Positions 1-64,000 of a stretch of DNA of 64,000 nucleotides are shown here, one piece after another. The position numbers and the translations under genes are program-made. The first letter of the stretch is position 1. Every line of letters starts with the position of its first letter. Source of the DNA: an uncultured virus (IMG/VR IMGVR_UViG_3300044641_005651). Its lineage: Duplodnaviria; Heunggongvirae; Uroviricota; Caudoviricetes. The notes under the pieces are model-generated. The model did not search any database. It saw only the letters and a program-made list of their open reading frames with translations, and was not told where the DNA came from. Where the stretch lies: the IMG/VR virus record IMGVR_UViG_3300044641_005651, one strand, 5' to 3'.

Positions 1-137
1 TGATCCGCAACACCAACACATTCTTTCACAATCAACTCGGCAAACTTTTGCATTGTTTCAGAACCCACATACCAATGGTATTTGTGGTCCCAACCTGCCC
101 CAGCCTGTTCAGCAAGTTGTTTAATTCGTGTGTTCAT
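1..137 (-). CDS. Small early protein, FAELIVxEC family (runs off the left edge)
   Basis: Manual translation MNTRIKQLAEQAG...KFAELIVKECVGVAD; motif shared with 485-745, 1665-1901 and 1898-2179. Confidence 0.7.
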   Translation of the reverse strand, partial: MNTRIKQLAEQAGAGWDHKYHWYVGSETMQKFAELIVKECVGVAD

Positions 138-267
138 TTAATACCTCTCTACATTCTATCAATAGATCTCTCACAGCAAGATGATTGGCAAATTCTGGAT
201 TAAACAATCCTCCATTGGATAAGTATTCCGTAATACTATCTGAAAGTTCTTTAATTCTTTCGTTCAT
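121..267 (-). CDS. Small hypothetical protein, 48 aa, not in the ORF track
   Basis: Manual translation MNERIKELSDSITEYLSNGGLFNPEFANHLAVRDLLIECREVLNEHTN; overlaps both neighbours. Confidence 0.6.
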   Translation of the reverse strand: MNERIKELSDSITEYLSNGGLFNPEFANHLAVRDLLIECREVLNEHTN

Positions 268-478
268 CGCTCACTCCAAAACGTCCCAGAAATGAGTTAT
301 CTGGAGATATCTCTATCTCTTGAATGTTATATTGGTCAAGCGGTACATATGCATAACCGCATCTACAGTAATCCTCCATCAGGATATTCCTACATCTTTC
401 TGCTGTTTCTTTTGATTTAAAAGCATAAAGAGTGTTGTATCCGAGGTCAGCTCGTTCATTTACTAGATAGATTATCAT
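251..478 (-). CDS. Hypothetical protein
   Basis: ORF in a tightly packed minus-strand array. Confidence 0.6.
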   Translation of the reverse strand: MIIYLVNERADLGYNTLYAFKSKETAERCRNILMEDYCRCGYAYVPLDQYNIQEIEISPDNSFLGRFGVSDERKN

Positions 479-484
479 CTTGCT

Positions 485-745
485 TCACTCAATTCCAAAA
501 TATTTCTTGAGCATAACAGCACAATGCTTGCTTGTAGATTCAGCTAATCGTGCCTTAGAAGGGGTAAAGGAGTATTTGTATGATTCACCTTCGGTTATGC
601 AAATATCGGCACATTCCCTGACAATCAACTCAGCAAAGATTTGATTGAACAAATCTTCGCGCGAATAGCCAGTTAGTCGCTTCTCGTACTCTTTATACGA
701 CAGCTCCTGCGCCTTGTCAACCAAGGCTGAAAAACGCTCATTCAT
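485..745 (-). CDS. Small early protein, FAELIVREC family (copy 1 of a duplication)
   Basis: Near-identical to 1898-2179. Confidence 0.75.
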   Translation of the reverse strand: MNERFSALVDKAQELSYKEYEKRLTGYSREDLFNQIFAELIVRECADICITEGESYKYSFTPSKARLAESTSKHCAVMLKKYFGIE

Positions 746-962
746 CTTGTTTCACTTCCCATGCCCAATGTATAACGATCCAATCCTGTATGCAATCATC
801 AGAAGAATAAGTGGCATCTACGTGTTCTTTACCAAACTTCTCACACATTTCTCCATACCAATATTCATAATAATCTCTACGAATATCTTCTTCTGAAACG
901 GTGACTACATATCCACCATCAGGATGATCTGGATCGTATTCGTTATATGAAAAGTATCTCAT
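738..962 (-). CDS. Hypothetical acidic protein
   Basis: ORF with overlapping start and stop in the array. Confidence 0.65.
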   Translation of the reverse strand: MRYFSYNEYDPDHPDGGYVVTVSEEDIRRDYYEYWYGEMCEKFGKEHVDATYSSDDCIQDWIVIHWAWEVKQDE

Positions 963-967
963 TTGAC

Positions 968-1426
968 TTATATCTTATACCTTGCTTCATATTCATTGAC
1001 AGAAGCCATTGTGCAATTGCGAATATCATTTTGAAAATTTTCCACTCCTCGCGCACTAAGATCGTATTGATTTAATGCATAGGCCAGCCTAGATGAACCA
1101 AAATAAACACAACACCAACCACGATGTTCAATAATGACTGTATGTGTGGTGGTTGTTTTTGCTCCACCCATACCACCATAGCCTAGAGCAGTGCTACCCC
1201 AGCTTTGAGGAAACATATGAACTTTAACCTCATCTTCAATGGGTCTTCTTTTAGTTTTAGAAGCCACCATTGGTTCGGTTCTAGTTTTTATTGCATCTTC
1301 TTTTTCTTTTTGTGACAGCTTTTTCCAGGCATCCCAATCACGATTTAGGTATTCAATATCGGGCAAGTCGCGATACAGAGCAGCAGCTAAAGCTGAACTA
1401 AGAATGGCAATGGGATTGTCAGTCAT
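968..1426 (-). CDS. Phage hypothetical protein
   Basis: 152-aa ORF with FPQSWGSTALGYGG motif; upstream AAGGA. Confidence 0.65.
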   Translation of the reverse strand: MTDNPIAILSSALAAALYRDLPDIEYLNRDWDAWKKLSQKEKEDAIKTRTEPMVASKTKRRPIEDEVKVHMFPQSWGSTALGYGGMGGAKTTTTHTVIIEHRGWCCVYFGSSRLAYALNQYDLSARGVENFQNDIRNCTMASVNEYEARYKI

Positions 1427-1431
1427 TTACT

Positions 1432-1665
1432 TTATCCTTTACGAAGATTGCCTTCTACAATTTCTTTGATGTCGGTCAACGCTTGTTTAAGTCCATCCAT
1501 ATCATTATACCCCCAAGTTTCAGCATCTTTAAGTAAACATAAAATTGCTTCGTTTATTATTGTTTCTAATGAAGGACCCATTCCATCTTCTGGATTCCTT
1601 CTATGATAGTCATAGATATCAAATGCCTGCTCAGTTAGCAATTCAATTAGTCGCTGCTTATTCAT
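1432..1665 (-). CDS. Hypothetical protein
   Basis: ORF coupled to the upstream gene by TAATG. Confidence 0.6.
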   Translation of the reverse strand: MNKQRLIELLTEQAFDIYDYHRRNPEDGMGPSLETIINEAILCLLKDAETWGYNDMDGLKQALTDIKEIVEGNLRKG

Positions 1666-1901
1666 TATTCAACACCAAACCTATTCTTAATGTTTTGGAC
1701 GGCAACACTAACAGTCCATGCGATGTCCTCATTTTCAGAGTTTGTTACACCAATCATAGCAATCTCAGAGATACATTCCGTTAAGATTAGCTTGGCGAAC
1801 TTCTCAGGATCAAAGTAAGTCACAAGATGGTCGCCACTCCACTCTGTAGGCTCTTTAACGAGACTTAGCTCATAAAATTCTTTAATTCGTAGACTCATCA
1901 C
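1665..1901 (-). CDS. Small early protein, FAxLIxxEC family
   Basis: KFAKLILTEC and terminal FGVE shared with the paralogues. Confidence 0.65.
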   Translation of the reverse strand: MMSLRIKEFYELSLVKEPTEWSGDHLVTYFDPEKFAKLILTECISEIAMIGVTNSENEDIAWTVSVAVQNIKNRFGVE

Positions 1902-2179
1902 TCAACTCCAAAATATTTTTTGATCATGGTAGCACAATACTTGCTTGTAGATTCAGCCAATCGTGCCTTAGCAGGGGTAAAGGAGTATTTGTATGATTCA
2001 CCTTCCATTTCGCAAATATCGGCACATTCCCTGACAATCAATTCGGCAAAGATTTGATTGAATAAATCTTCGCGCGAATAGCCAGTTAGTCGCTTCTCGT
2101 ACTCTTTATACGACAGCTCCTGCGCCTTGTCAACCAAGGCTGAAAAACGCTCACGCATCATGCCCTCTATCAAATCCAT
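1898..2179 (-). CDS. Small early protein, FAELIVREC family (copy 2)
   Basis: Near-identical to 485-745. Confidence 0.75.
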   Translation of the reverse strand: MDLIEGMMRERFSALVDKAQELSYKEYEKRLTGYSREDLFNQIFAELIVRECADICEMEGESYKYSFTPAKARLAESTSKYCATMIKKYFGVE

Positions 2180-2337
2180 AAAGAATCTGCGCTAGCTGCT
2201 CGTGGTTCATCTTCTCTTCAAGAATATTGAAACATAGATCCTTGAAAAACACATACATATTTGTATAGTGTTCCAGCTCTTGCTCTAGTTCCTCTTTTGA
2301 AATCTCAAAACTAGTCAAGTTTTGAGAAATAGCTACG

Positions 2338-2583
2338 TCAATCTTTTTCACTAATAACCTCCATAGCAATCCGACGGTAAGCCTCAAATGCGAGTCTTTC
2401 CATCCAACAAACAATGCTGCCGGTGTCAGTTGATTTGGTAATAGATTCTATAAGATCGTGTGCGATACTGCGGAGATGACAATCTCCAATAGCACCGTCA
2501 CGTTCAAACTGTTCGTAGTCACGAATAATTTGAAGAACAATATCTCTTTCGAGATTTGCAACATGGTCACGTAGTATACTCAT
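2338..2583 (-). CDS. Hypothetical protein
   Basis: ORF downstream of a sigma70-like promoter, with AGGA RBS. Confidence 0.65.
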   Translation of the reverse strand: MSILRDHVANLERDIVLQIIRDYEQFERDGAIGDCHLRSIAHDLIESITKSTDTGSIVCWMERLAFEAYRRIAMEVISEKD

Positions 2584-2649
2584 TTTATTTCCTATTTAAG
2601 ATTAGCCAAAGTAATACATTTATATTCATAGTTACATTATCGCATAAAA

Positions 2650-2679
2650 AAAGGAGTTTTGCAAACGCAAAACTCCTTT
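2650..2679 (-). terminator. Intrinsic terminator overlapping a TTGCAA-N17-GATAAT promoter
   Basis: aaaggagtttt-gcaaacgc-aaaactccttt inverted repeat with a U-run on the minus strand. Confidence 0.6.
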
Positions 2680-2700
2680 AATAGGTGTAGATTGACTGTT

Positions 2701-3168
2701 TTATTTAGACCACTGTTCCCAGAGGTTTATCAGCGGTTTGTTTGTTTTCTTAGCATATCTAACGCAATTTCCGGTGCCGCCGGAAGTTCCGTCCCATAAT
2801 GCTAGGACCATGTCGCACTGGTCCACCATCCACTCGTTTCTGGTCTGCATCTTCCAGCCTGCATATGCGCCACTACATACAGTCTTTACGGTGGAGGTTT
2901 TAGTCATAATCTCTTTATATCTAATACGGCTCTTCTCAGGCCAGAGGTCTTCCTGGCCTTTGAAGGGAATAGCCGCGACTAGCGGTATCTGAAGATCAAT
3001 AGCTGCTTGAGCAAGAGCCTGATCCCAACCGATCGCCATACCAGATATTACCTTTGTAGGTAGGTTATCAGAGAGCCAATCAGTGGCGAGACTGACTAGC
3101 TTCTGATAGACATCGTCCCCGTATCCGCCTAGTTTATCGGGCCGATGTCCTGTCCCGGCTACAATCAT
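2701..3168 (-). CDS. YspA/SLOG family nucleotide-binding protein
   Basis: GTGHRP, SGMAIGWD, RNEWMVD and WDGTSGGT motifs. Confidence 0.8.
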   Translation of the reverse strand: MIVAGTGHRPDKLGGYGDDVYQKLVSLATDWLSDNLPTKVISGMAIGWDQALAQAAIDLQIPLVAAIPFKGQEDLWPEKSRIRYKEIMTKTSTVKTVCSGAYAGWKMQTRNEWMVDQCDMVLALWDGTSGGTGNCVRYAKKTNKPLINLWEQWSK

Positions 3169-3500
3169 CGAGTCTGGAAAGCCTCGATGAGTTCAGCAAG
3201 AGAGCCCTTTGTAGCACCCTCGATACCAGTAAGTTCCTTACCAGTGAGCTTGCTTAGCTCTAGAACTAGCTCCTTCTTAGAAGGGCCATCCTCGTCGTTC
3301 TTCTTGCTCTTATCAGGAGCTAGGTAAACTCCCTCGCGAACTAGCTTCGCCCTGACGCTCTTTAGCGTCTTACCCATCTCCTGGGCAATTTCCTCGAGAC
3401 TGTCGTTACCGCGCTCTTGGTAGAGTGCAATTAGACGCTCAGTCTGTTCCTTAGTGTAGTTGATCTGCTTCTGTGTCATCTGTTTCCTCTCATTCATCAT
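3165..3500 (-). CDS. T5 A2-like DNA-binding early protein
   Basis: LEEIAQEMGKTLKSVRAKLVREGVY HTH resembles T5 A2; has its own promoter. Confidence 0.55.
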   Translation of the reverse strand: MMNERKQMTQKQINYTKEQTERLIALYQERGNDSLEEIAQEMGKTLKSVRAKLVREGVYLAPDKSKKNDEDGPSKKELVLELSKLTGKELTGIEGATKGSLAELIEAFQTR

Positions 3501-3659
3501 AGATACATATTACTATAATCCAGACTAGGAGGCAAGGTCAAAATGAAAGTGAGTTGTCTTTATAGTACCCATAGTTTAGCTTTCTACCAATCTCGAAACT
3601 CTCCGTAAAAGGCGTGCCTGTCTGCAACATCTTTTAGTGTAACGGATTTCAGAGAATTG

Positions 3660-3878
3660 TCAAGGGCCTACCCAGTCGGGTGCGGCGAACGGATCTGCGG
3701 CAATAGCGCCCTTTTTCAGTTCACGGACTTGAGTTTGGAGGCGAGAGATCTCCTTGCGTAGCTCACCAGCCGCAGCTATTTCGTCGTTTCTTGATCTCCG
3801 CAAGCGATCATTTTCAACGCGCAGACTTTGCACTTCTTTACGAAGATGATCCAATATCTCGTATATAGGATCACTCAT
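3660..3878 (-). CDS. Coiled-coil hypothetical protein in a GC-rich insert
   Basis: Likely start MSDPIYE overlaps the upstream stop (ATGA). Confidence 0.55.
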   Translation of the reverse strand: MSDPIYEILDHLRKEVQSLRVENDRLRRSRNDEIAAAGELRKEISRLQTQVRELKKGAIAADPFAAPDWVGP

Positions 3879-4135
3879 GGCTTGGCTTCCTTGCATGGAG
3901 GTGGCGGCAGCGGCATCCAATGGGTCGGGTTGAAATGCATAACTAGGTCCATGACATCGTCGGCGTAGAGCGTCCACCAGAGAGCGGATTCGCTCCATGA
4001 CGCGACCTGAACGAAAACCCCAGCAGTCTGCATATTTTCGGTCCAGTCGATCGGACGGCCATCAGCGTCGATTGCCCAGCAAAGCAGGATGTCTGTCCCA
4101 TCCCGTGGAGCGGTTTCAATCGGTTGCCAATTCAT
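3875..4135 (-). CDS. DUF551-like phage protein
   Basis: WQPIETAPRDGT ... PTHWMPLPPPP signature. Confidence 0.8.
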   Translation of the reverse strand: MNWQPIETAPRDGTDILLCWAIDADGRPIDWTENMQTAGVFVQVASWSESALWWTLYADDVMDLVMHFNPTHWMPLPPPPCKEAKP

Positions 4136-4407
4136 GTTATTTCTCCAGCTTGTTCTATAAACTCTACTAAAATATCTCCGTGACAGGAAAGAGGTTTACA
4201 CCAACAACCCAGTCTAAGACCTTTAAGTGATAGTAAGTCCTCTCTAGTTACTCTACCTTCTCGTATCTCTTGTTCAAGATACTCTCTATATTTAGAGATA
4301 ACCTGACGTCTGGATAGATGACCTATAGGGTAAGGATTACCCCAACGGGTGGATCTATCTATCTTGACATCATAGACATCGGTTCGGATATTAACTACTC
4401 TAGTCAT
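4132..4407 (-). CDS. DUF4326 family protein
   Basis: RSTRWGNPY ... LGCWCKPLSCHGD. Confidence 0.85.
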   Translation of the reverse strand: MTRVVNIRTDVYDVKIDRSTRWGNPYPIGHLSRRQVISKYREYLEQEIREGRVTREDLLSLKGLRLGCWCKPLSCHGDILVEFIEQAGEIT

Positions 4408-4742
4408 TCATCCCAAGGTAGGAAATTATCATAGTCATTAAGGAATGCCTGACCAGCTATGGTTGCTTCTTCCTGAGAAGCGAATAGAGACTTGGAAATC
4501 TCTTCTCCATTTTCATAGAAAGTGACCTGCCAAGTGTCATGATCTATGAGTTCTAGTAAAAAATCTTTAGACATTACTTACTGCTTTTCGCAGAAACTAC
4601 TCCGCCTAATACAAGAGCAGCCGCCCAAGTAGTTATACTATACTCAATACCCAGAGTAAATAGGGTATTGAGGGACCAGATTAGAAGTAGCGGCCCAGCT
4701 ACAATAGCTAATACTATAAAAATTAATACTAATACTTTCATC

Positions 4743-5018
4743 TTAAACCTCTACAAACTTATTCATCTTGAACTCACCGCCATCTTCCCAGATAGCAGAA
4801 CCCTCAGGACTGCCATGACTCATCCAAAACCTAACCATCTTGCAATGCTTATGTTCCGACTTGTCTTTCTGCATCCTGAAGCCGCGACAATTGCAACTCA
4901 GATAGTCTCGGCTCTTAGTATAGAGAATCTCATAGACTCCCTCAGGGGCCGCACTATCTTCAAAGTTGGCAATTTGAAAACGGTTGTTCTGAATTTCTTT
5001 AATCAGATAAGTTGACAT
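4743..5018 (-). CDS. SWIM-type zinc-finger protein
   Basis: CNCRGF...CKMV pattern preceded by HKH. Confidence 0.5.
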   Translation of the reverse strand: MSTYLIKEIQNNRFQIANFEDSAAPEGVYEILYTKSRDYLSCNCRGFRMQKDKSEHKHCKMVRFWMSHGSPEGSAIWEDGGEFKMNKFVEV

Positions 5019-5153
5019 TCTTTTATTATACTAGGGATTAGTCTTGATTACTAGACATATTTCTATTTATCTTGTATAGAGTCTTGAAAAAAATATAAAA
5101 CCCATATACAATTGCAAAGATTTCATCAACAAATGTACTATTTAGTAAAATAC

Positions 5154-5759
5154 TCAAATGTTGAATATATCTTTCCATCTTAATATCTTTCTTATCTCTT
5201 CACGAATTTCTTCAATATTTTCTGGATTATCAGATAATACGTGTTTAGTATCTTCTATAAATCCAAGATCTTCATACTCAAGGTCTAGTGAATATGAATA
5301 TGGCAATTTTCTAAGATAGAAATCATTTCTCATTATTGCGGTTAAAGCATCTAGTAAAACTACTCGATCTATAGGTAGATAATATTTTTCAGTAGTATCT
5401 CCTATATATTTAAAAAATTTTGATCTTTTTTCAGCTATATATAAACTAGAAATTTGTGCTACCTTATCTCTCCTACTTAATCTTATTCTATAGCTATCCA
5501 TGTCTAATAATTTTTCATACGGATTAAGATCATTTATTTGAATACCCATAAATTTAACTACATAGTTAGAGCTATTTTTATAAGTTTTCATAAAATGTAA
5601 TTTAAAGCTATTTATGCTGCCTATTGTAGAGTTAGTAAAAGGTTCTGAAAACACAGGTATTGAATATTTATTTCCTAGATGATCTGCCAAAGCAGAAGAC
5701 CCTGTTCTAAAATTAGCCAATATTACGATAGGAAAACGATCAACTTTGATATCTATCAC
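5154..5759 (-). CDS. Sulfotransferase-fold protein (Stf0-like)
   Basis: IVILANFRTGSSAL PAPS-binding loop; LSRRDKVAQISS; YEDL. Confidence 0.6.
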   Translation of the reverse strand: MIDIKVDRFPIVILANFRTGSSALADHLGNKYSIPVFSEPFTNSTIGSINSFKLHFMKTYKNSSNYVVKFMGIQINDLNPYEKLLDMDSYRIRLSRRDKVAQISSLYIAEKRSKFFKYIGDTTEKYYLPIDRVVLLDALTAIMRNDFYLRKLPYSYSLDLEYEDLGFIEDTKHVLSDNPENIEEIREEIRKILRWKDIFNI

Positions 5760-6532
5760 AAACCCATTTCCTTTCTGATTTTAGTAGCACTAATACTAGT
5801 AATACTCTCATCAAAATGTTCTTGTTCTATCTTATATCCAACATCTCTACCATAAGTGATGTTAACAATATTGGGGACAGGATAGACGATATACCTATTA
5901 TTATATAGGCTATCTAGATCTTTATAAATCCGTTCGGTAACTTCCTTGAGCAAGAAAGGATTTTTATCATCATGACAGTCTCTCACCATAATAGCAACCT
6001 GTCCAGTTTTTGCTATGGCTCTCTCAAAAAGAGCGCGGTGACCTTGATGCCAGGGCTGCCAGCGACCTAACATTTGAACAGTAGGTTTCTTCCAATCAAA
6101 TGTAGGCTTATCGTTTTTTAAGATCTGTTCGGCCAAGAGAGGTGCCCATTTTTTAGCATCAAACTCTGATATTCTAAAATCATAGTAACCTCTGCTGGGT
6201 TTTTCAAATATAGCATTAGTATCTTCAAATCTACCACTCTCTATAGTATCCATCCATATGACCCAGTCTGGACTGTATATCTCTCTCATTGCTGAGAGAG
6301 GGCAGACAAAATCTGCTATCACATATGTAGTCTTAAAATCTCTAGCTAAATAGCTCATTCTCTGGGCTTGTCGTATTCTACCAGCAGTAGAGAAGTCCCA
6401 GTCGTTAGAGTTCTTTCTAACCTCGTCTGCATTTAGCCAAGTGACACCGTATTTCGATAGTATATCTACAAGCTCTTTAGCTAAAGTAGTTTTACCAGAA
6501 CCAGGGAGTCCCATTATTAATATTTTTTGCAT
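5756..6532 (-). CDS. Adenylylsulfate kinase-like domain fused to an HxGH nucleotidyltransferase domain
   Basis: GLPGSGKTT P-loop, LNADEVR and DFSTAGRIRQ; C-terminal GRWQPWHQGH and ISATKIR; start moved to MQKILIM. Confidence 0.75.
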   Translation of the reverse strand: MQKILIMGLPGSGKTTLAKELVDILSKYGVTWLNADEVRKNSNDWDFSTAGRIRQAQRMSYLARDFKTTYVIADFVCPLSAMREIYSPDWVIWMDTIESGRFEDTNAIFEKPSRGYYDFRISEFDAKKWAPLLAEQILKNDKPTFDWKKPTVQMLGRWQPWHQGHRALFERAIAKTGQVAIMVRDCHDDKNPFLLKEVTERIYKDLDSLYNNRYIVYPVPNIVNITYGRDVGYKIEQEHFDESITSISATKIRKEMGL

Positions 6533-6550
6533 ATAATTAATCCTAAGAAA

Positions 6551-6574
6551 AAAGGCAGGAGAGATCCTGCCTTT
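6551..6574 (-). terminator. Intrinsic terminator
   Basis: aaaggcagga-gaga-tcctgccttt hairpin with a U-tract. Confidence 0.65.
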
Positions 6575-7052
6575 AGTGTGTTTGACGATAAAAACTGTGT
6601 CCGCCAATAGTTTCTATATATTCTATACGTCCAGTTTTAAGAGCGTGTTTGAACCAAGCTCTTGCACGTTTTGGAGTAACATTGTCAAAGTGGGTAGCAC
6701 CTTGAGAAATGTCATTAGCATCTCCAGATAGAATTAGTCCTGCTATGGCTACACAGAATTCATATTCCATGCGGTCAAGCTTTCCTGCACTTCGTTGCTT
6801 CTTAGCGGTCCAAGAGAACTGCGGTTTCCCGTCTATCTTTTGATATACTATCTCACATGCTGATTTGTCTGCTTTCAACATTCGATTGTATGTGACCAGG
6901 CCTACACGAAAGATACCTTCTGCAGGTTCTCCTCGAGATTCGTAATACATATTATCTGCCATACAACGAATGTCTTTAGCAGTAATATCCTTGCTTACGA
7001 AAGGTAAGGCTAAATAAGAAGCAATGATTGCTATTTTTAAGGTTTCAATCAT
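6573..7052 (-). CDS. Cell wall hydrolase, SleB/Hydrolase_2 family
   Basis: YYESRGEP, NR, QFSW, GATHF and IGGHSFY motifs; N-terminal signal anchor. Confidence 0.85.
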   Translation of the reverse strand: MIETLKIAIIASYLALPFVSKDITAKDIRCMADNMYYESRGEPAEGIFRVGLVTYNRMLKADKSACEIVYQKIDGKPQFSWTAKKQRSAGKLDRMEYEFCVAIAGLILSGDANDISQGATHFDNVTPKRARAWFKHALKTGRIEYIETIGGHSFYRQTH

Positions 7053-7179
7053 TACATCCTCACAAAAAATTAAAGGCTTATCGAATGTAATAAGCCTTAT
7101 TATTTATAGATTATACTAAACTCAGAACTAGACAGCAAGCATTAAATTTAATTAACTTGTTATTTTTTTATGGAAATAA

Positions 7180-7239
7180 GCGTTACTTTCGTGGTGCCAC
7201 TCCGTGGCAGCGTTACTTTCGTGGTGCCGCTCCGCGGCA
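7180..7239. repeat. Tandem 2 x 30 bp repeat, each unit ending in a 6-bp hairpin
   Basis: gcgttactttcgtggTGCCACtccGTGGCA followed by gcgttactttcgtggTGCCGCtccGCGGCA. Confidence 0.9.
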
Positions 7240-7457
7240 TCCAGCGACGTCATTTTACGGTCAAATCTATAAACGAGTTCTGACCTATTAATAGGTATAA
7301 AGATCTATTTGATATATCCGATATCCCTCACAAAGCAACAACCTATTAGTATATAGGTTATTCTCTATATTGTTCCATATGGATCAATATGGGAGATACG
7401 TTAACTGCGTCTGTGCAATCTATCACATATATTTATAGCACAATTTAGGTCTAGAGT

Positions 7458-8060
7458 CTAGTCTGAGATTTTCATAAAAGCTACCGTTCCATACTGGTAG
7501 TAGCTCATCCAATGACGCATCTGATCGGAGTAGATGAGAGTGAACGCATCTATCGCCATCTTGGGCGTCTCTAAGGGAGAGTGAAAATCTCGAAAGCCTA
7601 AGCGCCAAGCCTCCGTATTCTCTTTCCAGACATAGTCATCACAAATCATAACCCCACATTTAAGTAGTAGAGGCCAGGAGAGTACTAGGTCTCGGAGAAC
7701 ACCTTGAGCTGAGTGATCTCCATCAATGTAGATGAGATCAAACTGCCGTTTAATCTGATTGAGATGCAAGAGTTGGCTCCAGCTATCTCCTTTGAGCTTC
7801 GTAACCTTGTGTTGGTATGGCTCTACATTCCGATCAAACTGTGCTTCTACACTCTTGAAGTCTGCACCTTCATGCTGTGCAGTCTCTCTCCAAAGATCAA
7901 TACAGGTCATATCCTGTGGCCGGAGGTGTTCTAGCATCCAACGAGTGCTCATACCCTGATAAGATCCCACCTCTAGGATAGAGATAGGAGACTTACAGAG
8001 AGGAGCGATTTCGTGTTCAAAAAATGGAATATTCCTATTCCAGGCTGTCATGGTTTCCAT
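7458..8060 (-). CDS. Class I SAM-dependent methyltransferase (Methyltransf_24-like)
   Basis: LEVGSYQGMS, FDLIYIDGDH and CDDY motifs. Confidence 0.85.
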   Translation of the reverse strand: METMTAWNRNIPFFEHEIAPLCKSPISILEVGSYQGMSTRWMLEHLRPQDMTCIDLWRETAQHEGADFKSVEAQFDRNVEPYQHKVTKLKGDSWSQLLHLNQIKRQFDLIYIDGDHSAQGVLRDLVLSWPLLLKCGVMICDDYVWKENTEAWRLGFRDFHSPLETPKMAIDAFTLIYSDQMRHWMSYYQYGTVAFMKISD

Positions 8061-8061
8061 A

Positions 8062-8673
8062 TTAGTAAAGATACTTACGGCCCCTGCGGTAATAAGGGCT
8101 TACCTTAGTAGAGGGGCTAAGACGAATAAATTCGTGGATTTGAGTTAGCGTATTATGCGTAGGTTCATAGCCATAGTTGCAGTATTTAACAAGACGGCCT
8201 AGGATCTTATCAGAATGCTTGAGCTTGTTAATAGTTAAGGTCTTAGTGTAGACATCTGAGACGGTCCAAAACCCAAAGGTGAACTCGTCTTTGTCAGGAG
8301 TGTAAGCACCCTGAGTTACCGTGAAATCGAAACTCTGGATAACATCATTTTCGTCGACGTATATCTGTTCCATTATTTGGACATCTATACCATTACCGTT
8401 AAAGGTGCGACTCCACTCAGTGTGGGCAACTTCTTTAAAACCTGAACTGATAAGAGCAGTTGCTAGCTCCGTCTTATCCTGTTGGGAAAAAGTATAGATA
8501 TCAATGTCTCCATCAATATCCTTCTTACCTTCTAGGAGAGAGCGAACGGCTCCACCGGCTACACAGAAATTACCGACAAAAAGAAATACAGGAAGCTTCT
8601 TAAGAAGAGAATGCTGCCAATCATAGACATGAGGCAGTCTCTTAGCGATATCTTTTAGGTTAATTTTGATCAT
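8062..8673 (-). CDS. Nucleotidyltransferase, CCA-adding/poly(A) polymerase head-like
   Basis: VAGGAVRSLL...DIDIY and FDFT motifs. Confidence 0.7.
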   Translation of the reverse strand: MIKINLKDIAKRLPHVYDWQHSLLKKLPVFLFVGNFCVAGGAVRSLLEGKKDIDGDIDIYTFSQQDKTELATALISSGFKEVAHTEWSRTFNGNGIDVQIMEQIYVDENDVIQSFDFTVTQGAYTPDKDEFTFGFWTVSDVYTKTLTINKLKHSDKILGRLVKYCNYGYEPTHNTLTQIHEFIRLSPSTKVSPYYRRGRKYLY

Positions 8674-8775
8674 AGGCTATTATCTCATAGTAAAAGGCCC
8701 CAGTCTACAAAATTCTTAATGTAGACTAGAGCCTTCCTACGTGGGTAGCGATATAATGCAGTACGAAATACTGGA

Positions 8776-9453
8776 TTAATCTTCACGCCGCTGACCCAGG
8801 AGTTGTAAGAGATGGATGAATATATTGATAAAGTCTAGGTAGAGCGTAAGAGCCCCGAAGATGCTGCTACGAGCCTGAGAACTGAATCCATAGACTAATC
8901 CACTTGAGTAGTATTCTTCTGATAATCTTTGAGTATCATAGGCAGTAAGACCTGTGAAGATTAGGACTGCTAGTACAGAGACGATCCAGCTAAGCATAGA
9001 AGAACCTAGGAACAGGTTGACTACGGATGCCACTACGATACCGATTAGGCCTATAAAGAGAAACCCTCCTAGAGAGGTTAAGTCCCTCTTAGTAGAGTAT
9101 CCATAGAGGCTTGCTGCTGCGAAAACGCTAGTAGAGATTAAGAGCACTTGAACTATGCTGCCTAGGGTGAAGATTAAGAAGATTGAACTTAGGCTTAAAC
9201 CCGTAGCGGTTGCATAGAGATAGAATACTAGGTGTGCAACTGTCTCAGACATCCTATCCATGAAATTTAAGGCTAAGACGAATGCTAGGGGTAGGAAAGC
9301 TAAGACGATATTAAAACTACCTAGTGTGGCTACCCAAGGAGCGGCTACCCAGGCGGTTAGCGCTGTAACTAGGAGCGCAGTGGTCATCTTGTTGTAGACG
9401 CCGATGAGATATGACCTAAGACCCTCATCTACGGTTTGTGTAATTGTATTCAT
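8776..9453 (-). CDS. Bax inhibitor-1/YccA family membrane protein
   Basis: Seven hydrophobic segments, TAYDTQ and ALTLYLDFINIF; start moved to MNTITQ after GAGGG. Confidence 0.9.
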   Translation of the reverse strand: MNTITQTVDEGLRSYLIGVYNKMTTALLVTALTAWVAAPWVATLGSFNIVLAFLPLAFVLALNFMDRMSETVAHLVFYLYATATGLSLSSIFLIFTLGSIVQVLLISTSVFAAASLYGYSTKRDLTSLGGFLFIGLIGIVVASVVNLFLGSSMLSWIVSVLAVLIFTGLTAYDTQRLSEEYYSSGLVYGFSSQARSSIFGALTLYLDFINIFIHLLQLLGQRRED

Positions 9454-9484
9454 TTTTCCCTCTAACGCGTAGAGTCCGGCAGCG

Positions 9485-9646
9485 TTAGCTACCAGACTCT
9501 TCATCCTCTCTAGACATGAGCTTATCAAGATCTTCTCGGCTGATCCAAAAGATTTGGCTGTCTACCTTGACTTGAGCATAACTGTCGTCAATGTGAACAA
9601 CTTGTCCTTTGTTGCCTTCTACCTTGATATCTTTAAAAATTTGCAC
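9485..9646 (-). CDS. Small hypothetical protein, 53 aa, not in the ORF track
   Basis: Manual translation VQIFKDIKVEGNKGQVVHIDDSYAQVKVDSQIFWISREDLDKLMSREDEESGS fills the gap between genes. Confidence 0.5.
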   Translation of the reverse strand: MQIFKDIKVEGNKGQVVHIDDSYAQVKVDSQIFWISREDLDKLMSREDEESGS

Positions 9647-9824
9647 GTTGGTAATACCTTAGCTTCTCTTTCTGATACTCACTTAGGTTTTTATATCCCT
9701 GCATACGAAGATGCTGAGATACTTCCCACTCTGCGCGGGCCATTTTAGCTTCTGTAAAGGCTGCGTTAACCTTTACTAGTGTTGCCCAGATAGCCTTTGC
9801 TACTCTGGTTATATACTTATACAT
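9633..9824 (-). CDS. Hypothetical protein
   Basis: ORF with AAGGAG RBS. Confidence 0.6.
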   Translation of the reverse strand: MYKYITRVAKAIWATLVKVNAAFTEAKMARAEWEVSQHLRMQGYKNLSEYQKEKLRYYQRANF

Positions 9825-9839
9825 TATTACTCCTTTGTC

Positions 9840-10145
9840 TCACCTTTCGGCTGAGACTTTCTTCCTCAAGGGAATTACCTCGTGGCAATGTTCACGATAT
9901 AGTCTAGGTAGATCCCTGGGACACTCGACGTCAGCTTTCCAAACTGGGGCTAGGCGCTTAGCTTTCAAGGCTGTTGCGACTAGTCTACCCATTTCATACT
10001 GCATCTGACTAGAAAAATCTAAGAGGTCATATCCTTTAGCCCACGGGAGACCTAGATATGCGTGCTGGTAACCTATCTTAAAAGGGTAGTTACCTTTGAA
10101 ATAATTTCGATCAGCTTTTACAAGCCTGACTTTACTGTTGAACAT
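9840..10145 (-). CDS. Hypothetical protein
   Basis: ORF directly after a TTGCTT-N-TATAAT promoter, probably leaderless. Confidence 0.6.
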   Translation of the reverse strand: MFNSKVRLVKADRNYFKGNYPFKIGYQHAYLGLPWAKGYDLLDFSSQMQYEMGRLVATALKAKRLAPVWKADVECPRDLPRLYREHCHEVIPLRKKVSAER

Positions 10146-10198
10146 TTTTATATTATATCTTTTTTAGGTATAATAAGCAAGAACTATATAAAAACAAA

Positions 10199-10272
10199 TG
10201 GCGACCTTAGAGAGAATTGAACTCTCGACACCTGTTAGACAGACAGGGATTTTACCACTAAACTATAAGGCC
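10199..10272 (-). tRNA. tRNA-Asp(GTC)
   Basis: Cloverleaf, anticodon arm cctgt-CTGTCTA-acagg, encoded CCA. Confidence 0.9.
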
Positions 10273-10273
10273 T

Positions 10274-10349
10274 TGGTGTCCCGAGTCAGACTCGAACTGA
10301 CAGAAAACGATTTTTGAGAACGTCGCGTTTACCTTTTCGCCATCGGGAC
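10274..10349 (-). tRNA. tRNA-Leu(CAA) lacking the long variable arm
   Basis: Loop CTCAAAA, short variable region, A73, CCA. Confidence 0.8.
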
Positions 10350-10352
10350 ATA

Positions 10353-10380
10353 AAAAAGGGACGAGATTACTCTCGTCCCC
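10353..10380 (-). terminator. Intrinsic terminator
   Basis: gggacgaga-gtaa-tctcgtccc followed by a U-tract on the minus strand. Confidence 0.7.
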
Positions 10381-10402
10381 TTAGTATGGACTGAGAATTA
10401 TC

Positions 10403-10849
10403 TCAGAACTTTAGAGCAATACCAGCGGTAACGCTCTCTCTAAGATCGTTGTTATCAACGGAGTTGACCCTACGATAACGTAGATCTAGGTCTAGAGTCT
10501 TAGTTAGTTCGGTACGAACTCCAGCTCCTAGGACATAGAGAGGCTTACTATCTAGAGACTCTAGATCAGCCCCTAGACCTACTAGAACATAGGGAGTAAT
10601 CCCAGTTGTAGGAATAGTAGCCTGAGGCATTACATGACCGTAAAGGTTATGCACCTTGCTGTCGACACGATACTCATAAGCACCCTCTACACGAAGATTC
10701 TTATTTAGATCTGTTCCAACAGCTAGGCCTAGGGTATTTTCCCTAGCTCCCTCTACCTGAGTTCCTAGATTACCAGCAACATATACGTCACCAGCTAGGG
10801 CAGAACTTGCAGCTAGAGAAGCTACAAGCGCGATTACATACTTATTCAT
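10403..10849 (-). CDS. Outer-membrane beta-barrel protein (OmpA-like 8-stranded family)
   Basis: Signal peptide, amphipathic strands (LRVEGAYEY, TPYVLVGLG), C-terminal Phe. Confidence 0.8.
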   Translation of the reverse strand: MNKYVIALVASLAASSALAGDVYVAGNLGTQVEGARENTLGLAVGTDLNKNLRVEGAYEYRVDSKVHNLYGHVMPQATIPTTGITPYVLVGLGADLESLDSKPLYVLGAGVRTELTKTLDLDLRYRRVNSVDNNDLRESVTAGIALKF

Positions 10850-10871
10850 TTATTTTTTCTTTCTCCTGATT

Positions 10872-10946
10872 TGGAAGCCCTGACCGGATTTGCACCGGCG
10901 TTGACGCCTTGAGAGGGCGTTATCCTAACTACTAGATGACAGGGCC
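10872..10946 (-). tRNA. tRNA-Glu(CTC)
   Basis: acgcc-CTCTCAA-ggcgt, CCA. Confidence 0.85.
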
Positions 10947-10950
10947 GTTT

Positions 10951-11042
10951 TGGTGGAGGCTACTCGACTTGCACAAGTTGTCCGGACTACCCCTACTGTT
11001 TAAGGACGCCCGTTTTACAGACGGGTGTAGGGAATAGCCTCC
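10951..11042 (-). tRNA. Atypical tRNA-Tyr(GTA) without a D-arm
   Basis: Acceptor GGAGGCT/AGCCTCC-ACCA, cccgt-CTGTAAA-acggg, T-arm present, about 30-nt variable region, no D hairpin. Confidence 0.7.
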
Positions 11043-11083
11043 ATGTTATTTACATTTTATCAAAAGCTTAACCATATAGCAAC

Positions 11084-11503
11084 TTATTTTTTATCTAAGT
11101 TAGACCAGTTAAGTATTTGATCTAAGGTCGTCGAGTATAAACCATATTTTGTTACTAGTTTATGAACTCTAGGGGCGATGGTATGTCTGAATAACATCTC
11201 CTCTTTGCGACTTTTTTCGACTAGAGAATAAGGTTTACCGGCAATATAAGCTCTCGCTAATTCCGTTGCGCGAGATTCATTTCTGACATCCCATCTACGA
11301 TGGGTTATCAACCCTAATCGTTTAATATGCAGACCATATAGTTCACGATGTTTTTTATATACTGTATCGGAATGAAGGTCTTCAGTTATTTGATGATAGA
11401 CCTTATAGTGGTCGATCTGTTTTTTAAGCTTGCGCTCTTCTCGTTTAATAATGCTAGGCTCAAACGCAAGATGCTTAGCTTTAATTTTTAGTTCTATACT
11501 CAT
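11084..11503 (-). CDS. Basic hypothetical protein, 139 aa, downstream of the amber leader
   Basis: ORF with GAGGAG RBS that lies within a predicted hairpin. Confidence 0.8.
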   Translation of the reverse strand: MSIELKIKAKHLAFEPSIIKREERKLKKQIDHYKVYHQITEDLHSDTVYKKHRELYGLHIKRLGLITHRRWDVRNESRATELARAYIAGKPYSLVEKSRKEEMLFRHTIAPRVHKLVTKYGLYSTTLDQILNWSNLDKK

Positions 11504-11505
11504 AG

Positions 11506-11548
11506 AATCTCCTCTTTTTTATAGTTTATAGTTGGAAAAGAGAAGATT
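11506..11548 (-). promoter_or_regulatory. RBS-sequestering hairpin
   Basis: AAUCUUCUCUUUU (11548-11536) pairs with AAAAGAGGAGAUU (11518-11506): 13 bp with one GU pair. Confidence 0.75.
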
Positions 11549-11584
11549 AGGAGGCCCTCTGGCCTAGGCTGTCTGCTTAAACAT
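11519..11584 (-). CDS. Leader peptide with in-frame amber codon: MFKQTA*(UAG)ARGPPNLLFSNYKL
   Basis: GAGGA RBS, ATG at 11584, TAG at 11566-11564, then codons for ARGPP, TAA at 11521-11519. Confidence 0.7.
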
Positions 11585-11597
11585 GTTTCCTCAAATT

Positions 11598-11671
11598 TGG
11601 TGCCTCTCAGGGGATTTGAACCCCTCTACTCCGTTTTAGAGACGGTCGCATAGCCACTCTGCCAGAGAGAC
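11598..11671 (-). tRNA. Amber suppressor tRNA (anticodon CTA)
   Basis: gtctctc/gagaggc acceptor, ccgt-CTCTAAA-acgg anticodon arm, GGTTCAAATCC T-arm, ACCA. Confidence 0.85.
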
Positions 11672-11681
11672 GTATTTAAAT

Positions 11682-11757
11682 TGGCTCCCCCGGTTCGATT
11701 CGAACGAACGACATTCTGATTAACAGTCAGATGCAACTACCGCTGTGCTACAGGGGA
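11682..11757 (-). tRNA. tRNA-Asn(GTT)
   Basis: tctga-CTGTTAA-tcaga, CCA. Confidence 0.9.
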
Positions 11758-11764
11758 ATATAAA

Positions 11765-11839
11765 TGGAGCGGACGATGGGGATCGAACCCACGACATACA
11801 CGTTGGCAACGTGCAACTCTACCGCTGAGCTACGTCCGC
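11765..11839 (-). tRNA. tRNA-Gly(GCC)
   Basis: Loop TTGCCAA, U73, CCA. Confidence 0.9.
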
Positions 11840-11840
11840 A

Positions 11841-12353
11841 TTAATTTTGTGGTAAAAGAGAAGTAGGAGGACCTAAAGTAGTCTGCCCCCACCTATCTGA
11901 TGGCCACATAGGAAGAACTGTTTGAGGTTTAGACTTTGCTTTAATAAGCGCAGCCATTTCCTTATATCCATCCGCAGTAGGATGAATACCGTCCTTACCT
12001 AATTTAACTGTCTCAATTAGTGTATCACTAAACATTGTTGACAAAGATTGCACAACATAGTTAGCTTCCTTATTACAGAATATATCATTACAAGGAGGAT
12101 TAATCCAAATAATATTTGAAGATTTAATCTTATCTCGTACAGATAGAATTTGCAATAACTGTTCTTGTAGAGTTAACCCTTTATCATTTGTTCCTAGGCT
12201 AACTACTACAGTAGCAGCTTTTAGATCTACATGACCGAAGGTTTTACTCCAGTTAGAACTACTAATACCAACAACACTATAATTTTTACATTCAGGATAA
12301 GCCATACTTATCCCTTTGGCAATACTATCGCCTAGAATAATGCATTCTAACAT
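11841..12353 (-). CDS. SGNH/GDSL hydrolase
   Basis: GDSI, LGTND and DGIHPT blocks; start moved to MLECII because the longer ORF overlaps tRNA-Gly. Confidence 0.8.
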   Translation of the reverse strand: MLECIILGDSIAKGISMAYPECKNYSVVGISSSNWSKTFGHVDLKAATVVVSLGTNDKGLTLQEQLLQILSVRDKIKSSNIIWINPPCNDIFCNKEANYVVQSLSTMFSDTLIETVKLGKDGIHPTADGYKEMAALIKAKSKPQTVLPMWPSDRWGQTTLGPPTSLLPQN

Positions 12354-12356
12354 AAT

Positions 12357-12430
12357 TGGAGCGGAGTACGAGATTCGAACTCGTTTAGCCAGCTTGGAAG
12401 GCTGGAGCACAACCTATATGCCAACTCCGC
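12357..12430 (-). tRNA. tRNA-Gly(TCC)
   Basis: ccagc-CTTCCAA-gctgg, CCA. Confidence 0.9.
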
Positions 12431-12480
12431 GTAATACGCTTAAATATGTAGTAAGATACCTACTACATATTTAAAAGTAT

Positions 12481-12554
12481 TGGCTGGGGAAGATGGATTC
12501 GAACCACCGTAGACGGTACCAAAGACCGCCGTCCTACCGCTAGACGATTCCCCA
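12481..12554 (-). tRNA. tRNA-Gln(TTG)
   Basis: gcggt-CTTTGGT-accgt, U1-A72, CCA. Confidence 0.9.
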
Positions 12555-12560
12555 ATAAAC

Positions 12561-12634
12561 TGGTTGACCTTTATGGACTCGAACCACAACTAGCCGGTTC
12601 AGAGCCGGATGTCCTACCATTAGACGAAAGGTCA
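12561..12634 (-). tRNA. tRNA-Gln(CTG)
   Basis: ccgg-CTCTGAA-ccgg, CCA. Confidence 0.9.
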
Positions 12635-12639
12635 ATATA

Positions 12640-12863
12640 GCTAGCTATCACGTCTTAGCTAGCACTGTCAGTATTTCGACTTGTCGCGACAAGTATCTGA
12701 CTATTGACTGAAAAACCTTCTTTCTGGAAAATACAGCCCAACACTATGTTGGTCTCAATAATGAAAAATAAGGTTAGTCAGTCGGTATACACACAAGCGT
12801 GACTCCAACACGCATTTTCGAGTTAAAGGCTCGACGTCCTATGGTTAGACGACAGTGTGTATA
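12640..12863 (-). ncRNA. tRNA-like element (TTT loop, extended acceptor stem, no CCA) followed by a multi-hairpin tail
   Basis: D, anticodon (tcgag-CCTTTAA-ctcga) and T arms at 12786-12863; further stems to about 12640. Confidence 0.5.
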
Positions 12864-12864
12864 T

Positions 12865-12939
12865 TGGTGGACCCTAAGAGATTTGAACTCTTAACCCCCG
12901 CCGTGCAAAGGCGATGCTCTCCCGTTGAGCTAAGGGCCC
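12865..12939 (-). tRNA. tRNA-Ala(TGC)
   Basis: G3-U70, loop TTTGCAC, CCA. Confidence 0.9.
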
Positions 12940-12946
12940 TTTATAT

Positions 12947-13075
12947 TAGAACGATTCTGAGTAGAATAGGCCGGCTCAGACTAGGCGCTAGATCCGCGCA
13001 TACCGCGGTGGAGGTGGAGGTGGGTGGGTATGCGATCGTTCAACTGTATTGCTGAACCTCACGTATCGGTTCGAA
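12947..13075 (-). ncRNA. Candidate structured RNA with a C-rich anti-Shine-Dalgarno-like loop
   Basis: Several nested stems; cgcatacc/ggtatgcg closes the loop CACCCACCUCCACCUCCACCGC. Confidence 0.5.
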
Positions 13076-13131
13076 TGTCTTCTAGAATTACGACTTTGGG
13101 CTTAAGGGCTAGTATCTAGATAGAACGTAGA

Positions 13132-13296
13132 TCAGTGCTGGAACTGAGGGCGGTGACGCACCAGGGTGCACTTGTAATGGACGGGTCGAGACTCCTCTAG
13201 AGCGTAGACCTTATCGAGAAACAGCTGAGCCTCGGCGAGGCTATCAAACTTACGGAGCTGCTTCATATTCTTAATTGTATCTGCAATCTTCATCAT
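13132..13296 (-). CDS. Small hypothetical protein, 54 aa, not in the ORF track
   Basis: MMKIADTIKNMKQLRKFDSLAEAQLFLDKVYALEESRPVHYKCTLVRHRPQFQH directly after a TTGCTA-N17-TATAAT promoter. Confidence 0.5.
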   Translation of the reverse strand: MMKIADTIKNMKQLRKFDSLAEAQLFLDKVYALEESRPVHYKCTLVRHRPQFQH

Positions 13297-13340
13297 GTAT
13301 ACATTATACGAAACTTTTGGGTAGATAGCAAATTTATTGT

Positions 13341-13505
13341 TTAATTGTGCCGGACTGCTACTACACCGGCTTTCATCTCATAGCCATTAATTTTCTTAGC
13401 GGGCCAAGGACGAAAACGTCTCCATTTAGGATTTTTTAGATCCTGCGTAGATGCGTAATATTCTTTAGGGAACTTTTTTAGTTGAATAACTGTTTCTTCG
13501 GTCAT
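13341..13505 (-). CDS. Small basic hypothetical protein, 54 aa, not in the ORF track
   Basis: MTEETVIQLKKFPKEYY..., coupled to the upstream gene by TAATG. Confidence 0.5.
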   Translation of the reverse strand: MTEETVIQLKKFPKEYYASTQDLKNPKWRRFRPWPAKKINGYEMKAGVVAVRHN

Positions 13506-13732
13506 TAGATTCCAATCACTTTATTAGCCATTTCTCTTGCCTTTTGGCGGTGTAGGCTTATATCACTGCCAAGATATACATAATTAGACTTATGCATAGG
13601 CATAATCTGTTTACTACGAGCTTGCGCTTTTAAGCGAGCTTGATGTTCTCCGCAACTAAGACAAATAGTTATCCCGAGAGCAAATCTGCCCTCGGGATAT
13701 TCATCTCCACAATCTTCGCAATATGCAATCAT
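13505..13732 (-). CDS. DksA/TraR-like C4 zinc-finger protein
   Basis: CEDCGDEYPEGR...CLSC. Confidence 0.6.
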   Translation of the reverse strand: MIAYCEDCGDEYPEGRFALGITICLSCGEHQARLKAQARSKQIMPMHKSNYVYLGSDISLHRQKAREMANKVIGI

Positions 13733-13772
13733 AAATATATTATAGTATATTTAAGACTAATCATCAAAAAGA

Positions 13773-13976
13773 TTACTTAAATTTTTCGTATGAATAATCA
13801 CTTACAGTCACATCGTAAGGTTTAGTGCTAACAACACCAACTTCTTCTGAGTGACCTATGGCTTTAAGGAAGTCGTTAAACTTATCTACCATGTAACCAA
13901 GATTAGGAGATCTAAAAGATAAGGTGATTTCGTTGTCGTCATCGTCTGAATAGTTAAAATTAATTCTAGGGTTCAT
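13773..13976 (-). CDS. Hypothetical protein
   Basis: ORF coupled by ATGA; FNDFLKAIG motif. Confidence 0.6.
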   Translation of the reverse strand: MNPRINFNYSDDDDNEITLSFRSPNLGYMVDKFNDFLKAIGHSEEVGVVSTKPYDVTVSDYSYEKFK

Positions 13977-14254
13977 GGTAGCTCTTCTATAGTAGTAAAA
14001 CCACTTCTCATTACTTGTTCATCGTTCCAATTCTTTAGATAATCATTATCTTCCTTAAAGAGCTTAATAGCATCTTTTTTAGAGATAACCCTAGAAGATG
14101 TTATAACATCTCCTAAGTGTTTTTGAGAAAATTCTTTTGCTTGTTCCATAGTTACAGTATCTTCTGCCCAAGAAGTTTTACCTTCTGGTACTTCTACTAG
14201 ATATCTCATGCGATGTTGAGATATTGTTTCAACAAGTATAAATTCAGTTTTCAT
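13973..14254 (-). CDS. Phage hypothetical protein
   Basis: LVETISQHRMRYLVEVP...EFSQKHLG. Confidence 0.65.
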   Translation of the reverse strand: MKTEFILVETISQHRMRYLVEVPEGKTSWAEDTVTMEQAKEFSQKHLGDVITSSRVISKKDAIKLFKEDNDYLKNWNDEQVMRSGFTTIEELP

Positions 14255-14330
14255 ATAATAATGATATCAAAAAAATAAACAGCTAGCTATTAAAAAATAG
14301 CTAGCTGTTGTATCAAGTGGTAATTAATTT

Positions 14331-15356
14331 TTACTTCATTGGTGTTAGTGTAAGAGCATTTTTACGCACAAGTTCTCTCTGTGTTTTCGTCAATGGCACT
14401 AGACCCTTTTTTTCAAGGTATCCATTCTCAGCCATGGAACGATCTGAAACATACTCAGCTATGAAATCTCTAATGCCAGGAATAACTTCAGCATGAGCAT
14501 TCTTGACATAGACAAACAAGGAACGAGCGACTGGATATTTCTGTGTAGAGATATTTTCAAACTCTGGCTCTACCTCATCAATCTTTAATCCAATAAGCTT
14601 GTCTACGTTTTCTTCCAAGAACGAGTATCCAAAGACTCCAATAATTAGATTGTTCTTGTTAGAAACCAGTCTCTGAACAATTAGATTATCATTTTCACCC
14701 GCCTCAATGAATTTGCCATCTTCACGAATTGAAGAGCAGGCAGCTTGCTTCTGTCTTGCATCCTGCAGAGACTTGATTTCATCGAAACTCTTGCAGCCAT
14801 GATCCATTACCATTTCAACAAATGCATCGCGCGTCCCAGAAGTTGGAGGAGGACCCATGACTTCAATTGGAGCGTTTGGTAGTTTAGGATCAATCTCATT
14901 CCATTTCTGGTAGAAATTATTTACAAGCTTACCGTCCTTTGGCACCTGACGAGCCAAAGCAAGCCAAACGTGTTCGCGTGTCAAACTAAAAGGCTTTACA
15001 TCCTTGCGAACCGCAAATACGATGCCATCATATCCAATCATTACTTCAGTAATGCTCGTTACACCATTTTTGGCGCAAAGTTCAATTTCTGATTTTGTGA
15101 TCGGACGAGACGCATTTGAAATGTCTGGGTGTTGTGTTCCTATACCTGCACAAAACAGACGAAATCCACCACCCGTTCCAGTAGATTCTACAATAGGCGC
15201 CTTCAGACCTGATGTTCGACTGAAATTTTCAGCAACCGTTGTAGTAAATGGAAAAACTGTCGATGATCCAACAGCACGAATTTGATCTCTTGCGTTTTGT
15301 GCATATGCCGTAGTACTAATTAATAAAATTGTAGTAGCTGTGATTAGTAATTTCAA
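14331..15356 (-). CDS. pstS: Phosphate ABC transporter substrate-binding protein
   Basis: Signal peptide; GSSTVFP, STGTGGG, NASR, SGTRDAF and YPVARSLFVY motifs. Confidence 0.95.
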   Translation of the reverse strand: MKLLITATTILLISTTAYAQNARDQIRAVGSSTVFPFTTTVAENFSRTSGLKAPIVESTGTGGGFRLFCAGIGTQHPDISNASRPITKSEIELCAKNGVTSITEVMIGYDGIVFAVRKDVKPFSLTREHVWLALARQVPKDGKLVNNFYQKWNEIDPKLPNAPIEVMGPPPTSGTRDAFVEMVMDHGCKSFDEIKSLQDARQKQAACSSIREDGKFIEAGENDNLIVQRLVSNKNNLIIGVFGYSFLEENVDKLIGLKIDEVEPEFENISTQKYPVARSLFVYVKNAHAEVIPGIRDFIAEYVSDRSMAENGYLEKKGLVPLTKTQRELVRKNALTLTPMK

Positions 15357-15381
15357 TGTAATCTCCTTCTTAAGATAATGT

Positions 15382-15415
15382 ATTATAGCATAAAATTATT
15401 ACAGGAATATTACAA
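15382..15415 (-). promoter_or_regulatory. Pho-box promoter of pstS
   Basis: TTGTAAT-attc-CTGTAAT (11-bp period) exactly 10 nt upstream of TATAAT. Confidence 0.75.
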
Positions 15416-15581
15416 ATTGAGATTTTAACTAGGATATCTATCCATTTCTTCTAGCAAAATTATTGCTTCTTGTTTAGTTATATTAAATTCTCGCATGACC
15501 ATTTCCAAAAAATCAGGTCTGCCTTGCACGAGATCGTAGTCTAGCTGTCTCCATGCTTGGTGCATCAATCTAACTCTGTCT

Positions 15582-15833
15582 TCAGCCGACATAACTATTA
15601 CCTAAAGAGTTTAGAATAGACCTAAGTTTATCATGCTCTTTGCAAAGAGTCTCTAGATCTATATAGCTTCCATCTTCTAAACAATAAGCATACTTTATCT
15701 GATATCTAAGCTGCCCTATTTGTTTTTCGAGAAATTCTATCTCTCCTACTACATTTTCTAAGGACTGTTGGCTATCGCGAATAGCAATTGCTAATTCAGT
15801 AATTCTATTTTTTAGGGTAGCTTCTCTTATCAT
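15582..15833 (-). CDS. Hypothetical coiled-coil protein
   Basis: ORF coupled by ATGA. Confidence 0.55.
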   Translation of the reverse strand: MIREATLKNRITELAIAIRDSQQSLENVVGEIEFLEKQIGQLRYQIKYAYCLEDGSYIDLETLCKEHDKLRSILNSLGNSYVG

Positions 15834-16357
15834 AGTTCGCTCATTGCTAACTTGGTAAAATCAGTGGCCTGCTTGCAAAACTCTTCCCTGAGAGGCTCTT
15901 GATCTGGCAGAGTAGAGTTAAGAAATTGCTTGCGTATCTTTCTATAAATGGTTTTAAAAATCTCACCATGAGGAGTGTCCCTAAAGTAATTAACCTTATA
16001 CAGATAGAACTGACTAGCATGGGCTATCTCGTGACACAGAATCATCTTTAGACCGTCCATCTTGTTATCTGTAAAAAATCCACCGATATCAGGATCTTTA
16101 TCAAATGACTTATACTCATGAACTCTATATGCTTTTACAGATGAGTAACTACTGCCGTATCGCTGCATAGCGATATTAATACCAGGGCCAGAAGAATACA
16201 TTCCGCCTCGAGAAGTAACTCGATGTGGAGACCAATCAAATTCAACCTTAGTCAGTTTAAATCCTTTCCAGACTCCGCCCTGAGAAATAGTCCAATCCTC
16301 AATATCTTTGATATACTGACGAGCTTTATCTTCACAAACTATCTTTAGCATAGACAC
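15830..16357 (-). CDS. SprT-like zinc metalloprotease-fold protein
   Basis: HEIAH plus downstream PHGEIFK. Confidence 0.6.
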   Translation of the reverse strand: MSMLKIVCEDKARQYIKDIEDWTISQGGVWKGFKLTKVEFDWSPHRVTSRGGMYSSGPGINIAMQRYGSSYSSVKAYRVHEYKSFDKDPDIGGFFTDNKMDGLKMILCHEIAHASQFYLYKVNYFRDTPHGEIFKTIYRKIRKQFLNSTLPDQEPLREEFCKQATDFTKLAMSEL

Positions 16358-16393
16358 ATTATCTCACATACAGAGTAATTTAGCAAGTTAAAA

Positions 16394-16711
16394 CTAAATA
16401 CTAAAAGACTTCCCACACCCACATCCAGCTTTTTGATTCGGGTTTTTAAGTTTCAAACCGCTGCTTCCAATAGTCTGTTCGTAATCTAACTCTGTCCCAG
16501 CTACATATAGTAAACTCATACTGTCTACAAAAAACTTACAAGTTAAAAGATCTATCTCAAAGTCATCAGGTTCTGCACTATCTACAAATTCATAGTTATA
16601 CACAAAACCAGAACATCCTCCGCCCTTGACTTCTAATTTAACCGCCTGCTTATTGTTTTCTTTGCATAGATACCTAATATAATCTCTAGCGATGGGAGTT
16701 AAGCTAAACAT
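16394..16711 (-). CDS. iscA: Fe-S cluster assembly accessory protein, HesB/IscA family
   Basis: GGGCSGF and CGCGKSF motifs. Confidence 0.9.
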   Translation of the reverse strand: MFSLTPIARDYIRYLCKENNKQAVKLEVKGGGCSGFVYNYEFVDSAEPDDFEIDLLTCKFFVDSMSLLYVAGTELDYEQTIGSSGLKLKNPNQKAGCGCGKSFSI

Positions 16712-18185
16712 TTTGTTTTTTGTAAATTGTATTGCCTACTACCAACACATCTATGTCTGTTGATTTAAATAAGTTCATGGCATTCTCAATCCAGCCTGCT
16801 ATAGGTTTTCCTGCTTCGTTAAGGCTTGTGTTTAATAATAAAGGGCACCCCGATAGTTCATGGAAAACTTCTAACAATTTTCTAAAAGCATAGTCAAACG
16901 ATTCATTGACAGTTTGAGCGCGACAAGTTCCGTCGACATGAGTTATAGCTTGTAAATTATCTTTTTGTGTTGTGCCTAGATAAAGCATATACGGATTTTC
17001 AAAATCTAGATCAAAATATTCTTTGCCATACTCTTGCAAAACACTAGCTCCAAAAGGTCTGTAGTACTCTCTATTTTTAACCCTATTAATTATATCTTTT
17101 CCATTTTTAATTCTTGGGTCCATTAGTATAGATCTGTGCCCTAATGCTCGTGGACCTATCTCACCATGTCCTTGATACCATGCAACAATTTTACCTTCAT
17201 TTAAAAATTTAGCTGTTTGATATATGGTATCAATAGTAGGTTGGCTATGTGGAGACTGATCAGACTGCATGAATGGATATCTAGACATATTAAACTTAGG
17301 TAAATTTTTTGATTGTCTAAATAGTTCAAGTGTTCCAAAAGTTAATCCCTCATCGCTGCAATGTGGATATATTATGAGATTGGGGTATTTTTTCTTTAAC
17401 AACGTATTCCAAACAACATTTTGTGCTACTCCACCTGAATAGCCTATTCTCTCATGCGGTTTGAAATGTTTTTCAAAAAATTCTAGTAGTAATTCGCCTA
17501 TTCTAAAATGAATAGTGTGAGCAATATCTAATTTTTGTTGCAGAGGTAATGTTCTATCAACAAAATATAAATGATCGTCAGATGCAACTGTCCATTTCCA
17601 AGGTCTGTCTTTACGCATACCTTTAACTGCAGTGCTAGTATAGTTCATGTTGTACTTTAAAAGATTTTCATAATGTTTCAAATTTAATCTACCATAACTT
17701 TGCCAACCCATAAGTTTACCCGCAAGATCAAGGCCATGACCTTCAATATCTAAATAATTTGCTATTATCCCCAAACCGTCGCCAAAACTTACGCCAGAAT
17801 TAGAGGTAAGTATTTGGCTTATAATTTTATCATCTCTAAAAATGCTACACCAAAGATCAGCGTTATCCCCTAATCCATCAACTACTACATGAGCATCTAT
17901 TTTTTCTTTTTCTAATATCTCTACACTATATGCATGCTTTCTATGATGCCCTTGATACTTTTGATGTTCTGAGTAGCTAATATCTAAAAAGTTACCATTA
18001 TATTTATTTTTACAATAAACAGCAATAAAATCTTGAATTTGAAATTCAACAGCGGACTTGCCAGTAATATAAAATCCAAAATGTTTATTTTGTAAAAGCC
18101 TTTCAAATTTTAAATAGCCTACTTTAGTATTAAAATAAGCTATGGAAGCATCATGATAAGGATGTGATGCTACTATGCTTAACAT
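16704..18185 (-). CDS. Carbamoyltransferase, NodU/CmcH family
   Basis: HDASI, GKLMG, SGGVAQN, EIGPRALGHRSIL, RPFG, HVDGTCRAQTV and LNTSLN motifs. Confidence 0.9.
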   Translation of the reverse strand: MLSIVASHPYHDASIAYFNTKVGYLKFERLLQNKHFGFYITGKSAVEFQIQDFIAVYCKNKYNGNFLDISYSEHQKYQGHHRKHAYSVEILEKEKIDAHVVVDGLGDNADLWCSIFRDDKIISQILTSNSGVSFGDGLGIIANYLDIEGHGLDLAGKLMGWQSYGRLNLKHYENLLKYNMNYTSTAVKGMRKDRPWKWTVASDDHLYFVDRTLPLQQKLDIAHTIHFRIGELLLEFFEKHFKPHERIGYSGGVAQNVVWNTLLKKKYPNLIIYPHCSDEGLTFGTLELFRQSKNLPKFNMSRYPFMQSDQSPHSQPTIDTIYQTAKFLNEGKIVAWYQGHGEIGPRALGHRSILMDPRIKNGKDIINRVKNREYYRPFGASVLQEYGKEYFDLDFENPYMLYLGTTQKDNLQAITHVDGTCRAQTVNESFDYAFRKLLEVFHELSGCPLLLNTSLNEAGKPIAGWIENAMNLFKSTDIDVLVVGNTIYKKQNV

Positions 18186-19128
18186 AATTTCTTGCACAAC
18201 TTAGCAATCGATTCTGAATACGAGATTCTGAGTATAAAGCTCTTAGGTGTTTACTATACTTTAGATCGTCTATCAATCTTTTCAACATTTTCAATTGAGT
18301 ATTTTTATTAATTTCAGATGTTAATCCTATATATTTTAAAAAGGTATTAATGTCTGAAAGTTCTTCTTCTTTATTGATTAGTGCTAAAAACTCTCTATGA
18401 AAACCAAAAACACTGATTTCACATTTGGTAGTATAAGTATTTAGTAATTCATATAATAGCCTGTAATTTTTATCAATCCAGAATTTTTTCCAAAATGTTC
18501 TATATTGTACTTTTAGTTCTATTTCATTAATAAAATTATCTGGTAAAAGATATGAGTAGAATAAAAATTCGCAAGGTTTATCTTGATTAAGAAGAACATC
18601 AATCGCTTCTTCTATGTTTTCAATTTTATCTAGATACTTTTTTTGAACATAAAAAGGCGTATGAGGTGTTAGAAAATAGTCTAATGATTTTTTTTTAAAG
18701 TAGTTACTGTAATCATCTACACATTTTTTTGATGGAAAAATATCATGTGCATGTATAGGGCTAATATTACCTGAGCCAATAGTATTTTTCCAATTTGAAT
18801 AGCTACTATTTCTAATAAAAAAATTCAATGGACCTAGAAGGAGGTAATCACCATCTATAAACTGAGAAACAAGTATTTTAATTCCCTGATGTCTAAACCA
18901 TCCATTCTTATAAGAATTTACCTTTGCAAAATCTTTGACACTTAAAACTTTTACAGAATTTTTGTCTTTATAATATTTCTCAATTAAAACATTCCACTTT
19001 TCAAAATCTGTATATTCATTAATAATTATCCAATGAACATACGAATCTATAAATTTGGATATTGATTCTAGTTGAAGTTCAAAAACTTCAAAATCACGGT
19101 CACAAACAATAGTAACTATATTCAACAT
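18151..19128 (-). CDS. Glycosyltransferase-like protein
   Basis: IVTIVCDRD N-terminus, GWFRHQGIK, TPF; weak family resemblance only. Confidence 0.4.
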   Translation of the reverse strand: MLNIVTIVCDRDFEVFELQLESISKFIDSYVHWIIINEYTDFEKWNVLIEKYYKDKNSVKVLSVKDFAKVNSYKNGWFRHQGIKILVSQFIDGDYLLLGPLNFFIRNSSYSNWKNTIGSGNISPIHAHDIFPSKKCVDDYSNYFKKKSLDYFLTPHTPFYVQKKYLDKIENIEEAIDVLLNQDKPCEFLFYSYLLPDNFINEIELKVQYRTFWKKFWIDKNYRLLYELLNTYTTKCEISVFGFHREFLALINKEEELSDINTFLKYIGLTSEINKNTQLKMLKRLIDDLKYSKHLRALYSESRIQNRLLSCARNYVKHSSITSLS

Positions 19129-19131
19129 TCA

Positions 19132-19782
19132 TCAATCTTTAAGAGTATTAAAACTATCATCCATAACAAACTCAGTCATATAACTATCGTCTGTATACAT
19201 CTTATCTTTATTTTCTACAGAATATATTGTAAGATCAATCTCATAACCTGGATTACTAGTTATAGGATCTTTCACCCAGGCATTGTCATGCCAGATAATT
19301 CTATTATTAGGATAAATGTAGTAGTTGCCCTCGTCCATTTGGAATAGGTGGCCGCACTTATGTTCTGGAGTTTCAGAGAAGTTAGTATCTAATATTGCTC
19401 TATTTTCAAAAGACCAATCGAGAGTGAACAAATATATACCTTCTCTCTTATCTCCTGTTGGGGATATAAGTTTAGCTCTTAGTCTATTTAGTCTTGCTCT
19501 AACTTGCACATCTATATAAGGACTAAAACAATCCCAATATATATGCTCATTCAATGCTCTAACTGGAGCATCTTGCTTCCAACAAAAGGCTGTTATAGGT
19601 CTACGAGTCCAATTTACTCCATTTTCTAAAAATGCTTCAAATAGAGGAACTCTATTCTCAATAGAAGCTACTGAGTGCATATTGCAAGGAGTATACTCCC
19701 CGTGACCTTTACGGTGATTAAACAGATATTCATTCCTAATATAACAAGGTATAGTAGGTATATTATGATTTAAATAAGACAT
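19132..19782 (-). CDS. Phage hypothetical protein
   Basis: 216-aa ORF with EHKCGH and YPNNRIIW motifs. Confidence 0.65.
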   Translation of the reverse strand: MSYLNHNIPTIPCYIRNEYLFNHRKGHGEYTPCNMHSVASIENRVPLFEAFLENGVNWTRRPITAFCWKQDAPVRALNEHIYWDCFSPYIDVQVRARLNRLRAKLISPTGDKREGIYLFTLDWSFENRAILDTNFSETPEHKCGHLFQMDEGNYYIYPNNRIIWHDNAWVKDPITSNPGYEIDLTIYSVENKDKMYTDDSYMTEFVMDDSFNTLKD

Positions 19783-20222
19783 TATTCACACCAAGATTTT
19801 TTTTCCTCTCCATAATACTCTCTAGCTAGTCCAGCTGCAATTAAAGATTTAGCTAAGTTTACATCGCCAACCATTACATCGGCATTAATTCTTCCACCAA
19901 ATTTATCCCATTTAACTTTGCTAAAAGTAATAGTGGTATTATTAGCCTTTGCAGTCTCTATTAGTTTTTTGGTGTGCTCAGTAGCTTTGACAGCTAGTGC
20001 AGCCTCAGAAGGGCACTTGGCTCTTCCACCTTTTTCTGGCGTATCTACTCCTAGAACTCTTACTTTAAGTCCTAATTCAGGAGGTAGTCTCATAGAGGCT
20101 ACATCAATCTCTAAAGTATCTCCATCTACAACTCTTAAAACTTTCCAGTCATATGATTTTGTCTGTGCAAATGCAGTTGTTGCAATAAGAACAAATGCAG
20201 TAGATAATAATAACTTTTTCAT
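19782..20222 (-). CDS. Secreted thermonuclease (SNase family)
   Basis: Signal peptide; RVVDGDT, RVLGVDTPE, DKFGGR and GLAREY. Confidence 0.9.
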   Translation of the reverse strand: MKKLLLSTAFVLIATTAFAQTKSYDWKVLRVVDGDTLEIDVASMRLPPELGLKVRVLGVDTPEKGGRAKCPSEAALAVKATEHTKKLIETAKANNTTITFSKVKWDKFGGRINADVMVGDVNLAKSLIAAGLAREYYGEEKKSWCE

Positions 20223-20595
20223 GATTTACCTAATTTTCCTTTTTTCTTTTCTCCAGTTTCTCTAGAGATAAGACCTCTGGCTTTTAATCTAGCCTCTGCT
20301 GTAGCTCCGACTGATTCGCCTCTTTTATACTTAGATAACATTTTATCCAAGTGAGATTTCATCTTTTTTCCCTGAAATCGAAGTGCCATAGATATCCTTT
20401 TTGGAGCTGTGTAAGTTGTAAGCAGATATATAATCGTAGAACTCGTCTAAGATTTTTAACTTTTTAGCACGTTGTTCACAGTTATATGGAAATTTTAAAT
20501 GAAGACCGTTACAAACTACGCAGCGCATAGTTAAAGCTTATCGTAGTAAGGTCCAGTAGTCAATAATAAAAAAACCGGGATTTCTCCCGGTTTAA

Positions 20596-20952
20596 TTAGA
20601 CTCCAAGTCCTCTATATTCTTCTTTTACTCGTATATTATCAGTTTCTAACTCTCGTCGCAAAACCTCTATAGCTTTCCAAGGATCACAATTACCGCAAGT
20701 AAAGATGTCTATACTAGCGTAATTAAGTTCTGGAAACGTGTGCCAAGAAGCGTGGCTTTCTGCTAAGAGAATTACTCCGCTGCATCCTTGCGGAGAGAAC
20801 TGATGATCGTGCACATGGATAATAGTTGCCCCTGTCGCATTACAGGCCATGAGCATTGCATTTAACACATTCTCTCTAGTTAGAGCCGGAGAGTCAAACA
20901 CCTCAATTAAGAGGTGTTTGCCTACGTAGTTTGTAGGATGAGAAAAACTCAT
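20596..20952 (-). CDS. speD: S-adenosylmethionine decarboxylase proenzyme
   Basis: GKHLL, FSPQGCSGVILLAESHASWHTFPE and DIFTCG; start moved to MSFSH. Confidence 0.9.
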   Translation of the reverse strand: MSFSHPTNYVGKHLLIEVFDSPALTRENVLNAMLMACNATGATIIHVHDHQFSPQGCSGVILLAESHASWHTFPELNYASIDIFTCGNCDPWKAIEVLRRELETDNIRVKEEYRGLGV

Positions 20953-20953
20953 C

Positions 20954-21322
20954 TTAGCAAGCCTGGCGAATGGTAAAGTCCCACTTTGCGTTCTGTGGCT
21001 CAAACCACTCACGGAAGTGAGCGACTACAGCCTCATTGTCGAACGGCTTGCAAGAAAAGATATCTAGATATCCATCGCCTGACTCATTGCACAGATGGGC
21101 AGTAATGCTTGAGGTTTCGATTGGCTGAAGTAGTGTGATACCGCATAGATCAGGGCGATCCTTTGGACCACAATCTTCAATCCAAGGAGTGCCCATTGAC
21201 TTCATGCCAATGAGTTTAAGTAGTGATTCGTTATATTGAAGAACATACGGAATGCTCTTGATTTTTTCGATGACGCAAGCGCGTGCATCAATACGTAGGT
21301 GATATCCCCAGTAGTTTGACAT
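20954..21322 (-). CDS. Second, divergent SpeD-like pyruvoyl decarboxylase
   Basis: WGYHL, QPIETSSITAH and YLDIFSCKPF; start moved to MSNYWG. Confidence 0.8.
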   Translation of the reverse strand: MSNYWGYHLRIDARACVIEKIKSIPYVLQYNESLLKLIGMKSMGTPWIEDCGPKDRPDLCGITLLQPIETSSITAHLCNESGDGYLDIFSCKPFDNEAVVAHFREWFEPQNAKWDFTIRQAC

Positions 21323-21499
21323 AGTGGTTCCTTTCATCAAATATTTAAATAAGATGAAGAAGCCCACTCTTCCATTCTTAATCTAGGGCTATCAGGCAGG
21401 TTTAGCTTAGCAAACTGCCAAAATGTAATATATAATACAACTTTCTTAAGTGTTGGGCAAATATAAAATGCCAGCATTTGTTTAATGCTGGCATTTAAT

Positions 21500-21571
21500 T
21501 GGTGGCTTGACCTGGAATCGCACCAGAATGGCAGACTTATGAGATCCGCTCGGTTAACTAAACCTCAAGCC
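21500..21571 (-). tRNA. Atypical tRNA(CAT), Met or Ile2, with a miniature D-arm
   Basis: ggcttga/tcaagcc-ACCA; gcggat-CTCATAA-gtctgc; 72 nt. Confidence 0.65.
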
Positions 21572-21577
21572 TTGCAT

Positions 21578-22153
21578 TTATAGCGTAGGACCGCCGACGG
21601 GGCGATTACATTCGCATAGTTGATCAGTAAGGAGTGCATCTAGAATACGTAGGGTCTCATCAGCACTACGTCCTACGTTTAGGTTATTCACCGAAACGTG
21701 CTGAATAACATCGCTAGGATCTACGATAAAAGTTGCACGGAGTGCAACACCAGAGGTAGTATCAAGAACTCCTAGCTGATAGGCTAGGCCTGTAATCTCG
21801 ACATCTTCTACAGGATCTACAAATCCTTCTCGAAGAGTATCGGCAAACATCCAAGAATTAGTCTTCTTTAGATCGGGATGTGCGTTTCTCCATGCTAGCT
21901 TGCAGAACTCATTATCGGTTGATCCGATAAGAAGAACTGTATCTCGGTCTTCAAAATCCTTATTTAGCTTATCATAAGCTACAATCTCAGTAGGGCATAC
22001 AAAGGTAAAGTCTTTAGGATAAAATACTATTACTTTCCACTTACCCGGAAAACTAGTCTCATCAATATGCTCAAAAGCATCCTCACCCTCTAATACTCCT
22101 GGCTTAACGCCTTTAATATTAAATGATTCTAGCTTATCTCCAACGGTTTTCAT
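21578..22153 (-). CDS. ahpC: Peroxiredoxin AhpC
   Basis: FYPKDFTFVCPTEI and RATFIVDP. Confidence 0.95.
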   Translation of the reverse strand: MKTVGDKLESFNIKGVKPGVLEGEDAFEHIDETSFPGKWKVIVFYPKDFTFVCPTEIVAYDKLNKDFEDRDTVLLIGSTDNEFCKLAWRNAHPDLKKTNSWMFADTLREGFVDPVEDVEITGLAYQLGVLDTTSGVALRATFIVDPSDVIQHVSVNNLNVGRSADETLRILDALLTDQLCECNRPVGGPTL

Positions 22154-22626
22154 TTCTTCTCACTTTCTTCTTTCAAAACATACTGTTGCATTTTATTGTG
22201 TGGTATTCCTGCAACATGAATACCAGGGGAACGTTGTCCCTTGCCGCTTTCATCAAAATAGTTTTTAAACTGTATATTGTACGGTCTAAAATCTACATTG
22301 GCGGTTTTATACGCTCCAATAGTCATAACTTCTATTGGAGACGGATATAGTTTATCGTAAGCAGCTTTAACTACTTTCATTACAGATTCAGCTCCTTTGC
22401 TGAAACCGTAAAGATAGTAGCATTTTTCATCTTCGACTATAGACATAGCAATATCTAAGTCTTCATGATAAAGTGTTATAGGATACAATCCTCGTAATTT
22501 AGCATAATCTTCAAAAGCTGCCTGATCAAATTGGCCTTTTAAACCACGAAAACCTATGATAACACAGTCGTTAGCATAGGTTTGTAGAGGCCATATAGTT
22601 AGTATGGTTGCGATTAGTTTTTTCAT
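22150..22626 (-). CDS. Secreted alpha/beta-hydrolase-like protein
   Basis: Signal peptide; YGFSKG (GxSxG). Confidence 0.45.
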   Translation of the reverse strand: MKKLIATILTIWPLQTYANDCVIIGFRGLKGQFDQAAFEDYAKLRGLYPITLYHEDLDIAMSIVEDEKCYYLYGFSKGAESVMKVVKAAYDKLYPSPIEVMTIGAYKTANVDFRPYNIQFKNYFDESGKGQRSPGIHVAGIPHNKMQQYVLKEESEKK

Positions 22627-22635
22627 TTTAAAATT

Positions 22636-22853
22636 TGGTGTGGGCTATGCACAAGAGCGTTGCATCTTGCCATGATCTCTTTTCCAATCCCCCACACAGA
22701 CTAGAACGTTCTGTCATCTCTATAAACCTTCACCAACCGACAGCTCAGAGTGTGAATTTGTTGAGAAATTTTACATAGCCTCTTCAACAGGCTCTCCTCT
22801 AGCAGTCTTCATTGACTGACGTTACGTATCGTGTCAATCCATCGTCTACTAGA
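22636..22853 (-). ncRNA. Candidate structured RNA ending in ACCA
   Basis: Several hairpins between tRNA-Arg and the next CDS; terminal stem gtggg/cccac followed by ACCA. Confidence 0.35.
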
Positions 22854-22856
22854 AAC

Positions 22857-22933
22857 TGGCGCCTCTGGCAGGAGTCGAACCCACAACCGCTCGGGTAGAA
22901 ACCGATTGCTCTATCCAATTGAGCTACAAAGGC
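22857..22933 (-). tRNA. tRNA-Arg(TCT)
   Basis: Loop TTTCTAC, CCA. Confidence 0.9.
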
Positions 22934-22987
22934 ATTTAACTTTATGATTAATAATATCAAGTTTAGAGATAACTTGCAACTAAAAAA

Positions 22988-23061
22988 TGGCACCGGCACA
23001 AGGACTTGAACCCTGACAAACAGATTTGGAGGCTGTCGTGCTACCATTACACTATGCCGAT
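22988..23061 (-). tRNA. tRNA-Trp(CCA)
   Basis: Loop CTCCAAA, CCA. Confidence 0.85.
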
Positions 23062-23065
23062 AATT

Positions 23066-23151
23066 TGGTGCCCGCAGCCAGACTTGAACTGGCACGCCTC
23101 TAAAGGCTACGGATTTTAAGTCCGTTGCGTCTGCCATTCCGCCATGCGGGC
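23066..23151 (-). tRNA. tRNA-Leu(TAA)
   Basis: acgga-CTTAAAA-tccgt, long variable arm, CCA. Confidence 0.9.
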
Positions 23152-23156
23152 AATAT

Positions 23157-23232
23157 TGGTAGCCGTAGAAGGAGTTGCACCTACAACATCTCACTAATCA
23201 GGTGAGCGCTCTGCTAATTGAGCTATACGGCT
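23157..23232 (-). tRNA. tRNA-Ile(GAT)
   Basis: ctcac-CTGATTA-gtgag, CCA. Confidence 0.9.
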
Positions 23233-23237
23233 ACAAT

Positions 23238-23331
23238 TGGTAGTCCCACCAGGATTCGAACCTGGACTGCTCTCTAATCTGGAGACAATGCCGAATATAA
23301 GTCGGGTGTTCTACCGTTAAACTATGGGACC
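23238..23331 (-). tRNA. tRNA-Ile(TAT) with an extra arm carrying a CAGAUUA loop
   Basis: ccga-CTTATAT-tcgg, then tctc-CAGATTA-gaga; 94 nt, CCA. Confidence 0.8.
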
Positions 23332-23340
23332 ATAAAAATA

Positions 23341-23416
23341 TGGAGGGCCCCGTCGGAGTCGAACCGACAACCTACAACTTAAAAGGATGCTGCTCTGCCA
23401 ATTGAGCTAGGGGCCC
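23341..23416 (-). tRNA. tRNA-Lys(TTT)
   Basis: Loop CTTTTAA, CCA. Confidence 0.85.
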
Positions 23417-23568
23417 TGATGTTACTGACAGCATTATCACATCCTAAGTAGGTTCTAAATACTCGGTTTTATCTACATCATACTCTCGGGTCATATAGCG
23501 TACGCAACTGAATCGTGCCTTATATGGCTTGCAATAGTAGACCGGGCATACCGAAACCGGTAAAAAAA

Positions 23569-23643
23569 TGGTGGGCCGTGACGGGATTGAACCGCCGACA
23601 TTCGCCGTGTAAAGACGCTGCTCTGCCGCTGAGCTAACAGCCC
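23569..23643 (-). tRNA. tRNA-Val(TAC)
   Basis: Loop TTTACAC, CCA. Confidence 0.9.
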
Positions 23644-23718
23644 ATAAAAGCCCCTGCCGGCCCGTGAGTTTCTTTCGTGGGCAGGAACGGTATGTTTTAT
23701 ATCAAAAACATACAAAAC

Positions 23719-23794
23719 TGGTAGAGCGTAGGGGATTCGAACCCCTGTTAACGGATTGAAAGCCCGCGATCCTAGGCCGCTAGACGAACGCTCC
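23719..23794 (-). tRNA. tRNA-Glu(TTC)
   Basis: Loop CTTTCAA, CCA. Confidence 0.9.
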
Positions 23795-23799
23795 TCAAT

Positions 23800-23874
23800 T
23801 GGTTGCAGAGACAGGACTTGCACCTGTGGCCTTCTGGGTATGAGCCAGACGAGCTGCTTCTGCTCCACTCTGCG
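23800..23874 (-). tRNA. Initiator-type tRNA-fMet(CAT)
   Basis: C1-A72 mismatch, tctgg-CTCATAC-ccaga, CCA. Confidence 0.85.
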
Positions 23875-23877
23875 TTA

Positions 23878-23995
23878 TGATACTTGATTGTGTGCATTTT
23901 TATGAGAATCGAACTCACTCAACTCCGAACGCGGCAGAGCTATTTACCATTATATCGGCGTGGCCTTTGCCTTCCATGCACACAATCAAATATCA
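23878..23995 (-). ncRNA. tRNA-like core enclosed in a long terminal stem
   Basis: ttgattgtgtgcat/atgcacacaatcaa stem enclosing an AATGGTA D-like loop and a tgag-TTCGATT-ctca T-arm. Confidence 0.45.
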
Positions 23996-24141
23996 TTGAT
24001 ACTTGTTTCCCGAATTTTACTCTCTGCGTTGTCGCCGCAGATCCTTCATCCGACAATGTTTTTCAAAACATCAACTTATATATAATACTAAAACTTAGAG
24101 CATCTAGCAATATAAAAATGCAATTTTATACTCTAGACGCA

Positions 24142-24183
24142 AAAAATGCGATAATCTAGGTTACCCTAAACTATCGCATTTTT
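24142..24183 (-). terminator. Terminator-like hairpin downstream of the large ncRNA
   Basis: aaaaatgcgata...tatcgcattttt inverted repeat. Confidence 0.6.
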
Positions 24184-24185
24184 GT

Positions 24186-25032
24186 AGGAAAGCTGAGATT
24201 ACACTTTCTATATTAGCACTTCAAGAGGTACCCTCTATTTGCAGTAGAGGTTTTCTTGACATCCACCAGATGCCTGCTAAGGTCACCCAGTATACCAACA
24301 GTATCGCCTTTTAAAGTCTGGCAGTAGACTTGACGTTATACGCTACTCTATATTATACCGTCCGCTGACCTTGCGAGCCATTAAGCCTTGCGAGCTACGA
24401 ATTTTTTAATATAAACTGATTTCACCTTGCGGGTTACATCAGACCAAGTTCTCTTTCGAGCTTGGTATTAGATACCTTTCACATATAACCGAGGCAGACT
24501 TTGCTTTTTTAAAACATTGACTGGATTTGAACCAGCGTCCGTTTGCTTCCAACGCAAATGCTCATCCACTGAGCTACAATAATAACCTACTGCGATGTGC
24601 TGCCTCGTTGCTCCGTATGGTTTTGACATACAAAATACAACACACCACGTATCTTTCGCGACGCGCGCTACTCGATCGTATTTTGCGACGATGTATAAGC
24701 ATTTATAGCTTATCCACTACCGCTGATACTGCAAAAATGCCTTTAGTTGCTTAAACTTCAGACAGAGATGCTACCCTTTGTTCTACCAACTGCTAGATTG
24801 GTGTTGTAGTGAAGTCGGCACCACCCGTTACATTCCAATAACTTAGGTTCCCCTTTCGGGCCTATAAGCTATCGTTTTCTCACTACACCTAGTTCATTGT
24901 TACCTCCGTTGCCGAAGGCTAGGAACTGGGCTTGCTTAAGTGGGCCACTCGGAGAGTGGTGCGGTTATGTAGGGATTACCGCTTTTATCACATTACTGTG
25001 ACTATCCTTATGGGGCTTAAGCGCCCCAACTC
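24186..25032 (-). ncRNA. GOLLD-like giant structured RNA, about 850 nt
   Basis: No credible ORF; many GNRA-capped hairpins (gcaa, gaaa); segments AAAGCAAAGUCUGCCUCGGUUAUA and terminal AAAGUGUAAUCUCAGC recalled from GOLLD; tRNA-array context; own promoter. Confidence 0.7.
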
Positions 25033-25230
25033 ATTATTTATCTATAATATCAAACTTTTAAGTAACTACCAACTAAAAAATGACTTTTCTTTGTCGGTCC
25101 TCTTTAAGAGTTTTATTTTGTAGGAGAGGAGGTTTTACCTGTCTCTCCGCTTCAGTTTTTATATATTACTAAACTTTTTAGCGTTGAGCAATATAAAAAT
25201 AAAAGAATTTGGTATAGTGCTATTTTTAAA

Positions 25231-25308
25231 TGGTCCGGGTAGCAGGATTTGAACCTACGACCCCTCCGCCCCAAACGGAGTGCTCTAGCCAGACTGAGCT
25301 ATACCCGG
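25231..25308 (-). tRNA. tRNA-Pro(TGG)
   Basis: ctccg-TTTGGGG-cggag, CCA. Confidence 0.9.
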
Positions 25309-25318
25309 TTAAATTATG

Positions 25319-25394
25319 TGGAGGACTCGACAGGAGTTGCACCTGCATATTACCGATTTGCAGTCGGCTGCCTAACTATTCGAACCACGAGTCC
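25319..25394 (-). tRNA. tRNA-Cys(GCA)
   Basis: gccga-CTGCAAA-tcggt, U73, CCA. Confidence 0.9.
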
Positions 25395-25396
25395 GT

Positions 25397-25471
25397 TGGG
25401 GTGACTACTCGGATTTGAGCCGAGTCTGACAGAATCACAATCTGTAGTGCTGCCATTACACTATAGCCACC
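25397..25471 (-). tRNA. tRNA-His(GTG)
   Basis: acaga-TTGTGAT-tctgt, G-1 and C73. Confidence 0.9.
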
Positions 25472-25476
25472 ATAAC

Positions 25477-25552
25477 TGGTGCCCCAGACAAGACTTGCAC
25501 TTGTTTCCTTACCCTTACCAAGGGTCTGTTCAGCTATATGAACTTCAGGGGC
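25477..25552 (-). tRNA. tRNA-Thr(GGT)
   Basis: accc-TTGGTAA-gggt, CCA. Confidence 0.85.
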
Positions 25553-25558
25553 GTAATA

Positions 25559-25634
25559 TGGTAGGTTGTCTCTGAATCGAACAGAGTTCCTTCGCTCTTC
25601 AGGCGAATGTGTGCACCAGCTTCACCAACAACCC
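25559..25634 (-). tRNA. tRNA-Phe(GAA)
   Basis: ttcgc-CTGAAGA-gcgaa, CCA. Confidence 0.9.
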
Positions 25635-25635
25635 A

Positions 25636-25712
25636 TGGAGTACCTAGTAGGACTTAAACCCACAACCTCTCAGTTCGTAGCCGAGTGCTCTGTTCAATTG
25701 AGCTATAGGTAC
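25636..25712 (-). tRNA. tRNA-Arg(ACG)
   Basis: ctcgg-CTACGAA-ctgag, CCA. Confidence 0.9.
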
Positions 25713-25718
25713 AAGAAA

Positions 25719-25795
25719 TGGTAGACCTCTTCGGACTTGAACCGAAAACCCTCAGTTTAAGAGACTGATGCTCTAACCAATTGAGCTAGAGGTCC
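25719..25795 (-). tRNA. tRNA-Lys(CTT)
   Basis: tcagt-CTCTTAA-actga, CCA. Confidence 0.9.
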
Positions 25796-25798
25796 ATA

Positions 25799-25887
25799 TG
25801 GCGGAGAGCCGGAAGTACGATTTCCATCCCTTTGCAGGCACCCTCAGTTTAGCAAACTGTGCTAGCTCCCCGCTAGTTGGCCTCTCC
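25799..25887 (-). tRNA. tRNA-Ser(GCT)
   Basis: cagt-TTGCTAA-actg, long variable arm, G73, CCA. Confidence 0.8.
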
Positions 25888-26131
25888 AGAAATTTGTTTA
25901 TAATGATGTAAACAGTATTTACGATGCTTATAGTGAATATGAGCATCATCAAAACAGTTATGAAAAGCACAAAGCTCTAGCTTGTTTTTAAACACAGCTA
26001 GAGCGTGCCCAGCGGCGTCAGCGTCTAGTTGGGTCATCCAATCTACAAACGCGCGGCGAGCATCCTGCAATTCATCATTCATATAGATATCTTACTACAG
26101 AAATAAGTATTAAGCAAGATAAAAATGAAAT

Positions 26132-26221
26132 TGGCGGAGTGATGGCGGAATCGAACCCCTGGCCCGTAGGCTCCAACCGCTTTCAAGGCGGTGCTAGTAT
26201 CCCCGACTAGACATGCACTCC
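26132..26221 (-). tRNA. tRNA-Ser(TGA)
   Basis: accgc-CTTGAAA-gcggt, long variable arm, CCA. Confidence 0.85.
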
Positions 26222-26236
26222 AAATTCTTTGTAGTT

Positions 26237-26333
26237 AACCCATTTGAGATATAGGTGATGGCACACGGGACATTCTGTTGGTCCCGCATAATCTTGCCAC
26301 TCTGTGGCACAACGCATACATCTAAAATGGGCT
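26237..26333 (-). ncRNA. Candidate multi-branch structured RNA between tRNAs
   Basis: Outer stem cccattttagat/atctcaaatggg enclosing tgccac/gtggca and gggac/gtccc hairpins. Confidence 0.4.
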
Positions 26334-26354
26334 ATTTGGCGATTCATTGTAAAT

Positions 26355-26438
26355 TGGTGCGACTAGAGGGATTTGCACCCCCACCTCTCTCGAGACTAGT
26401 TCCTAAGACTAGCGCGTCTGCTGTTTCGCCATAGTCGC
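26355..26438 (-). tRNA. tRNA-Leu(TAG)
   Basis: ctagt-CTTAGGA-actag, variable arm, CCA. Confidence 0.9.
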
Positions 26439-26444
26439 ATTATC

Positions 26445-26519
26445 TGGTGCCCACAGAGAGGATTGAACTCCCGACCTTCGGTTTACAAAACCGCTGCACT
26501 ACCGCTGTGCTATATGGGC
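26445..26519 (-). tRNA. tRNA-Thr(TGT)
   Basis: cggt-TTTGTAA-accg, CCA. Confidence 0.9.
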
Positions 26520-26574
26520 TCGTTTAATTGTTTTTAGATTATAAGATATTTTTTAGCAAATACCAATAAAAAAA

Positions 26575-27099
26575 TTAATGTTCCCACTCATACCAGGCAA
26601 CTGATAGAGCTACAGTCGCAGTAGCTCCGGAGTGTTCAACACTTACCATATAATTAGAGTTAGGAGCTAAGATATATTCAGGAACTCCGTCATTTTGAAG
26701 ATCCCCAGAATCTGCTTTACCGAAATTATAGTGAGTAGTTAGTAGAGTTCCATTAGCACTAGCTACTGCCCCAGAATATGTAAAAGCGCGATTTGTTGTA
26801 ATCTCTTCTGGGTGTCTATTAGCACATATTACCGCTGTGCCAGTTCCCTCGGATGTTAAGGTAGGATTTTCAAATATTTTTAATATTAAAGTTCCACTAG
26901 AGTTGTAACTAATAATTTTTCTAAGATGAACCGTAGTAGCATTAGTTCTTATTAATACATTGCTAATTGCAGTTCCTACAGAACCGTAATCTACGTCTGT
27001 AACAAAAGTTTTTCCTTGGTGAACCATTTGGTGCTCAATAGTTCTATAAACCTGAATAGGCTCTAGAGAGCGTTCATAAGAATTAGTTCTTACCACCAT
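26575..27099 (-). CDS. Beta-rich hypothetical protein, possibly virion-associated
   Basis: GGAG RBS before MVVRTNS; Thr/Gly/Asn-rich; ends WYEWEH. Confidence 0.55.
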   Translation of the reverse strand: MVVRTNSYERSLEPIQVYRTIEHQMVHQGKTFVTDVDYGSVGTAISNVLIRTNATTVHLRKIISYNSSGTLILKIFENPTLTSEGTGTAVICANRHPEEITTNRAFTYSGAVASANGTLLTTHYNFGKADSGDLQNDGVPEYILAPNSNYMVSVEHSGATATVALSVAWYEWEH

Positions 27100-27233
27100 C
27101 TTTTTTTCTCCATAACAGCTCAAGCATTATTTCTAGCTTTTGCTGTTCGCTATACTGAGTCCAATTTTGTATCTCAGTTATAGTTCTACGACATCCTACG
27201 CATGTATTAGTTTTATAAGAGATCTTACAAACC

Positions 27234-27497
27234 TTAATGCAAGGTGTTAGTATTTTTTTCATTACGATTCATAACTTGCTTAACTCCGTTAATAAACTCT
27301 TCAGCCCAACGATTTCTAAAATCTTTCGGACCGCTATTTATAATACTAGAGCAACAAGCTATGTGTGCAGCTAATAAGGCAGCAACTATGTAGTGAGAAT
27401 CCTCTAAAGATTCAGAGGCGACCCTTGTTGCGGCCGCCTCTGTCATGCTTTGATATAGATCATCTCTTAGTTTTAAGAACTTATCAAAGTTTTCCAT
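27234..27497 (-). CDS. Hypothetical protein
   Basis: ORF overlapping the end of the upstream gene. Confidence 0.55.
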   Translation of the reverse strand: MENFDKFLKLRDDLYQSMTEAAATRVASESLEDSHYIVAALLAAHIACCSSIINSGPKDFRNRWAEEFINGVKQVMNRNEKNTNTLH

Positions 27498-27921
27498 CTT
27501 TTAACAATTCACCCATCCTACCACGTTTCATGGCTTCCTGCACTCTTTTAAATTCAGATAGACGAGGATTCCACTTATTAAGTAGTAAGTCAATTTTATC
27601 AGTTTTTACAGCTTGAATAGCAGCTGCTCTTTGTAGACCAGCTTCTCCATACTGATTAAGTAATTGGGCTGCTCTAGACTCTACGTCGTTATCTTTAAGA
27701 TATTTGTCGCGTAATACTTTTTCTTGAGCATTTTGTGGTCTATCAATGATCCTAGTTCTCCAGCGAAGACTTTGAAAAAGAGAATCAAGTCTATCATACT
27801 CTGACCTATCTTTTCTAGCAAGTAGTTTATACTTCCTAGAAACAGGTCGCGCACTAACTTTAGGACCAGTCTTCTTAGTAGATACTGCTTGTGTCTGTTT
27901 TTGATTTTTATTTTTTGCCAT
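27484..27921 (-). CDS. Basic hypothetical protein
   Basis: GGAG RBS and upstream promoter. Confidence 0.65.
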   Translation of the reverse strand: MAKNKNQKQTQAVSTKKTGPKVSARPVSRKYKLLARKDRSEYDRLDSLFQSLRWRTRIIDRPQNAQEKVLRDKYLKDNDVESRAAQLLNQYGEAGLQRAAAIQAVKTDKIDLLLNKWNPRLSEFKRVQEAMKRGRMGELLKDGKL

Positions 27922-28162
27922 GTATAACTCCAATAGTAGCTATACTATCAAATAAGACAGATACAAGCAAGTATTATTATAGTTATTTTTGTTGTAATGC
28001 TCTAAGACTTTCAGTTGAAGTAACTGATATGAGTGTAGTATCTGTTTCATATAAGGCGTGACATTTAAAACAAGATATTAACTCAGCAGACTCATCAGAA
28101 CGTTTCCAATCTATGTTCTCATTACCACATTTAATACAGAAAGTCTTAAAGATACAAATCAC

Positions 28163-28453
28163 TCAGTCTTCTTTAGCTATCTTAGCAGTTTTTTCTTGAG
28201 TGCGACCAAAGGCTGAGATACCTAATACTGCGCCCATAGCTAGGTGAAATAGTCCACCTTCTGCTAGAGTTAAACTTTTCCACACTGTGTGCGGTATTTT
28301 AGTTACAGCAGATAAAATACCAAAAAATACAGGAGCTAACATAAAATCAAATAAACATATTGCCATGTAACTCCAACCCATGGCCGGTCTCCAGTATTTT
28401 TGAACCCAACTCTCAGGTGGTTTTACCTCTTTAGGTTCTGTATCATCGCTCAT
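28163..28453 (-). CDS. Holin-like membrane protein (3TM holin family)
   Basis: WRPAMGWSY, FHLAMGAVLG and FGRTQEK; last gene of the lysis cassette. Confidence 0.7.
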   Translation of the reverse strand: MSDDTEPKEVKPPESWVQKYWRPAMGWSYMAICLFDFMLAPVFFGILSAVTKIPHTVWKSLTLAEGGLFHLAMGAVLGISAFGRTQEKTAKIAKED

Positions 28454-28462
28454 CTCTTTCCT

Positions 28463-28714
28463 TTAAGAAGCTGCCTGAGCTATTGCTATTAAGGCTTTTA
28501 CTGCTTCTTCAATTTTTGCTTGAGTCTCTAACTCATCTGCAAATTTAGCTAAGTTTTTTTGAGAGATTAAGTCTCTTAATAGTTCTTCATGTTCTTCTTT
28601 AGAAATTAATCCTTCTTCAAACTCTCTATGATATTTAATAGCTTTATTAGCACAACTAATAACGGCAAAATCTGTGTGCCTAGATAGATTAGTTAATTCG
28701 GATATTGGGTTCAT
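28463..28714 (-). CDS. Hypothetical protein in the lysis cassette
   Basis: ORF coupled by ATGA. Confidence 0.6.
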   Translation of the reverse strand: MNPISELTNLSRHTDFAVISCANKAIKYHREFEEGLISKEEHEELLRDLISQKNLAKFADELETQAKIEEAVKALIAIAQAAS

Positions 28715-29100
28715 CTAGATCTCCTATTCATACTTTGTTGCATTGTTTCTGTAGATTCCATGATGGTTTCCAGTTTTTCTTCGCAATAAGTTTTAGATAC
28801 TCTAGATACAGTAAGATATCTATTATGCATAGGTTCTACTATATTAAAAAGTTCTTTGCTCATATTATATGTAGGGTTGTTATTAGGTAGATGTTCAGAA
28901 TAGTGAACTAAAGTGAGACTAAGTTCTGTCATCTGTTGAGTTTTATCTCTCATATACGACATATCGTCACAATGTTTACGAGAAAGCTGACTGATAGTTC
29001 TAATTTGAGTTACATATGAATATTCAACAGAATCAAATTTAGCAGTAAATATACAACTACTGAGAAGGAGTGTTAGAGGTATCAGACTTAATTTCTTCAT
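28711..29100 (-). CDS. Lipoprotein in the lysis cassette
   Basis: MKKLSLIPLTLLLSSC lipobox. Confidence 0.65.
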   Translation of the reverse strand: MKKLSLIPLTLLLSSCIFTAKFDSVEYSYVTQIRTISQLSRKHCDDMSYMRDKTQQMTELSLTLVHYSEHLPNNNPTYNMSKELFNIVEPMHNRYLTVSRVSKTYCEEKLETIMESTETMQQSMNRRSR

Positions 29101-29437
29101 TAGAAGTAACCTTCCTATAATATACAATTATTTCTTTCTGTTGATTGATGTAACGTCGTATCTCTTCTAAATTTAAAGCCATAGTTTCATAGTCTTTAAC
29201 GCTAAAAGCTATAAATACAAAGTCATCACCGTATTTTTTCTTCCATTGTTTTAAGAAGTCATCTATATTTTCACTAGTAACTACTTTGAATTCTACATCT
29301 TCTAATTTTACAGCTCTAACAGCAGCCGGCTGCATTACAGGAACTTTAACAGGTTCCGCAGATATCTCTATCTTTTTTTCTCTAGAAAAACAGCCAGATA
29401 ATAAAACAAGGCTACTTACTAGTAGTATCTTGTTCAA
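29057..29437 (-). CDS. o-spanin (Rz1-like) lipoprotein
   Basis: LLSGC lipobox; overlaps the i-spanin; YETMALNLEEIRRYI. Confidence 0.7.
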   Translation of the reverse strand: MNKILLVSSLVLLSGCFSREKKIEISAEPVKVPVMQPAAVRAVKLEDVEFKVVTSENIDDFLKQWKKKYGDDFVFIAFSVKDYETMALNLEEIRRYINQQKEIIVYYRKVTSNEEIKSDTSNTPSQ

Positions 29438-29792
29438 TCTGCCTAAAGGTTCTCTTAGTTCCATTATTAATCTTTTTTTCTGCTTCAGAAGGTCTATCTT
29501 TCAAAATCTTTTCTAGATTGTGTTTTTTTAAAAGATTAGACAACTTAGCTTTATCTTCTTCTACCTTAGATAGATTAGATTGTAATTCATTAGCAAGTTT
29601 TGCTTGTCTAGCAAAATCTTCTTTCATAGCTTCTATAGTTTTCTTCTGTATCTCTACAGCTACTTCTAATTTAGCTACGTTCTCTTGTAAAATTTGAATA
29701 GTATTTTGACTATCTACATAGTAAATATAAAAGGCACTAGATACGGTAACAAGAGCTATTGCTAAACCTAGCGATATTTTTCCGCCTATCAT
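29412..29792 (-). CDS. i-spanin (Rz-like)
   Basis: N-terminal TM segment plus coiled coil, directly after the endolysin. Confidence 0.7.
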   Translation of the reverse strand: MIGGKISLGLAIALVTVSSAFYIYYVDSQNTIQILQENVAKLEVAVEIQKKTIEAMKEDFARQAKLANELQSNLSKVEEDKAKLSNLLKKHNLEKILKDRPSEAEKKINNGTKRTFRQIEQDTTSK

Positions 29793-30256
29793 TATGCAAT
29801 TAATCCTGGTTTATATACTGTCTTTCCATTTTCTTTCATAGCGGTCATAACTTTCTTCTGATTATCACCTTCTACATAAGATACATGGACCCAGCCACTA
29901 TCTGGTATTCCTGGGGTATAGAATTCTAAAATTAACTGTCTAAATTCTAGGTTATTTCTAATCCATTCTGCTAATTCTGCATTAGCTATTCCGGGTATTT
30001 CAATGTCGGCAGCTTGGCCTTGGCAGTGATCTGAGGTCTTTGATCCGCCTACAGCCGCGTTAACTTCTGGATGGCGAAACCCAGAGTTAACTTTTACACC
30101 CTTGCCAAAAGCATCCCTGATAGGCTGAAGAACATTTTCACAAAGAGCCTTTAGGTTTTCAATCTCTCTTTCTCCAGGGGTATTATCAAGTCCGTGTCTA
30201 AGGGCTGTTTCGCTCTTAACCATTTCTGATAGAGAAAAGTTTTTTGTAAGCTGCAT
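29792..30256 (-). CDS. Endolysin, peptidase M15 family
   Basis: NSGFR, SDHCQGQAADI and WVHVS Zn-peptidase motifs. Confidence 0.85.
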   Translation of the reverse strand: MQLTKNFSLSEMVKSETALRHGLDNTPGEREIENLKALCENVLQPIRDAFGKGVKVNSGFRHPEVNAAVGGSKTSDHCQGQAADIEIPGIANAELAEWIRNNLEFRQLILEFYTPGIPDSGWVHVSYVEGDNQKKVMTAMKENGKTVYKPGLIA

Positions 30257-30433
30257 ATGAACTCCTTTTTAATTATTGGTAGTTTATCAAAACTTTTTTT
30301 ACTAGTCAAACCAAAATCTTCCAAGTTACCTATGCAACATTAATTTTTTAGATTTACATAAGCACAGAAAAGTATTCTTTTACTATTTGTGGTATTTTTA
30401 AAAAAGTGTATAATATCTATAAAGGAGCACGTC

Positions 30434-30718
30434 ATGGAAGCAGAATTCTTTAAACTGGTTGCAGAGGTAGGATTTCCTATAGCATCATCTATAGCTGGTG
30501 GTTACTTTGTATTTCTTACTCTCAAATTCATTCTCGCAGGGGTTCAAAGCTCTGTAAAAGGTTTAAGTGGAATTATTGTTGCACTTGATAACAGAGTTAA
30601 AACAATGAACCACGATATTATCAGAATTGATGCACTAATATCTACAGCTCTAGGAGTAAAACCAGATACAGATAGAATTGCAAGAGCGGACGGTAAAAAC
30701 GACGCTAGAAAGGACTAA
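30434..30718 (+). CDS. Small membrane protein (paralogue A)
   Basis: AAGGAG RBS; VGFPI TM segment; ALDNRVKTMNHDIIR. Confidence 0.7.
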   Translation: MEAEFFKLVAEVGFPIASSIAGGYFVFLTLKFILAGVQSSVKGLSGIIVALDNRVKTMNHDIIRIDALISTALGVKPDTDRIARADGKNDARKD

Positions 30719-30904
30719 GGTGTTTTACTTAGGTTATAATATACAAATATCAAATAGCTCTCTAGTATTAGACGAAGAGTTAGTTTTAATGCCCAATCAA
30801 AATAATAGTAGGATACAACAAACTTTACCTTGGAAAGAAGGTGATAAATTTGAATTAACAGTAATTCAGGGTAATACTGTATTTAAAAAAGTGAAGGATT
30901 AACT

Positions 30905-31147
30905 ATGGATATGGTTCAACTTATTAATAAATATGGATTTCCCATTGTTGCTGCAGGCGGTATGGGTTACCTTATTTTTTACGTTTGGAAATGGGCAACG
31001 GCAGAAATTAAACCTGTTCTATCAGAAGCTAATACTGTATTGATAGCATTAATAGATCGTGTCAGAATGTTAGATAACGATTTAATAAGACTTAATCAAA
31101 AGATTAACATAGTATTAATGCTAAAGGAAAGGAATGAAAAGCCGTAA
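30905..31147 (+). CDS. Small membrane protein (paralogue B)
   Basis: YGFPI TM segment; ALIDRVRMLDNDLIR, similar to paralogue A. Confidence 0.7.
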   Translation: MDMVQLINKYGFPIVAAGGMGYLIFYVWKWATAEIKPVLSEANTVLIALIDRVRMLDNDLIRLNQKINIVLMLKERNEKP

Positions 31148-33026
31148 ATTATTTAAATTATTAACAACTGCAAGCTTATTAATATCAGCAATCGCTTTTT
31201 CACAAACTCTTCCTTCAGGATATGTTGGAACAGTTACTAACAATACGCCAAATACCTGGGAAACCTATTCATATTCTTTTACACCAAATATCTCAGGAAC
31301 AAACTATGTCGGTTTTGCGTTCAGACAAGATCCTGCATTCTGGACATTCGACAACGTGTCGTTAACAGAATCAGGATCTACCGTAAATCTATTGACAAAC
31401 GGAGCATTCACAACTGGTGGTGCAATCAACATCACCACAAGTAATGGACCAGGAACAATTCAAGCACCAACAAATTGGGGTGTGTGGTATCAAAACGGCA
31501 CGTATCCAGCAGCTGCTGGCACTTGGAACGACATCGGAGGATCTCACGGCGGTGTTTGGTATGATGGAGCCGTCGGAACATTTGACGGTATCTATCAAGG
31601 AATTAGCCTACTAGCAGGCACAACATATACGATTACATTTGAAGTGTCTGGTAATCATGTAAGCAATGGTAGTTCTGTACAGCTTGGCATTTATGCTGGT
31701 CCATGTGCTGACACAACGATTGCTGTTGCGTCATGTACAATACCAAGCTCAGCTGGATTCACAACATTAGCAACACCAGCAGAAGGTGCATCTGCAGGCA
31801 ATCCTACACCAACTATTGTAAGTCAAGTTGCTGGAACACCAATCGTTTCAGAATCATCAAGCCGCGGCACTACGACAACTACTGTGTCAAACACAAGAGG
31901 AACAACAGCTTATGTTCCTACAACTACATTCACAGGCACAAGACAAGACCCAACGCTCACGGTAAATCGCAACATCACTACAGTTGCAACAACACCGATC
32001 ACCACAGTAACAACGCACACAACACCTATCACAGTAGTAACAAGCACAACACCAACTACAATTCAAACATGGAGTGACGGATCTATTACGACTGTAAACG
32101 GAACAGCAACGACCTCAACGACAGTTGTCAATGAAATATTAACCGGGACTTCTGTGGCTAATGAAGTAGTCACCACACAAGATAATCAACTTTTCACTAC
32201 TAGAATTGATCAGTTAGCAAAACTTGACAAAATTAGCACTCTTCAAAATGAAAATTCACTAGCTGATCCATTGGCAAGAAATAAAGTATTTGGTAATAAG
32301 ATCATAACAAGGGGTCCTGTAAACAAGGATTCTCAAGCTTATATTACAGGATACTCTCTTCGTTCTGGCACCAAAGACACATATAGCTACACGACAAATG
32401 TTTTTGGTATTGGGTATGAACAAAAACATAATGATTCATTATTATTTGGCATTCAATTAAATGGTGCGGTTACAGATCTAAGCGGTGATGCGTCTTCTGG
32501 AGAACTAAAGAAGTATTCATTTGACATATTTGCTTTAAAAGTAGAAGATGATTGGATACTAAAAACAAATTTTGGTGTAGCATACAATGAGTTTGAAACA
32601 TCACATTTCATGCGCGGTCTAAACTTACTGAACACAGCTTCTACAAAAGGCTATGATACTTGGTTTGTAAATAGACTTTATACGCCAGATAACTACGGAT
32701 TTAGACCATTTGCAGGTTTAAAGTTTGAATACGATTATAGAGACAGTGTATTTGAAACTGGCCCAAATCTTACGGCAGTAAGACATGCTGGTAGAAGTGA
32801 CTTTGAAGTTACTGGTCACGGCGGTATTAGATTTGAACAAGACATCATTCAAGATATGACTGGTGTTATAGAGGGCATGATTGAAACCAGTAAAGCAAAA
32901 TCAGCTTTTGCTGGATTCTCTTATGCTATAGACGAAAATTCTTCTATTAAGCTAAAGTATGCAATACAAGAGAAAGAAGATGTGGTAAATAACATTATTG
33001 GAGCACAGATAAGAATAATGTTCTAA
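31134..33026 (+). CDS. Autotransporter-like outer-membrane protein
   Basis: Signal peptide, jelly-roll-like passenger, Thr-rich stalk, amphipathic beta C-terminus ending in Phe. Confidence 0.65.
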   Translation: MKSRKLFKLLTTASLLISAIAFSQTLPSGYVGTVTNNTPNTWETYSYSFTPNISGTNYVGFAFRQDPAFWTFDNVSLTESGSTVNLLTNGAFTTGGAINITTSNGPGTIQAPTNWGVWYQNGTYPAAAGTWNDIGGSHGGVWYDGAVGTFDGIYQGISLLAGTTYTITFEVSGNHVSNGSSVQLGIYAGPCADTTIAVASCTIPSSAGFTTLATPAEGASAGNPTPTIVSQVAGTPIVSESSSRGTTTTTVSNTRGTTAYVPTTTFTGTRQDPTLTVNRNITTVATTPITTVTTHTTPITVVTSTTPTTIQTWSDGSITTVNGTATTSTTVVNEILTGTSVANEVVTTQDNQLFTTRIDQLAKLDKISTLQNENSLADPLARNKVFGNKIITRGPVNKDSQAYITGYSLRSGTKDTYSYTTNVFGIGYEQKHNDSLLFGIQLNGAVTDLSGDASSGELKKYSFDIFALKVEDDWILKTNFGVAYNEFETSHFMRGLNLLNTASTKGYDTWFVNRLYTPDNYGFRPFAGLKFEYDYRDSVFETGPNLTAVRHAGRSDFEVTGHGGIRFEQDIIQDMTGVIEGMIETSKAKSAFAGFSYAIDENSSIKLKYAIQEKEDVVNNIIGAQIRIMF

Positions 33027-33041
33027 TTAGAAAGGTATTTA

Positions 33042-33482
33042 GTGATAAATAAAAATGTATTTTTATTCGTTATATTAATGCTGAGTTACTCCGCTAAAGC
33101 TAGTGAATTAAATTTTAAATTTAAAAATCCGGCTTTTAGCGGAGTTAACTATTCTAGCCACGTATTTGCAATTGAACAACTGGAAGAGCAAAGAAAACAA
33201 AAAATAAAAGATGAACAAGAAAAAATTAGAAAAGAGTTAGAAAGTAAACTTGAACAGAGTAATCTTCAGAAGTTTTTAAGAAATGTTGAAGCTAGAATAT
33301 ACGCTCAAATATCTAAAGATGTTGTCGATAAGATGTTCGACGGCACCGGATCGTCATCGGGAACCGTTGTAATAGGAGGAGCTAGCGTAAGTTTTAACAA
33401 TGACGGCTCTAACATTACATTAAATGTAGTAGACGATAAAGGTAATACTACTGTTATAACTATACCTCTAGGGGCTTTTTAA
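33042..33482 (+). CDS. csgF: Curli assembly protein CsgF-like
   Basis: Signal peptide, then SELNFKFKNPAFSG; precedes csgG. Confidence 0.8.
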   Translation: MINKNVFLFVILMLSYSAKASELNFKFKNPAFSGVNYSSHVFAIEQLEEQRKQKIKDEQEKIRKELESKLEQSNLQKFLRNVEARIYAQISKDVVDKMFDGTGSSSGTVVIGGASVSFNNDGSNITLNVVDDKGNTTVITIPLGAF

Positions 33483-34255
33483 TGAAAAAGATTTGCTTAG
33501 TAGGTTTTTTATTGTTAACAGCATGTATACCTCCTAATGTAGAAGAGCCTATATCAATAAATGAATCTGTAGTTAAAAAACTAACTATAGTTAATAGTCC
33601 TTTATCTACAGAAGCTCCTTTTTATATAGCAGTATATCAATTTTCAGATAAAACAGGACAGAGACGTCCAAGCGAAGTAGTAGCTCATCTAAGTAGTGCT
33701 GTTACGCAGGGAGCCGAAACTTGGCTTATAAAAGCACTTCAAGATGCTGGTAACGGTAGCTGGTTTAAAGTTGTAGAAAGAGTAGGGTTAGAAAACCTAA
33801 CTAGAGAAAGACAATTAATCAGGCAAACCAGAGAACAATACGAAGGTAAGGATGCTAAGCCACTAAGACCTTTAGTATTCGCATCTCTTATATTAGAAGG
33901 TGGAATTATAGGATATGACGTAAATACGATAAGCGGTGGAATAGGAGCGAGATATTTAGGTATAGGTTCTTCAACACAATATAGACAGGATCAAGTAACT
34001 ATAGTAATGAGACTAATTAGTGTTCAAACAGGAGAAGTGCTGCTTAACGTAGCTACAAGTAAAACCATACTTAGCTCTGCTGTAGGTATAGATGTTTTTA
34101 AATTTGTAGATGCAGGAACTCGAGCCGTAGAAATAGAAACTGGTTTAGCTACAAATGAGCCTGTAAACTATGCTGTCAGAGCAGCGATTGAAGCTGGAGT
34201 AGTAGAACTAATTCAAGAAGGTGCAAGAAAGGGGCTTTGGAGAATGTCAGAATGA
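33482..34255 (+). CDS. csgG: Curli secretion pore CsgG
   Basis: Lipobox LTAC; VYQFSDKTGQ, SSAVTQG, WFKVVERVGLENLTRERQLIR and EGGIIGYD. Confidence 0.92.
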   Translation: MKKICLVGFLLLTACIPPNVEEPISINESVVKKLTIVNSPLSTEAPFYIAVYQFSDKTGQRRPSEVVAHLSSAVTQGAETWLIKALQDAGNGSWFKVVERVGLENLTRERQLIRQTREQYEGKDAKPLRPLVFASLILEGGIIGYDVNTISGGIGARYLGIGSSTQYRQDQVTIVMRLISVQTGEVLLNVATSKTILSSAVGIDVFKFVDAGTRAVEIETGLATNEPVNYAVRAAIEAGVVELIQEGARKGLWRMSE

Positions 34256-34905
34256 AAAAATTATATACTATTTTAATGATCTTATTAAGCACTCATGCTT
34301 ATGGACAAAGTAACGTTCTATATATAGAACAATCAGGCGCTGGATTCTCAGGTTCTATTACTCAAGATGGAGCAACTAATATAATTGGAACTTCTAGTAG
34401 TCCTTCGATAATTAACGGTACTACCAATACTATTAGTGTCAATCAAATTGGAAATAGTAACTCTTTAGATTTTGCAGTTTATGGAGATACAAATACGATA
34501 TCTATTACAAAAACAGGCGATTCCAATTCAGTTACTCTTGAAATAGGCAGTAACGGACAAGATAGTAGCACTAATGAATATACCCTAGACATTACTGGTA
34601 GTAGTAATACTATAGAATCTACTATAACTGGCGGTATAAATACTGTAGGTATAACAATTTTCGGAGACAGTAATAGTATTACTAATACTATATCTAGTGG
34701 TAATACAGAACTTACTCTTACCGTAACAGGTAGCACAAATATTATAACAACTAATCAATCAGGAGCTGGAGCACATAGAATAATACATGACCATACAGGA
34801 GATACTGGAACTTTTAGTTTTAGCCAGAGTGGAACCAATGCAAAAATTATCAATATTATTACTAACGGTAATAATCAGTCAGTTACTGTATCTCAAACAG
34901 ACTGA
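34252..34905 (+). CDS. Curlin-repeat (CsgA/CsgB-like) protein
   Basis: Signal peptide; repeated (Q/x)xGxxN beta-solenoid motifs such as QIGNSN, GDTN and GDSN. Confidence 0.7.
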   Translation: MKKLYTILMILLSTHAYGQSNVLYIEQSGAGFSGSITQDGATNIIGTSSSPSIINGTTNTISVNQIGNSNSLDFAVYGDTNTISITKTGDSNSVTLEIGSNGQDSSTNEYTLDITGSSNTIESTITGGINTVGITIFGDSNSITNTISSGNTELTLTVTGSTNIITTNQSGAGAHRIIHDHTGDTGTFSFSQSGTNAKIINIITNGNNQSVTVSQTD

Positions 34906-35887
34906 AGCAAGAATAGGAGATGTAACAGAGCTTAACGGACAGGCGTCTGTTACAAGAAATAAAAAAGAACAACCTATAGGCATTCGAGACGGTATCGAAT
35001 CTATGGACACTATCTCTACTAAAAATTCAAAGGTTAGGATAGATTTTATTGACAAAACCCACGTTAGTGTAACTGAGCATAGTGACTTAGAAATAGATGA
35101 GTATGTTTTTGATCCTTCTAGAGATTTAGCAAAATTATCTATGAAAGTATCTTCTGGCACTGTACAATATGCAAGCGGACTTTTAGCAAAAAAAGTAGGA
35201 GCTGTAGATGTTAGAACTCCTACTGCTTCTATAGCAGTTAGAGGTACAGAATTTTCTATGAGTGTCAATGAGTTAGGTAAAAGTTTGATTATGCTTTTAC
35301 CTAACCAAGATGGAAGCACAGGAGAAATTACCGTTAGCACAGACGTTGCAAGCGTTATTCTAAATAGAAGTTATCAAGCTACTATAGTGACTAGCAGCTC
35401 TAGTCCGCCTTCAAATCCACTTATTCTTAATATGTTAGGCAGAGTAATAAATAATGATTTACTGCTGTCCATGCCGAAATCTGTAGAAACAGTTTCTAAT
35501 GTCGAAAAAGAACAAGGTCCATTGGATTTTGACCTTAAATTTGTAGACGTAAATATGCTGGATAAAGATCCTCTTAAATTTGAAGAACTGAATGTAGACC
35601 TGCTAAAGTCTGATTTTTTCAATACTAGATTAAACAATATAGATTCAATTTTTGATAATTTTAGTGAACGAGATGGTCAAGTGACTGGATATAATCCAAC
35701 TACACAAATTAATACAGTAGTAGAAGACACTACCGTATTAACCCAAAGATTAGATATTTCTATATTTTCTGTAAAAGTTAATAAAGATTATGGATTAAAA
35801 ATCGAATACAATGGCGATGGTATCTCTGCTGCGTTTGTAGCTGGAAATATGCAATCCAACAGTATTTTAAAGGTTAAGCAAAAATGA
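34838..35887 (+). CDS. FecR-domain periplasmic protein
   Basis: IGDVTELNG and VRTPTASIAVRGTEF; start moved to MQKLSIL. Confidence 0.8.
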   Translation: MQKLSILLLTVIISQLLYLKQTEARIGDVTELNGQASVTRNKKEQPIGIRDGIESMDTISTKNSKVRIDFIDKTHVSVTEHSDLEIDEYVFDPSRDLAKLSMKVSSGTVQYASGLLAKKVGAVDVRTPTASIAVRGTEFSMSVNELGKSLIMLLPNQDGSTGEITVSTDVASVILNRSYQATIVTSSSSPPSNPLILNMLGRVINNDLLLSMPKSVETVSNVEKEQGPLDFDLKFVDVNMLDKDPLKFEELNVDLLKSDFFNTRLNNIDSIFDNFSERDGQVTGYNPTTQINTVVEDTTVLTQRLDISIFSVKVNKDYGLKIEYNGDGISAAFVAGNMQSNSILKVKQK

Positions 35888-37938
35888 AAAAAGTAATCAT
35901 TACTTTACTAACAATCGCAATAGGTATCGGTATAAAGATATACGAGCCTAATATAGTAGAAATTTTAAAACTCAAAGGATTTGATCAGTTATTAACTTTA
36001 AATGATACTAAAACTAGTGAAACAGCCGTAATAATAGAAATTGATGAGCCTACAATAGAGCAACAAGGTCAATGGCCTTGGCCAAGAGATTTAATAGCAG
36101 ATGGTATTAAAAAAGCTGTAGATCATGGAGCTGAGATTGTAGTTCTATATCCGCTTTTTGCAGAAAAAGATAGATTTAATAAAGATGAAATACTTAAAGA
36201 GGTTATAACAAATAGTAAGGTCATAGGAACGCAATCTGCTTCTTTAAAAGGGAAAGGAGATCTAGTAACTAGAGGTTTTGCTATCGTAGGAAATACAGAA
36301 GAACAATGGTTTTATAGGTATCAAAACGGAATAGGTAGTATTTCTGAAATATCTAAAACAGCTCAAGGTATGGGTATGATTACTACAGTCCCAGAACTAG
36401 ATGGAGTAACTAGAAAAATACCTTTAGTGTTAATGGTTGGTGATAAGTTCTATCCTTCTTTACCTTTAGAAATAGCAAGAGTAATACATGGGGCTAAAAA
36501 TTATAGAGCAAAAGTTACTGAGGCGGGATTATCTAGCATATATATCAATAAGAATTTTTCCATAGAACCAGATAAGCGCGGAGAGTTATGGATAGATTGG
36601 TCTTGGACCTGGCCTATTAAAAGTTGGAAAGAGGAATCTTGGGGAGACTTGACAGGTAAAATAGCTATTTTAGCTATAAACGTAGAGGGAATTACTAATA
36701 CTATTGCAACCCCTGCAGGCACTAAACTAGGTCATGAAGTTAGTTTAGCTGCATGGGAAACTCTATGGAACGATAATAAAATAACTAGACCTTATTGGGC
36801 AGATTTAACTGAGCTTTTATTTTTCTGTCTGTTGATAGCAGTCAGTGCTCTCGTTGCTGATAAAGGAAATAAATTACTCGTAGGAGTATGGGGAGTAGTT
36901 ATACTACTAGTTCCATTTAGTATAAGTTACTACGTCTTTAATCAATATCAATATTTAACTGATTGGACATTTAGTTTAGTATTTGGAACACTGTTCTATG
37001 GATATGTCGTGTATTCTAGATTTGTTAAAGAGTTTAAACTAAAGCAACAAATCAAGAAACAATTCCAATCTTATCTTTCAAAGGCTCTTGTGGAAAAACT
37101 CCAGAAGAATCCAGAGCTATTAAAGCTTGGCGGAGATAGCAGAGAGCTGTCAATCATGTTCACAGACGTTCGTGGGTTTACCTCTATCAGCGAACACTAT
37201 GGTGAGAATGTTCAAGGATTAACCCAAATCATGAATCGCTATATGACAGCGATGACTGCAAAAATTCTTGAGAATGAAGGAACGCTTGATAAGTATATTG
37301 GCGATGCACAGATGGCATTTTGGAATGCGCCGCTTGATGACAAGCAGCACGCCAAGAATGCAGTTAAAACAGCTTTAAGTATGTTAGGAGATTTAGATGA
37401 ATTCAACAGAAGTATTGCGGCTGAAGGCGTCCCTCCTTTCGGCATGGGCCTTGGTATCAATACCGGTATGGTTGTTGTTGGAAATATGGGCAGCGATCAA
37501 CGTTTCGATTATACTTGCCTCGGTGATGCTGTCAATCTTGCTAGTCGTCTCGAAGGACAAAGCAAACCGTATGGAGTCAAATTAGTCATTGGTTCAAAGA
37601 CAGCAGAGTATGTTTCAGATGAATATTTTATATTAGAACTGGACACTATTGCGGTAAAAGGTAAAAAACAAGGAGTTAATATCTATACTGTTTTAGGCAC
37701 TAATAAAGAGATAGATGATTTAGGTTTTTCTTATGCAAGAAAAGATCATAACGATATGTTAGATTATTATAGAAATAAAAACTTCACTAGTGCTACCGTA
37801 TTGTGCGAAAGATTAACGAAAGCATTTAAAGGCGATATGAAATCATACTACGAAATGATGATGGATCGTTGTCGTGAGTATACAAAAACCCCGCCACCAG
37901 CTAACTGGGACGGGGTTTACAGAGCTACTAGTAAATAG
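35884..37938 (+). CDS. CHASE2-domain class III adenylate/guanylate cyclase
   Basis: GQWPWPRD and DGVTRKIPL (CHASE2); three TMs; FTDVRGFT, DKYIGDA and GDAVNLASRLEG. Confidence 0.92.
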   Translation: MKKVIITLLTIAIGIGIKIYEPNIVEILKLKGFDQLLTLNDTKTSETAVIIEIDEPTIEQQGQWPWPRDLIADGIKKAVDHGAEIVVLYPLFAEKDRFNKDEILKEVITNSKVIGTQSASLKGKGDLVTRGFAIVGNTEEQWFYRYQNGIGSISEISKTAQGMGMITTVPELDGVTRKIPLVLMVGDKFYPSLPLEIARVIHGAKNYRAKVTEAGLSSIYINKNFSIEPDKRGELWIDWSWTWPIKSWKEESWGDLTGKIAILAINVEGITNTIATPAGTKLGHEVSLAAWETLWNDNKITRPYWADLTELLFFCLLIAVSALVADKGNKLLVGVWGVVILLVPFSISYYVFNQYQYLTDWTFSLVFGTLFYGYVVYSRFVKEFKLKQQIKKQFQSYLSKALVEKLQKNPELLKLGGDSRELSIMFTDVRGFTSISEHYGENVQGLTQIMNRYMTAMTAKILENEGTLDKYIGDAQMAFWNAPLDDKQHAKNAVKTALSMLGDLDEFNRSIAAEGVPPFGMGLGINTGMVVVGNMGSDQRFDYTCLGDAVNLASRLEGQSKPYGVKLVIGSKTAEYVSDEYFILELDTIAVKGKKQGVNIYTVLGTNKEIDDLGFSYARKDHNDMLDYYRNKNFTSATVLCERLTKAFKGDMKSYYEMMMDRCREYTKTPPPANWDGVYRATSK

Positions 37939-37943
37939 TAGAG

Positions 37944-38192
37944 TTATTTTTTCTTTGCAGTTCTAGCTTTTTTAGCTAAATCAGCATCTGCTGTGTAATA
38001 AGTTTTACCTTTGGTAATAAAGCTATTAACTCTAGCATATGCCCATTGCTCTCTTGTAGCACCTGGACGGTGACCTGTTGCCCAAGCAGCAGCACCTCTA
38101 CGATATACCTGCTCTAAAATACTTTTAGGTATTTTAGATTCTTTAGCTTTACCAGCTAAGCCTTTATCTTGTGGTTTATTTTTTAGCGCCAT
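37944..38192 (-). CDS. Small basic protein, DUF5824-like C-terminal part
   Basis: VYRRGAAAWATGHRPGATREQWAYARVNSF; start moved to MALKNK. Confidence 0.65.
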   Translation of the reverse strand: MALKNKPQDKGLAGKAKESKIPKSILEQVYRRGAAAWATGHRPGATREQWAYARVNSFITKGKTYYTADADLAKKARTAKKK

Positions 38193-38418
38193 TTTTCTTA
38201 CCGTAGCGTTTTTGATATGCCAAAGTATATTTACTTGGCTTAGTCTCAACGCCCTCATCTGTTTTAAAAGGTTGATAAGAGTAATTACCAGATCTAGCTT
38301 GCTCTCGTCTAGCAACTACTTCCTTAGCTCTCTCTTTTCTTGACTGACCTTTAAGGGATCCAAGATATCTTTTAATAACTCTTTTACCGTCTACAGTTTC
38401 AGCAGGAACTTTCTTCAT
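38176..38418 (-). CDS. Small basic protein
   Basis: FKTDEGVETKPSKYT motif; Lys/Arg-rich. Confidence 0.6.
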   Translation of the reverse strand: MKKVPAETVDGKRVIKRYLGSLKGQSRKERAKEVVARREQARSGNYSYQPFKTDEGVETKPSKYTLAYQKRYGKKNGAKK

Positions 38419-38584
38419 TTTTTCTTCTTACGACGAACAGGTTTATAAGAACCTGTAAGAGTCTGTGCAGCCATATCTTTATCGTAGGTAGCAATATTAT
38501 ATTTACTGACATTAGTTGTTGGAGTTATTTCGCCTACACCTAAACTTTTGTCTACCGAAGACATACGAGGTTTTTTTGTTTTTT

Positions 38585-38932
38585 TCATTTCTTTCTCGGA
38601 TTACTTAGTTTAGAGCCACCAGATCCGGCCCATAACACTTTTCTAGCCCAATAGTTAGGAGAGAATTTATCGTCTTTAGTTAGTTGTCCGCTCTTATCTC
38701 TAATTCCTGCACTACGAGTTAGATAATTCTTTCTAGCATCTGGGCTGTAGTTATGTCCATAGCCTTTTTGACCAAAATGAACTACTTTAACTTCATCCCC
38801 TTTTTTGGCTAATACCATACGTTTTTTATCTTCTTTAGTAGAAGAACGAGGTTTATTAAACCCAGGAAAGACGGTGCCTCTATATTCTATTTTACCGTCT
38901 CCAAGTCTTTTTACGTCTTTAGATGATGCCAT
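38585..38932 (-). CDS. Basic protein, DUF5754-like
   Basis: KVVHFGQKGY...SPNYWARKVLW. Confidence 0.65.
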   Translation of the reverse strand: MASSKDVKRLGDGKIEYRGTVFPGFNKPRSSTKEDKKRMVLAKKGDEVKVVHFGQKGYGHNYSPDARKNYLTRSAGIRDKSGQLTKDDKFSPNYWARKVLWAGSGGSKLSNPRKK

Positions 38933-39090
38933 TTTATCCTCCGGGGATTTATAGCTATAATAGCTTTTTATTACTAGAATTGTCTACTGTAAAAATATAA
39001 GATACTGTATTGGAACTAACTGATGATGCAGTAGGAAAAGTATTGCTGACATGAGCTAGATTATTTTTTAGTATAGTTTCTATAGAATAT

Positions 39091-39303
39091 TTACCCATTT
39101 CTATAAATTATTCTACCTCTATGTAAGTCGTAAGGACTTACTTCTACCTTCACGCTATCCCCTACAGATATTCTGATATTGTTCTTTCTAATTTTTCCAT
39201 TAACGTAAGCTAGTAAGATATTCCCATTTACTTCTACTTTAAAATTTGCATTAGGTAATGCTTCTAGCACTTTACCGTCTATTTCTATTAATTCTTTAGA
39301 CAT
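39091..39303 (-). CDS. infA: Translation initiation factor IF-1
   Basis: [20 protein letters not shown] and [21 protein letters not shown]. Confidence 0.95.
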
Positions 39304-39472
39304 ATTTATTGTATATACTTTTAAAAGTCTCCCATTGTTTTTGGCTGAGCTGTGGATATTTACTTTGATAAACTACAAGACTTTTAATAAATGCTCTTTG
39401 AGGATCAGTTAAAGGTTTTTGTAGTAATTCTTCTTGTTGTTGTTTAGATATTCTACGAGTTTTCATTAGTCT

Positions 39473-40147
39473 TTATAAACTAACCTGTAATTTTTCGTAT
39501 TGATTAATTCTATATTTTAACTCAGGGATGAAAGGTAAAGTTTGTGATTCAAATACTTGAACATCTGCGTTTTCCACAGTAATTAAAACAACTATTTTTT
39601 GTAAGTTTGTTTTAAAAATTTCATTGTGAGCGTAAGCATATGCTGTGCACTGTATAAAATAATCTTTAATATCTTTTATCTGTTTTTTCTTTTTAGATGT
39701 TTTAAAGTCTATTACTGCCGGAATTTTATTCCACTCTCCAAACATATCAACTCGTCCAGCATATCTCAAATGCTTAGACCAAACAGGTATTTCTTGTGCC
39801 CAAACATTAGTTACGCCTTTTTGTGTAGCCTGTATGAGATTAGTAATCATTTTCTGAGTAGTAATTTCTTCATTTAAAATATCAGTTGCCCAAGAGTTAG
39901 ATCCATCCCAATATCTTTCTAGATATTTGTGCACTATCTCTCCACGATCCGTAGCAGCTTTAGATACACGCGCTGCCTCTTCTTCTCCTACTTTATCTTT
40001 CCAGCGTTGCAACCAGATATTATTAGCCGTTTTTCCTAAAATAGTAGTGACGCTAGGAAAACTACCATCAGGTGTTTTATATAGCCTGCCTTTTTCGGTA
40101 GTTTCTGCTGTTACCTCTTTGCATACGGAATAATCAAAATTTGTCAA
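39473..40147 (-). CDS. PD-(D/E)XK exonuclease (Cas4-like phage exonuclease)
   Basis: PSVTTIL, RGEIVH, YAGRVD, IDFKTS and QCTAYA; probable TTG start. Confidence 0.85.
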   Translation of the reverse strand: MTNFDYSVCKEVTAETTEKGRLYKTPDGSFPSVTTILGKTANNIWLQRWKDKVGEEEAARVSKAATDRGEIVHKYLERYWDGSNSWATDILNEEITTQKMITNLIQATQKGVTNVWAQEIPVWSKHLRYAGRVDMFGEWNKIPAVIDFKTSKKKKQIKDIKDYFIQCTAYAYAHNEIFKTNLQKIVVLITVENADVQVFESQTLPFIPELKYRINQYEKLQVSL

Positions 40148-40733
40148 TTTGGTTACCAAACACGTCCCATCCAGGTCTTTGCGTTCTTGCAAACATTTCC
40201 AGATATGGGCCATCAAATAGTCTTTCTATTCTGTCATAGGCTTCGTCAGGTTTTCTACTATGCTCACGTTGTTGAGATATGATTACTTGTCTAACACCTT
40301 TATCTTTACGCTCTAAAGTTTTACCTCGTCTACCGAGTAGACATAGCTCTGCGTTAGCTCTAGTGTAATATCCTAGATTCATGCGTATATCTTTATCTAC
40401 ATCTAAGGCTTTAAGATTGGCTGTTTTATTAGTTTTTACCCAAGTAAATGCACAGGTTTTATATTCAAATCCCCACGCTTTCATTACTTCGAAACTTTTG
40501 TCCAAGATAGGAAAAGTTACCCACATAAATAAGATTGAGTTAGGAGCCGCAATCTTCTTAATCGGTAAATTTTTAATATCTTCCAAAGTCATAACCTTAT
40601 AATCTGGACTTCTATCTCCACCAGCTTCTGAGTAGGTTTCAAATGTCCAAGGTGGATCGGCGTAAATAACCGAATACCGTTTATCTGTATTAAATATGTC
40701 TATATTCACTATTACCTCAAAGACATTAACCAT
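40134..40733 (-). CDS. MT-A70 family N6-adenine methyltransferase
   Basis: YADPPW, WGFEYKT, HSRKP and LEMFAR. Confidence 0.9.
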   Translation of the reverse strand: MVNVFEVIVNIDIFNTDKRYSVIYADPPWTFETYSEAGGDRSPDYKVMTLEDIKNLPIKKIAAPNSILFMWVTFPILDKSFEVMKAWGFEYKTCAFTWVKTNKTANLKALDVDKDIRMNLGYYTRANAELCLLGRRGKTLERKDKGVRQVIISQQREHSRKPDEAYDRIERLFDGPYLEMFARTQRPGWDVFGNQIDKF

Positions 40734-40766
40734 AGGACTATAAATCCCATGGCTAATATTATTATA

Positions 40767-41036
40767 CTAATCATCTTCATCTACCATCTCACTACCAGAT
40801 AGCATCATATGTTTCACTGATTCAATGCCACCTATAGCCAAGATAATATCAAATTCTCCTGCTATTATGGAAAATATTTTATTATCAGATCCCATACCCA
40901 CAGCAACTATACCGGATAATTTACCTTGGTCTATAAGGTTATGTATCTCGCCTACAATTTTTAGCATCATTTCTTTGGGAGATGTGGTTCCGTCTTTTTT
41001 ACTTTTTAGGTCTTGAAAATTAATAATATTATCCAT
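40767..41036 (-). CDS. Hypothetical protein
   Basis: ORF overlapping the end of rnhA. Confidence 0.6.
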   Translation of the reverse strand: MDNIINFQDLKSKKDGTTSPKEMMLKIVGEIHNLIDQGKLSGIVAVGMGSDNKIFSIIAGEFDIILAIGGIESVKHMMLSGSEMVDEDD

Positions 41037-41469
41037 TATAACAACACTCGCTTGCTAAAGTATCTACTTCTTCATTTTCTGGTATGCCAGAATGGGCAGG
41101 AACCCATTTCCATTCTATAGATATATGAGAAGATAGAAGATCTAGCTCTTTCCAAAGGTCTTGATTTTTTACAGGCTTACGGTTAGCAGTTTTCCAACCA
41201 TTCTTTTTCCAAGAGTGAATCCACTCTGTTATACCCTTTTTAAGGTATTGGCTATCAGTATTAACCTCTATAGTATCTATTTCGAGTGTTACGTTTTTAA
41301 TACCTTCTATAGCTGCTCGTAGTTCCATCCTATTATTTGTAGTATTAGACTCGCGACCTATTACTATCTTAGGATCTTTATCCAAGTAGTAAATTTTAGC
41401 CGCAAACCCTCCAGGACCGGGGTTACCTTTACAGGCTCCGTCACAAAATATTATAGCTCTATTAGTCAT
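41029..41469 (-). CDS. rnhA: Ribonuclease HI
   Basis: DGACKGNPGPGG, TTNNRMEL, TDSQY and WVPAHSG. Confidence 0.95.
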   Translation of the reverse strand: MTNRAIIFCDGACKGNPGPGGFAAKIYYLDKDPKIVIGRESNTTNNRMELRAAIEGIKNVTLEIDTIEVNTDSQYLKKGITEWIHSWKKNGWKTANRKPVKNQDLWKELDLLSSHISIEWKWVPAHSGIPENEEVDTLASECCYNG

Positions 41470-41556
41470 CAAAGATACTCCAAACGGCGTGAGATACTGC
41501 AGCAAAAAGCCCAATTAAGAATGCTAAAAAAGCAATAGAGAAAATTAATCCTAATA

Positions 41557-42120
41557 CTAGTTCCATGCTATTTTAATCTCGGCTTTCCATGCAGGTAGAT
41601 AATCAACCCAGGAAGGGTGATATACAGTAACAGGAAATAATTTTCTTAGCTCTATCAACTGTTCGTGAGTAGGATGCCAAGGTTTTGTATTTGGTTTCCA
41701 CTTACCTACAGGCAGATGATCTGATTTAAGATAGTTACAAGTTGGACACGCTGCAACTACATTTAGCCAATCGTCTTTGCCGCCTTTTGACAGAGGCATA
41801 ACGTGGTCTCTAGTAACAGTTTCCATTGAAAGTTTAGTATTGCAGTAAGCACAATGACCCCGGTCTCTATAAAGCAAAGAGCTTTTAGTTAGCACAGGTT
41901 TTTGCGTCCTTTTAACATATTCTTTGCGAATAATTATAGAAGGCCAATTTAACTTGATGTTTGGATTTGGAGTCTTAATAGGAGTGCCATAATCAGATAC
42001 TACCGAACAGGTATCGGCAAAAAGTCTTATAACCGCCTGTTTAGCACTAATTACGTGAAGTGGTAGTACACTTATAGGAGTGTAGTCCGCATTAAGAACT
42101 AATGTTTTGAATTCTGTCAT
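41557..42120 (-). CDS. HNH endonuclease (McrA-like)
   Basis: LVLNADY, RDRGHCAYC, DHVMPLSKGG and CPTCN. Confidence 0.9.
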   Translation of the reverse strand: MTEFKTLVLNADYTPISVLPLHVISAKQAVIRLFADTCSVVSDYGTPIKTPNPNIKLNWPSIIIRKEYVKRTQKPVLTKSSLLYRDRGHCAYCNTKLSMETVTRDHVMPLSKGGKDDWLNVVAACPTCNYLKSDHLPVGKWKPNTKPWHPTHEQLIELRKLFPVTVYHPSWVDYLPAWKAEIKIAWN

Positions 42121-42233
42121 TTTTTCTATCTTATACTATTTTAGAGTATGGGTCAAATAAAAACAGAGGGAGATTACTCTCCCTCTGTCGTTAACCGAGC
42201 CAGTCCAGCTCTTCTTCTGTGTATGGCCACATT

Positions 42234-42626
42234 TTACTTAATTGGAAGCTTGGTTACTTTCTCTGGATTACGAGAGAAGGTAATCTTTAGCATACCATCC
42301 TTAAGCGTGACTTCATCAACTAGAAATACTGGTGAAATTGGGAATACTGTCTTAAAGGCCTTTTTAGTTAGCCCCTGATGGACCCAACGTAGGGAATTTT
42401 CTGGATAAGCTGAAGAAGGCTGAGCTTCTACAGTTAGCCTACCGTCTACGTATTCAACTGATAGGTCATCTTTGTTATATCCAGCAACTGCCATCTCTAA
42501 GATGTAGTTACCAGTCTTATCTTCCTTATATAGATTATAAGGTAAGAAGGTTTTGGCCGAAGCTAGGTAGTCAAGCTGACCAAAAAGTGCGTCTTCAATT
42601 TGACGAATAATATCAAGTGTAGTCAT
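42234..42626 (-). CDS. Small heat-shock protein, Hsp20/IbpA family
   Basis: PYNL, EMAVAGY and LKDGMLKI. Confidence 0.9.
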   Translation of the reverse strand: MTTLDIIRQIEDALFGQLDYLASAKTFLPYNLYKEDKTGNYILEMAVAGYNKDDLSVEYVDGRLTVEAQPSSAYPENSLRWVHQGLTKKAFKTVFPISPVFLVDEVTLKDGMLKITFSRNPEKVTKLPIK

Positions 42627-42682
42627 GTTTTTTTATCTCCTTAAAAGCAAGATTTTATACGTCCCAAATGGCAACGTATAGA
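42627..42682 (-). promoter_or_regulatory. ROSE-like RNA thermometer
   Basis: AUCUUGCU pairs with AGGAGAU (SD) leaving a bulged G; upstream hairpin tatacgt/acgtata. Confidence 0.6.
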
Positions 42683-42722
42683 TATATGTTAAGCTATCTT
42701 ATGGGTAACTAGCAAATAAAAA

Positions 42723-42995
42723 TTATTCGCAAAGTTCTACAAGAGACAAGATAGCTTCGTTTTTCTCTTCTAGCTCATCTTTGTTACGCTTAAATACCGC
42801 AACAGCAGTTGCACGAGTAAGACCTGACGCAAGTCCATACTCTGTCTTGAGATACGACTGTATATCTTTGATTACATCTCTAGATGATTCAATGAGCACT
42901 AGCTGATCTACTATCTGGTTAATCTTAACCTTAAAGTCTTGTGGATCAAGGGCCTTAGGTTCTGGCTTCTTTTTCTTTTCTGTATTCTCAGTCAT
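42723..42995 (-). CDS. Small helical protein, possibly DNA-binding
   Basis: ORF; weak resemblance to T4 DsbA-like proteins. Confidence 0.45.
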   Translation of the reverse strand: MTENTEKKKKPEPKALDPQDFKVKINQIVDQLVLIESSRDVIKDIQSYLKTEYGLASGLTRATAVAVFKRNKDELEEKNEAILSLVELCE

Positions 42996-43338
42996 TTTTT
43001 ATAATTTTAAATCCTTTTCTTGTTTCTTTAGGCGGACGTCTGATTACTCGCTCCGCTTCTAGCTTGGTTAGGATAGTATTAAATACTATCTTAGCATTTT
43101 GTAAAGGCTCAACATCTCTAACGTCGTGTAAGGCCTTTATGACCATATGTTGAGCTGTAGTGATATTTGCACTACCAATTTTACTTAGCCCATCTTCTCT
43201 TGGAGAAACTAGTTCCCAAGTAAAACACTCATAGATAGCTTGCCCGTCGTTTTCAATTACATCAACAGGTTCTGATATCAGAAGCTCTTTGACAAGAGGT
43301 AGTAGCTTATCTATTATTGTTGAATGGCTGGAGACCAC
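42988..43338 (-). CDS. Hypothetical protein (start uncertain)
   Basis: ORF fills the gap between Fpg and the next gene. Confidence 0.5.
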   Translation of the reverse strand: MVSSHSTIIDKLLPLVKELLISEPVDVIENDGQAIYECFTWELVSPREDGLSKIGSANITTAQHMVIKALHDVRDVEPLQNAKIVFNTILTKLEAERVIRRPPKETRKGFKIIKND

Positions 43339-44147
43339 CAGGTTGTTCTTCCATCATCCAGATTGATTTTTTCTACTGGATTTCCGTATGGGTCTTGTTT
43401 TTGGCTATAGACCATAACTCCTAGTCTAGCTTTCATCATCTCATCTGGCTTACTAGGAAATTGGATGTATGTGCCATGATTAGCGTATAGATCGCTATAG
43501 TTTCGTATGGTAGCGCCGCCCATCTCATAACTATTTCTGAGCACTTGTTTGACACTGTGATACAATCTTGAAAGTTCATCTTCGTTACAGTCCTTTACTT
43601 TTTTAGATGGATTAAGTTTTGCTAAAAATAGGCTTTCGCTTTTATAGATATTACCTACTCCGGCAATGGCTTTTTGTTCCATTAGGAAGCTAACTAATGT
43701 CTTAGCTTGATTTCTTTTACATATTTCTAGCCATATAGATAAACTAGGAGGATTATTTAACATATCTGGCCCTAGTTCTTGTAACTTCTTATTCAGTTCT
43801 TTTTCTGAAAAGATTATTTTGAGAGTACCAAAATTACGCATATCGCAATAGAATACGCTAGTACCATCACTGAAATTGAATCTAACTCGAGCATATTTAT
43901 TTGGCTCCGTTTTATAGCTACCAGTCATGCCTAAAGTAGAAAATATCCAGCTAGATTCTAGTGTCCACCAGATAAATTTACCGTGACATTGAACTGATTT
44001 AACCTGCTCAGATTTAAACTTATCTAAACCTACAATAGGAGATTTAGTGTATCTACCTGATACAGGGCTAATTATTTCTAAAGTTTTTCTTTGAACTACA
44101 GAATTAAGTTGTGTAGTTACATGAAGTACTTCAGGACCTTCTGGCAC
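43314..44147 (-). CDS. Fpg/Nei family DNA glycosylase
   Basis: N-terminal PEGPEV; HGKF, LGMTG, DMRNFG and GVGNIYKSE. Confidence 0.92.
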   Translation of the reverse strand: MPEGPEVLHVTTQLNSVVQRKTLEIISPVSGRYTKSPIVGLDKFKSEQVKSVQCHGKFIWWTLESSWIFSTLGMTGSYKTEPNKYARVRFNFSDGTSVFYCDMRNFGTLKIIFSEKELNKKLQELGPDMLNNPPSLSIWLEICKRNQAKTLVSFLMEQKAIAGVGNIYKSESLFLAKLNPSKKVKDCNEDELSRLYHSVKQVLRNSYEMGGATIRNYSDLYANHGTYIQFPSKPDEMMKARLGVMVYSQKQDPYGNPVEKINLDDGRTTWWSPAIQQ

Positions 44148-44424
44148 TTTTTTTACCTTTCTTTTTATTTAAAAGATCTACTTTATGTTTAGCGTAATCT
44201 AATTCGCTTAGAGTTTGACAGATTGCATTAACTGTCTTTAAAAACTCTATGTAGTTAATACCAGAATCCTGATGAAAAGCTATAGTCATAAAATGAGTTT
44301 GAGTATAGTAATCTTTTCTTTTATAGAAATGAACAAATCCATTGTCATCTCTAATCCAAGTATATCTACTATCTACGTGTTTTACATCAGAAGCAATCTT
44401 ATCGAAGTTATAAGGCTCAGTCAT
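44131..44424 (-). CDS. Hypothetical protein
   Basis: ORF in operon. Confidence 0.55.
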   Translation of the reverse strand: MTEPYNFDKIASDVKHVDSRYTWIRDDNGFVHFYKRKDYYTQTHFMTIAFHQDSGINYIEFLKTVNAICQTLSELDYAKHKVDLLNKKKGKKSARRS

Positions 44425-44472
44425 TTTTTTCTACTGAGTAATTTATAGCTGAAAATTAACCATTTTACCAGT

Positions 44473-44793
44473 TCAATTTACTGGATTCTGGAGCGCAAGA
44501 TATTCACTAAGAGACAATTCAAAATTAAGAGGCTGCGGTCTAGTTGGTACTACATCTACACCCCAGAAATCTTCTTGATACTCTTTGTTGTAATAATAGC
44601 TACTTTCAATAGAATTAAGTGTATCGCAAGCGCGTTTAACTGCTCTATTATAATTTGCTACATCAATAGGATTAACAGCCCTTGAACGAGCGCTATCAAA
44701 CCATTTCATAGCCTCATTAGGATTCCAACGGCACATATTAGCTGCATCATTAACTAGACGAGCAAATGGCATATCAAGTCCGATAATTCTCAT
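44473..44793 (-). CDS. Hypothetical protein
   Basis: ORF coupled by TAATG. Confidence 0.6.
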   Translation of the reverse strand: MRIIGLDMPFARLVNDAANMCRWNPNEAMKWFDSARSRAVNPIDVANYNRAVKRACDTLNSIESSYYYNKEYQEDFWGVDVVPTRPQPLNFELSLSEYLALQNPVN

Positions 44794-44993
44794 TATTTAG
44801 TTTCCTTCATTTTCTTTAAGAGTTTTTGTTCTTTTTTCTTTAGATAGTCCATATATACCCTTTTAATAAACAGGGCTCCAACAAACTCTCCAGACTGTTG
44901 TTTAATAAGTTCATACTCATCTAATACTTGAGTTTGACCGTGAACATCGGCCATAGTTTTAAAAAATTGTTTACCTTCTGTATAATAGCTCAT
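44793..44993 (-). CDS. Hypothetical protein
   Basis: First gene of the leftward arm. Confidence 0.55.
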   Translation of the reverse strand: MSYYTEGKQFFKTMADVHGQTQVLDEYELIKQQSGEFVGALFIKRVYMDYLKKKEQKLLKKMKETK

Positions 44994-44999
44994 TCTATT

Positions 45000-45096
45000 A
45001 TTATAGAGTGTTTTTTAGTCTTTAGCAATAAAAAAATAAGAGATAATGGTCAAATAAAGAAATTATTTGACATTTTAAACTATTATGTTATAGTAA
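45000..45096. promoter_or_regulatory. Divergent sigma70-like promoters at the strand switch
   Basis: Minus strand TTGCTA-N17-TATAAT; plus strand TTGACA-N-TATAGT. Confidence 0.65.
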
Positions 45097-45100
45097 TTTA

Positions 45101-45274
45101 ATGTATGCAACCCCTCAGGAACTAAAAGCCCAGGTTAGGGATCTTAGGTCAGAAATCATAGCCGTATCTAAAGAGTTAGGCGGAGAGATTCAATACTTAA
45201 ATCATCGTATTAATGAACTCCATTCTATAATAGAAGCCCAGGCGGAGGCAATTAGGAAATTGAATAATGTATAA
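45101..45274 (+). CDS. Small coiled-coil protein, 57 aa, not in the ORF track
   Basis: MYATPQELKAQVRDLRSEII... directly after the promoter. Confidence 0.5.
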   Translation: MYATPQELKAQVRDLRSEIIAVSKELGGEIQYLNHRINELHSIIEAQAEAIRKLNNV

Positions 45275-45542
45275 TAAGTTGTACGGATTCTATCACAACG
45301 ATACTCTTTTAGAGTATTTGAATGCTAGATTCAGCGAGTTATCTGCTGTTACAAAAAATCTTGAGTATATTACCTTAGATGAAACATCTGATAAAGCTCA
45401 ACTATGGGGTGTTAACGTATTTCCTACGATAATACTTAGTAAGCATGATCTTATGGGACCAATTTTACAAGGCGCATACCCAGGACATACATTATTACAG
45501 TGGTTGCAAAAGTATAACGTAGAAGTGAGTAAAGATAATTAA
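45267..45542 (+). CDS. Thioredoxin-fold-like protein lacking CxxC
   Basis: WGVNVFPTIIL resembles the thioredoxin cis-Pro loop. Confidence 0.4.
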   Translation: MYNKLYGFYHNDTLLEYLNARFSELSAVTKNLEYITLDETSDKAQLWGVNVFPTIILSKHDLMGPILQGAYPGHTLLQWLQKYNVEVSKDN

Positions 45543-45811
45543 TGAAACTATTTGTTAAACATAACGACGTAACCAAAGCGTATAAGATTTTAACTAAAAA
45601 ATTAAACGATGAAGGTATTTTTAAGACTTTAAAATCTAAGGAACATTATCTTAGTAAGAGTCAGAAAATACGTGCTAAAAAGAAAATAGCCCTATCTAGG
45701 TTCAGAAAAGAACAGAAAAAGAAAAGAATGATAGAGGCTAGGCAAGAAGAGAAGTTTTTACTTTACTCTAAAAAATCAGGTAACTTTCAGCAGCCTAGAA
45801 GATACTCTTAA
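45542..45811 (+). CDS. rpsU: Ribosomal protein bS21-like
   Basis: VKHNDVTKAYKILTKKLNDEGIFKTLKSKEHYLSKSQK matches the bS21 pattern. Confidence 0.8.
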   Translation: MKLFVKHNDVTKAYKILTKKLNDEGIFKTLKSKEHYLSKSQKIRAKKKIALSRFRKEQKKKRMIEARQEEKFLLYSKKSGNFQQPRRYS

Positions 45812-45855
45812 AAATACAAGTTGTCTCATACTTATATATTTCATATAATACATAT

Positions 45856-46119
45856 ATGAAAGCATATAAAGGAAAGTTTACAAAAAAAGACGGATCTGAG
45901 CGAAAAATGGTTTTTGCAAAGATCCTAGACATTACTAAAGTTAATGACGAGTTTATCGCAGCAAAGATCGTAGGAGATGGTAGATCCAGAAACTATGGAC
46001 CCGGACAAGAACTTGTTTGGGATTTAGAGGCTGATGATTTTAGAATATTTAACTGGGAAAAAGCCGTAGAAATAGAAGAAATAACTATTTCTAAAAGTAT
46101 TTTTGAAGGAGTTAAATGA
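45856..46119 (+). CDS. SH3-fold/WYL-like phage protein
   Basis: FTKKDGSERKM...VWDLEADDFRIFN. Confidence 0.6.
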   Translation: MKAYKGKFTKKDGSERKMVFAKILDITKVNDEFIAAKIVGDGRSRNYGPGQELVWDLEADDFRIFNWEKAVEIEEITISKSIFEGVK

Positions 46120-46409
46120 CTGACGTCGATATTGTTTTAGCACAAGCAAGAAGATTATATCATCATTATACTAATTTAGAATCTCCTAATAGACAATTCT
46201 CTAGAGTAGCTGATGATTTTGGTTCGATAGTAGAAAATTTAGAATACATTCAATCAAAATTACATAGTGTTTCAACTAAAACATAACTACTTTAAAGGTC
46301 AAGTCGTAGAATTTAGTTATAATTACTGGTCCATCTATAATGAGGCTGGTAAGCTAATTCTGACTACTAAAGATAAAAAATATGCTGAGGCTAAATTGCA
46401 ACAACTAAA

Positions 46410-46697
46410 TAAGGCTTTAGCAGACAAGATCTCGTTGATAGCAGCGAAATAAGCATACTGGACACGGGGGCAGTGCCCGTCATCTCCACCATAAATATGT
46501 CGATTAGTAAACATTGACATATTTATAATGGGGATGAATTAGGATCGACAGGTGTGTAAAGGTTGAAGTAGAGATAGGTGCGCGAGCGACCTCTAATCGC
46601 AAGAAATCAATAAATGCTAACGATAATAGCATCGAAGAGATCCGCCTAGCGGCATAACTTCTGCGGTATGGGCTCCACCGTATTACCCAACGGGCCT
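46410..46697 (+). ncRNA. ssrA: Two-piece (permuted) tmRNA
   Basis: Acceptor piece ends CATCTCCACCA (46491); intervening hairpin; coding piece starts GGGGATG (46530, G3-U70); tag ANDNSIEEIRLAA* at 46616-46657; 5' boundary approximate. Confidence 0.9.
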
Positions 46698-46719
46698 ATT
46701 CCTTTTAGAAAGATTTTTA

Positions 46720-47430
46720 ATGTTTATTTATTGGAGAGTATGCGAATTACAAAAATCTATTAGCTACGTTAATAGATGGAAAAACTATAACAAAACAGAC
46801 ATCTTAAAAAGATGCTGGTTATCAGTTCAGAGTAGCGTATCTCCAGACGATCAAATCTATCTAATAGAAGATAATGTAACCCATGAGACTTTAACTTGGT
46901 TAAGAGAGACGTGCAAAGCAAAGCTAAGTATCATACACGTACCAGAACATGCATGGGAATATCATCAACATACAGTAACCTTGATAGATACGCTAGAATC
47001 CTCTGTTAAACAGTATGAGCAAGATGTTCATCTTATTTTAGAAGATGATTATCTGTTTACTCCAAACGGATTAAATACTTTTAAGTTGTCCGCTGAAAAT
47101 TGGAATCAAGGATTTATAGCTCCTTACGACTATATTGATAGATATAAAGAAATAAAACCCACTCAAGTTCTTTTAGGCCCAGATAGACATTGGCGTACAG
47201 TAGATAGTATTACTATGACTGTAGCAGCCAAAGGTTTTATCTGGGTTAAGTATTTAAAAGACTTAAAAGATGCAGCTCCTACCAGCAATGATAAAGTCTT
47301 CGATAAGATTTTATCTGAAGTGCCATGTATCTCTCCAATGCCTTCTTTATGCAGTCATCTTACCGAACATCATAATAGTCCTTACATGGATATAGAAAAT
47401 ATCTGGAAATATTACGAGAACAATCTATGA
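46720..47430 (+). CDS. GT-A fold glycosyltransferase-like protein
   Basis: LILEDDY; first gene of the glycosylation cluster. Confidence 0.6.
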   Translation: MFIYWRVCELQKSISYVNRWKNYNKTDILKRCWLSVQSSVSPDDQIYLIEDNVTHETLTWLRETCKAKLSIIHVPEHAWEYHQHTVTLIDTLESSVKQYEQDVHLILEDDYLFTPNGLNTFKLSAENWNQGFIAPYDYIDRYKEIKPTQVLLGPDRHWRTVDSITMTVAAKGFIWVKYLKDLKDAAPTSNDKVFDKILSEVPCISPMPSLCSHLTEHHNSPYMDIENIWKYYENNL

Positions 47431-48431
47431 AGATATATATAACAGGAATAGCAGGATTTTTAGGCAGTCACTTAGCTAAGAGATTTTTAATGAAAGGCCA
47501 CAAGGTATCTGGATGTGATACCCTTATAGGTGGTTATTTAGATAATTGTCCGCAACCAGCAGATTTTAAACAGATAGATATTTTAAACTATGAAGCTCTT
47601 GTAGAGCATATGAAAGATTCAGACATAGTTATTCACACTGCTGCTCTTGCTTATGAGGGTCTATCTGTATTTAGTCCTAAACTTGTTACAGAGAACATCT
47701 ACGCAGGAACTATGAGTGTTGCTACAGCAGCTATAGCTTCTAAAGCTAAACTATTATTGAACTGTAGTTCAATGGCTAGGTATGGTTTAATAGAAACTCC
47801 GTTTACAGAAAAGTCTGTATGCAATCCTATTGATCCATATGGGTTAGCTAAGTATCAAGCCGAACAAGCTATCAATTTACTTAGTGATATTCATGGCATT
47901 AAAGTAGTTCATGTGGTTCCTCATAATATAATAGGAACTCATCAAAAATATGATGATCCGTATAGAAATGTAGTGTCTATCTTTATTAATTCGTTGCTGC
48001 AAAGCAATAAGCTCATTATATATGGAGACGGATTACAGAAAAGAAGTTTCAGTCCTGTTGTAGATTGTATAAATGCGATTATTAGAATAATCGAAAAAGA
48101 AGATATTCCAAATAAAGAAATCTTTAATATAGGACCCGAGGGCAACGAGATTACTATTAAAGACTTAGCCTATAAAGTAGCACATCTATGTGGTATTTAT
48201 CCAAGTATTCAATACCTTGCTGATAGACCGCAAGAAGTAAAAAACGCATGGTGTAGTAGTGAAAAAGCTAGAATAGAGCTAAACTATGCGCCCAACACAA
48301 GTATGAACGATACCATTCAAGAAATGGTATCATGGATTCGCGGAAAGGGCGCTAAACCTTTCGATTACAAACTACCTTTAGAGATTATAAACGAGAAAAC
48401 ACCTAGGACATGGGTAGAAAAACTATATTAA
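47427..48431 (+). CDS. NAD-dependent sugar epimerase/dehydratase
   Basis: TGIAGFLG and YGLAK. Confidence 0.92.
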   Translation: MKIYITGIAGFLGSHLAKRFLMKGHKVSGCDTLIGGYLDNCPQPADFKQIDILNYEALVEHMKDSDIVIHTAALAYEGLSVFSPKLVTENIYAGTMSVATAAIASKAKLLLNCSSMARYGLIETPFTEKSVCNPIDPYGLAKYQAEQAINLLSDIHGIKVVHVVPHNIIGTHQKYDDPYRNVVSIFINSLLQSNKLIIYGDGLQKRSFSPVVDCINAIIRIIEKEDIPNKEIFNIGPEGNEITIKDLAYKVAHLCGIYPSIQYLADRPQEVKNAWCSSEKARIELNYAPNTSMNDTIQEMVSWIRGKGAKPFDYKLPLEIINEKTPRTWVEKLY

Positions 48432-49378
48432 TATTCAACTCCCAAGCAACGGGAGATTGTCTAATAGGCACTCATGCCGCTAGGTTTATAAAACAGGCGT
48501 ATCCAGATTCTCATATAATTTTTTGTGTAAGACAGAATTTGACACTTACTACAGCTGAAAATAATAAAAACGGTATCTTTGAAGTTTTAGAAATATTGGA
48601 ACTTCAAGAACATATAGATGACGTTGGTTTTATTGATTTTCAAGGTAATGTTAATACTAAAAATAATTCTCTTACCAGTTCTCCAGATATTATATATCAA
48701 CAACACGGATGGTTTTCTGATTTAGGCGTCGTAAAAAGCGCACTTACTGAGATAGCAGAAGAAATTGGTTGGAATAATATTCACACAGAAACTAAGTTCT
48801 CCGTTGGAGAAGAAGCACACAAATACAGTCAATTTACTGTAGCTACTGCTGGTCCTCTAGATTGGAATAGAAAACTAAATAAAAATCTAGACTACGGCAA
48901 AATATTTAATTACTTAAGGTCTCTAATACCTGACGTGCGTATAATACCGCTTGGTAGAGATGTTAGTGATTCTAGCTATTTAACCTCTCTTAGAGAGTTG
49001 AATAAATGTCATATGTATTTAGGACCTATGGGTTCTATGACAGCTATGGCAGCAGGTCTAGGAATAGATACTATAAATATATGTAGTGTTTTTCCACCTA
49101 CATTTGATTCTCCAGAGTTTTATCATAGCGGAAATCATCACAGCGTAACTGCAAAAGAAGATAAACATTGCGGAACTTATGCATGTATTAAACCTGCCTT
49201 TTATAAAAAAGAATATAGTAAGACCAAGATAGGTAATCCAGAAACTGAATATCCTTTTTGGACTAACACTTGTGGATACCGAGAAGATAAAAAATCTTGT
49301 GTAATAAATATAACAGAAGACGATATTATAGAAAAGATTGATAAATGGTTCAAACAGTTACATTCGAAGATCAAATAG
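48410..49378 (+). CDS. Glycosyltransferase family 9-like protein
   Basis: ATGDCL N-terminus, MTAMAAGLGI, Cys-rich tail ending CVINIT. Confidence 0.55.
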   Translation: MGRKTILIFNSQATGDCLIGTHAARFIKQAYPDSHIIFCVRQNLTLTTAENNKNGIFEVLEILELQEHIDDVGFIDFQGNVNTKNNSLTSSPDIIYQQHGWFSDLGVVKSALTEIAEEIGWNNIHTETKFSVGEEAHKYSQFTVATAGPLDWNRKLNKNLDYGKIFNYLRSLIPDVRIIPLGRDVSDSSYLTSLRELNKCHMYLGPMGSMTAMAAGLGIDTINICSVFPPTFDSPEFYHSGNHHSVTAKEDKHCGTYACIKPAFYKKEYSKTKIGNPETEYPFWTNTCGYREDKKSCVINITEDDIIEKIDKWFKQLHSKIK

Positions 49379-49854
49379 TTCCAGAGTATATTACAAAAGG
49401 TAATCATACCAGATTCATAGAGCCTTTAGCTTTAGAAGTATGTAAAGGTCACGGGTTAGATATAGGTTGTAATAGAGTAGAGTGGGCCTTAAAAGGCGCA
49501 GTGCCTATAGATCCAGTCATAGATCCTAATAGCCATGCGCTCTCATTACCTTTAAGATATGGCGGATGGAATTATATTTATAGTTCACATTGTCTAGAGC
49601 ATATTCCTGACTACATGGAAGTCTTACGTTTTTGGACTGCATGCCTAGCTCCGAAAGGAACTCTATTTTTATATTTACCACATCCAGATTGTAAATATTG
49701 GAGACCTTGGAAAATGCCTACTCGTAAACATTTACATCAGTTCTACCCAGAACAAATTCATGACGTTTTAAGCAGTCTTGGATATAAAAACATATTTGTA
49801 AGTGGTAGAGATTTGGCTTTTAGTTTTGCAGCATTTGGAGAAAAAAGTGAATAA
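49345..49854 (+). CDS. Class I SAM-dependent methyltransferase
   Basis: GLDIGC, SSHCLEH and LFLYLP. Confidence 0.85.
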   Translation: MVQTVTFEDQIVPEYITKGNHTRFIEPLALEVCKGHGLDIGCNRVEWALKGAVPIDPVIDPNSHALSLPLRYGGWNYIYSSHCLEHIPDYMEVLRFWTACLAPKGTLFLYLPHPDCKYWRPWKMPTRKHLHQFYPEQIHDVLSSLGYKNIFVSGRDLAFSFAAFGEKSE

Positions 49855-50599
49855 GGTATCTATTATAACTCCATATCTTTTTGAAGAAGAAATCAGCCAC
49901 CTTAAACAAGCATCTGTTTTCTTAGATGCCGAGTTTATTTTCGAAGAAGATACTGCCAGAATAGGCTGCGATCTCATGTATCAAAAATTATGGAAAAAGG
50001 CAAATCCTAATGACGTAATTATTTTACACTCTGATATGGATTTTTACAATGGTATTGAAAACTGGTTTAATGACTTATTAAAGTATGTTAATAAATACCC
50101 AGAAGCAGGAATGTTTGGTTGTAAACTACTATACCCTTTAAAAAATAAGAATAACCAACCACTTATTCAATGTGCTGGTGGAAAATTTTTAGAGGACGGC
50201 GCTCCAGATCATTTTGGTTCTGGTATAGATGTATTTTCTCAAAAAACATTTAAAGACGTTGAACCTGATTTAGGTCAATATGATTACGTTAGGGAAGTAG
50301 CTTGGACTACTTTTGGTGGGATATACATTCGCAGACAGCTATTAGATCAAGTCGGAGATTTTGATCCTAGCTTTGAGTGGACATATAAAAGAGACGTTGA
50401 TTATTGTTTGATGGCTAGAGATAAAGGTTGGAAGATATACCAGGTGCCTGTCCCTCTATACCATTTTGAAAGTAAAGATGTAAAGAGAATTAGGACTCAA
50501 TCAAATGCAGATGCTGAGACTAGAAATATGCAAAGGCTATTAAACAAATGGAAAGGTTCAGAGTTGTATAAAACTCTCGACATTAAAATTAATGACTAA
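49847..50599 (+). CDS. Glycosyltransferase family 2
   Basis: LHSDM, GCKLLYP, VGDFD, DVDYC and HFES; GTG start. Confidence 0.85.
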   Translation: MNKVSIITPYLFEEEISHLKQASVFLDAEFIFEEDTARIGCDLMYQKLWKKANPNDVIILHSDMDFYNGIENWFNDLLKYVNKYPEAGMFGCKLLYPLKNKNNQPLIQCAGGKFLEDGAPDHFGSGIDVFSQKTFKDVEPDLGQYDYVREVAWTTFGGIYIRRQLLDQVGDFDPSFEWTYKRDVDYCLMARDKGWKIYQVPVPLYHFESKDVKRIRTQSNADAETRNMQRLLNKWKGSELYKTLDIKIND

Positions 50600-50852
50600 G
50601 TATATTAAAAAAGAAGAATTTGAAAAAACACTAGAAACTACTATTGGCAAGTCTAATAAACAAGAGTCAATAATACTAGAAGCATATACTGGTTGGTTAT
50701 GTGGATGGGTGCTGGCTATTTTTTCTATAGCATTCCTCTTAGCATTCGTATTATTATGCATATTACCTTTAGTTTTAGTCTTTGGACCAATTATATTACT
50801 AGAGTTATGGATTACAGGAGCACTTACCCGTGAACGAAGAAAAAACAAATAA
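50592..50852 (+). CDS. Small membrane protein
   Basis: Long hydrophobic segment. Confidence 0.55.
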   Translation: MTKYIKKEEFEKTLETTIGKSNKQESIILEAYTGWLCGWVLAIFSIAFLLAFVLLCILPLVLVFGPIILLELWITGALTRERRKNK

Positions 50853-51579
50853 ATTAATAGAATTAGCTACTAAGTCATACGAAAACTCCCAGAGAAATCT
50901 TTCAAAAATTGCTAATGACTGGAGAGTAATGGATCAATACTCAGTGTCTTCAAAGAAATTTAAAAATCTTTTAAGCAATCTGTGTAGCCTAGAAAATTGT
51001 TGTTATCTTGAATTAGGATGTTTTAGAGGCGGTACTTTAACCGCTGCACTAATGCAAAATAAACTTTTAGCAGCTTATGCAGTAGATAACTTTACCTATA
51101 ACCCGTTAGGCCAACATAAAGATCCAGAAACAGGAAAGATATCTTCTTATAACCCTGACGGATGGCCTAATGTTAAATTGAACCTAATTGAAAATCTGGA
51201 AAAACTAAGTCTAGATAAATCAGTAAAAGTATTTATGGGAGACTGGGATAAAATATCTCCTACATTTATTAAACATAAGCTTAACATTATACATTTAGAT
51301 ATACCACATAAAACTAACGATATTTTAAATTTTTATGATAATAAGTTTGATGATGTATTTATATTAGTCGTAACTAACTATAACGAAAGAGAAATAAGAG
51401 AAGACGTAGACAAGTATATCTCTGATAAAAAATATGAGGTAAAGCACAAAATAACCACATACAGTGCTTCTAATGCAGACACCGAAGGATGGTGGAATGG
51501 CGTAAGCGTTATGGTAATTCAAAAACAAAATGAGGTTTTAAATGAGAAAAAAGTCAGTAATCAGCCTAATCAGTTATGA
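50830..51579 (+). CDS. Class I SAM-dependent methyltransferase-like protein
   Basis: YLELGCFRGGT, AVDNF and WWNG. Confidence 0.7.
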   Translation: MNEEKTNKLIELATKSYENSQRNLSKIANDWRVMDQYSVSSKKFKNLLSNLCSLENCCYLELGCFRGGTLTAALMQNKLLAAYAVDNFTYNPLGQHKDPETGKISSYNPDGWPNVKLNLIENLEKLSLDKSVKVFMGDWDKISPTFIKHKLNIIHLDIPHKTNDILNFYDNKFDDVFILVVTNYNEREIREDVDKYISDKKYEVKHKITTYSASNADTEGWWNGVSVMVIQKQNEVLNEKKVSNQPNQL

Positions 51580-52363
51580 TGCGGAATATCTTCCAGATAG
51601 TATTCTCAGCTACTATGACTATGTAGATGAAATTGTCCTTGGATTAGACGAGGATAGGATTACCTGGAGCGGTAATAAATTCTCTTTTGACGAAGCAAAA
51701 CTATATTCAGCGTTAAAAGCAATAGACGTAGATAATAAAATTTCTATAATAGAGCATAACTTTCATCACAGTAAAGTAGCATTAGAAAACGATAACTTTG
51801 AAAGAAATTATTTAAAATCTCAATGCACTAATGATTGGATTTTTAGTGTTGATGCAGATGAGACTCTGTTGAATTCTAAAGACTTTTTCTTGAAATTCTT
51901 ACCGCTGGTTGAGAGATATAACAATAGTGTTGATCTGTTGTTTACATGGTTTTTACCTTATAAAGAATTTGACGATTCATATTTAGTTATTGCTAACGAA
52001 GACAATACTTGGTTTAGAGGTGATACACAAGGGTTTGTAACACATAAAAATAACGAATATACCTATTGTAGATGGACTAATAACAGAAAACACCTGCGCA
52101 CTCCTCTAGCAGTTTTACACTGGAGTTTCTGTAGAAAAGAAACTAAGCTAGATCAGAAATTAAATAATTTTGGACATAGCGATAAAACTGCAAAAGATCC
52201 TTTCTTTCATAATTGGAAATTGGTAAATCTAGATAACTATACACAGTTAAGAAATTTTAAAACTAGTGGATATGGTGCTAACCAATGGGAGAAGCTAGTC
52301 AGGGTTCCTAAAAAAGAATTTCTAAATATTGCAAATCAAGAAGCTAGAAGAGTGTACACATGA
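51542..52363 (+). CDS. Glycosyltransferase family 2
   Basis: YVDEIV, ERN and WIFSVDADE. Confidence 0.8.
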   Translation: MRKKSVISLISYDAEYLPDSILSYYDYVDEIVLGLDEDRITWSGNKFSFDEAKLYSALKAIDVDNKISIIEHNFHHSKVALENDNFERNYLKSQCTNDWIFSVDADETLLNSKDFFLKFLPLVERYNNSVDLLFTWFLPYKEFDDSYLVIANEDNTWFRGDTQGFVTHKNNEYTYCRWTNNRKHLRTPLAVLHWSFCRKETKLDQKLNNFGHSDKTAKDPFFHNWKLVNLDNYTQLRNFKTSGYGANQWEKLVRVPKKEFLNIANQEARRVYT

Positions 52364-53529
52364 AAGTAGAAATTGTAGGTAAATTTTTTGATAATCATAG
52401 CTTATCTATTATTAATAGATATATTGCTATTGAACTAGATAAGCTTAGTGAAACTAACGAAGTTGAAGTATGTATTACTCCAATAGATAAGTTAGATCCT
52501 TCTTTTAAAGTAGACAAAAAATTCTTAAAAAGACTAACTGAATTATCTAAAGATAGAAACCCAGATAAAAAGGTAGATATTCAAATTAGACATACTTATC
52601 CTCCTATGTGGGTGTGGCCTAATAACCCAGAGACTAAGGTTATTTATATTCAACCATGGGAGTTCTCTAGAGTTCCTTTTGAATGGCAGTATAAGTTTGA
52701 AACCTTTGCAGACCATGTGATAGTTCCTAGCACTTGGGTTAGAGATAGATACTTAGAAGGTGGAATAAATCCTAGCAAGATAACTGTAATTCCTAATGGG
52801 TATAACCCAGAAGTCTTTAATAAAGAAGGCGCTTTAACTTCTTTATTCGATAATAAAAAGTTTACTTTCACGTTTGTTGGGTGTGGACAGTTTAGAAAAG
52901 GTATTGATGTTTTAATAGACACCTTTAAAGAAGTATTTGTAAAAGCTGATGCTGTAAGATTGTTTATTAAAGACTCTCCGCAGATATACGGAAATAATAA
53001 TCTTCTACATGAACTCACAAGAATACAATACTATAAGAGCTGTGCCGAAATAATACTCAATGATGACTCTTTATCAGAAGAGGAAATGGCTCAAATCTAT
53101 CGTTCTACAGATGTATTAGTGCATCCATATAGAGGAGAAGGTTTTGGTATGCATGTGCAGGAAGCTATGGCTTGCGGAGCATTTCCATTGATTACAGGCG
53201 GAGGTCCTACAGATGATTTCGTTAATGAAGAGTGTGGCCTGAGAATAAACTCTAGCAAGAGATTAGTTAATTTTAATGATGAAAAGATATTTGCTACTAA
53301 ACCCGGAGACAGCTTAACTAACATGGGCAGCCATGGATGGGTTTTAGAACCAGACGCTACAGATCTTAGAAATAAAATGCAGTATCTATATTACCATCAG
53401 GAAAAAGATAGCATATTATCGAAAGTTAATAACGCTAAGCTGTTTACATGGGAATCTGTGGCAAAAAATTATTTCCAGACATTAGCACACATAGTATTAG
53501 ACACAAGAAAACCAACTAGAATAAAATAG
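52360..53529 (+). CDS. GT-B glycosyltransferase (GT4-like)
   Basis: VIPNG, RKGIDVL and HPYRGEGFGMHVQEAMACG. Confidence 0.9.
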   Translation: MKVEIVGKFFDNHSLSIINRYIAIELDKLSETNEVEVCITPIDKLDPSFKVDKKFLKRLTELSKDRNPDKKVDIQIRHTYPPMWVWPNNPETKVIYIQPWEFSRVPFEWQYKFETFADHVIVPSTWVRDRYLEGGINPSKITVIPNGYNPEVFNKEGALTSLFDNKKFTFTFVGCGQFRKGIDVLIDTFKEVFVKADAVRLFIKDSPQIYGNNNLLHELTRIQYYKSCAEIILNDDSLSEEEMAQIYRSTDVLVHPYRGEGFGMHVQEAMACGAFPLITGGGPTDDFVNEECGLRINSSKRLVNFNDEKIFATKPGDSLTNMGSHGWVLEPDATDLRNKMQYLYYHQEKDSILSKVNNAKLFTWESVAKNYFQTLAHIVLDTRKPTRIK

Positions 53530-53581
53530 TTGCTTGCTTACTACTACACAATAGTGTTATTATTCTTTTAAAGGTAAAAAA

Positions 53582-53857
53582 GTGTATTATGACGATTTAG
53601 ATTTTGGCATAGCTTATATGAAATCTGACTATAGCGGTGTCAAAGTCACCATGAATTCTTTTAGAGACAGAACATATATTCATATTAGAGAATATTTATT
53701 CGACCCAGATGAAGAAGTATGGTTTCCAACTAAAAAAGGATATGCTTTAAATGCAAATGAAGTAGATACTGTTATTCACTTGTTAACTAAAGCTAGTAAA
53801 AAACTAAGTGCTGATTATAAACCAGATGATCAGTTAGAATTTAATTTTGAGGAGTAA
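53582..53857 (+). CDS. PC4-like single-stranded DNA-binding protein
   Basis: FRDRTYIHIREY...WFPTKKG; T5 SSB is also PC4-like. Confidence 0.8.
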   Translation: MYYDDLDFGIAYMKSDYSGVKVTMNSFRDRTYIHIREYLFDPDEEVWFPTKKGYALNANEVDTVIHLLTKASKKLSADYKPDDQLEFNFEE

Positions 53858-53859
53858 TA

Positions 53860-54183
53860 ATGAGTACAAAAGCCTGGTCCGATGAAGAAGAAGCAAAGTT
53901 AAAAGACCTATATTTAACTAAAACACAAGACATAGAAGAGATTGCACAAGAGTTTCCGCATAAAGGATATAGAAGTATTATCTCTAAACTAGTTCAGTTA
54001 AAGATTTATCAAAAGCCAGAAGAGGCTCAGCCTGATAAAACAAAAACAGTTAAGTTGATGTTGCGAGATCTCGAAACTATGTTAGACATAGAGATAGAAG
54101 GCACTAATCTTAACAAAAAAGAAAATCTAAAAAATCTAGTAGAATCTGTAACTAGACTTTATACTTTAGCAAACGATAAATGA
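53860..54183 (+). CDS. HTH protein, paralogous to the A2-like gene
   Basis: WSDEEE...RSIISKLVQLKIY resembles 3165-3500. Confidence 0.5.
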   Translation: MSTKAWSDEEEAKLKDLYLTKTQDIEEIAQEFPHKGYRSIISKLVQLKIYQKPEEAQPDKTKTVKLMLRDLETMLDIEIEGTNLNKKENLKNLVESVTRLYTLANDK

Positions 54184-54752
54184 TTATAGGAATTAGCGGT
54201 AAGCTATACAGCGGCAAAGACACCCTAGCTTCTTGCCTTTTGCATGAGTTTGACGACTATGGTGTTACTTTTATGCAAAAATCTTTTGCCTTTAAGCTCA
54301 AGAAAATGGGCGCATACTTAACAAATACTCCAGAAATTTGGTGGTTTACTCAAGAAGGTAAGCAACATTATTTACCTAAATGGGACATGACCATAGGAGA
54401 ATTTCAACAAAAACTAGGAACAGAAGCCATGCGAGATAATATTCATCCAGACGGATGGGTAATAGCGTTAATGTCTGAATACTCATCTTTTGATAACTGG
54501 ATAATTACAGATGTTAGATTCCCTAACGAAGCAGAAGCAATAAAAAAAGAAGGTGGAATCCTTATTAGGATAGATGGTGACCCTTCTGACGGAAGAAAAA
54601 ACTCTAAAAGAGATCTAAATCATCCAAGTGAAACATTGCTAGATAACTACGATGGTTTTGATTATAAGATACTTAATGTGCCTCCTATTGAAATGCTACA
54701 GAAGCAAGCACATACTATTGCTTTTAACTTGCTAAGATCTAGAATTTATTAA
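54180..54752 (+). CDS. Deoxynucleoside monophosphate kinase
   Basis: GISGKLYSGKDT, QKLGTE, ITDVRFPNE and HPSE. Confidence 0.9.
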   Translation: MIIGISGKLYSGKDTLASCLLHEFDDYGVTFMQKSFAFKLKKMGAYLTNTPEIWWFTQEGKQHYLPKWDMTIGEFQQKLGTEAMRDNIHPDGWVIALMSEYSSFDNWIITDVRFPNEAEAIKKEGGILIRIDGDPSDGRKNSKRDLNHPSETLLDNYDGFDYKILNVPPIEMLQKQAHTIAFNLLRSRIY

Positions 54753-54764
54753 TATAATATAAGA

Positions 54765-56513
54765 ATGAATTACCAAGAGCTAAAAGAGCTTGTAAAAAAG
54801 CACTGTCATCTTTATTACGATGTGAATCGTCCAGAGATATCAGACCAAGAGTTTGATCGTCTATATGACACTCTAGAAGCCTTTGAAGATGCCCAGGGAT
54901 GGGCAGATTATGATTCTCCTACCAAAAAAGTAGGGGGAACCAGTGGTAAGGTAAAACATAAATATAAGTTATTCTCGCTTAGGAAAGTCTATGACCAGGA
55001 AGATATTAACCCATCTTTCAAAATCAAGACCCCTAAGGTTGATGGTGCTAATATTTCTATCATCTATGTAGATGGCAAGATGGTTCTTGCTATGACTAGA
55101 GGTGATGGTGAGTTCGGAGAAGACGTAACTCATCTGGTTAAACATATTCAAAATGTCCCTGCAACCGTAAAATCAACCCATAAGGAATTGGTTATTAACG
55201 GAGAGTGCGTAACAGATAATGAGGTTACTAATTTTCGTAACTATGTGTCTGGCGCTCTAGGTCTAGACTCAGCAGAAGAGTTTAAAACCAGAAACATTAA
55301 ATTCATAGCCCATGATTGGCTAGGTGTAGATATTGACTATACAGCACGAATGAGTGTTGTAAAAGCAATGGGATTTAATACCGTATTTGATACGGAATTC
55401 TGTTCTAAATATCCGCACGATGGAGAGGTATACCGACTTGATTCTTATAAAGAAAGTGTCGAGCTAGGTTGGACCTCTAAATATCCTAGGTTTTCAGTAG
55501 CCCTTAAACCTAGAGGTCTTCTTACGGCTATTGCCGAACTACAGAATGTAGTTTGGGTAGTAGGACGTACAGGCTCCGTAAATCCAGTAGGTATTGTTTC
55601 TCCAATCACTCTGGATGGTGCTGTCATTACTAGAGTAACTCTTCATAATATTGGTATTATCGAAGAGCACAAACTAGCTCTAGGAGACATCATTGAGATC
55701 GAAAGGGCGGGGGGAGTTATTCCTAAGTTCCTAAAAGTAATTGATAGAACTAATACTAACTCAAAAATTACAGCCCGTCACGCAGAAGAGCAGTTAGGTA
55801 TTAAAACGTATAGAAACGGACCTAAGCTTTTTTGTGAAGATCACGAAGATCTAAGTGCCCCTAAAGCCTTAGAGCACTTTATCAAAATTATGGGTATCAA
55901 AGGGCTAGGTCCATCTAGTGTTAAAAAGATGGAACTTACTCACCCACTAGATCTCTACAAAGATCAAAAGTGGGCTGCCTTAGGCGCTAACGGCCCCAAG
56001 ATTAAGGCAGAAATTGATAAGAGTAAAAACAAACCTTACTATATTGTCCTAGCAGCTCTAGGAATACCGCAGGTAGGGCTAACAGCTGCTAACAGTATTG
56101 TAAGTAAAATTCCGAGGTTTGATAGGCTGAGGGATATCGAGACAGTAAAAGTTGATGGAGTAGCGGAAAAGACTATCAATAGTATTCTCAGCTGGTTAGA
56201 CGTCAACGAGGAGTGGGTATCAGAGCTCCCACTAAATCTGTCTCAGGACCTTACTACGGAAGCTATCACGGCTCCAATAAAGAAGGATAAAAAGATCTGC
56301 ATAACAGGTAAATTCGATCTAACTCGAGAAGAGTTAACTGAGATTTTATCTGGCTATGGTTACGATGTTAAGACATCCGTAACACGCGATCTCTATGCTC
56401 TTATTAGCGGTGGAGATTCCACTTCTAGTAAGTTCAAAAAAGCTGAACAGTACGGTATTACTATCATAGATTTTTGGACTAATAAAGAAAAGATTTTAAC
56501 TGGTCAATTCTAA
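54765..56513 (+). CDS. ligA: NAD-dependent DNA ligase, single chain with BRCT
   Basis: YY...ISDQEFD, KVDG, TRGDG, VGRTG, TLHN, RAGGVIP and CITGK. Confidence 0.95.
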   Translation: MNYQELKELVKKHCHLYYDVNRPEISDQEFDRLYDTLEAFEDAQGWADYDSPTKKVGGTSGKVKHKYKLFSLRKVYDQEDINPSFKIKTPKVDGANISIIYVDGKMVLAMTRGDGEFGEDVTHLVKHIQNVPATVKSTHKELVINGECVTDNEVTNFRNYVSGALGLDSAEEFKTRNIKFIAHDWLGVDIDYTARMSVVKAMGFNTVFDTEFCSKYPHDGEVYRLDSYKESVELGWTSKYPRFSVALKPRGLLTAIAELQNVVWVVGRTGSVNPVGIVSPITLDGAVITRVTLHNIGIIEEHKLALGDIIEIERAGGVIPKFLKVIDRTNTNSKITARHAEEQLGIKTYRNGPKLFCEDHEDLSAPKALEHFIKIMGIKGLGPSSVKKMELTHPLDLYKDQKWAALGANGPKIKAEIDKSKNKPYYIVLAALGIPQVGLTAANSIVSKIPRFDRLRDIETVKVDGVAEKTINSILSWLDVNEEWVSELPLNLSQDLTTEAITAPIKKDKKICITGKFDLTREELTEILSGYGYDVKTSVTRDLYALISGGDSTSSKFKKAEQYGITIIDFWTNKEKILTGQF

Positions 56514-56656
56514 TTTAACAAAAATTCTAAAACTACCAATTAAGAAAATTGTTTACACTTTAATCTTGCTTAGCTCTTAGATCGCTGATATAATCTGAAC
56601 ATAATCAATCGGGAAACATCTGATTGAAAACAAAATAAAGAGGAAAATTAAAAACA

Positions 56657-57334
56657 ATGTCAAAGTTTGAATACACTGATGAGATGGTTGCTCGTATGCA
56701 GTCACTCTGCGCAGGTGGAGTAACTGAGGAAGTTGTAGAGTCAATCTGCACTGAGTTCGAGTTCCCACGCCGTTCAGTAACCGCCAAGCTACGTAAGCTA
56801 GGTTACGACGTGCCAAAGAAGCCCGGCGCAGCTCCTATCTTCTCTCCTGAGGAGACTGAGGCACTAAAGCAGTTCCTAGTCGCTCATAGCGGACAGCACA
56901 CTGCAGAAGAGATCGCTGCTAAGTTTGGTAATGGCAACTTCAATGCTCGCCAGATCAACGGTAAGGCTCTCTCACTAGAGATGACTCAGCACATCAAGCC
57001 AGCCGAGAAGAAGGTAGCTCCAAAGAGCTATTCAGTCGAGGAAGAGGCTCTTGTTCGTAAGATGGTTGAGGAGGGTGCATATCTCGAGGATATCGCTGCT
57101 CGCCTAAACAAGCCAGTCAACTCTGTTCGTGGTAAGCTTCTATCAATGGAGCTAAAGGCCCCACAGCGTGACAAGAAGGCTACAAAGACTGACCCATATG
57201 AGGGTATCGAGGATATGGCCGACAAGACCGTAGCCGAGATCGCAGCTCACTTCGGCAAGACTGAGCGTGGTGTTCGCACCGTTCTCACTCGTCGTAAGAT
57301 GGCTTGCGCTGATTACCAGCCAAAGGCTGAGTAA
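56657..57334 (+). CDS. T5 D5-like DNA-binding protein
   Basis: Repeated HTH units (RSVTAKLRKLG, NSVRGKLLS); lies between ligase and helicase as in T5; strongly biased codon usage. Confidence 0.8.
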   Translation: MSKFEYTDEMVARMQSLCAGGVTEEVVESICTEFEFPRRSVTAKLRKLGYDVPKKPGAAPIFSPEETEALKQFLVAHSGQHTAEEIAAKFGNGNFNARQINGKALSLEMTQHIKPAEKKVAPKSYSVEEEALVRKMVEEGAYLEDIAARLNKPVNSVRGKLLSMELKAPQRDKKATKTDPYEGIEDMADKTVAEIAAHFGKTERGVRTVLTRRKMACADYQPKAE

Positions 57335-57357
57335 TAACTCAAGTAAATTGAGGGGAA

Positions 57358-57392
57358 GAAGCGGTAGGTGTAACTCACCTGCCGCTTTTTTA
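57358..57392 (+). terminator. Intrinsic terminator
   Basis: aagcggtaggtg-taact-cacctgccgctt followed by a T-run. Confidence 0.75.
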
Positions 57393-57400
57393 TTGGTGAA

Positions 57401-57718
57401 ATGGAAAAAGATTTAGAACCTTTTGAATTATTTAATGTGCCAGAAAGCACGTTAAACTATATATTATCACTTCCTGAAGAAGAAAAAACAGGCTACTTTC
57501 ATTCCATAATCTCCAGATATTACGAAGATAAAGAATTAAGTAGTGAAAAATATAAAGAACTTCAGATAGCCTATAGAGCAAGTTTTATGCTAGAAAAAAT
57601 ATATCGAAACAATAAAGCCCTAAGAGATGGCTTTCGACCGGTGTATTCTAAGACGGGCTTAATTAGAGATTTGACTAATGATTTATATTTTATAGCTGAA
57701 AACCTACACGTTCATTAA
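57401..57718 (+). CDS. Hypothetical protein
   Basis: ORF in the replication block. Confidence 0.6.
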   Translation: MEKDLEPFELFNVPESTLNYILSLPEEEKTGYFHSIISRYYEDKELSSEKYKELQIAYRASFMLEKIYRNNKALRDGFRPVYSKTGLIRDLTNDLYFIAENLHVH

Positions 57719-57761
57719 AGTTTAAGCTAGTTAAATTGTTTGAAAAACGATAATATATAGT

Positions 57762-58769
57762 ATGACTAACTTACAAGGATATTGGCTCAAAGAAGAGCCA
57801 ACATACAGACTTGCAACTTGTTGTATGTTTGATAAACCGCCTTTAGATAAAATGAATATGGGCACGACTACAAAAACTAGTGCTCTTTCTAATTATCGAA
57901 AGGCTTTAGATAAAGCCGTTTACAACGCAAATAAACTTTTAGAACAGATTAAATTTCTATCTTCTCAGCCCAAAGAGCTTAGATATTGGAGAATTAGTTC
58001 TGAACTATTCCCTTGTTATACGGTAAAGGAGATACATCCATATTATGGAGAAATTACAGAAACACTTAAAGATATTCTGGGACGTGCTGGTGAACTCGCC
58101 ATTTCTAGCGGGATTCGCCTTTCTAGCCATCCTGGTCAGTATACTGTCCTTGGTTCAAACCGTGCTGACGTGGTTACAAACTCTATAGAAGACCTGCATT
58201 ATCACGCACAGATATTTAAGTGGATGAATATACCAGCAAAAGAAGCTATTATCAACATCCATTTACAAGGTCTCTACGGAGGTAAACACTCAGACGGTAT
58301 TAGTAGATTTGCTACCAATTACAGATACTTAGATGACTATACACAAAAAGCATTGACAGTCGAAAACGAAGACAAACCTAATGGTTATGATATTGAGCAC
58401 ACACTAGAGCTAGCCAGTATCATACCTATTAGATGTATGCTAGACGTACATCATTACTACTGTCATCGTAAGGGTGAAGAGTATATTACTCATACGCATC
58501 CGTACTTTAAAGAATTCTTAAAAACCTGGTATCCAATTCGCCCAGCTATGCATAAAAGCCAGAGTAAAATTGGATCATCTAGAATGAATGAACATTCAGA
58601 CGAGTTTCACGATGAATTCTTTGCTAGCCTAGCAGTGCCTATGTTAGAGTATACAGACATAGAGTGTGAGCTTAAAAACAAATGGACAGGTGTTCAAAAC
58701 TTTTACAACTATGTAAAAGAAGAAGAACAAATGGCCGGAGAAAATCTAAGCCTAAAAACAGTAAATTAA
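57762..58769 (+). CDS. uvsE: UV damage endonuclease UvsE/UvdE
   Basis: RISSELFP, RLSSHPGQY, INIH, VENED and LDVHH. Confidence 0.92.
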   Translation: MTNLQGYWLKEEPTYRLATCCMFDKPPLDKMNMGTTTKTSALSNYRKALDKAVYNANKLLEQIKFLSSQPKELRYWRISSELFPCYTVKEIHPYYGEITETLKDILGRAGELAISSGIRLSSHPGQYTVLGSNRADVVTNSIEDLHYHAQIFKWMNIPAKEAIINIHLQGLYGGKHSDGISRFATNYRYLDDYTQKALTVENEDKPNGYDIEHTLELASIIPIRCMLDVHHYYCHRKGEEYITHTHPYFKEFLKTWYPIRPAMHKSQSKIGSSRMNEHSDEFHDEFFASLAVPMLEYTDIECELKNKWTGVQNFYNYVKEEEQMAGENLSLKTVN

Positions 58770-58862
58770 TTCAATACATTTCTACATATTAATGCGTTAG
58801 TTTCAATTCAAGTTGACTAACGCATTTTTATTTGCTAGAATCTATTGATATAAGGATTAAAC

Positions 58863-59627
58863 ATGGCAGTAAAAAAAGAAATACCTGAGTCTAAAATTCG
58901 ACAGGTTATCTGGATGCTCAAGGCAGGTAAAACTAAAAAGGCCTGCTGCGAACATCTTGGTATTGCGTATAATACCAAGAGACTAGATACTATTATCACA
59001 GAATTCAAAGAAGGTCTTGAAAGAGAAGAACGCCTTAAGAAAGAAATTCGCTCTAAACCTATTGATGAGGCAACAAAAAAATCAATTATAGGTTCATACC
59101 TAAAAGGAGAAAGTACTTCTTCTATTGCAGAAAGTCTATATCTAACTCCTCAGAAAATTAAACAAGTTCTTATCGAAGGTAACGTACCTATTAGAGCACG
59201 CTCAAAAAGAGGCGAGGCTAATGTAGACCATGTTATTCAAGACCTAGATAAAAAGTTCGTCAAGGGTGAAAAAGTATTTGTTGCAAAAAATAACAGTTTT
59301 GCTATAGTAAAAGAAATATACGACGAAGAGTATTTAGAGAGATTCGACAATGCTCATCTAAAGTCGGTAGAATTACATTCTTGGGCTAAGTTAGCTCCTG
59401 ACCAAGAGCCTGTAGAGGGTATTCATTATGAATCATACTACATCCTTGATGACGGTAGTCAGTGGAAAAGATTCGCTGCCCAGAATTTTATTAACAGAGT
59501 CACAAAAATAATCGAAGAAACAGGAAGAGAAACTTATCTAGTATATCATATCGGTGATTATTCATATTTCGCCGAATACTATAGAAGAGATCTCTTTCCT
59601 ATAGCAGGGAGTAACCCAGTTGCTTGA
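58863..59627 (+). CDS. Hypothetical protein with HTH, in the replication block
   Basis: TKKACCEHLGIAYNTKRL; GESTSSIAESLY. Confidence 0.65.
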   Translation: MAVKKEIPESKIRQVIWMLKAGKTKKACCEHLGIAYNTKRLDTIITEFKEGLEREERLKKEIRSKPIDEATKKSIIGSYLKGESTSSIAESLYLTPQKIKQVLIEGNVPIRARSKRGEANVDHVIQDLDKKFVKGEKVFVAKNNSFAIVKEIYDEEYLERFDNAHLKSVELHSWAKLAPDQEPVEGIHYESYYILDDGSQWKRFAAQNFINRVTKIIEETGRETYLVYHIGDYSYFAEYYRRDLFPIAGSNPVA

Positions 59628-60990
59628 TCTACAAAAACTAACTCTAGGTAGGCTTTTGGCTACTAGAGATAACGATTTCTATTCAAAACTTATGCCGGAA
59701 TATTTCTCTGGCATGAGTCTTGTGCTATTTGATAAGATTAAAAACTTCTATAAGGCTAATCTTAGACTGCCTAGCATAGAAGAATTACTAATTGTACATA
59801 AAGATGTTGCTTTACAAGACTATATTGATACTCAGATTCTATCTGATACTAATAAGTACGAAACTATTGCTAATGCATTTCTAGTAGGTCAGTTACAAGA
59901 TCATTATGTAAGAGAAGATACTATCAGATTTCTAGACAAGTTTATGGATGATTTTGAAAACTATGAAAAAGTAGAAATCATTGATAAACTGCAAGAACAC
60001 GTTTTACAACTTAATAAAGCGTCTCCATCAGTAGATGAACTATTTGATGTAGGAGAATTAGAATTCTTTCCTAAAGGAGACGACTTTACCCTATATCCAT
60101 CAGGTCTTAGTACTGAATATGATTCAGTTAATGGAGGATTTGCTCTTCAGGAACTAGTCCTTCTAGGCGGTCGTAGAGGTAGTGGAAAATCTATTATAAG
60201 TTTGAATTGCGCCTTTAATCGTTTCAAACAAGGCGCTACTGTAGCTTTCTTTACCATTGAAATGAGATACAAAGAGGTATACGATCGACTTCTATCTATA
60301 ATTAGTGAAGTTCCATTTCTGGATATCTATAGAAACGAACTAAAAGAAGATCAAAAGTTAAGAATACTTCAAGCTAAGGTAAATACTTTTTATCAGCCAG
60401 AACCAGAGCTTTTAAAGCTAGTAGATGAAACTACTAGAACTAAAGACTTTGATAGGTTTGAACTAGAGATGAAAAATCGAAAGTTTCCTATGAAAGATAA
60501 TAGGTTCTTTCTGATAGACGATGAAAGCTTGAATCTTTCTAGAATAGATCACTATTGTAATCTATTCAGTAGTAAATATCCTAACTTTAATATGGCTGTA
60601 GTTGACTACATCAACATCATTAAGATACCAGATCAAAAAGACTGGAAATCTCAGATCGTATTGTCAGACAGCTTGAAATCTGTAGCAAGAAAGTATAATA
60701 TAACAGTGCTTTCTCCTTTCCAGATTGATTCTTCTGGAGAAGCGCGATTTGCAAAAGGTATCTTAGATTTCGCAGACAGAGCTTTTAGCTTCATGCCTGT
60801 AGATCAGGAAAAAGATCCTAATAAACTGAAAATGTTAACCTCTAAGATAAGAAATGGTAAAACGATTAACTTTGAAGTATTCATGAACTGGCCTTGTGTT
60901 AAGATTGACCCAAGCCAGAGTAAAGTAATTAATGAACAGCTTCTACCCGGTGAGAGATACGGATCAGAAGAATCATCAAAGGATTTATAA
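59620..60990 (+). CDS. DnaB-like replicative helicase (T5 D6-like)
   Basis: GGRRGSGKS, FTIEM, VDYIN and KIRNG. Confidence 0.9.
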   Translation: MLDLQKLTLGRLLATRDNDFYSKLMPEYFSGMSLVLFDKIKNFYKANLRLPSIEELLIVHKDVALQDYIDTQILSDTNKYETIANAFLVGQLQDHYVREDTIRFLDKFMDDFENYEKVEIIDKLQEHVLQLNKASPSVDELFDVGELEFFPKGDDFTLYPSGLSTEYDSVNGGFALQELVLLGGRRGSGKSIISLNCAFNRFKQGATVAFFTIEMRYKEVYDRLLSIISEVPFLDIYRNELKEDQKLRILQAKVNTFYQPEPELLKLVDETTRTKDFDRFELEMKNRKFPMKDNRFFLIDDESLNLSRIDHYCNLFSSKYPNFNMAVVDYINIIKIPDQKDWKSQIVLSDSLKSVARKYNITVLSPFQIDSSGEARFAKGILDFADRAFSFMPVDQEKDPNKLKMLTSKIRNGKTINFEVFMNWPCVKIDPSQSKVINEQLLPGERYGSEESSKDL

Positions 60991-60995
60991 AATAA

Positions 60996-61853
60996 ATGGA
61001 TCTTATAACTATATTAGAAGATAGAGGAATTCCTTTTAAGAAAACAAATAATCCTTCTACTATCTTAATTAAATGCACTTCTGGTTTACACGAAGATAGA
61101 GATCCTTCACTAAGCTATAACTTAGACAAAAATGTATTTAAATGTTGGAGTTGTGACTTTAAAGGCGGAGGATCTAAGTTTTTGCAATCTATAGGAATTG
61201 TAACTAGAGTTCCCATAGAAACTAAGCAAAGATTTAAAATTCAAAAGCTTAAACAGAAAGTTACGTCTTTTATTGAAAAAGACAATCTAAAGTTACCTAA
61301 TAACAGGACAGAAGTAGATTTTCCGTTTAAAGGAATATCTGAAGAAGTATTGCAAGAATTTGGAACATTCCTAACTCACGAGATGGGAATGGAAGATTAT
61401 ATTTGCATACCAGTCTATCAATTTGGTAGACTAAGATTTATAGAAGGTCGATTAAGACTTACTAGTAGTAAAAAACCGAAATACTTTCGTAGACCTATGG
61501 GAGCCTCTGTTACACAGATACTATTCCCATTAGATAAAATAGAACAAACAAAAGAAATTATATTAGTAGAAGGTATATTCGATATGTTAAATATGTGGCA
61601 GCACGGATTTAGAAATGTTCTATGTATATTTGGGACTCAAAATTTTGGTCCTAAAAAAGTAGAACTTCTAGATCAAATAGGAATTACTAAAGTTCATCTT
61701 CTAATGGATGGAGATTCTGCTGGTATAAGAGCTGCTGCTAGTATTCAAAAACTACTAGAACTAAATAACATAGAAGTAAGAAATATAAGCTTACCTCCAG
61801 GAAGAGATCCCGGAGATCTATCAAAATATGAATTGGAACAAGCAATAAAATGA
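60996..61853 (+). CDS. DNA primase (CHC2 zinc finger plus TOPRIM)
   Basis: C..HEDRDPS, CWSC, VEGIFD, MDGDSAG and DPG. Confidence 0.92.
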   Translation: MDLITILEDRGIPFKKTNNPSTILIKCTSGLHEDRDPSLSYNLDKNVFKCWSCDFKGGGSKFLQSIGIVTRVPIETKQRFKIQKLKQKVTSFIEKDNLKLPNNRTEVDFPFKGISEEVLQEFGTFLTHEMGMEDYICIPVYQFGRLRFIEGRLRLTSSKKPKYFRRPMGASVTQILFPLDKIEQTKEIILVEGIFDMLNMWQHGFRNVLCIFGTQNFGPKKVELLDQIGITKVHLLMDGDSAGIRAAASIQKLLELNNIEVRNISLPPGRDPGDLSKYELEQAIK

Positions 61854-64000
61854 CAAAACTAGCTTTCGTATGTGCGTCTGTCGCCGATACAACTTTAGAC
61901 TCATGGCTTAAAGAACTAGCACCCACATCCCTACATTCTAAGTATGATATTAAGTACCTATGCTCATCTCCTAAGGATAAGATCCTTAAGAAAGATGTAG
62001 ATCTCGAAATGACAGTACTAGATACATATCCTTATATTGTACCTGTAGGTGCCGAAGCTCTTAAGCATGTATGTGGTATGACTGGAATAACTAAATACAA
62101 TGGAACCATTGTAAAAGATAAGTATATTCCATTGATGCACCCTAATATCATATCTGTTAAACCACAGAGTAGAGATGATATTGTTAAAGCCCTATCTACT
62201 ATTTCTCAAATCGTAGATGGTAAATATAACGTAGTCGTAAATGATAAGACCCATCTGTATATAGATAATGAGGAATCATATAATCAATATATGTCTTCTA
62301 GCTTTATAGATGCTAAAGAAGTAGTATGCGATATCGAAACTACAGGTCTATCTTTTATGGACAATGACATAATCGGGGTTGCTTTTAGTACTAAACCTCA
62401 CGAAGGTGTATTTATATCTATTGATATAATTCTAAAGCATAAAGAAGAAATTAAAAATCTACTTAAAACTAAAAAGGTAATATTCCATAACGGCAAATTC
62501 GATCAACAGTTCTTGAACTATCAACTAGGTTGGGAGTTTCCTGACTTTGAGGATACCATGCTTCTTCACTATTGCTTAGAAGAAGCCGTAGGCACGCATG
62601 GACTTAAGCCTCTAGCTATGAAATATACCGATCTAGGCGACTATGAGCGCGAACTAGACGAATATAAAAAAGCTTTTTGTAGAAAAAGCAAGCTCAAGCT
62701 CGAAGATTTTAATTATGGAATGTTACCCTTAGACATCCTAGCTCCTTATGCTTGTAAGGATGCGGATGCTTCTTTTCAACTATACCTAAAATTCAAACCT
62801 CTTGTTGATAAGAATCCAAAATTTAAAAGTCTCTATGAGACAATTCTCCTACCTGCTAGTAAATCACTAATGGTTCTAGAGAGAAACGGAGGCCCTATTG
62901 ATGTATCCTTCGCCCAAACTCTTGTAGATAACTACAAAGTAGAAATTGATAAAACTCTAAAAGAGATTTATCAAGATGAAGCTGTTGCTAGATTTGAGCG
63001 TATATATGAAAAAACGTTCAATCCCAATAGCACTATGCAACTTAGAGAACTTTTCTTTACTATTCTAAGATTAGAGCCAGTAAAGAAAACAGATTCCGGC
63101 GCTTGGTCAACAGATAAGGAAGTTCTAGAAGAACTAGATCATCCTCTATCTAATCTAATACTAGATCTTCGTAAAAAGAAAAAGATCCAAGATACATACC
63201 TTGAAGGTATTATTAGCGGATTAAGCTCTGATAAAAGACTACGTAGTGGTTTCAATATTCATGGAACTACCAGCGGACGTCTATCTAGCTCTGGAGTAAT
63301 TAATTATCAAAATATTCCTCGAGACAATAAGGACATCAAAAAGATGTTTAAAGCCCGAGAGGGTTATAAGATAGTTCAGGGAGACTTGAAGACTGCGGAA
63401 GTGTATTACGCAGCAGTTCTCAGTAATGACGAATTCTTACAGAAAGCGTTCGTAGAAAAACTAGACTTCCACTCTTACATTGCTAAACAGATTTTCAATT
63501 TGCCGTGCAAGGTAGAAGAAGTTAAAAAACTATATCCAGATAATAGACAGTGGGCAAAAGCAATTACATTCGGTATCATGTATCAAGCAGGGCCGGGTAA
63601 AATTGCAGAAACTGCTAACGTTACCTATCAAGAAGCTAAAATGTTTATTAATAAATACTTTAGAGAAGCTAGTAATCTAAAGATATGGATTGATCATGCC
63701 AATGATTTCATTGCAAGCAATGCCTATATCTATAGCTTCTTCGGCAGAAAGCGCCGACTTCCAGAGAGTAAATCTCCAAATAGAGGCGTAGCAGGTCACG
63801 CAATTAGGTCTGGGGTTAACTTCTTAGTACAGAGTGTAGCGTCTGACATTAATCTTCTAGGTCTTGTAGATGCTATGAAATGGATACAAGATAACAACTA
63901 TCAGAAAGAGATCATACCTTTTACCGTTGTTCACGACTCTATAGTCGCGGAAGTAAGAGAAGATCTAGTTGATACCTGGGCTCAGAATATGCGTAAGTCT
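61850..64000 (+). CDS. DNA polymerase family A, T5-like, truncated by the window end
   Basis: Same frame as ATG 61850: DIETTG (ExoI), FHNGKFD, HGTTSGRLSS, GDLKTAEV, RQWAKAITFGIMY and VHDSIV; absent from the ORF track because there is no stop in the window. Confidence 0.95.
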   Translation, partial: MTKLAFVCASVADTTLDSWLKELAPTSLHSKYDIKYLCSSPKDKILKKDVDLEMTVLDTYPYIVPVGAEALKHVCGMTGITKYNGTIVKDKYIPLMHPNIISVKPQSRDDIVKALSTISQIVDGKYNVVVNDKTHLYIDNEESYNQYMSSSFIDAKEVVCDIETTGLSFMDNDIIGVAFSTKPHEGVFISIDIILKHKEEIKNLLKTKKVIFHNGKFDQQFLNYQLGWEFPDFEDTMLLHYCLEEAVGTHGLKPLAMKYTDLGDYERELDEYKKAFCRKSKLKLEDFNYGMLPLDILAPYACKDADASFQLYLKFKPLVDKNPKFKSLYETILLPASKSLMVLERNGGPIDVSFAQTLVDNYKVEIDKTLKEIYQDEAVARFERIYEKTFNPNSTMQLRELFFTILRLEPVKKTDSGAWSTDKEVLEELDHPLSNLILDLRKKKKIQDTYLEGIISGLSSDKRLRSGFNIHGTTSGRLSSSGVINYQNIPRDNKDIKKMFKAREGYKIVQGDLKTAEVYYAAVLSNDEFLQKAFVEKLDFHSYIAKQIFNLPCKVEEVKKLYPDNRQWAKAITFGIMYQAGPGKIAETANVTYQEAKMFINKYFREASNLKIWIDHANDFIASNAYIYSFFGRKRRLPESKSPNRGVAGHAIRSGVNFLVQSVASDINLLGLVDAMKWIQDNNYQKEIIPFTVVHDSIVAEVREDLVDTWAQNMRKS

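What the first reader, a model, noticed from the sequence alone, without database searches (positions are those of the whole stretch)
10951..11042. tRNA-Tyr whose D-arm appears replaced by a long-range pairing
Acceptor (7 bp plus ACCA), GUA anticodon arm and T-arm are intact. Only AUUCCCUACA lies where the D-arm should be. Its UCCCUAC is complementary to GUAGGGG inside an enlarged variable region closed by GUCC/GGAC, which gives a pseudoknot-like alternative core. It is the only Tyr tRNA in a set that otherwise covers every amino acid, and it follows the amber-controlled gene.
Basis: partly seen in the sequence, partly recalled or inferred. Interest (0 to 1): 0.7.

Follow-up and report, generated by a model that had tools for sequence, protein, structure and literature searches.

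The report
Rewired tyrosine tRNA in phages
This phage carries a tyrosine tRNA with no ordinary D hairpin: one strand next to the anticodon arm pairs with the loop of the variable arm. The same design is kept in other phages and in bacterial tRNA gene arrays, yet the standard tRNA finders tried here do not see it.

Summary
Window 10951-11042 (- strand) is a 92-nt tRNA-Tyr(GUA)-like gene that ARAGORN and the Rfam tRNA model at E<=1 both miss.

I collected 23 distinct homologues from lake phages, metagenome contigs and bacterial genomes. Covariation supports:
- an 8-bp acceptor stem and a 4-bp T stem (8/4, not 7/5);
- a normal anticodon arm;
- a 6-bp long-range helix, RNA positions 11-16 with 47-52, paired in 99.3% of cells, with 4 of 6 pairs changed on both sides;
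- a 3-4-bp variable stem (GUCN/NGAC) that crosses this helix, giving a pseudoknot.

The competing local hairpin of the single-sequence fold is not conserved.

The gene is conserved more strongly than its flanks: 91/92 identical, against 67-89%. A73 is invariant. The gene fills the Tyr slot in tRNA arrays that have no other Tyr.

Best reading: a working tRNA-Tyr whose D stem is assembled "in trans" from the variable loop. More speculatively, this shields the variable loop from Septu/retron PtuAB-type nucleases, which cut tRNA-Tyr there.

Seven searches of the held paper library found no description. I file it as a new variant of a known kind.

The parts
10951..11042 (-). Whole gene: 92-nt non-canonical tRNA-Tyr(GUA). 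RNA position p corresponds to window coordinate 11043-p.
   Evidence: Sequence. Scores 106.4 bits with model R1 and 98.9 bits with R2, while canonical tRNAs score at most 21.8 bits with R1. Not called by ARAGORN or by Rfam RF00005 at E<=1.
11035..11042 (-). Acceptor stem, 5' strand (RNA 1-8, GGAGGCUA).
   Evidence: 8 bp with 10955-10962. 98.9% of cells are paired and 7 of 8 pairs changed on both sides. Pair 8:81 is standard in 23/23 sequences (GC 11, UG 5, AU 4, UA 3). RNAalifold predicts the same.
11033..11034 (-). Two-nucleotide linker U9 U10.
   Evidence: U10 is found in 23/23 sequences and U9 in 20/23.
11027..11032 (-). Long-range helix ('helix X'), 5' strand (RNA 11-16, CCCUAC). It leads through A17 into the anticodon stem.
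   Evidence: Pairs with 10991-10996. 99.3% of cells are paired over 23 sequences, and 4 of 6 pairs changed on both sides. Alignment-free test.
11026..11026 (-). A17, opposite C35 (window 11008). Probably a wobble-geometry pair between helix X and the anticodon stem, like 26:44 of ordinary tRNAs.
   Evidence: The 17:35 combination is A.C in 16, G.U in 4 and A.G in 3 sequences. That A.C and G.U are isosteric is established knowledge; that they pair here is inference.
11009..11025 (-). Anticodon arm (RNA 18-34): 5-bp stem CCCGU/ACGGG and loop CUGUAAA. The anticodon GUA lies at 11016-11018.
   Evidence: Sequence. The stem is 98.3% paired, with 4 of 5 pairs changed on both sides. The loop is CUGUAAA in 20, CUGUAAC in 2 and UUGUAAA in 1 of 23; most search patterns required this loop.
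11004..11007 (-). Variable stem, 5' strand (RNA 36-39, GUCC).
   Evidence: Pairs with 10980-10983 (GGAC). 89.1% of cells are paired. The outer pair takes CG 5, UG 4, UA 3, AU 1, GC 1 and is unpaired in 9. It crosses helix X, which makes the pseudoknot.
10997..11003 (-). Loop L2 (RNA 40-46, UUAAACA): the A-rich link from the variable stem to the 3' strand of helix X.
   Evidence: 124 of 170 loop residues in the family are A; length 6-9 nt. Docking into a helix groove is inference.
10991..10996 (-). Helix X, 3' strand (RNA 47-52, GUAGGG), inside the enlarged variable loop.
10984..10990 (-). Loop L3 (RNA 53-59, GUAGUCC): G/U-rich, 3-9 nt in the family.
   Evidence: Composition G 47, U 47, A 20, C 12. 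Any role as a stand-in for the D loop is speculation.
10980..10983 (-). Variable stem, 3' strand (RNA 60-63, GGAC).
10963..10977 (-). T arm (RNA 66-80): 4-bp stem CUUG/CGAG and 7-nt loop UGCAAGU.
   Evidence: The stem is 96.7% paired, with 3 of 4 pairs changed on both sides. Seven different T loops occur in the family. The same UGCAAGU loop is found in ordinary tRNAs of this phage and of other phages.
10955..10962 (-). Acceptor stem, 3' strand (RNA 81-88, UAGCCUCC).
10951..10954 (-). Discriminator A73-equivalent (10954) and encoded CCA (10951-10953).
   Evidence: The discriminator is A in 23/23 sequences. CCA is encoded in 12/23.

Best explanation
It is a working tyrosine tRNA with a rewired core.

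Shown by sequence and covariation:
- an 8-bp acceptor stem, then U9 U10;
- a 6-nt strand (11-16) that runs through A17 straight into a normal 5-bp anticodon stem with loop CUGUAAA;
- after the anticodon arm, C35 and a short variable stem (GUCC/GGAC);
- a 20-nt variable loop that carries the partner strand (47-52) of positions 11-16;
- a 4-bp T stem, discriminator A and CCA.

Inferred:
- The 11-16/47-52 helix stacks on the anticodon stem through an A17.C35 wobble-type pair. It thus takes the place of the D stem in the anticodon limb of the L shape.
- Its second strand is supplied in trans from the variable loop instead of from a D hairpin.
- The A-rich loop L2 docks in a groove and locks the pseudoknot.
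- The RNA is made with the neighbouring tRNAs, charged by the host TyrRS (A73, G1-C72, GUA anticodon, a variable stem) and reads UAY codons.

More speculative: burying the variable loop in a helix protects this tRNA-Tyr from host nucleases that cut tRNA-Tyr in the variable loop. It would then serve as a nuclease-proof spare in phages and in accessory tRNA arrays.
For: Structure:
- 23 distinct homologues align without ambiguity (A6).
- 97.1% of 621 pair cells are standard pairs, against 71.7% in shuffles (0 of 500 shuffles reach it). Sliding the partners by 1-3 columns gives 38-53%.
- Helix X is 99.3% paired. Its pair types are CG/UA/UG/AU, CG/UA/GU/GC, AU/CG/GC/UA and CG/UA/UG, and 17 different strand pairs occur.
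- RNAalifold recovers the 8-bp acceptor, helix X, the anticodon stem and the 4-bp T stem by itself.
- The first divergent members came from patterns that left the helix-X positions free.

Selection:
- Against relative L130 the gene is 91/92 identical. The adjacent spacers are 67-75% identical, tRNA-Glu 86.5% and the ORFs 68-89%.
- Contigs of 4 RNA-library runs cover it with no listed difference inside 10951-11042, and many in the ORF next to it.

tRNA identity:
- A73 in 23/23, G1-C72 in 22/23, GUA anticodon in 23/23, A37 in 23/23.

Use as the Tyr member of a tRNA set:
- The window's record (72 kb, 29 Rfam tRNAs) has no other Tyr.
- The arrays in L236, L237, L238 and L239-L246 (2-29 tRNAs each) have no other Tyr.
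- Ten related phage loci that carry an ordinary tRNA-Tyr (L022-L029, L031, L035) lack this form in the about 6 kb held.
- A 62-kb phage record estimated 90% complete has this as its only detectable tRNA.

Anti-nuclease idea:
- Septu and retron-Eco7 PtuAB cut E. coli tRNA-Tyr in the variable loop or stem. T5/SP15 phage tRNA-Tyr escapes, and its longer variable loop is required for that (passages of PMC13096335 and of PMC12673091).
Against: - No direct evidence of a mature, CCA-ended, aminoacylated species. The RNA-library evidence is contigs only, and DNA carry-over is not excluded.
- There is no D loop, so the usual G18/G19 contacts with the T loop cannot form as in ordinary tRNAs. How the elbow is built is unknown.
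- One member (L139) has T loop AUUAUAA, far from the usual consensus.
- On its own the window sequence folds best into a different structure: -34.2 kcal/mol, against -27.9 for the nested model with helix X.
- 11 of the 12 bacterial genomes that hold it also matched an ordinary tRNA-Tyr; G159 did not match the strict pattern. One 285-kb phage has an ordinary tRNA-Tyr 17 nt upstream of it. So it is not needed as the sole Tyr tRNA there.
- Most search patterns required the Tyr anticodon loop, so its constancy is partly built in.
- The link to tRNA-targeting defence is by analogy only. No such nuclease was looked for in the hosts, which are unknown for the phages.
Confidence: 0.78

Rival explanations
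1. A tRNA-shaped decoy or sponge that is not used in translation. It binds, and so titrates or inhibits, a host factor that recognises tRNA-Tyr, such as a defence nuclease, a toxin or TyrRS itself. It keeps the tRNA-Tyr recognition features but has lost the D loop needed for normal ribosome function.
For: It sits beside an ordinary tRNA-Tyr in one phage and co-exists with housekeeping tRNA-Tyr in 11 of the 12 bacterial genomes checked. One 62-kb phage carries it as its only tRNA. The authors of PMC13096335 discuss phage tRNA-Tyr acting 'as a decoy or supplement'. The elbow contacts are uncertain, and the T loop is aberrant in L139.
Against: In most arrays it is the only Tyr member of otherwise broad tRNA sets. 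Related phages have either this form or an ordinary one in the stretches held. The anticodon stem covaries like that of a working tRNA, and A37, A73 and CCA are kept. A decoy would not need all of these.
Confidence: 0.12
2. A decaying tRNA-Tyr pseudogene that lost its D arm by deletion. On this view the complementarity with the variable region is fortuitous.
For: The standard finders reject it. The single-sequence minimum-energy fold is not a cloverleaf.
Against: 23 distinct sequences keep all five helices through compensatory changes. The gene is conserved above its flanks. It occurs in phages and bacteria of several lineages.
Confidence: 0.02
3. A D-armless tRNA with the long-range helix but without the variable stem, so no pseudoknot, or with 7/5 rather than 8/4 stems. 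That is, the details of the model are wrong while the class is right.
For: Three of the four variable-stem pairs hardly vary, and most search patterns fixed CGTC and GAC. The outer pair is unpaired in 9 of 23 sequences. In the window itself A65-U81 could pair instead of A8-U81.
Against: The outer variable-stem pair takes CG, UG, UA, AU and GC, and pair 37:62 takes UA or UG. Pair 8:81 is standard in 23/23, against 7/15 for the 7/5 register. Members found by covariance model rather than by pattern keep GUC/GAC.
Confidence: 0.08

Closest known systems
Ordinary bacterial and phage tRNA-Tyr (class II, long variable arm)
   Same: GUA anticodon in a CUGUAAA loop, discriminator A, G1-C72, a stem in the variable region and an encoded CCA. 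It sits in phage tRNA clusters. Ordinary examples from related phages appear.
   Different: There is no D hairpin. The stems are 8/4 instead of 7/5. The variable loop is about 20 nt and pairs with the strand 5' of the anticodon stem. RF00005 and ARAGORN do not recognise it.
(8/4) tRNAs and allo-tRNAs (Mukai et al. 2017, PMC5389517; abstract and passages read, supplement text searched)
   Same: A 12-bp acceptor branch split 8/4. Found in phage tRNA clusters and some bacteria. Long variable arm. A 6-bp 'D stem' length, as in tRNA-Sec-like species.
   Different: Those have a normal D hairpin (long stem with a tetraloop) and are described for Ser, His, Cys, Sec and suppressors. Tyr appears only in a reference title of the main text, and not at all in the supplement text held. 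Here the D stem is made with the variable loop. The window's own tRNA-His is an ordinary 7/5 type.
D-armless mitochondrial tRNAs, e.g. nematode mt-tRNA-Ser (review PMC7609411, passages read)
   Same: No D hairpin; a short connector lies between the acceptor and anticodon stems.
   Different: The review describes the mitochondrial connector as a flexible region that replaces the D arm. Here the connector is a conserved helix strand with a partner elsewhere. The full-size T arm and the variable stem are kept, and the setting is phages and bacteria. That review has 0 occurrences of 'phage' or 'pseudoknot'.
Phage T5/SP15 tRNA-Tyr that escapes retron-Eco7/Septu PtuAB (PMC11555353, PMC12673091, PMC13096335; passages read)
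   Same: A phage-borne tRNA-Tyr whose altered variable loop is the feature that matters.
   Different: Those are ordinary cloverleaf tRNAs with a somewhat longer variable loop, and their function has been shown by experiment. Here the variable loop is built into the core, and nothing has been tested.
Bacterial tRNA-Sec
   Same: 8-bp acceptor stem, 6-bp D stem and long variable arm (as described in PMC7609411 and PMC5389517).
   Different: tRNA-Sec has a D hairpin and a 13-bp acceptor branch; its UCA anticodon is recalled, not taken from a call. This RNA has a GUA anticodon, a 12-bp branch and no D hairpin.

Membership tests
tRNA (Rfam RF00005 / canonical cloverleaf) | Acceptor stem closed by a discriminator base and a 3' CCA (encoded or added) | tested here: met
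   8-bp stem, 98.9% paired. The discriminator is A in 23/23 and CCA is encoded in 12/23.
tRNA (Rfam RF00005 / canonical cloverleaf) | Anticodon arm: 5-bp stem, 7-nt loop with U33 and a purine at 37 | tested here: met
   CCCGU/ACGGG with loop CUGUAAA. The stem is 98.3% paired, with 4 of 5 pairs covarying.
tRNA (Rfam RF00005 / canonical cloverleaf) | T arm: 5-bp stem and 7-nt loop | tested here: inconclusive
   The 7-nt loop is present, but the stem is 4 bp; the fifth pair has moved to the acceptor stem.
tRNA (Rfam RF00005 / canonical cloverleaf) | D arm: a local hairpin between position 9 and position 26 | tested here: not met
   Only 9 nt (U9-A17) lie there. Their partner is at 47-52.
tRNA (Rfam RF00005 / canonical cloverleaf) | Score at or above the family's gathering cut-off (29 bits) | tested here: not met
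   No RF00005 match over 10951-11042 at E<=1. None either at the members in G002-G005. ARAGORN called 0 of 17 loci that each hold one member.
Bacterial tRNA-Tyr identity set | Anticodon GUA | tested here: met
   23/23, although most search patterns required it. The pattern did not, and its 5 true hits all have it.
Bacterial tRNA-Tyr identity set | Discriminator A73 and G1-C72 (that these are identity features is recalled, not taken from a call) | tested here: met
   A in 23/23; G-C in 22/23.
Bacterial tRNA-Tyr identity set | Long variable arm presented to TyrRS | tested here: inconclusive
   A 3-4-bp variable stem is present, but its loop is engaged in helix X. Its orientation is unknown.
Bacterial tRNA-Tyr identity set | Aminoacylation with tyrosine | not testable with these tools
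   No experiment was possible.
(8/4) tRNAs of Mukai et al. | 8-bp acceptor stem and 4-bp T stem (12-bp branch) | tested here: met
   Pair 8:81 is standard in 23/23; the T stem is 4 bp and 96.7% paired. RNAalifold predicts the same.
(8/4) tRNAs of Mukai et al. | A D stem-loop (in allo-tRNAs a long stem with a tetraloop) | tested here: not met
   No local hairpin. Described in the passage of PMC5389517.
D-armless (mitochondrial-type) tRNAs | D arm replaced by a flexible connector region | tested here: not met
   Six of the 9 connector residues form a conserved, covarying helix.

The most novel reading that the evidence does not exclude
A new tRNA topology arose once and spread on phages and mobile tRNA arrays as a counter-defence. 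The D stem is assembled from the strand 5' of the anticodon stem and the loop of the variable arm. [quoted passage not shown] It also shows that bacterial ribosomes, EF-Tu and TyrRS accept a tRNA with no D loop.
Probability: 0.3. Interest if true: 0.9.

Novelty: new variant of a known kind. Interest (0 to 1): 0.8.

Why it matters
- It widens the set of tRNA architectures seen outside mitochondria. The D stem is kept but wired differently, which bears on which parts of the tRNA core translation really needs.
- The tRNA finders tried here (ARAGORN and the Rfam tRNA model) miss it, so phage and array tRNA sets appear to lack Tyr when they do not.
- tRNA-Tyr is a proven target of anti-phage nucleases that cut its variable loop. 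This gives a concrete, testable candidate for a structurally protected spare tRNA.
- One copy lies in a bacterial genome whose record is not labelled a MAG and so appears to be from a cultured strain (Alteromonadaceae bacterium M269). If so, expression and charging can be tested directly.
- It may also offer a scaffold for engineered orthogonal tRNAs.

Tried and rejected
- blastn of 10700-11300 against the phage GenBank collection found no match.
- The first pattern, built on the window's own D-side strand, gave 19 stretches, of which only 1 was a homologue.
- No whole genome is held for the window. The nearest virus record, G001 (72 kb), added no tRNA outside the window.
- The strict pattern found nothing in genome contigs. 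A second pattern with a GTTCRA T loop found 5 stretches, 4 of them real.
- Local hairpin 37-42/48-53 of the minimum-energy fold: rejected. It is 63.6% paired, and 217 of 500 shuffles do as well.
- 7/5 reading of the acceptor and T stems: rejected in favour of 8/4.
- U10.G53 as a seventh pair of the long-range helix: not conserved.
- TAG recoding in this phage: not supported for this stretch. The ORFs that carry annotation or family matches here (8776-9528, 9840-10145, 10403-10849, 11084-11503, 11841-12410, 13505-14254) read the same under TAG=Q, and only unannotated frames lengthen. TAG ends 6 of 35 long ORFs.
- RNA-library contigs of 4 runs cover the gene. They are contigs, show no ends or strand, and may derive from DNA, so expression is not shown.
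- The family search around the Alteromonadaceae genome found the RNA in 1 of 121 genomes, the query genome itself, with reduced filters.
- Earlier notes of this scan held nothing.
- Literature searches and targeted reading turned up no description of this form. Subscription-only papers and figure images are not covered.

Full report
**What is at the site.** On the minus strand, 11042 down to 10951 reads as a 92-nt tRNA-like gene. Its parts are:
- an acceptor stem;
- only nine or ten nucleotides where the D arm belongs;
- a regular anticodon arm (CCCGU / CUGUAAA / ACGGG, anticodon GUA);
- a 30-nt variable region;
- a T arm with loop UGCAAGU;
- discriminator A and CCA.

It lies in a run of tRNA genes on the same strand. 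ARAGORN lists 28 tRNAs and a tmRNA in the window but not this one. The Rfam tRNA model gives no match here even at E<=1. Folded alone, the sequence prefers a non-cloverleaf structure (-34.2 kcal/mol, z = -2.85). The window is phage DNA: it has PHROG matches to DNA ligase, DnaB helicase, primase and exonuclease, and 37% G+C. It occurs in lake-water metagenomes.

**Finding relatives.** The phage GenBank collection gave nothing. Pattern scans and neighbour-protein searches did.
- A near-identical copy lies in one IMG/VR contig.
- Twenty-two more distant relatives of the upstream 139-aa ORF carry ordinary tRNA-Tyr genes instead.
- A pattern on the anticodon loop, the T loop and ACCA gave 72 stretches, mostly ordinary phage tRNA-Tyr. 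Four held the rearranged form, including a divergent 94-nt version.
- Further patterns that left the disputed positions free added more members:
  - 5 true of 9 stretches in viral contigs;
  - 9 true of 10 in metagenome contigs;
  - 9 true of 54 in viral contigs, with a pattern on the 5' half;
  - 0 stretches, then 4 true of 5, in genome contigs.
- A covariance model built from the first seven sequences (R1) scores members at 46.8 bits or more and ordinary tRNAs at 21.8 bits or less. It found the RNA in 9 of 151 genomes of the class of the Fuerstiella MAG (G009).
- A second model (R2) aligned 23 distinct sequences (A6).

**Structure.** Counted on A6 with a pseudoknot notation, 97.1% of 621 pair cells are standard pairs, against 71.7% in shuffles (0 of 500 reach it). 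Sliding the partners gives 38-53%.

| Helix | Paired | Covariation |
|---|---|---|
| Long-range helix (RNA 11-16 with 47-52) | 99.3% | 4 of 6 pairs changed on both sides, up to four pair types each |
| Acceptor stem, 8 bp | 98.9% | Pair 8:81 standard in 23/23 (GC 11, UG 5, AU 4, UA 3) |
| T stem, 4 bp | 96.7% | 3 of 4 pairs changed on both sides |
| Variable stem (36-39 with 60-63) | 89.1% | Outer pair takes CG, UG, UA, AU and GC |

- Seventeen different strand pairs occur in the long-range helix.
- The pair that a 7/5 reading needs forms in only 7 of 15 sequences.
- The variable stem crosses the long-range helix, so the fold is a pseudoknot.
- RNAalifold, which cannot see the pseudoknot, predicts the 8-bp acceptor, the long-range helix, the anticodon stem and the 4-bp T stem by itself.
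- A17 and C35 flank the anticodon stem. They occur as A.C (16), G.U (4) or A.G (3). A.C and G.U share wobble geometry, which suggests a pair that lets the long-range helix stack on the anticodon stem.
- The loop leading into the 3' strand of the long-range helix is 73% A.

**Controls and rejected alternatives.**
- The local hairpin favoured by the single-sequence fold is no better than shuffles (63.6% paired; 217 of 500 shuffles as good).
- Without any alignment, 15 of 15 sequences tested hold a perfect complement to their own 11-16 strand in the variable region. Per sequence, 0.6-8% of shuffled variable regions do.
- In nearest-neighbour terms the long-range helix adds about 6.8 kcal/mol and the variable stem about 4.5 kcal/mol to the bare three-helix frame.
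- Caveat: several invariant blocks (UUCC, CGUC, GAC, the anticodon loop) were required by my patterns. The members found by covariance model relax some of them: U9 becomes C or A, and C35 becomes U or G.

**Selection and distribution.**
- Against the more distant relative L130, the gene is 91/92 identical. The spacers beside it are 67-75% identical, the next tRNA 86.5% and the flanking ORFs 68-89%.
- The RNA occurs in:
  - at least nine IMG/VR contigs and nine metagenome contigs, some of about 300 kb;
  - a 62-kb phage record estimated 90% complete, in which it is the only detectable tRNA;
  - a 285-kb phage, where an ordinary tRNA-Tyr sits 17 nt upstream;
  - tRNA arrays of 2-29 genes in Planctomycetia, a Flavobacteriales MAG and a Pirellulaceae MAG, none with another Tyr;
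  - a stand-alone position among ordinary chromosomal genes in Alteromonadaceae bacterium M269, and in none of the 120 other genomes of its family that were sampled.
- Of the 12 bacterial genomes that hold it, 11 also matched an ordinary tRNA-Tyr. G159 did not match the strict pattern.
- ARAGORN called none of the 17 loci that each hold one member.

**How it most likely works.**
- Shown: the helices, their covariation, the invariant A73, G1-C72 and the GUA anticodon, and the gene's place as the Tyr member of tRNA sets.
- Inferred: the long-range helix plus the 17:35 pair stack on the anticodon stem and stand in for the D stem. The strand that continues into the anticodon stem comes straight from the acceptor stem, and its partner comes from the variable loop. 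The A-rich loop stabilises the knot. Host TyrRS charges the RNA, and it reads UAY.
- The 8/4 split, the 6-bp 'D stem' and the extra pair on the anticodon stem recall tRNA-Sec-like and allo-tRNAs.
- Speculative: the design protects the variable loop. Septu and retron-Eco7 PtuAB cut E. coli tRNA-Tyr at U47/C48-A49 of the variable loop or stem. Phage tRNA-Tyr with a different, longer variable loop escapes, and that loop is required (PMC13096335 passages; PMC12673091 passages; PMC11555353 passages). Accessory tRNA arrays have themselves been proposed as back-up or anti-defence sets (abstracts of PMC8421152 and PMC12803027 in the listing; passages of the former).

**Comparison with what is known, and novelty.**
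- It works like a class II tRNA-Tyr but fails the D-arm feature and the score cut-offs of the tRNA family.
- It shares the 8/4 branch with the tRNAs of Mukai et al. Those have a D hairpin and were reported for Ser, His and others, not Tyr.
- It lacks a D hairpin like some mitochondrial tRNAs, but its connector is a conserved helix strand.
- Seven full-text searches and the targeted readings found no description of such a tRNA. The library lacks most subscription journals, and figures are not held.
- I rate it a new variant of a known kind, of high interest to tRNA and phage-defence specialists.

**What is missing.** Expression of a mature RNA, charging, decoding and the three-dimensional fold all remain unshown. 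RNA-library contigs cover the gene but cannot show transcription.

Noticed in passing
window 24190-24648 (-): A GOLLD RNA (Rfam RF02032, 205 bits) lies inside the tRNA cluster, with a tRNA-Pro(UGG) gene embedded at 24512-24583.
   Followed up: no
window 46399-46748 (+): The phage carries a permuted, alphaproteobacterial-type tmRNA with tag ANDNSIEEIRLAA. The Flavobacteriales-MAG array L237 also holds a tmRNA.
   Followed up: no
window 11084-11671 (-); loci L020-L042: A tRNA with anticodon CUA (amber-reading) sits about 90-190 nt upstream of a conserved 139-aa ORF in all 23 related loci. The ORF has no Pfam or PHROG match and no internal TAG. One RNA-library contig joins 11114 to 11614; it thus lacks most of the ORF and the 3' end of that tRNA. 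So the pair may be gained and lost together.
   Followed up: partly
window 26132-26221 (-): A tRNA-Ser(UGA)-like gene is missed by ARAGORN and by Rfam at the gathering cut-off. It has a D arm and a long variable arm. Its acceptor stem pairs as 9 bp only if C7 bulges out, and its T stem has a G.G mismatch, which recalls the tRNA-Sec-like or allo-tRNA forms. A search for relatives was too unspecific.
   Followed up: partly
window 23238-23331 (-); also L028 1419-1513, L039 1068-1162, L237 5454-5546: A 93-95-nt tRNA with anticodon UAU (Ile) has a long, stem-forming variable arm, unusual for tRNA-Ile. It recurs in related phage arrays.
   Followed up: no
window 10274-10349 (-): A tRNA with anticodon CAA (Leu) is only 76 nt long, without the long variable arm of bacterial tRNA-Leu. 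Relatives have the same 76-79-nt form.
   Followed up: no
window 12789-12859 (-) and 25480-25552 (-): Two further tRNAs are seen by Rfam only (40.6 and 43 bits): one with a UUU anticodon in an odd loop CCUUUAA, and one with anticodon GGU (Thr). The Thr tRNA has a U.U in the acceptor stem and the same UGCAAGU T loop as the Tyr gene.
   Followed up: partly
loci L240, L243, L244 (Planctomycetia tRNA arrays): The arrays that hold the rewired tRNA-Tyr also hold tRNAs with A34 anticodons that ARAGORN labels Phe(AAA) and Cys(ACA).
   Followed up: no
window 8776-9528 (-) and 10403-10849 (-): Two phage-borne membrane-protein genes lie among the tRNAs: a Bax1-I family protein (E = 2e-51) and an outer-membrane beta-barrel protein with a signal-like N terminus.
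   Followed up: no
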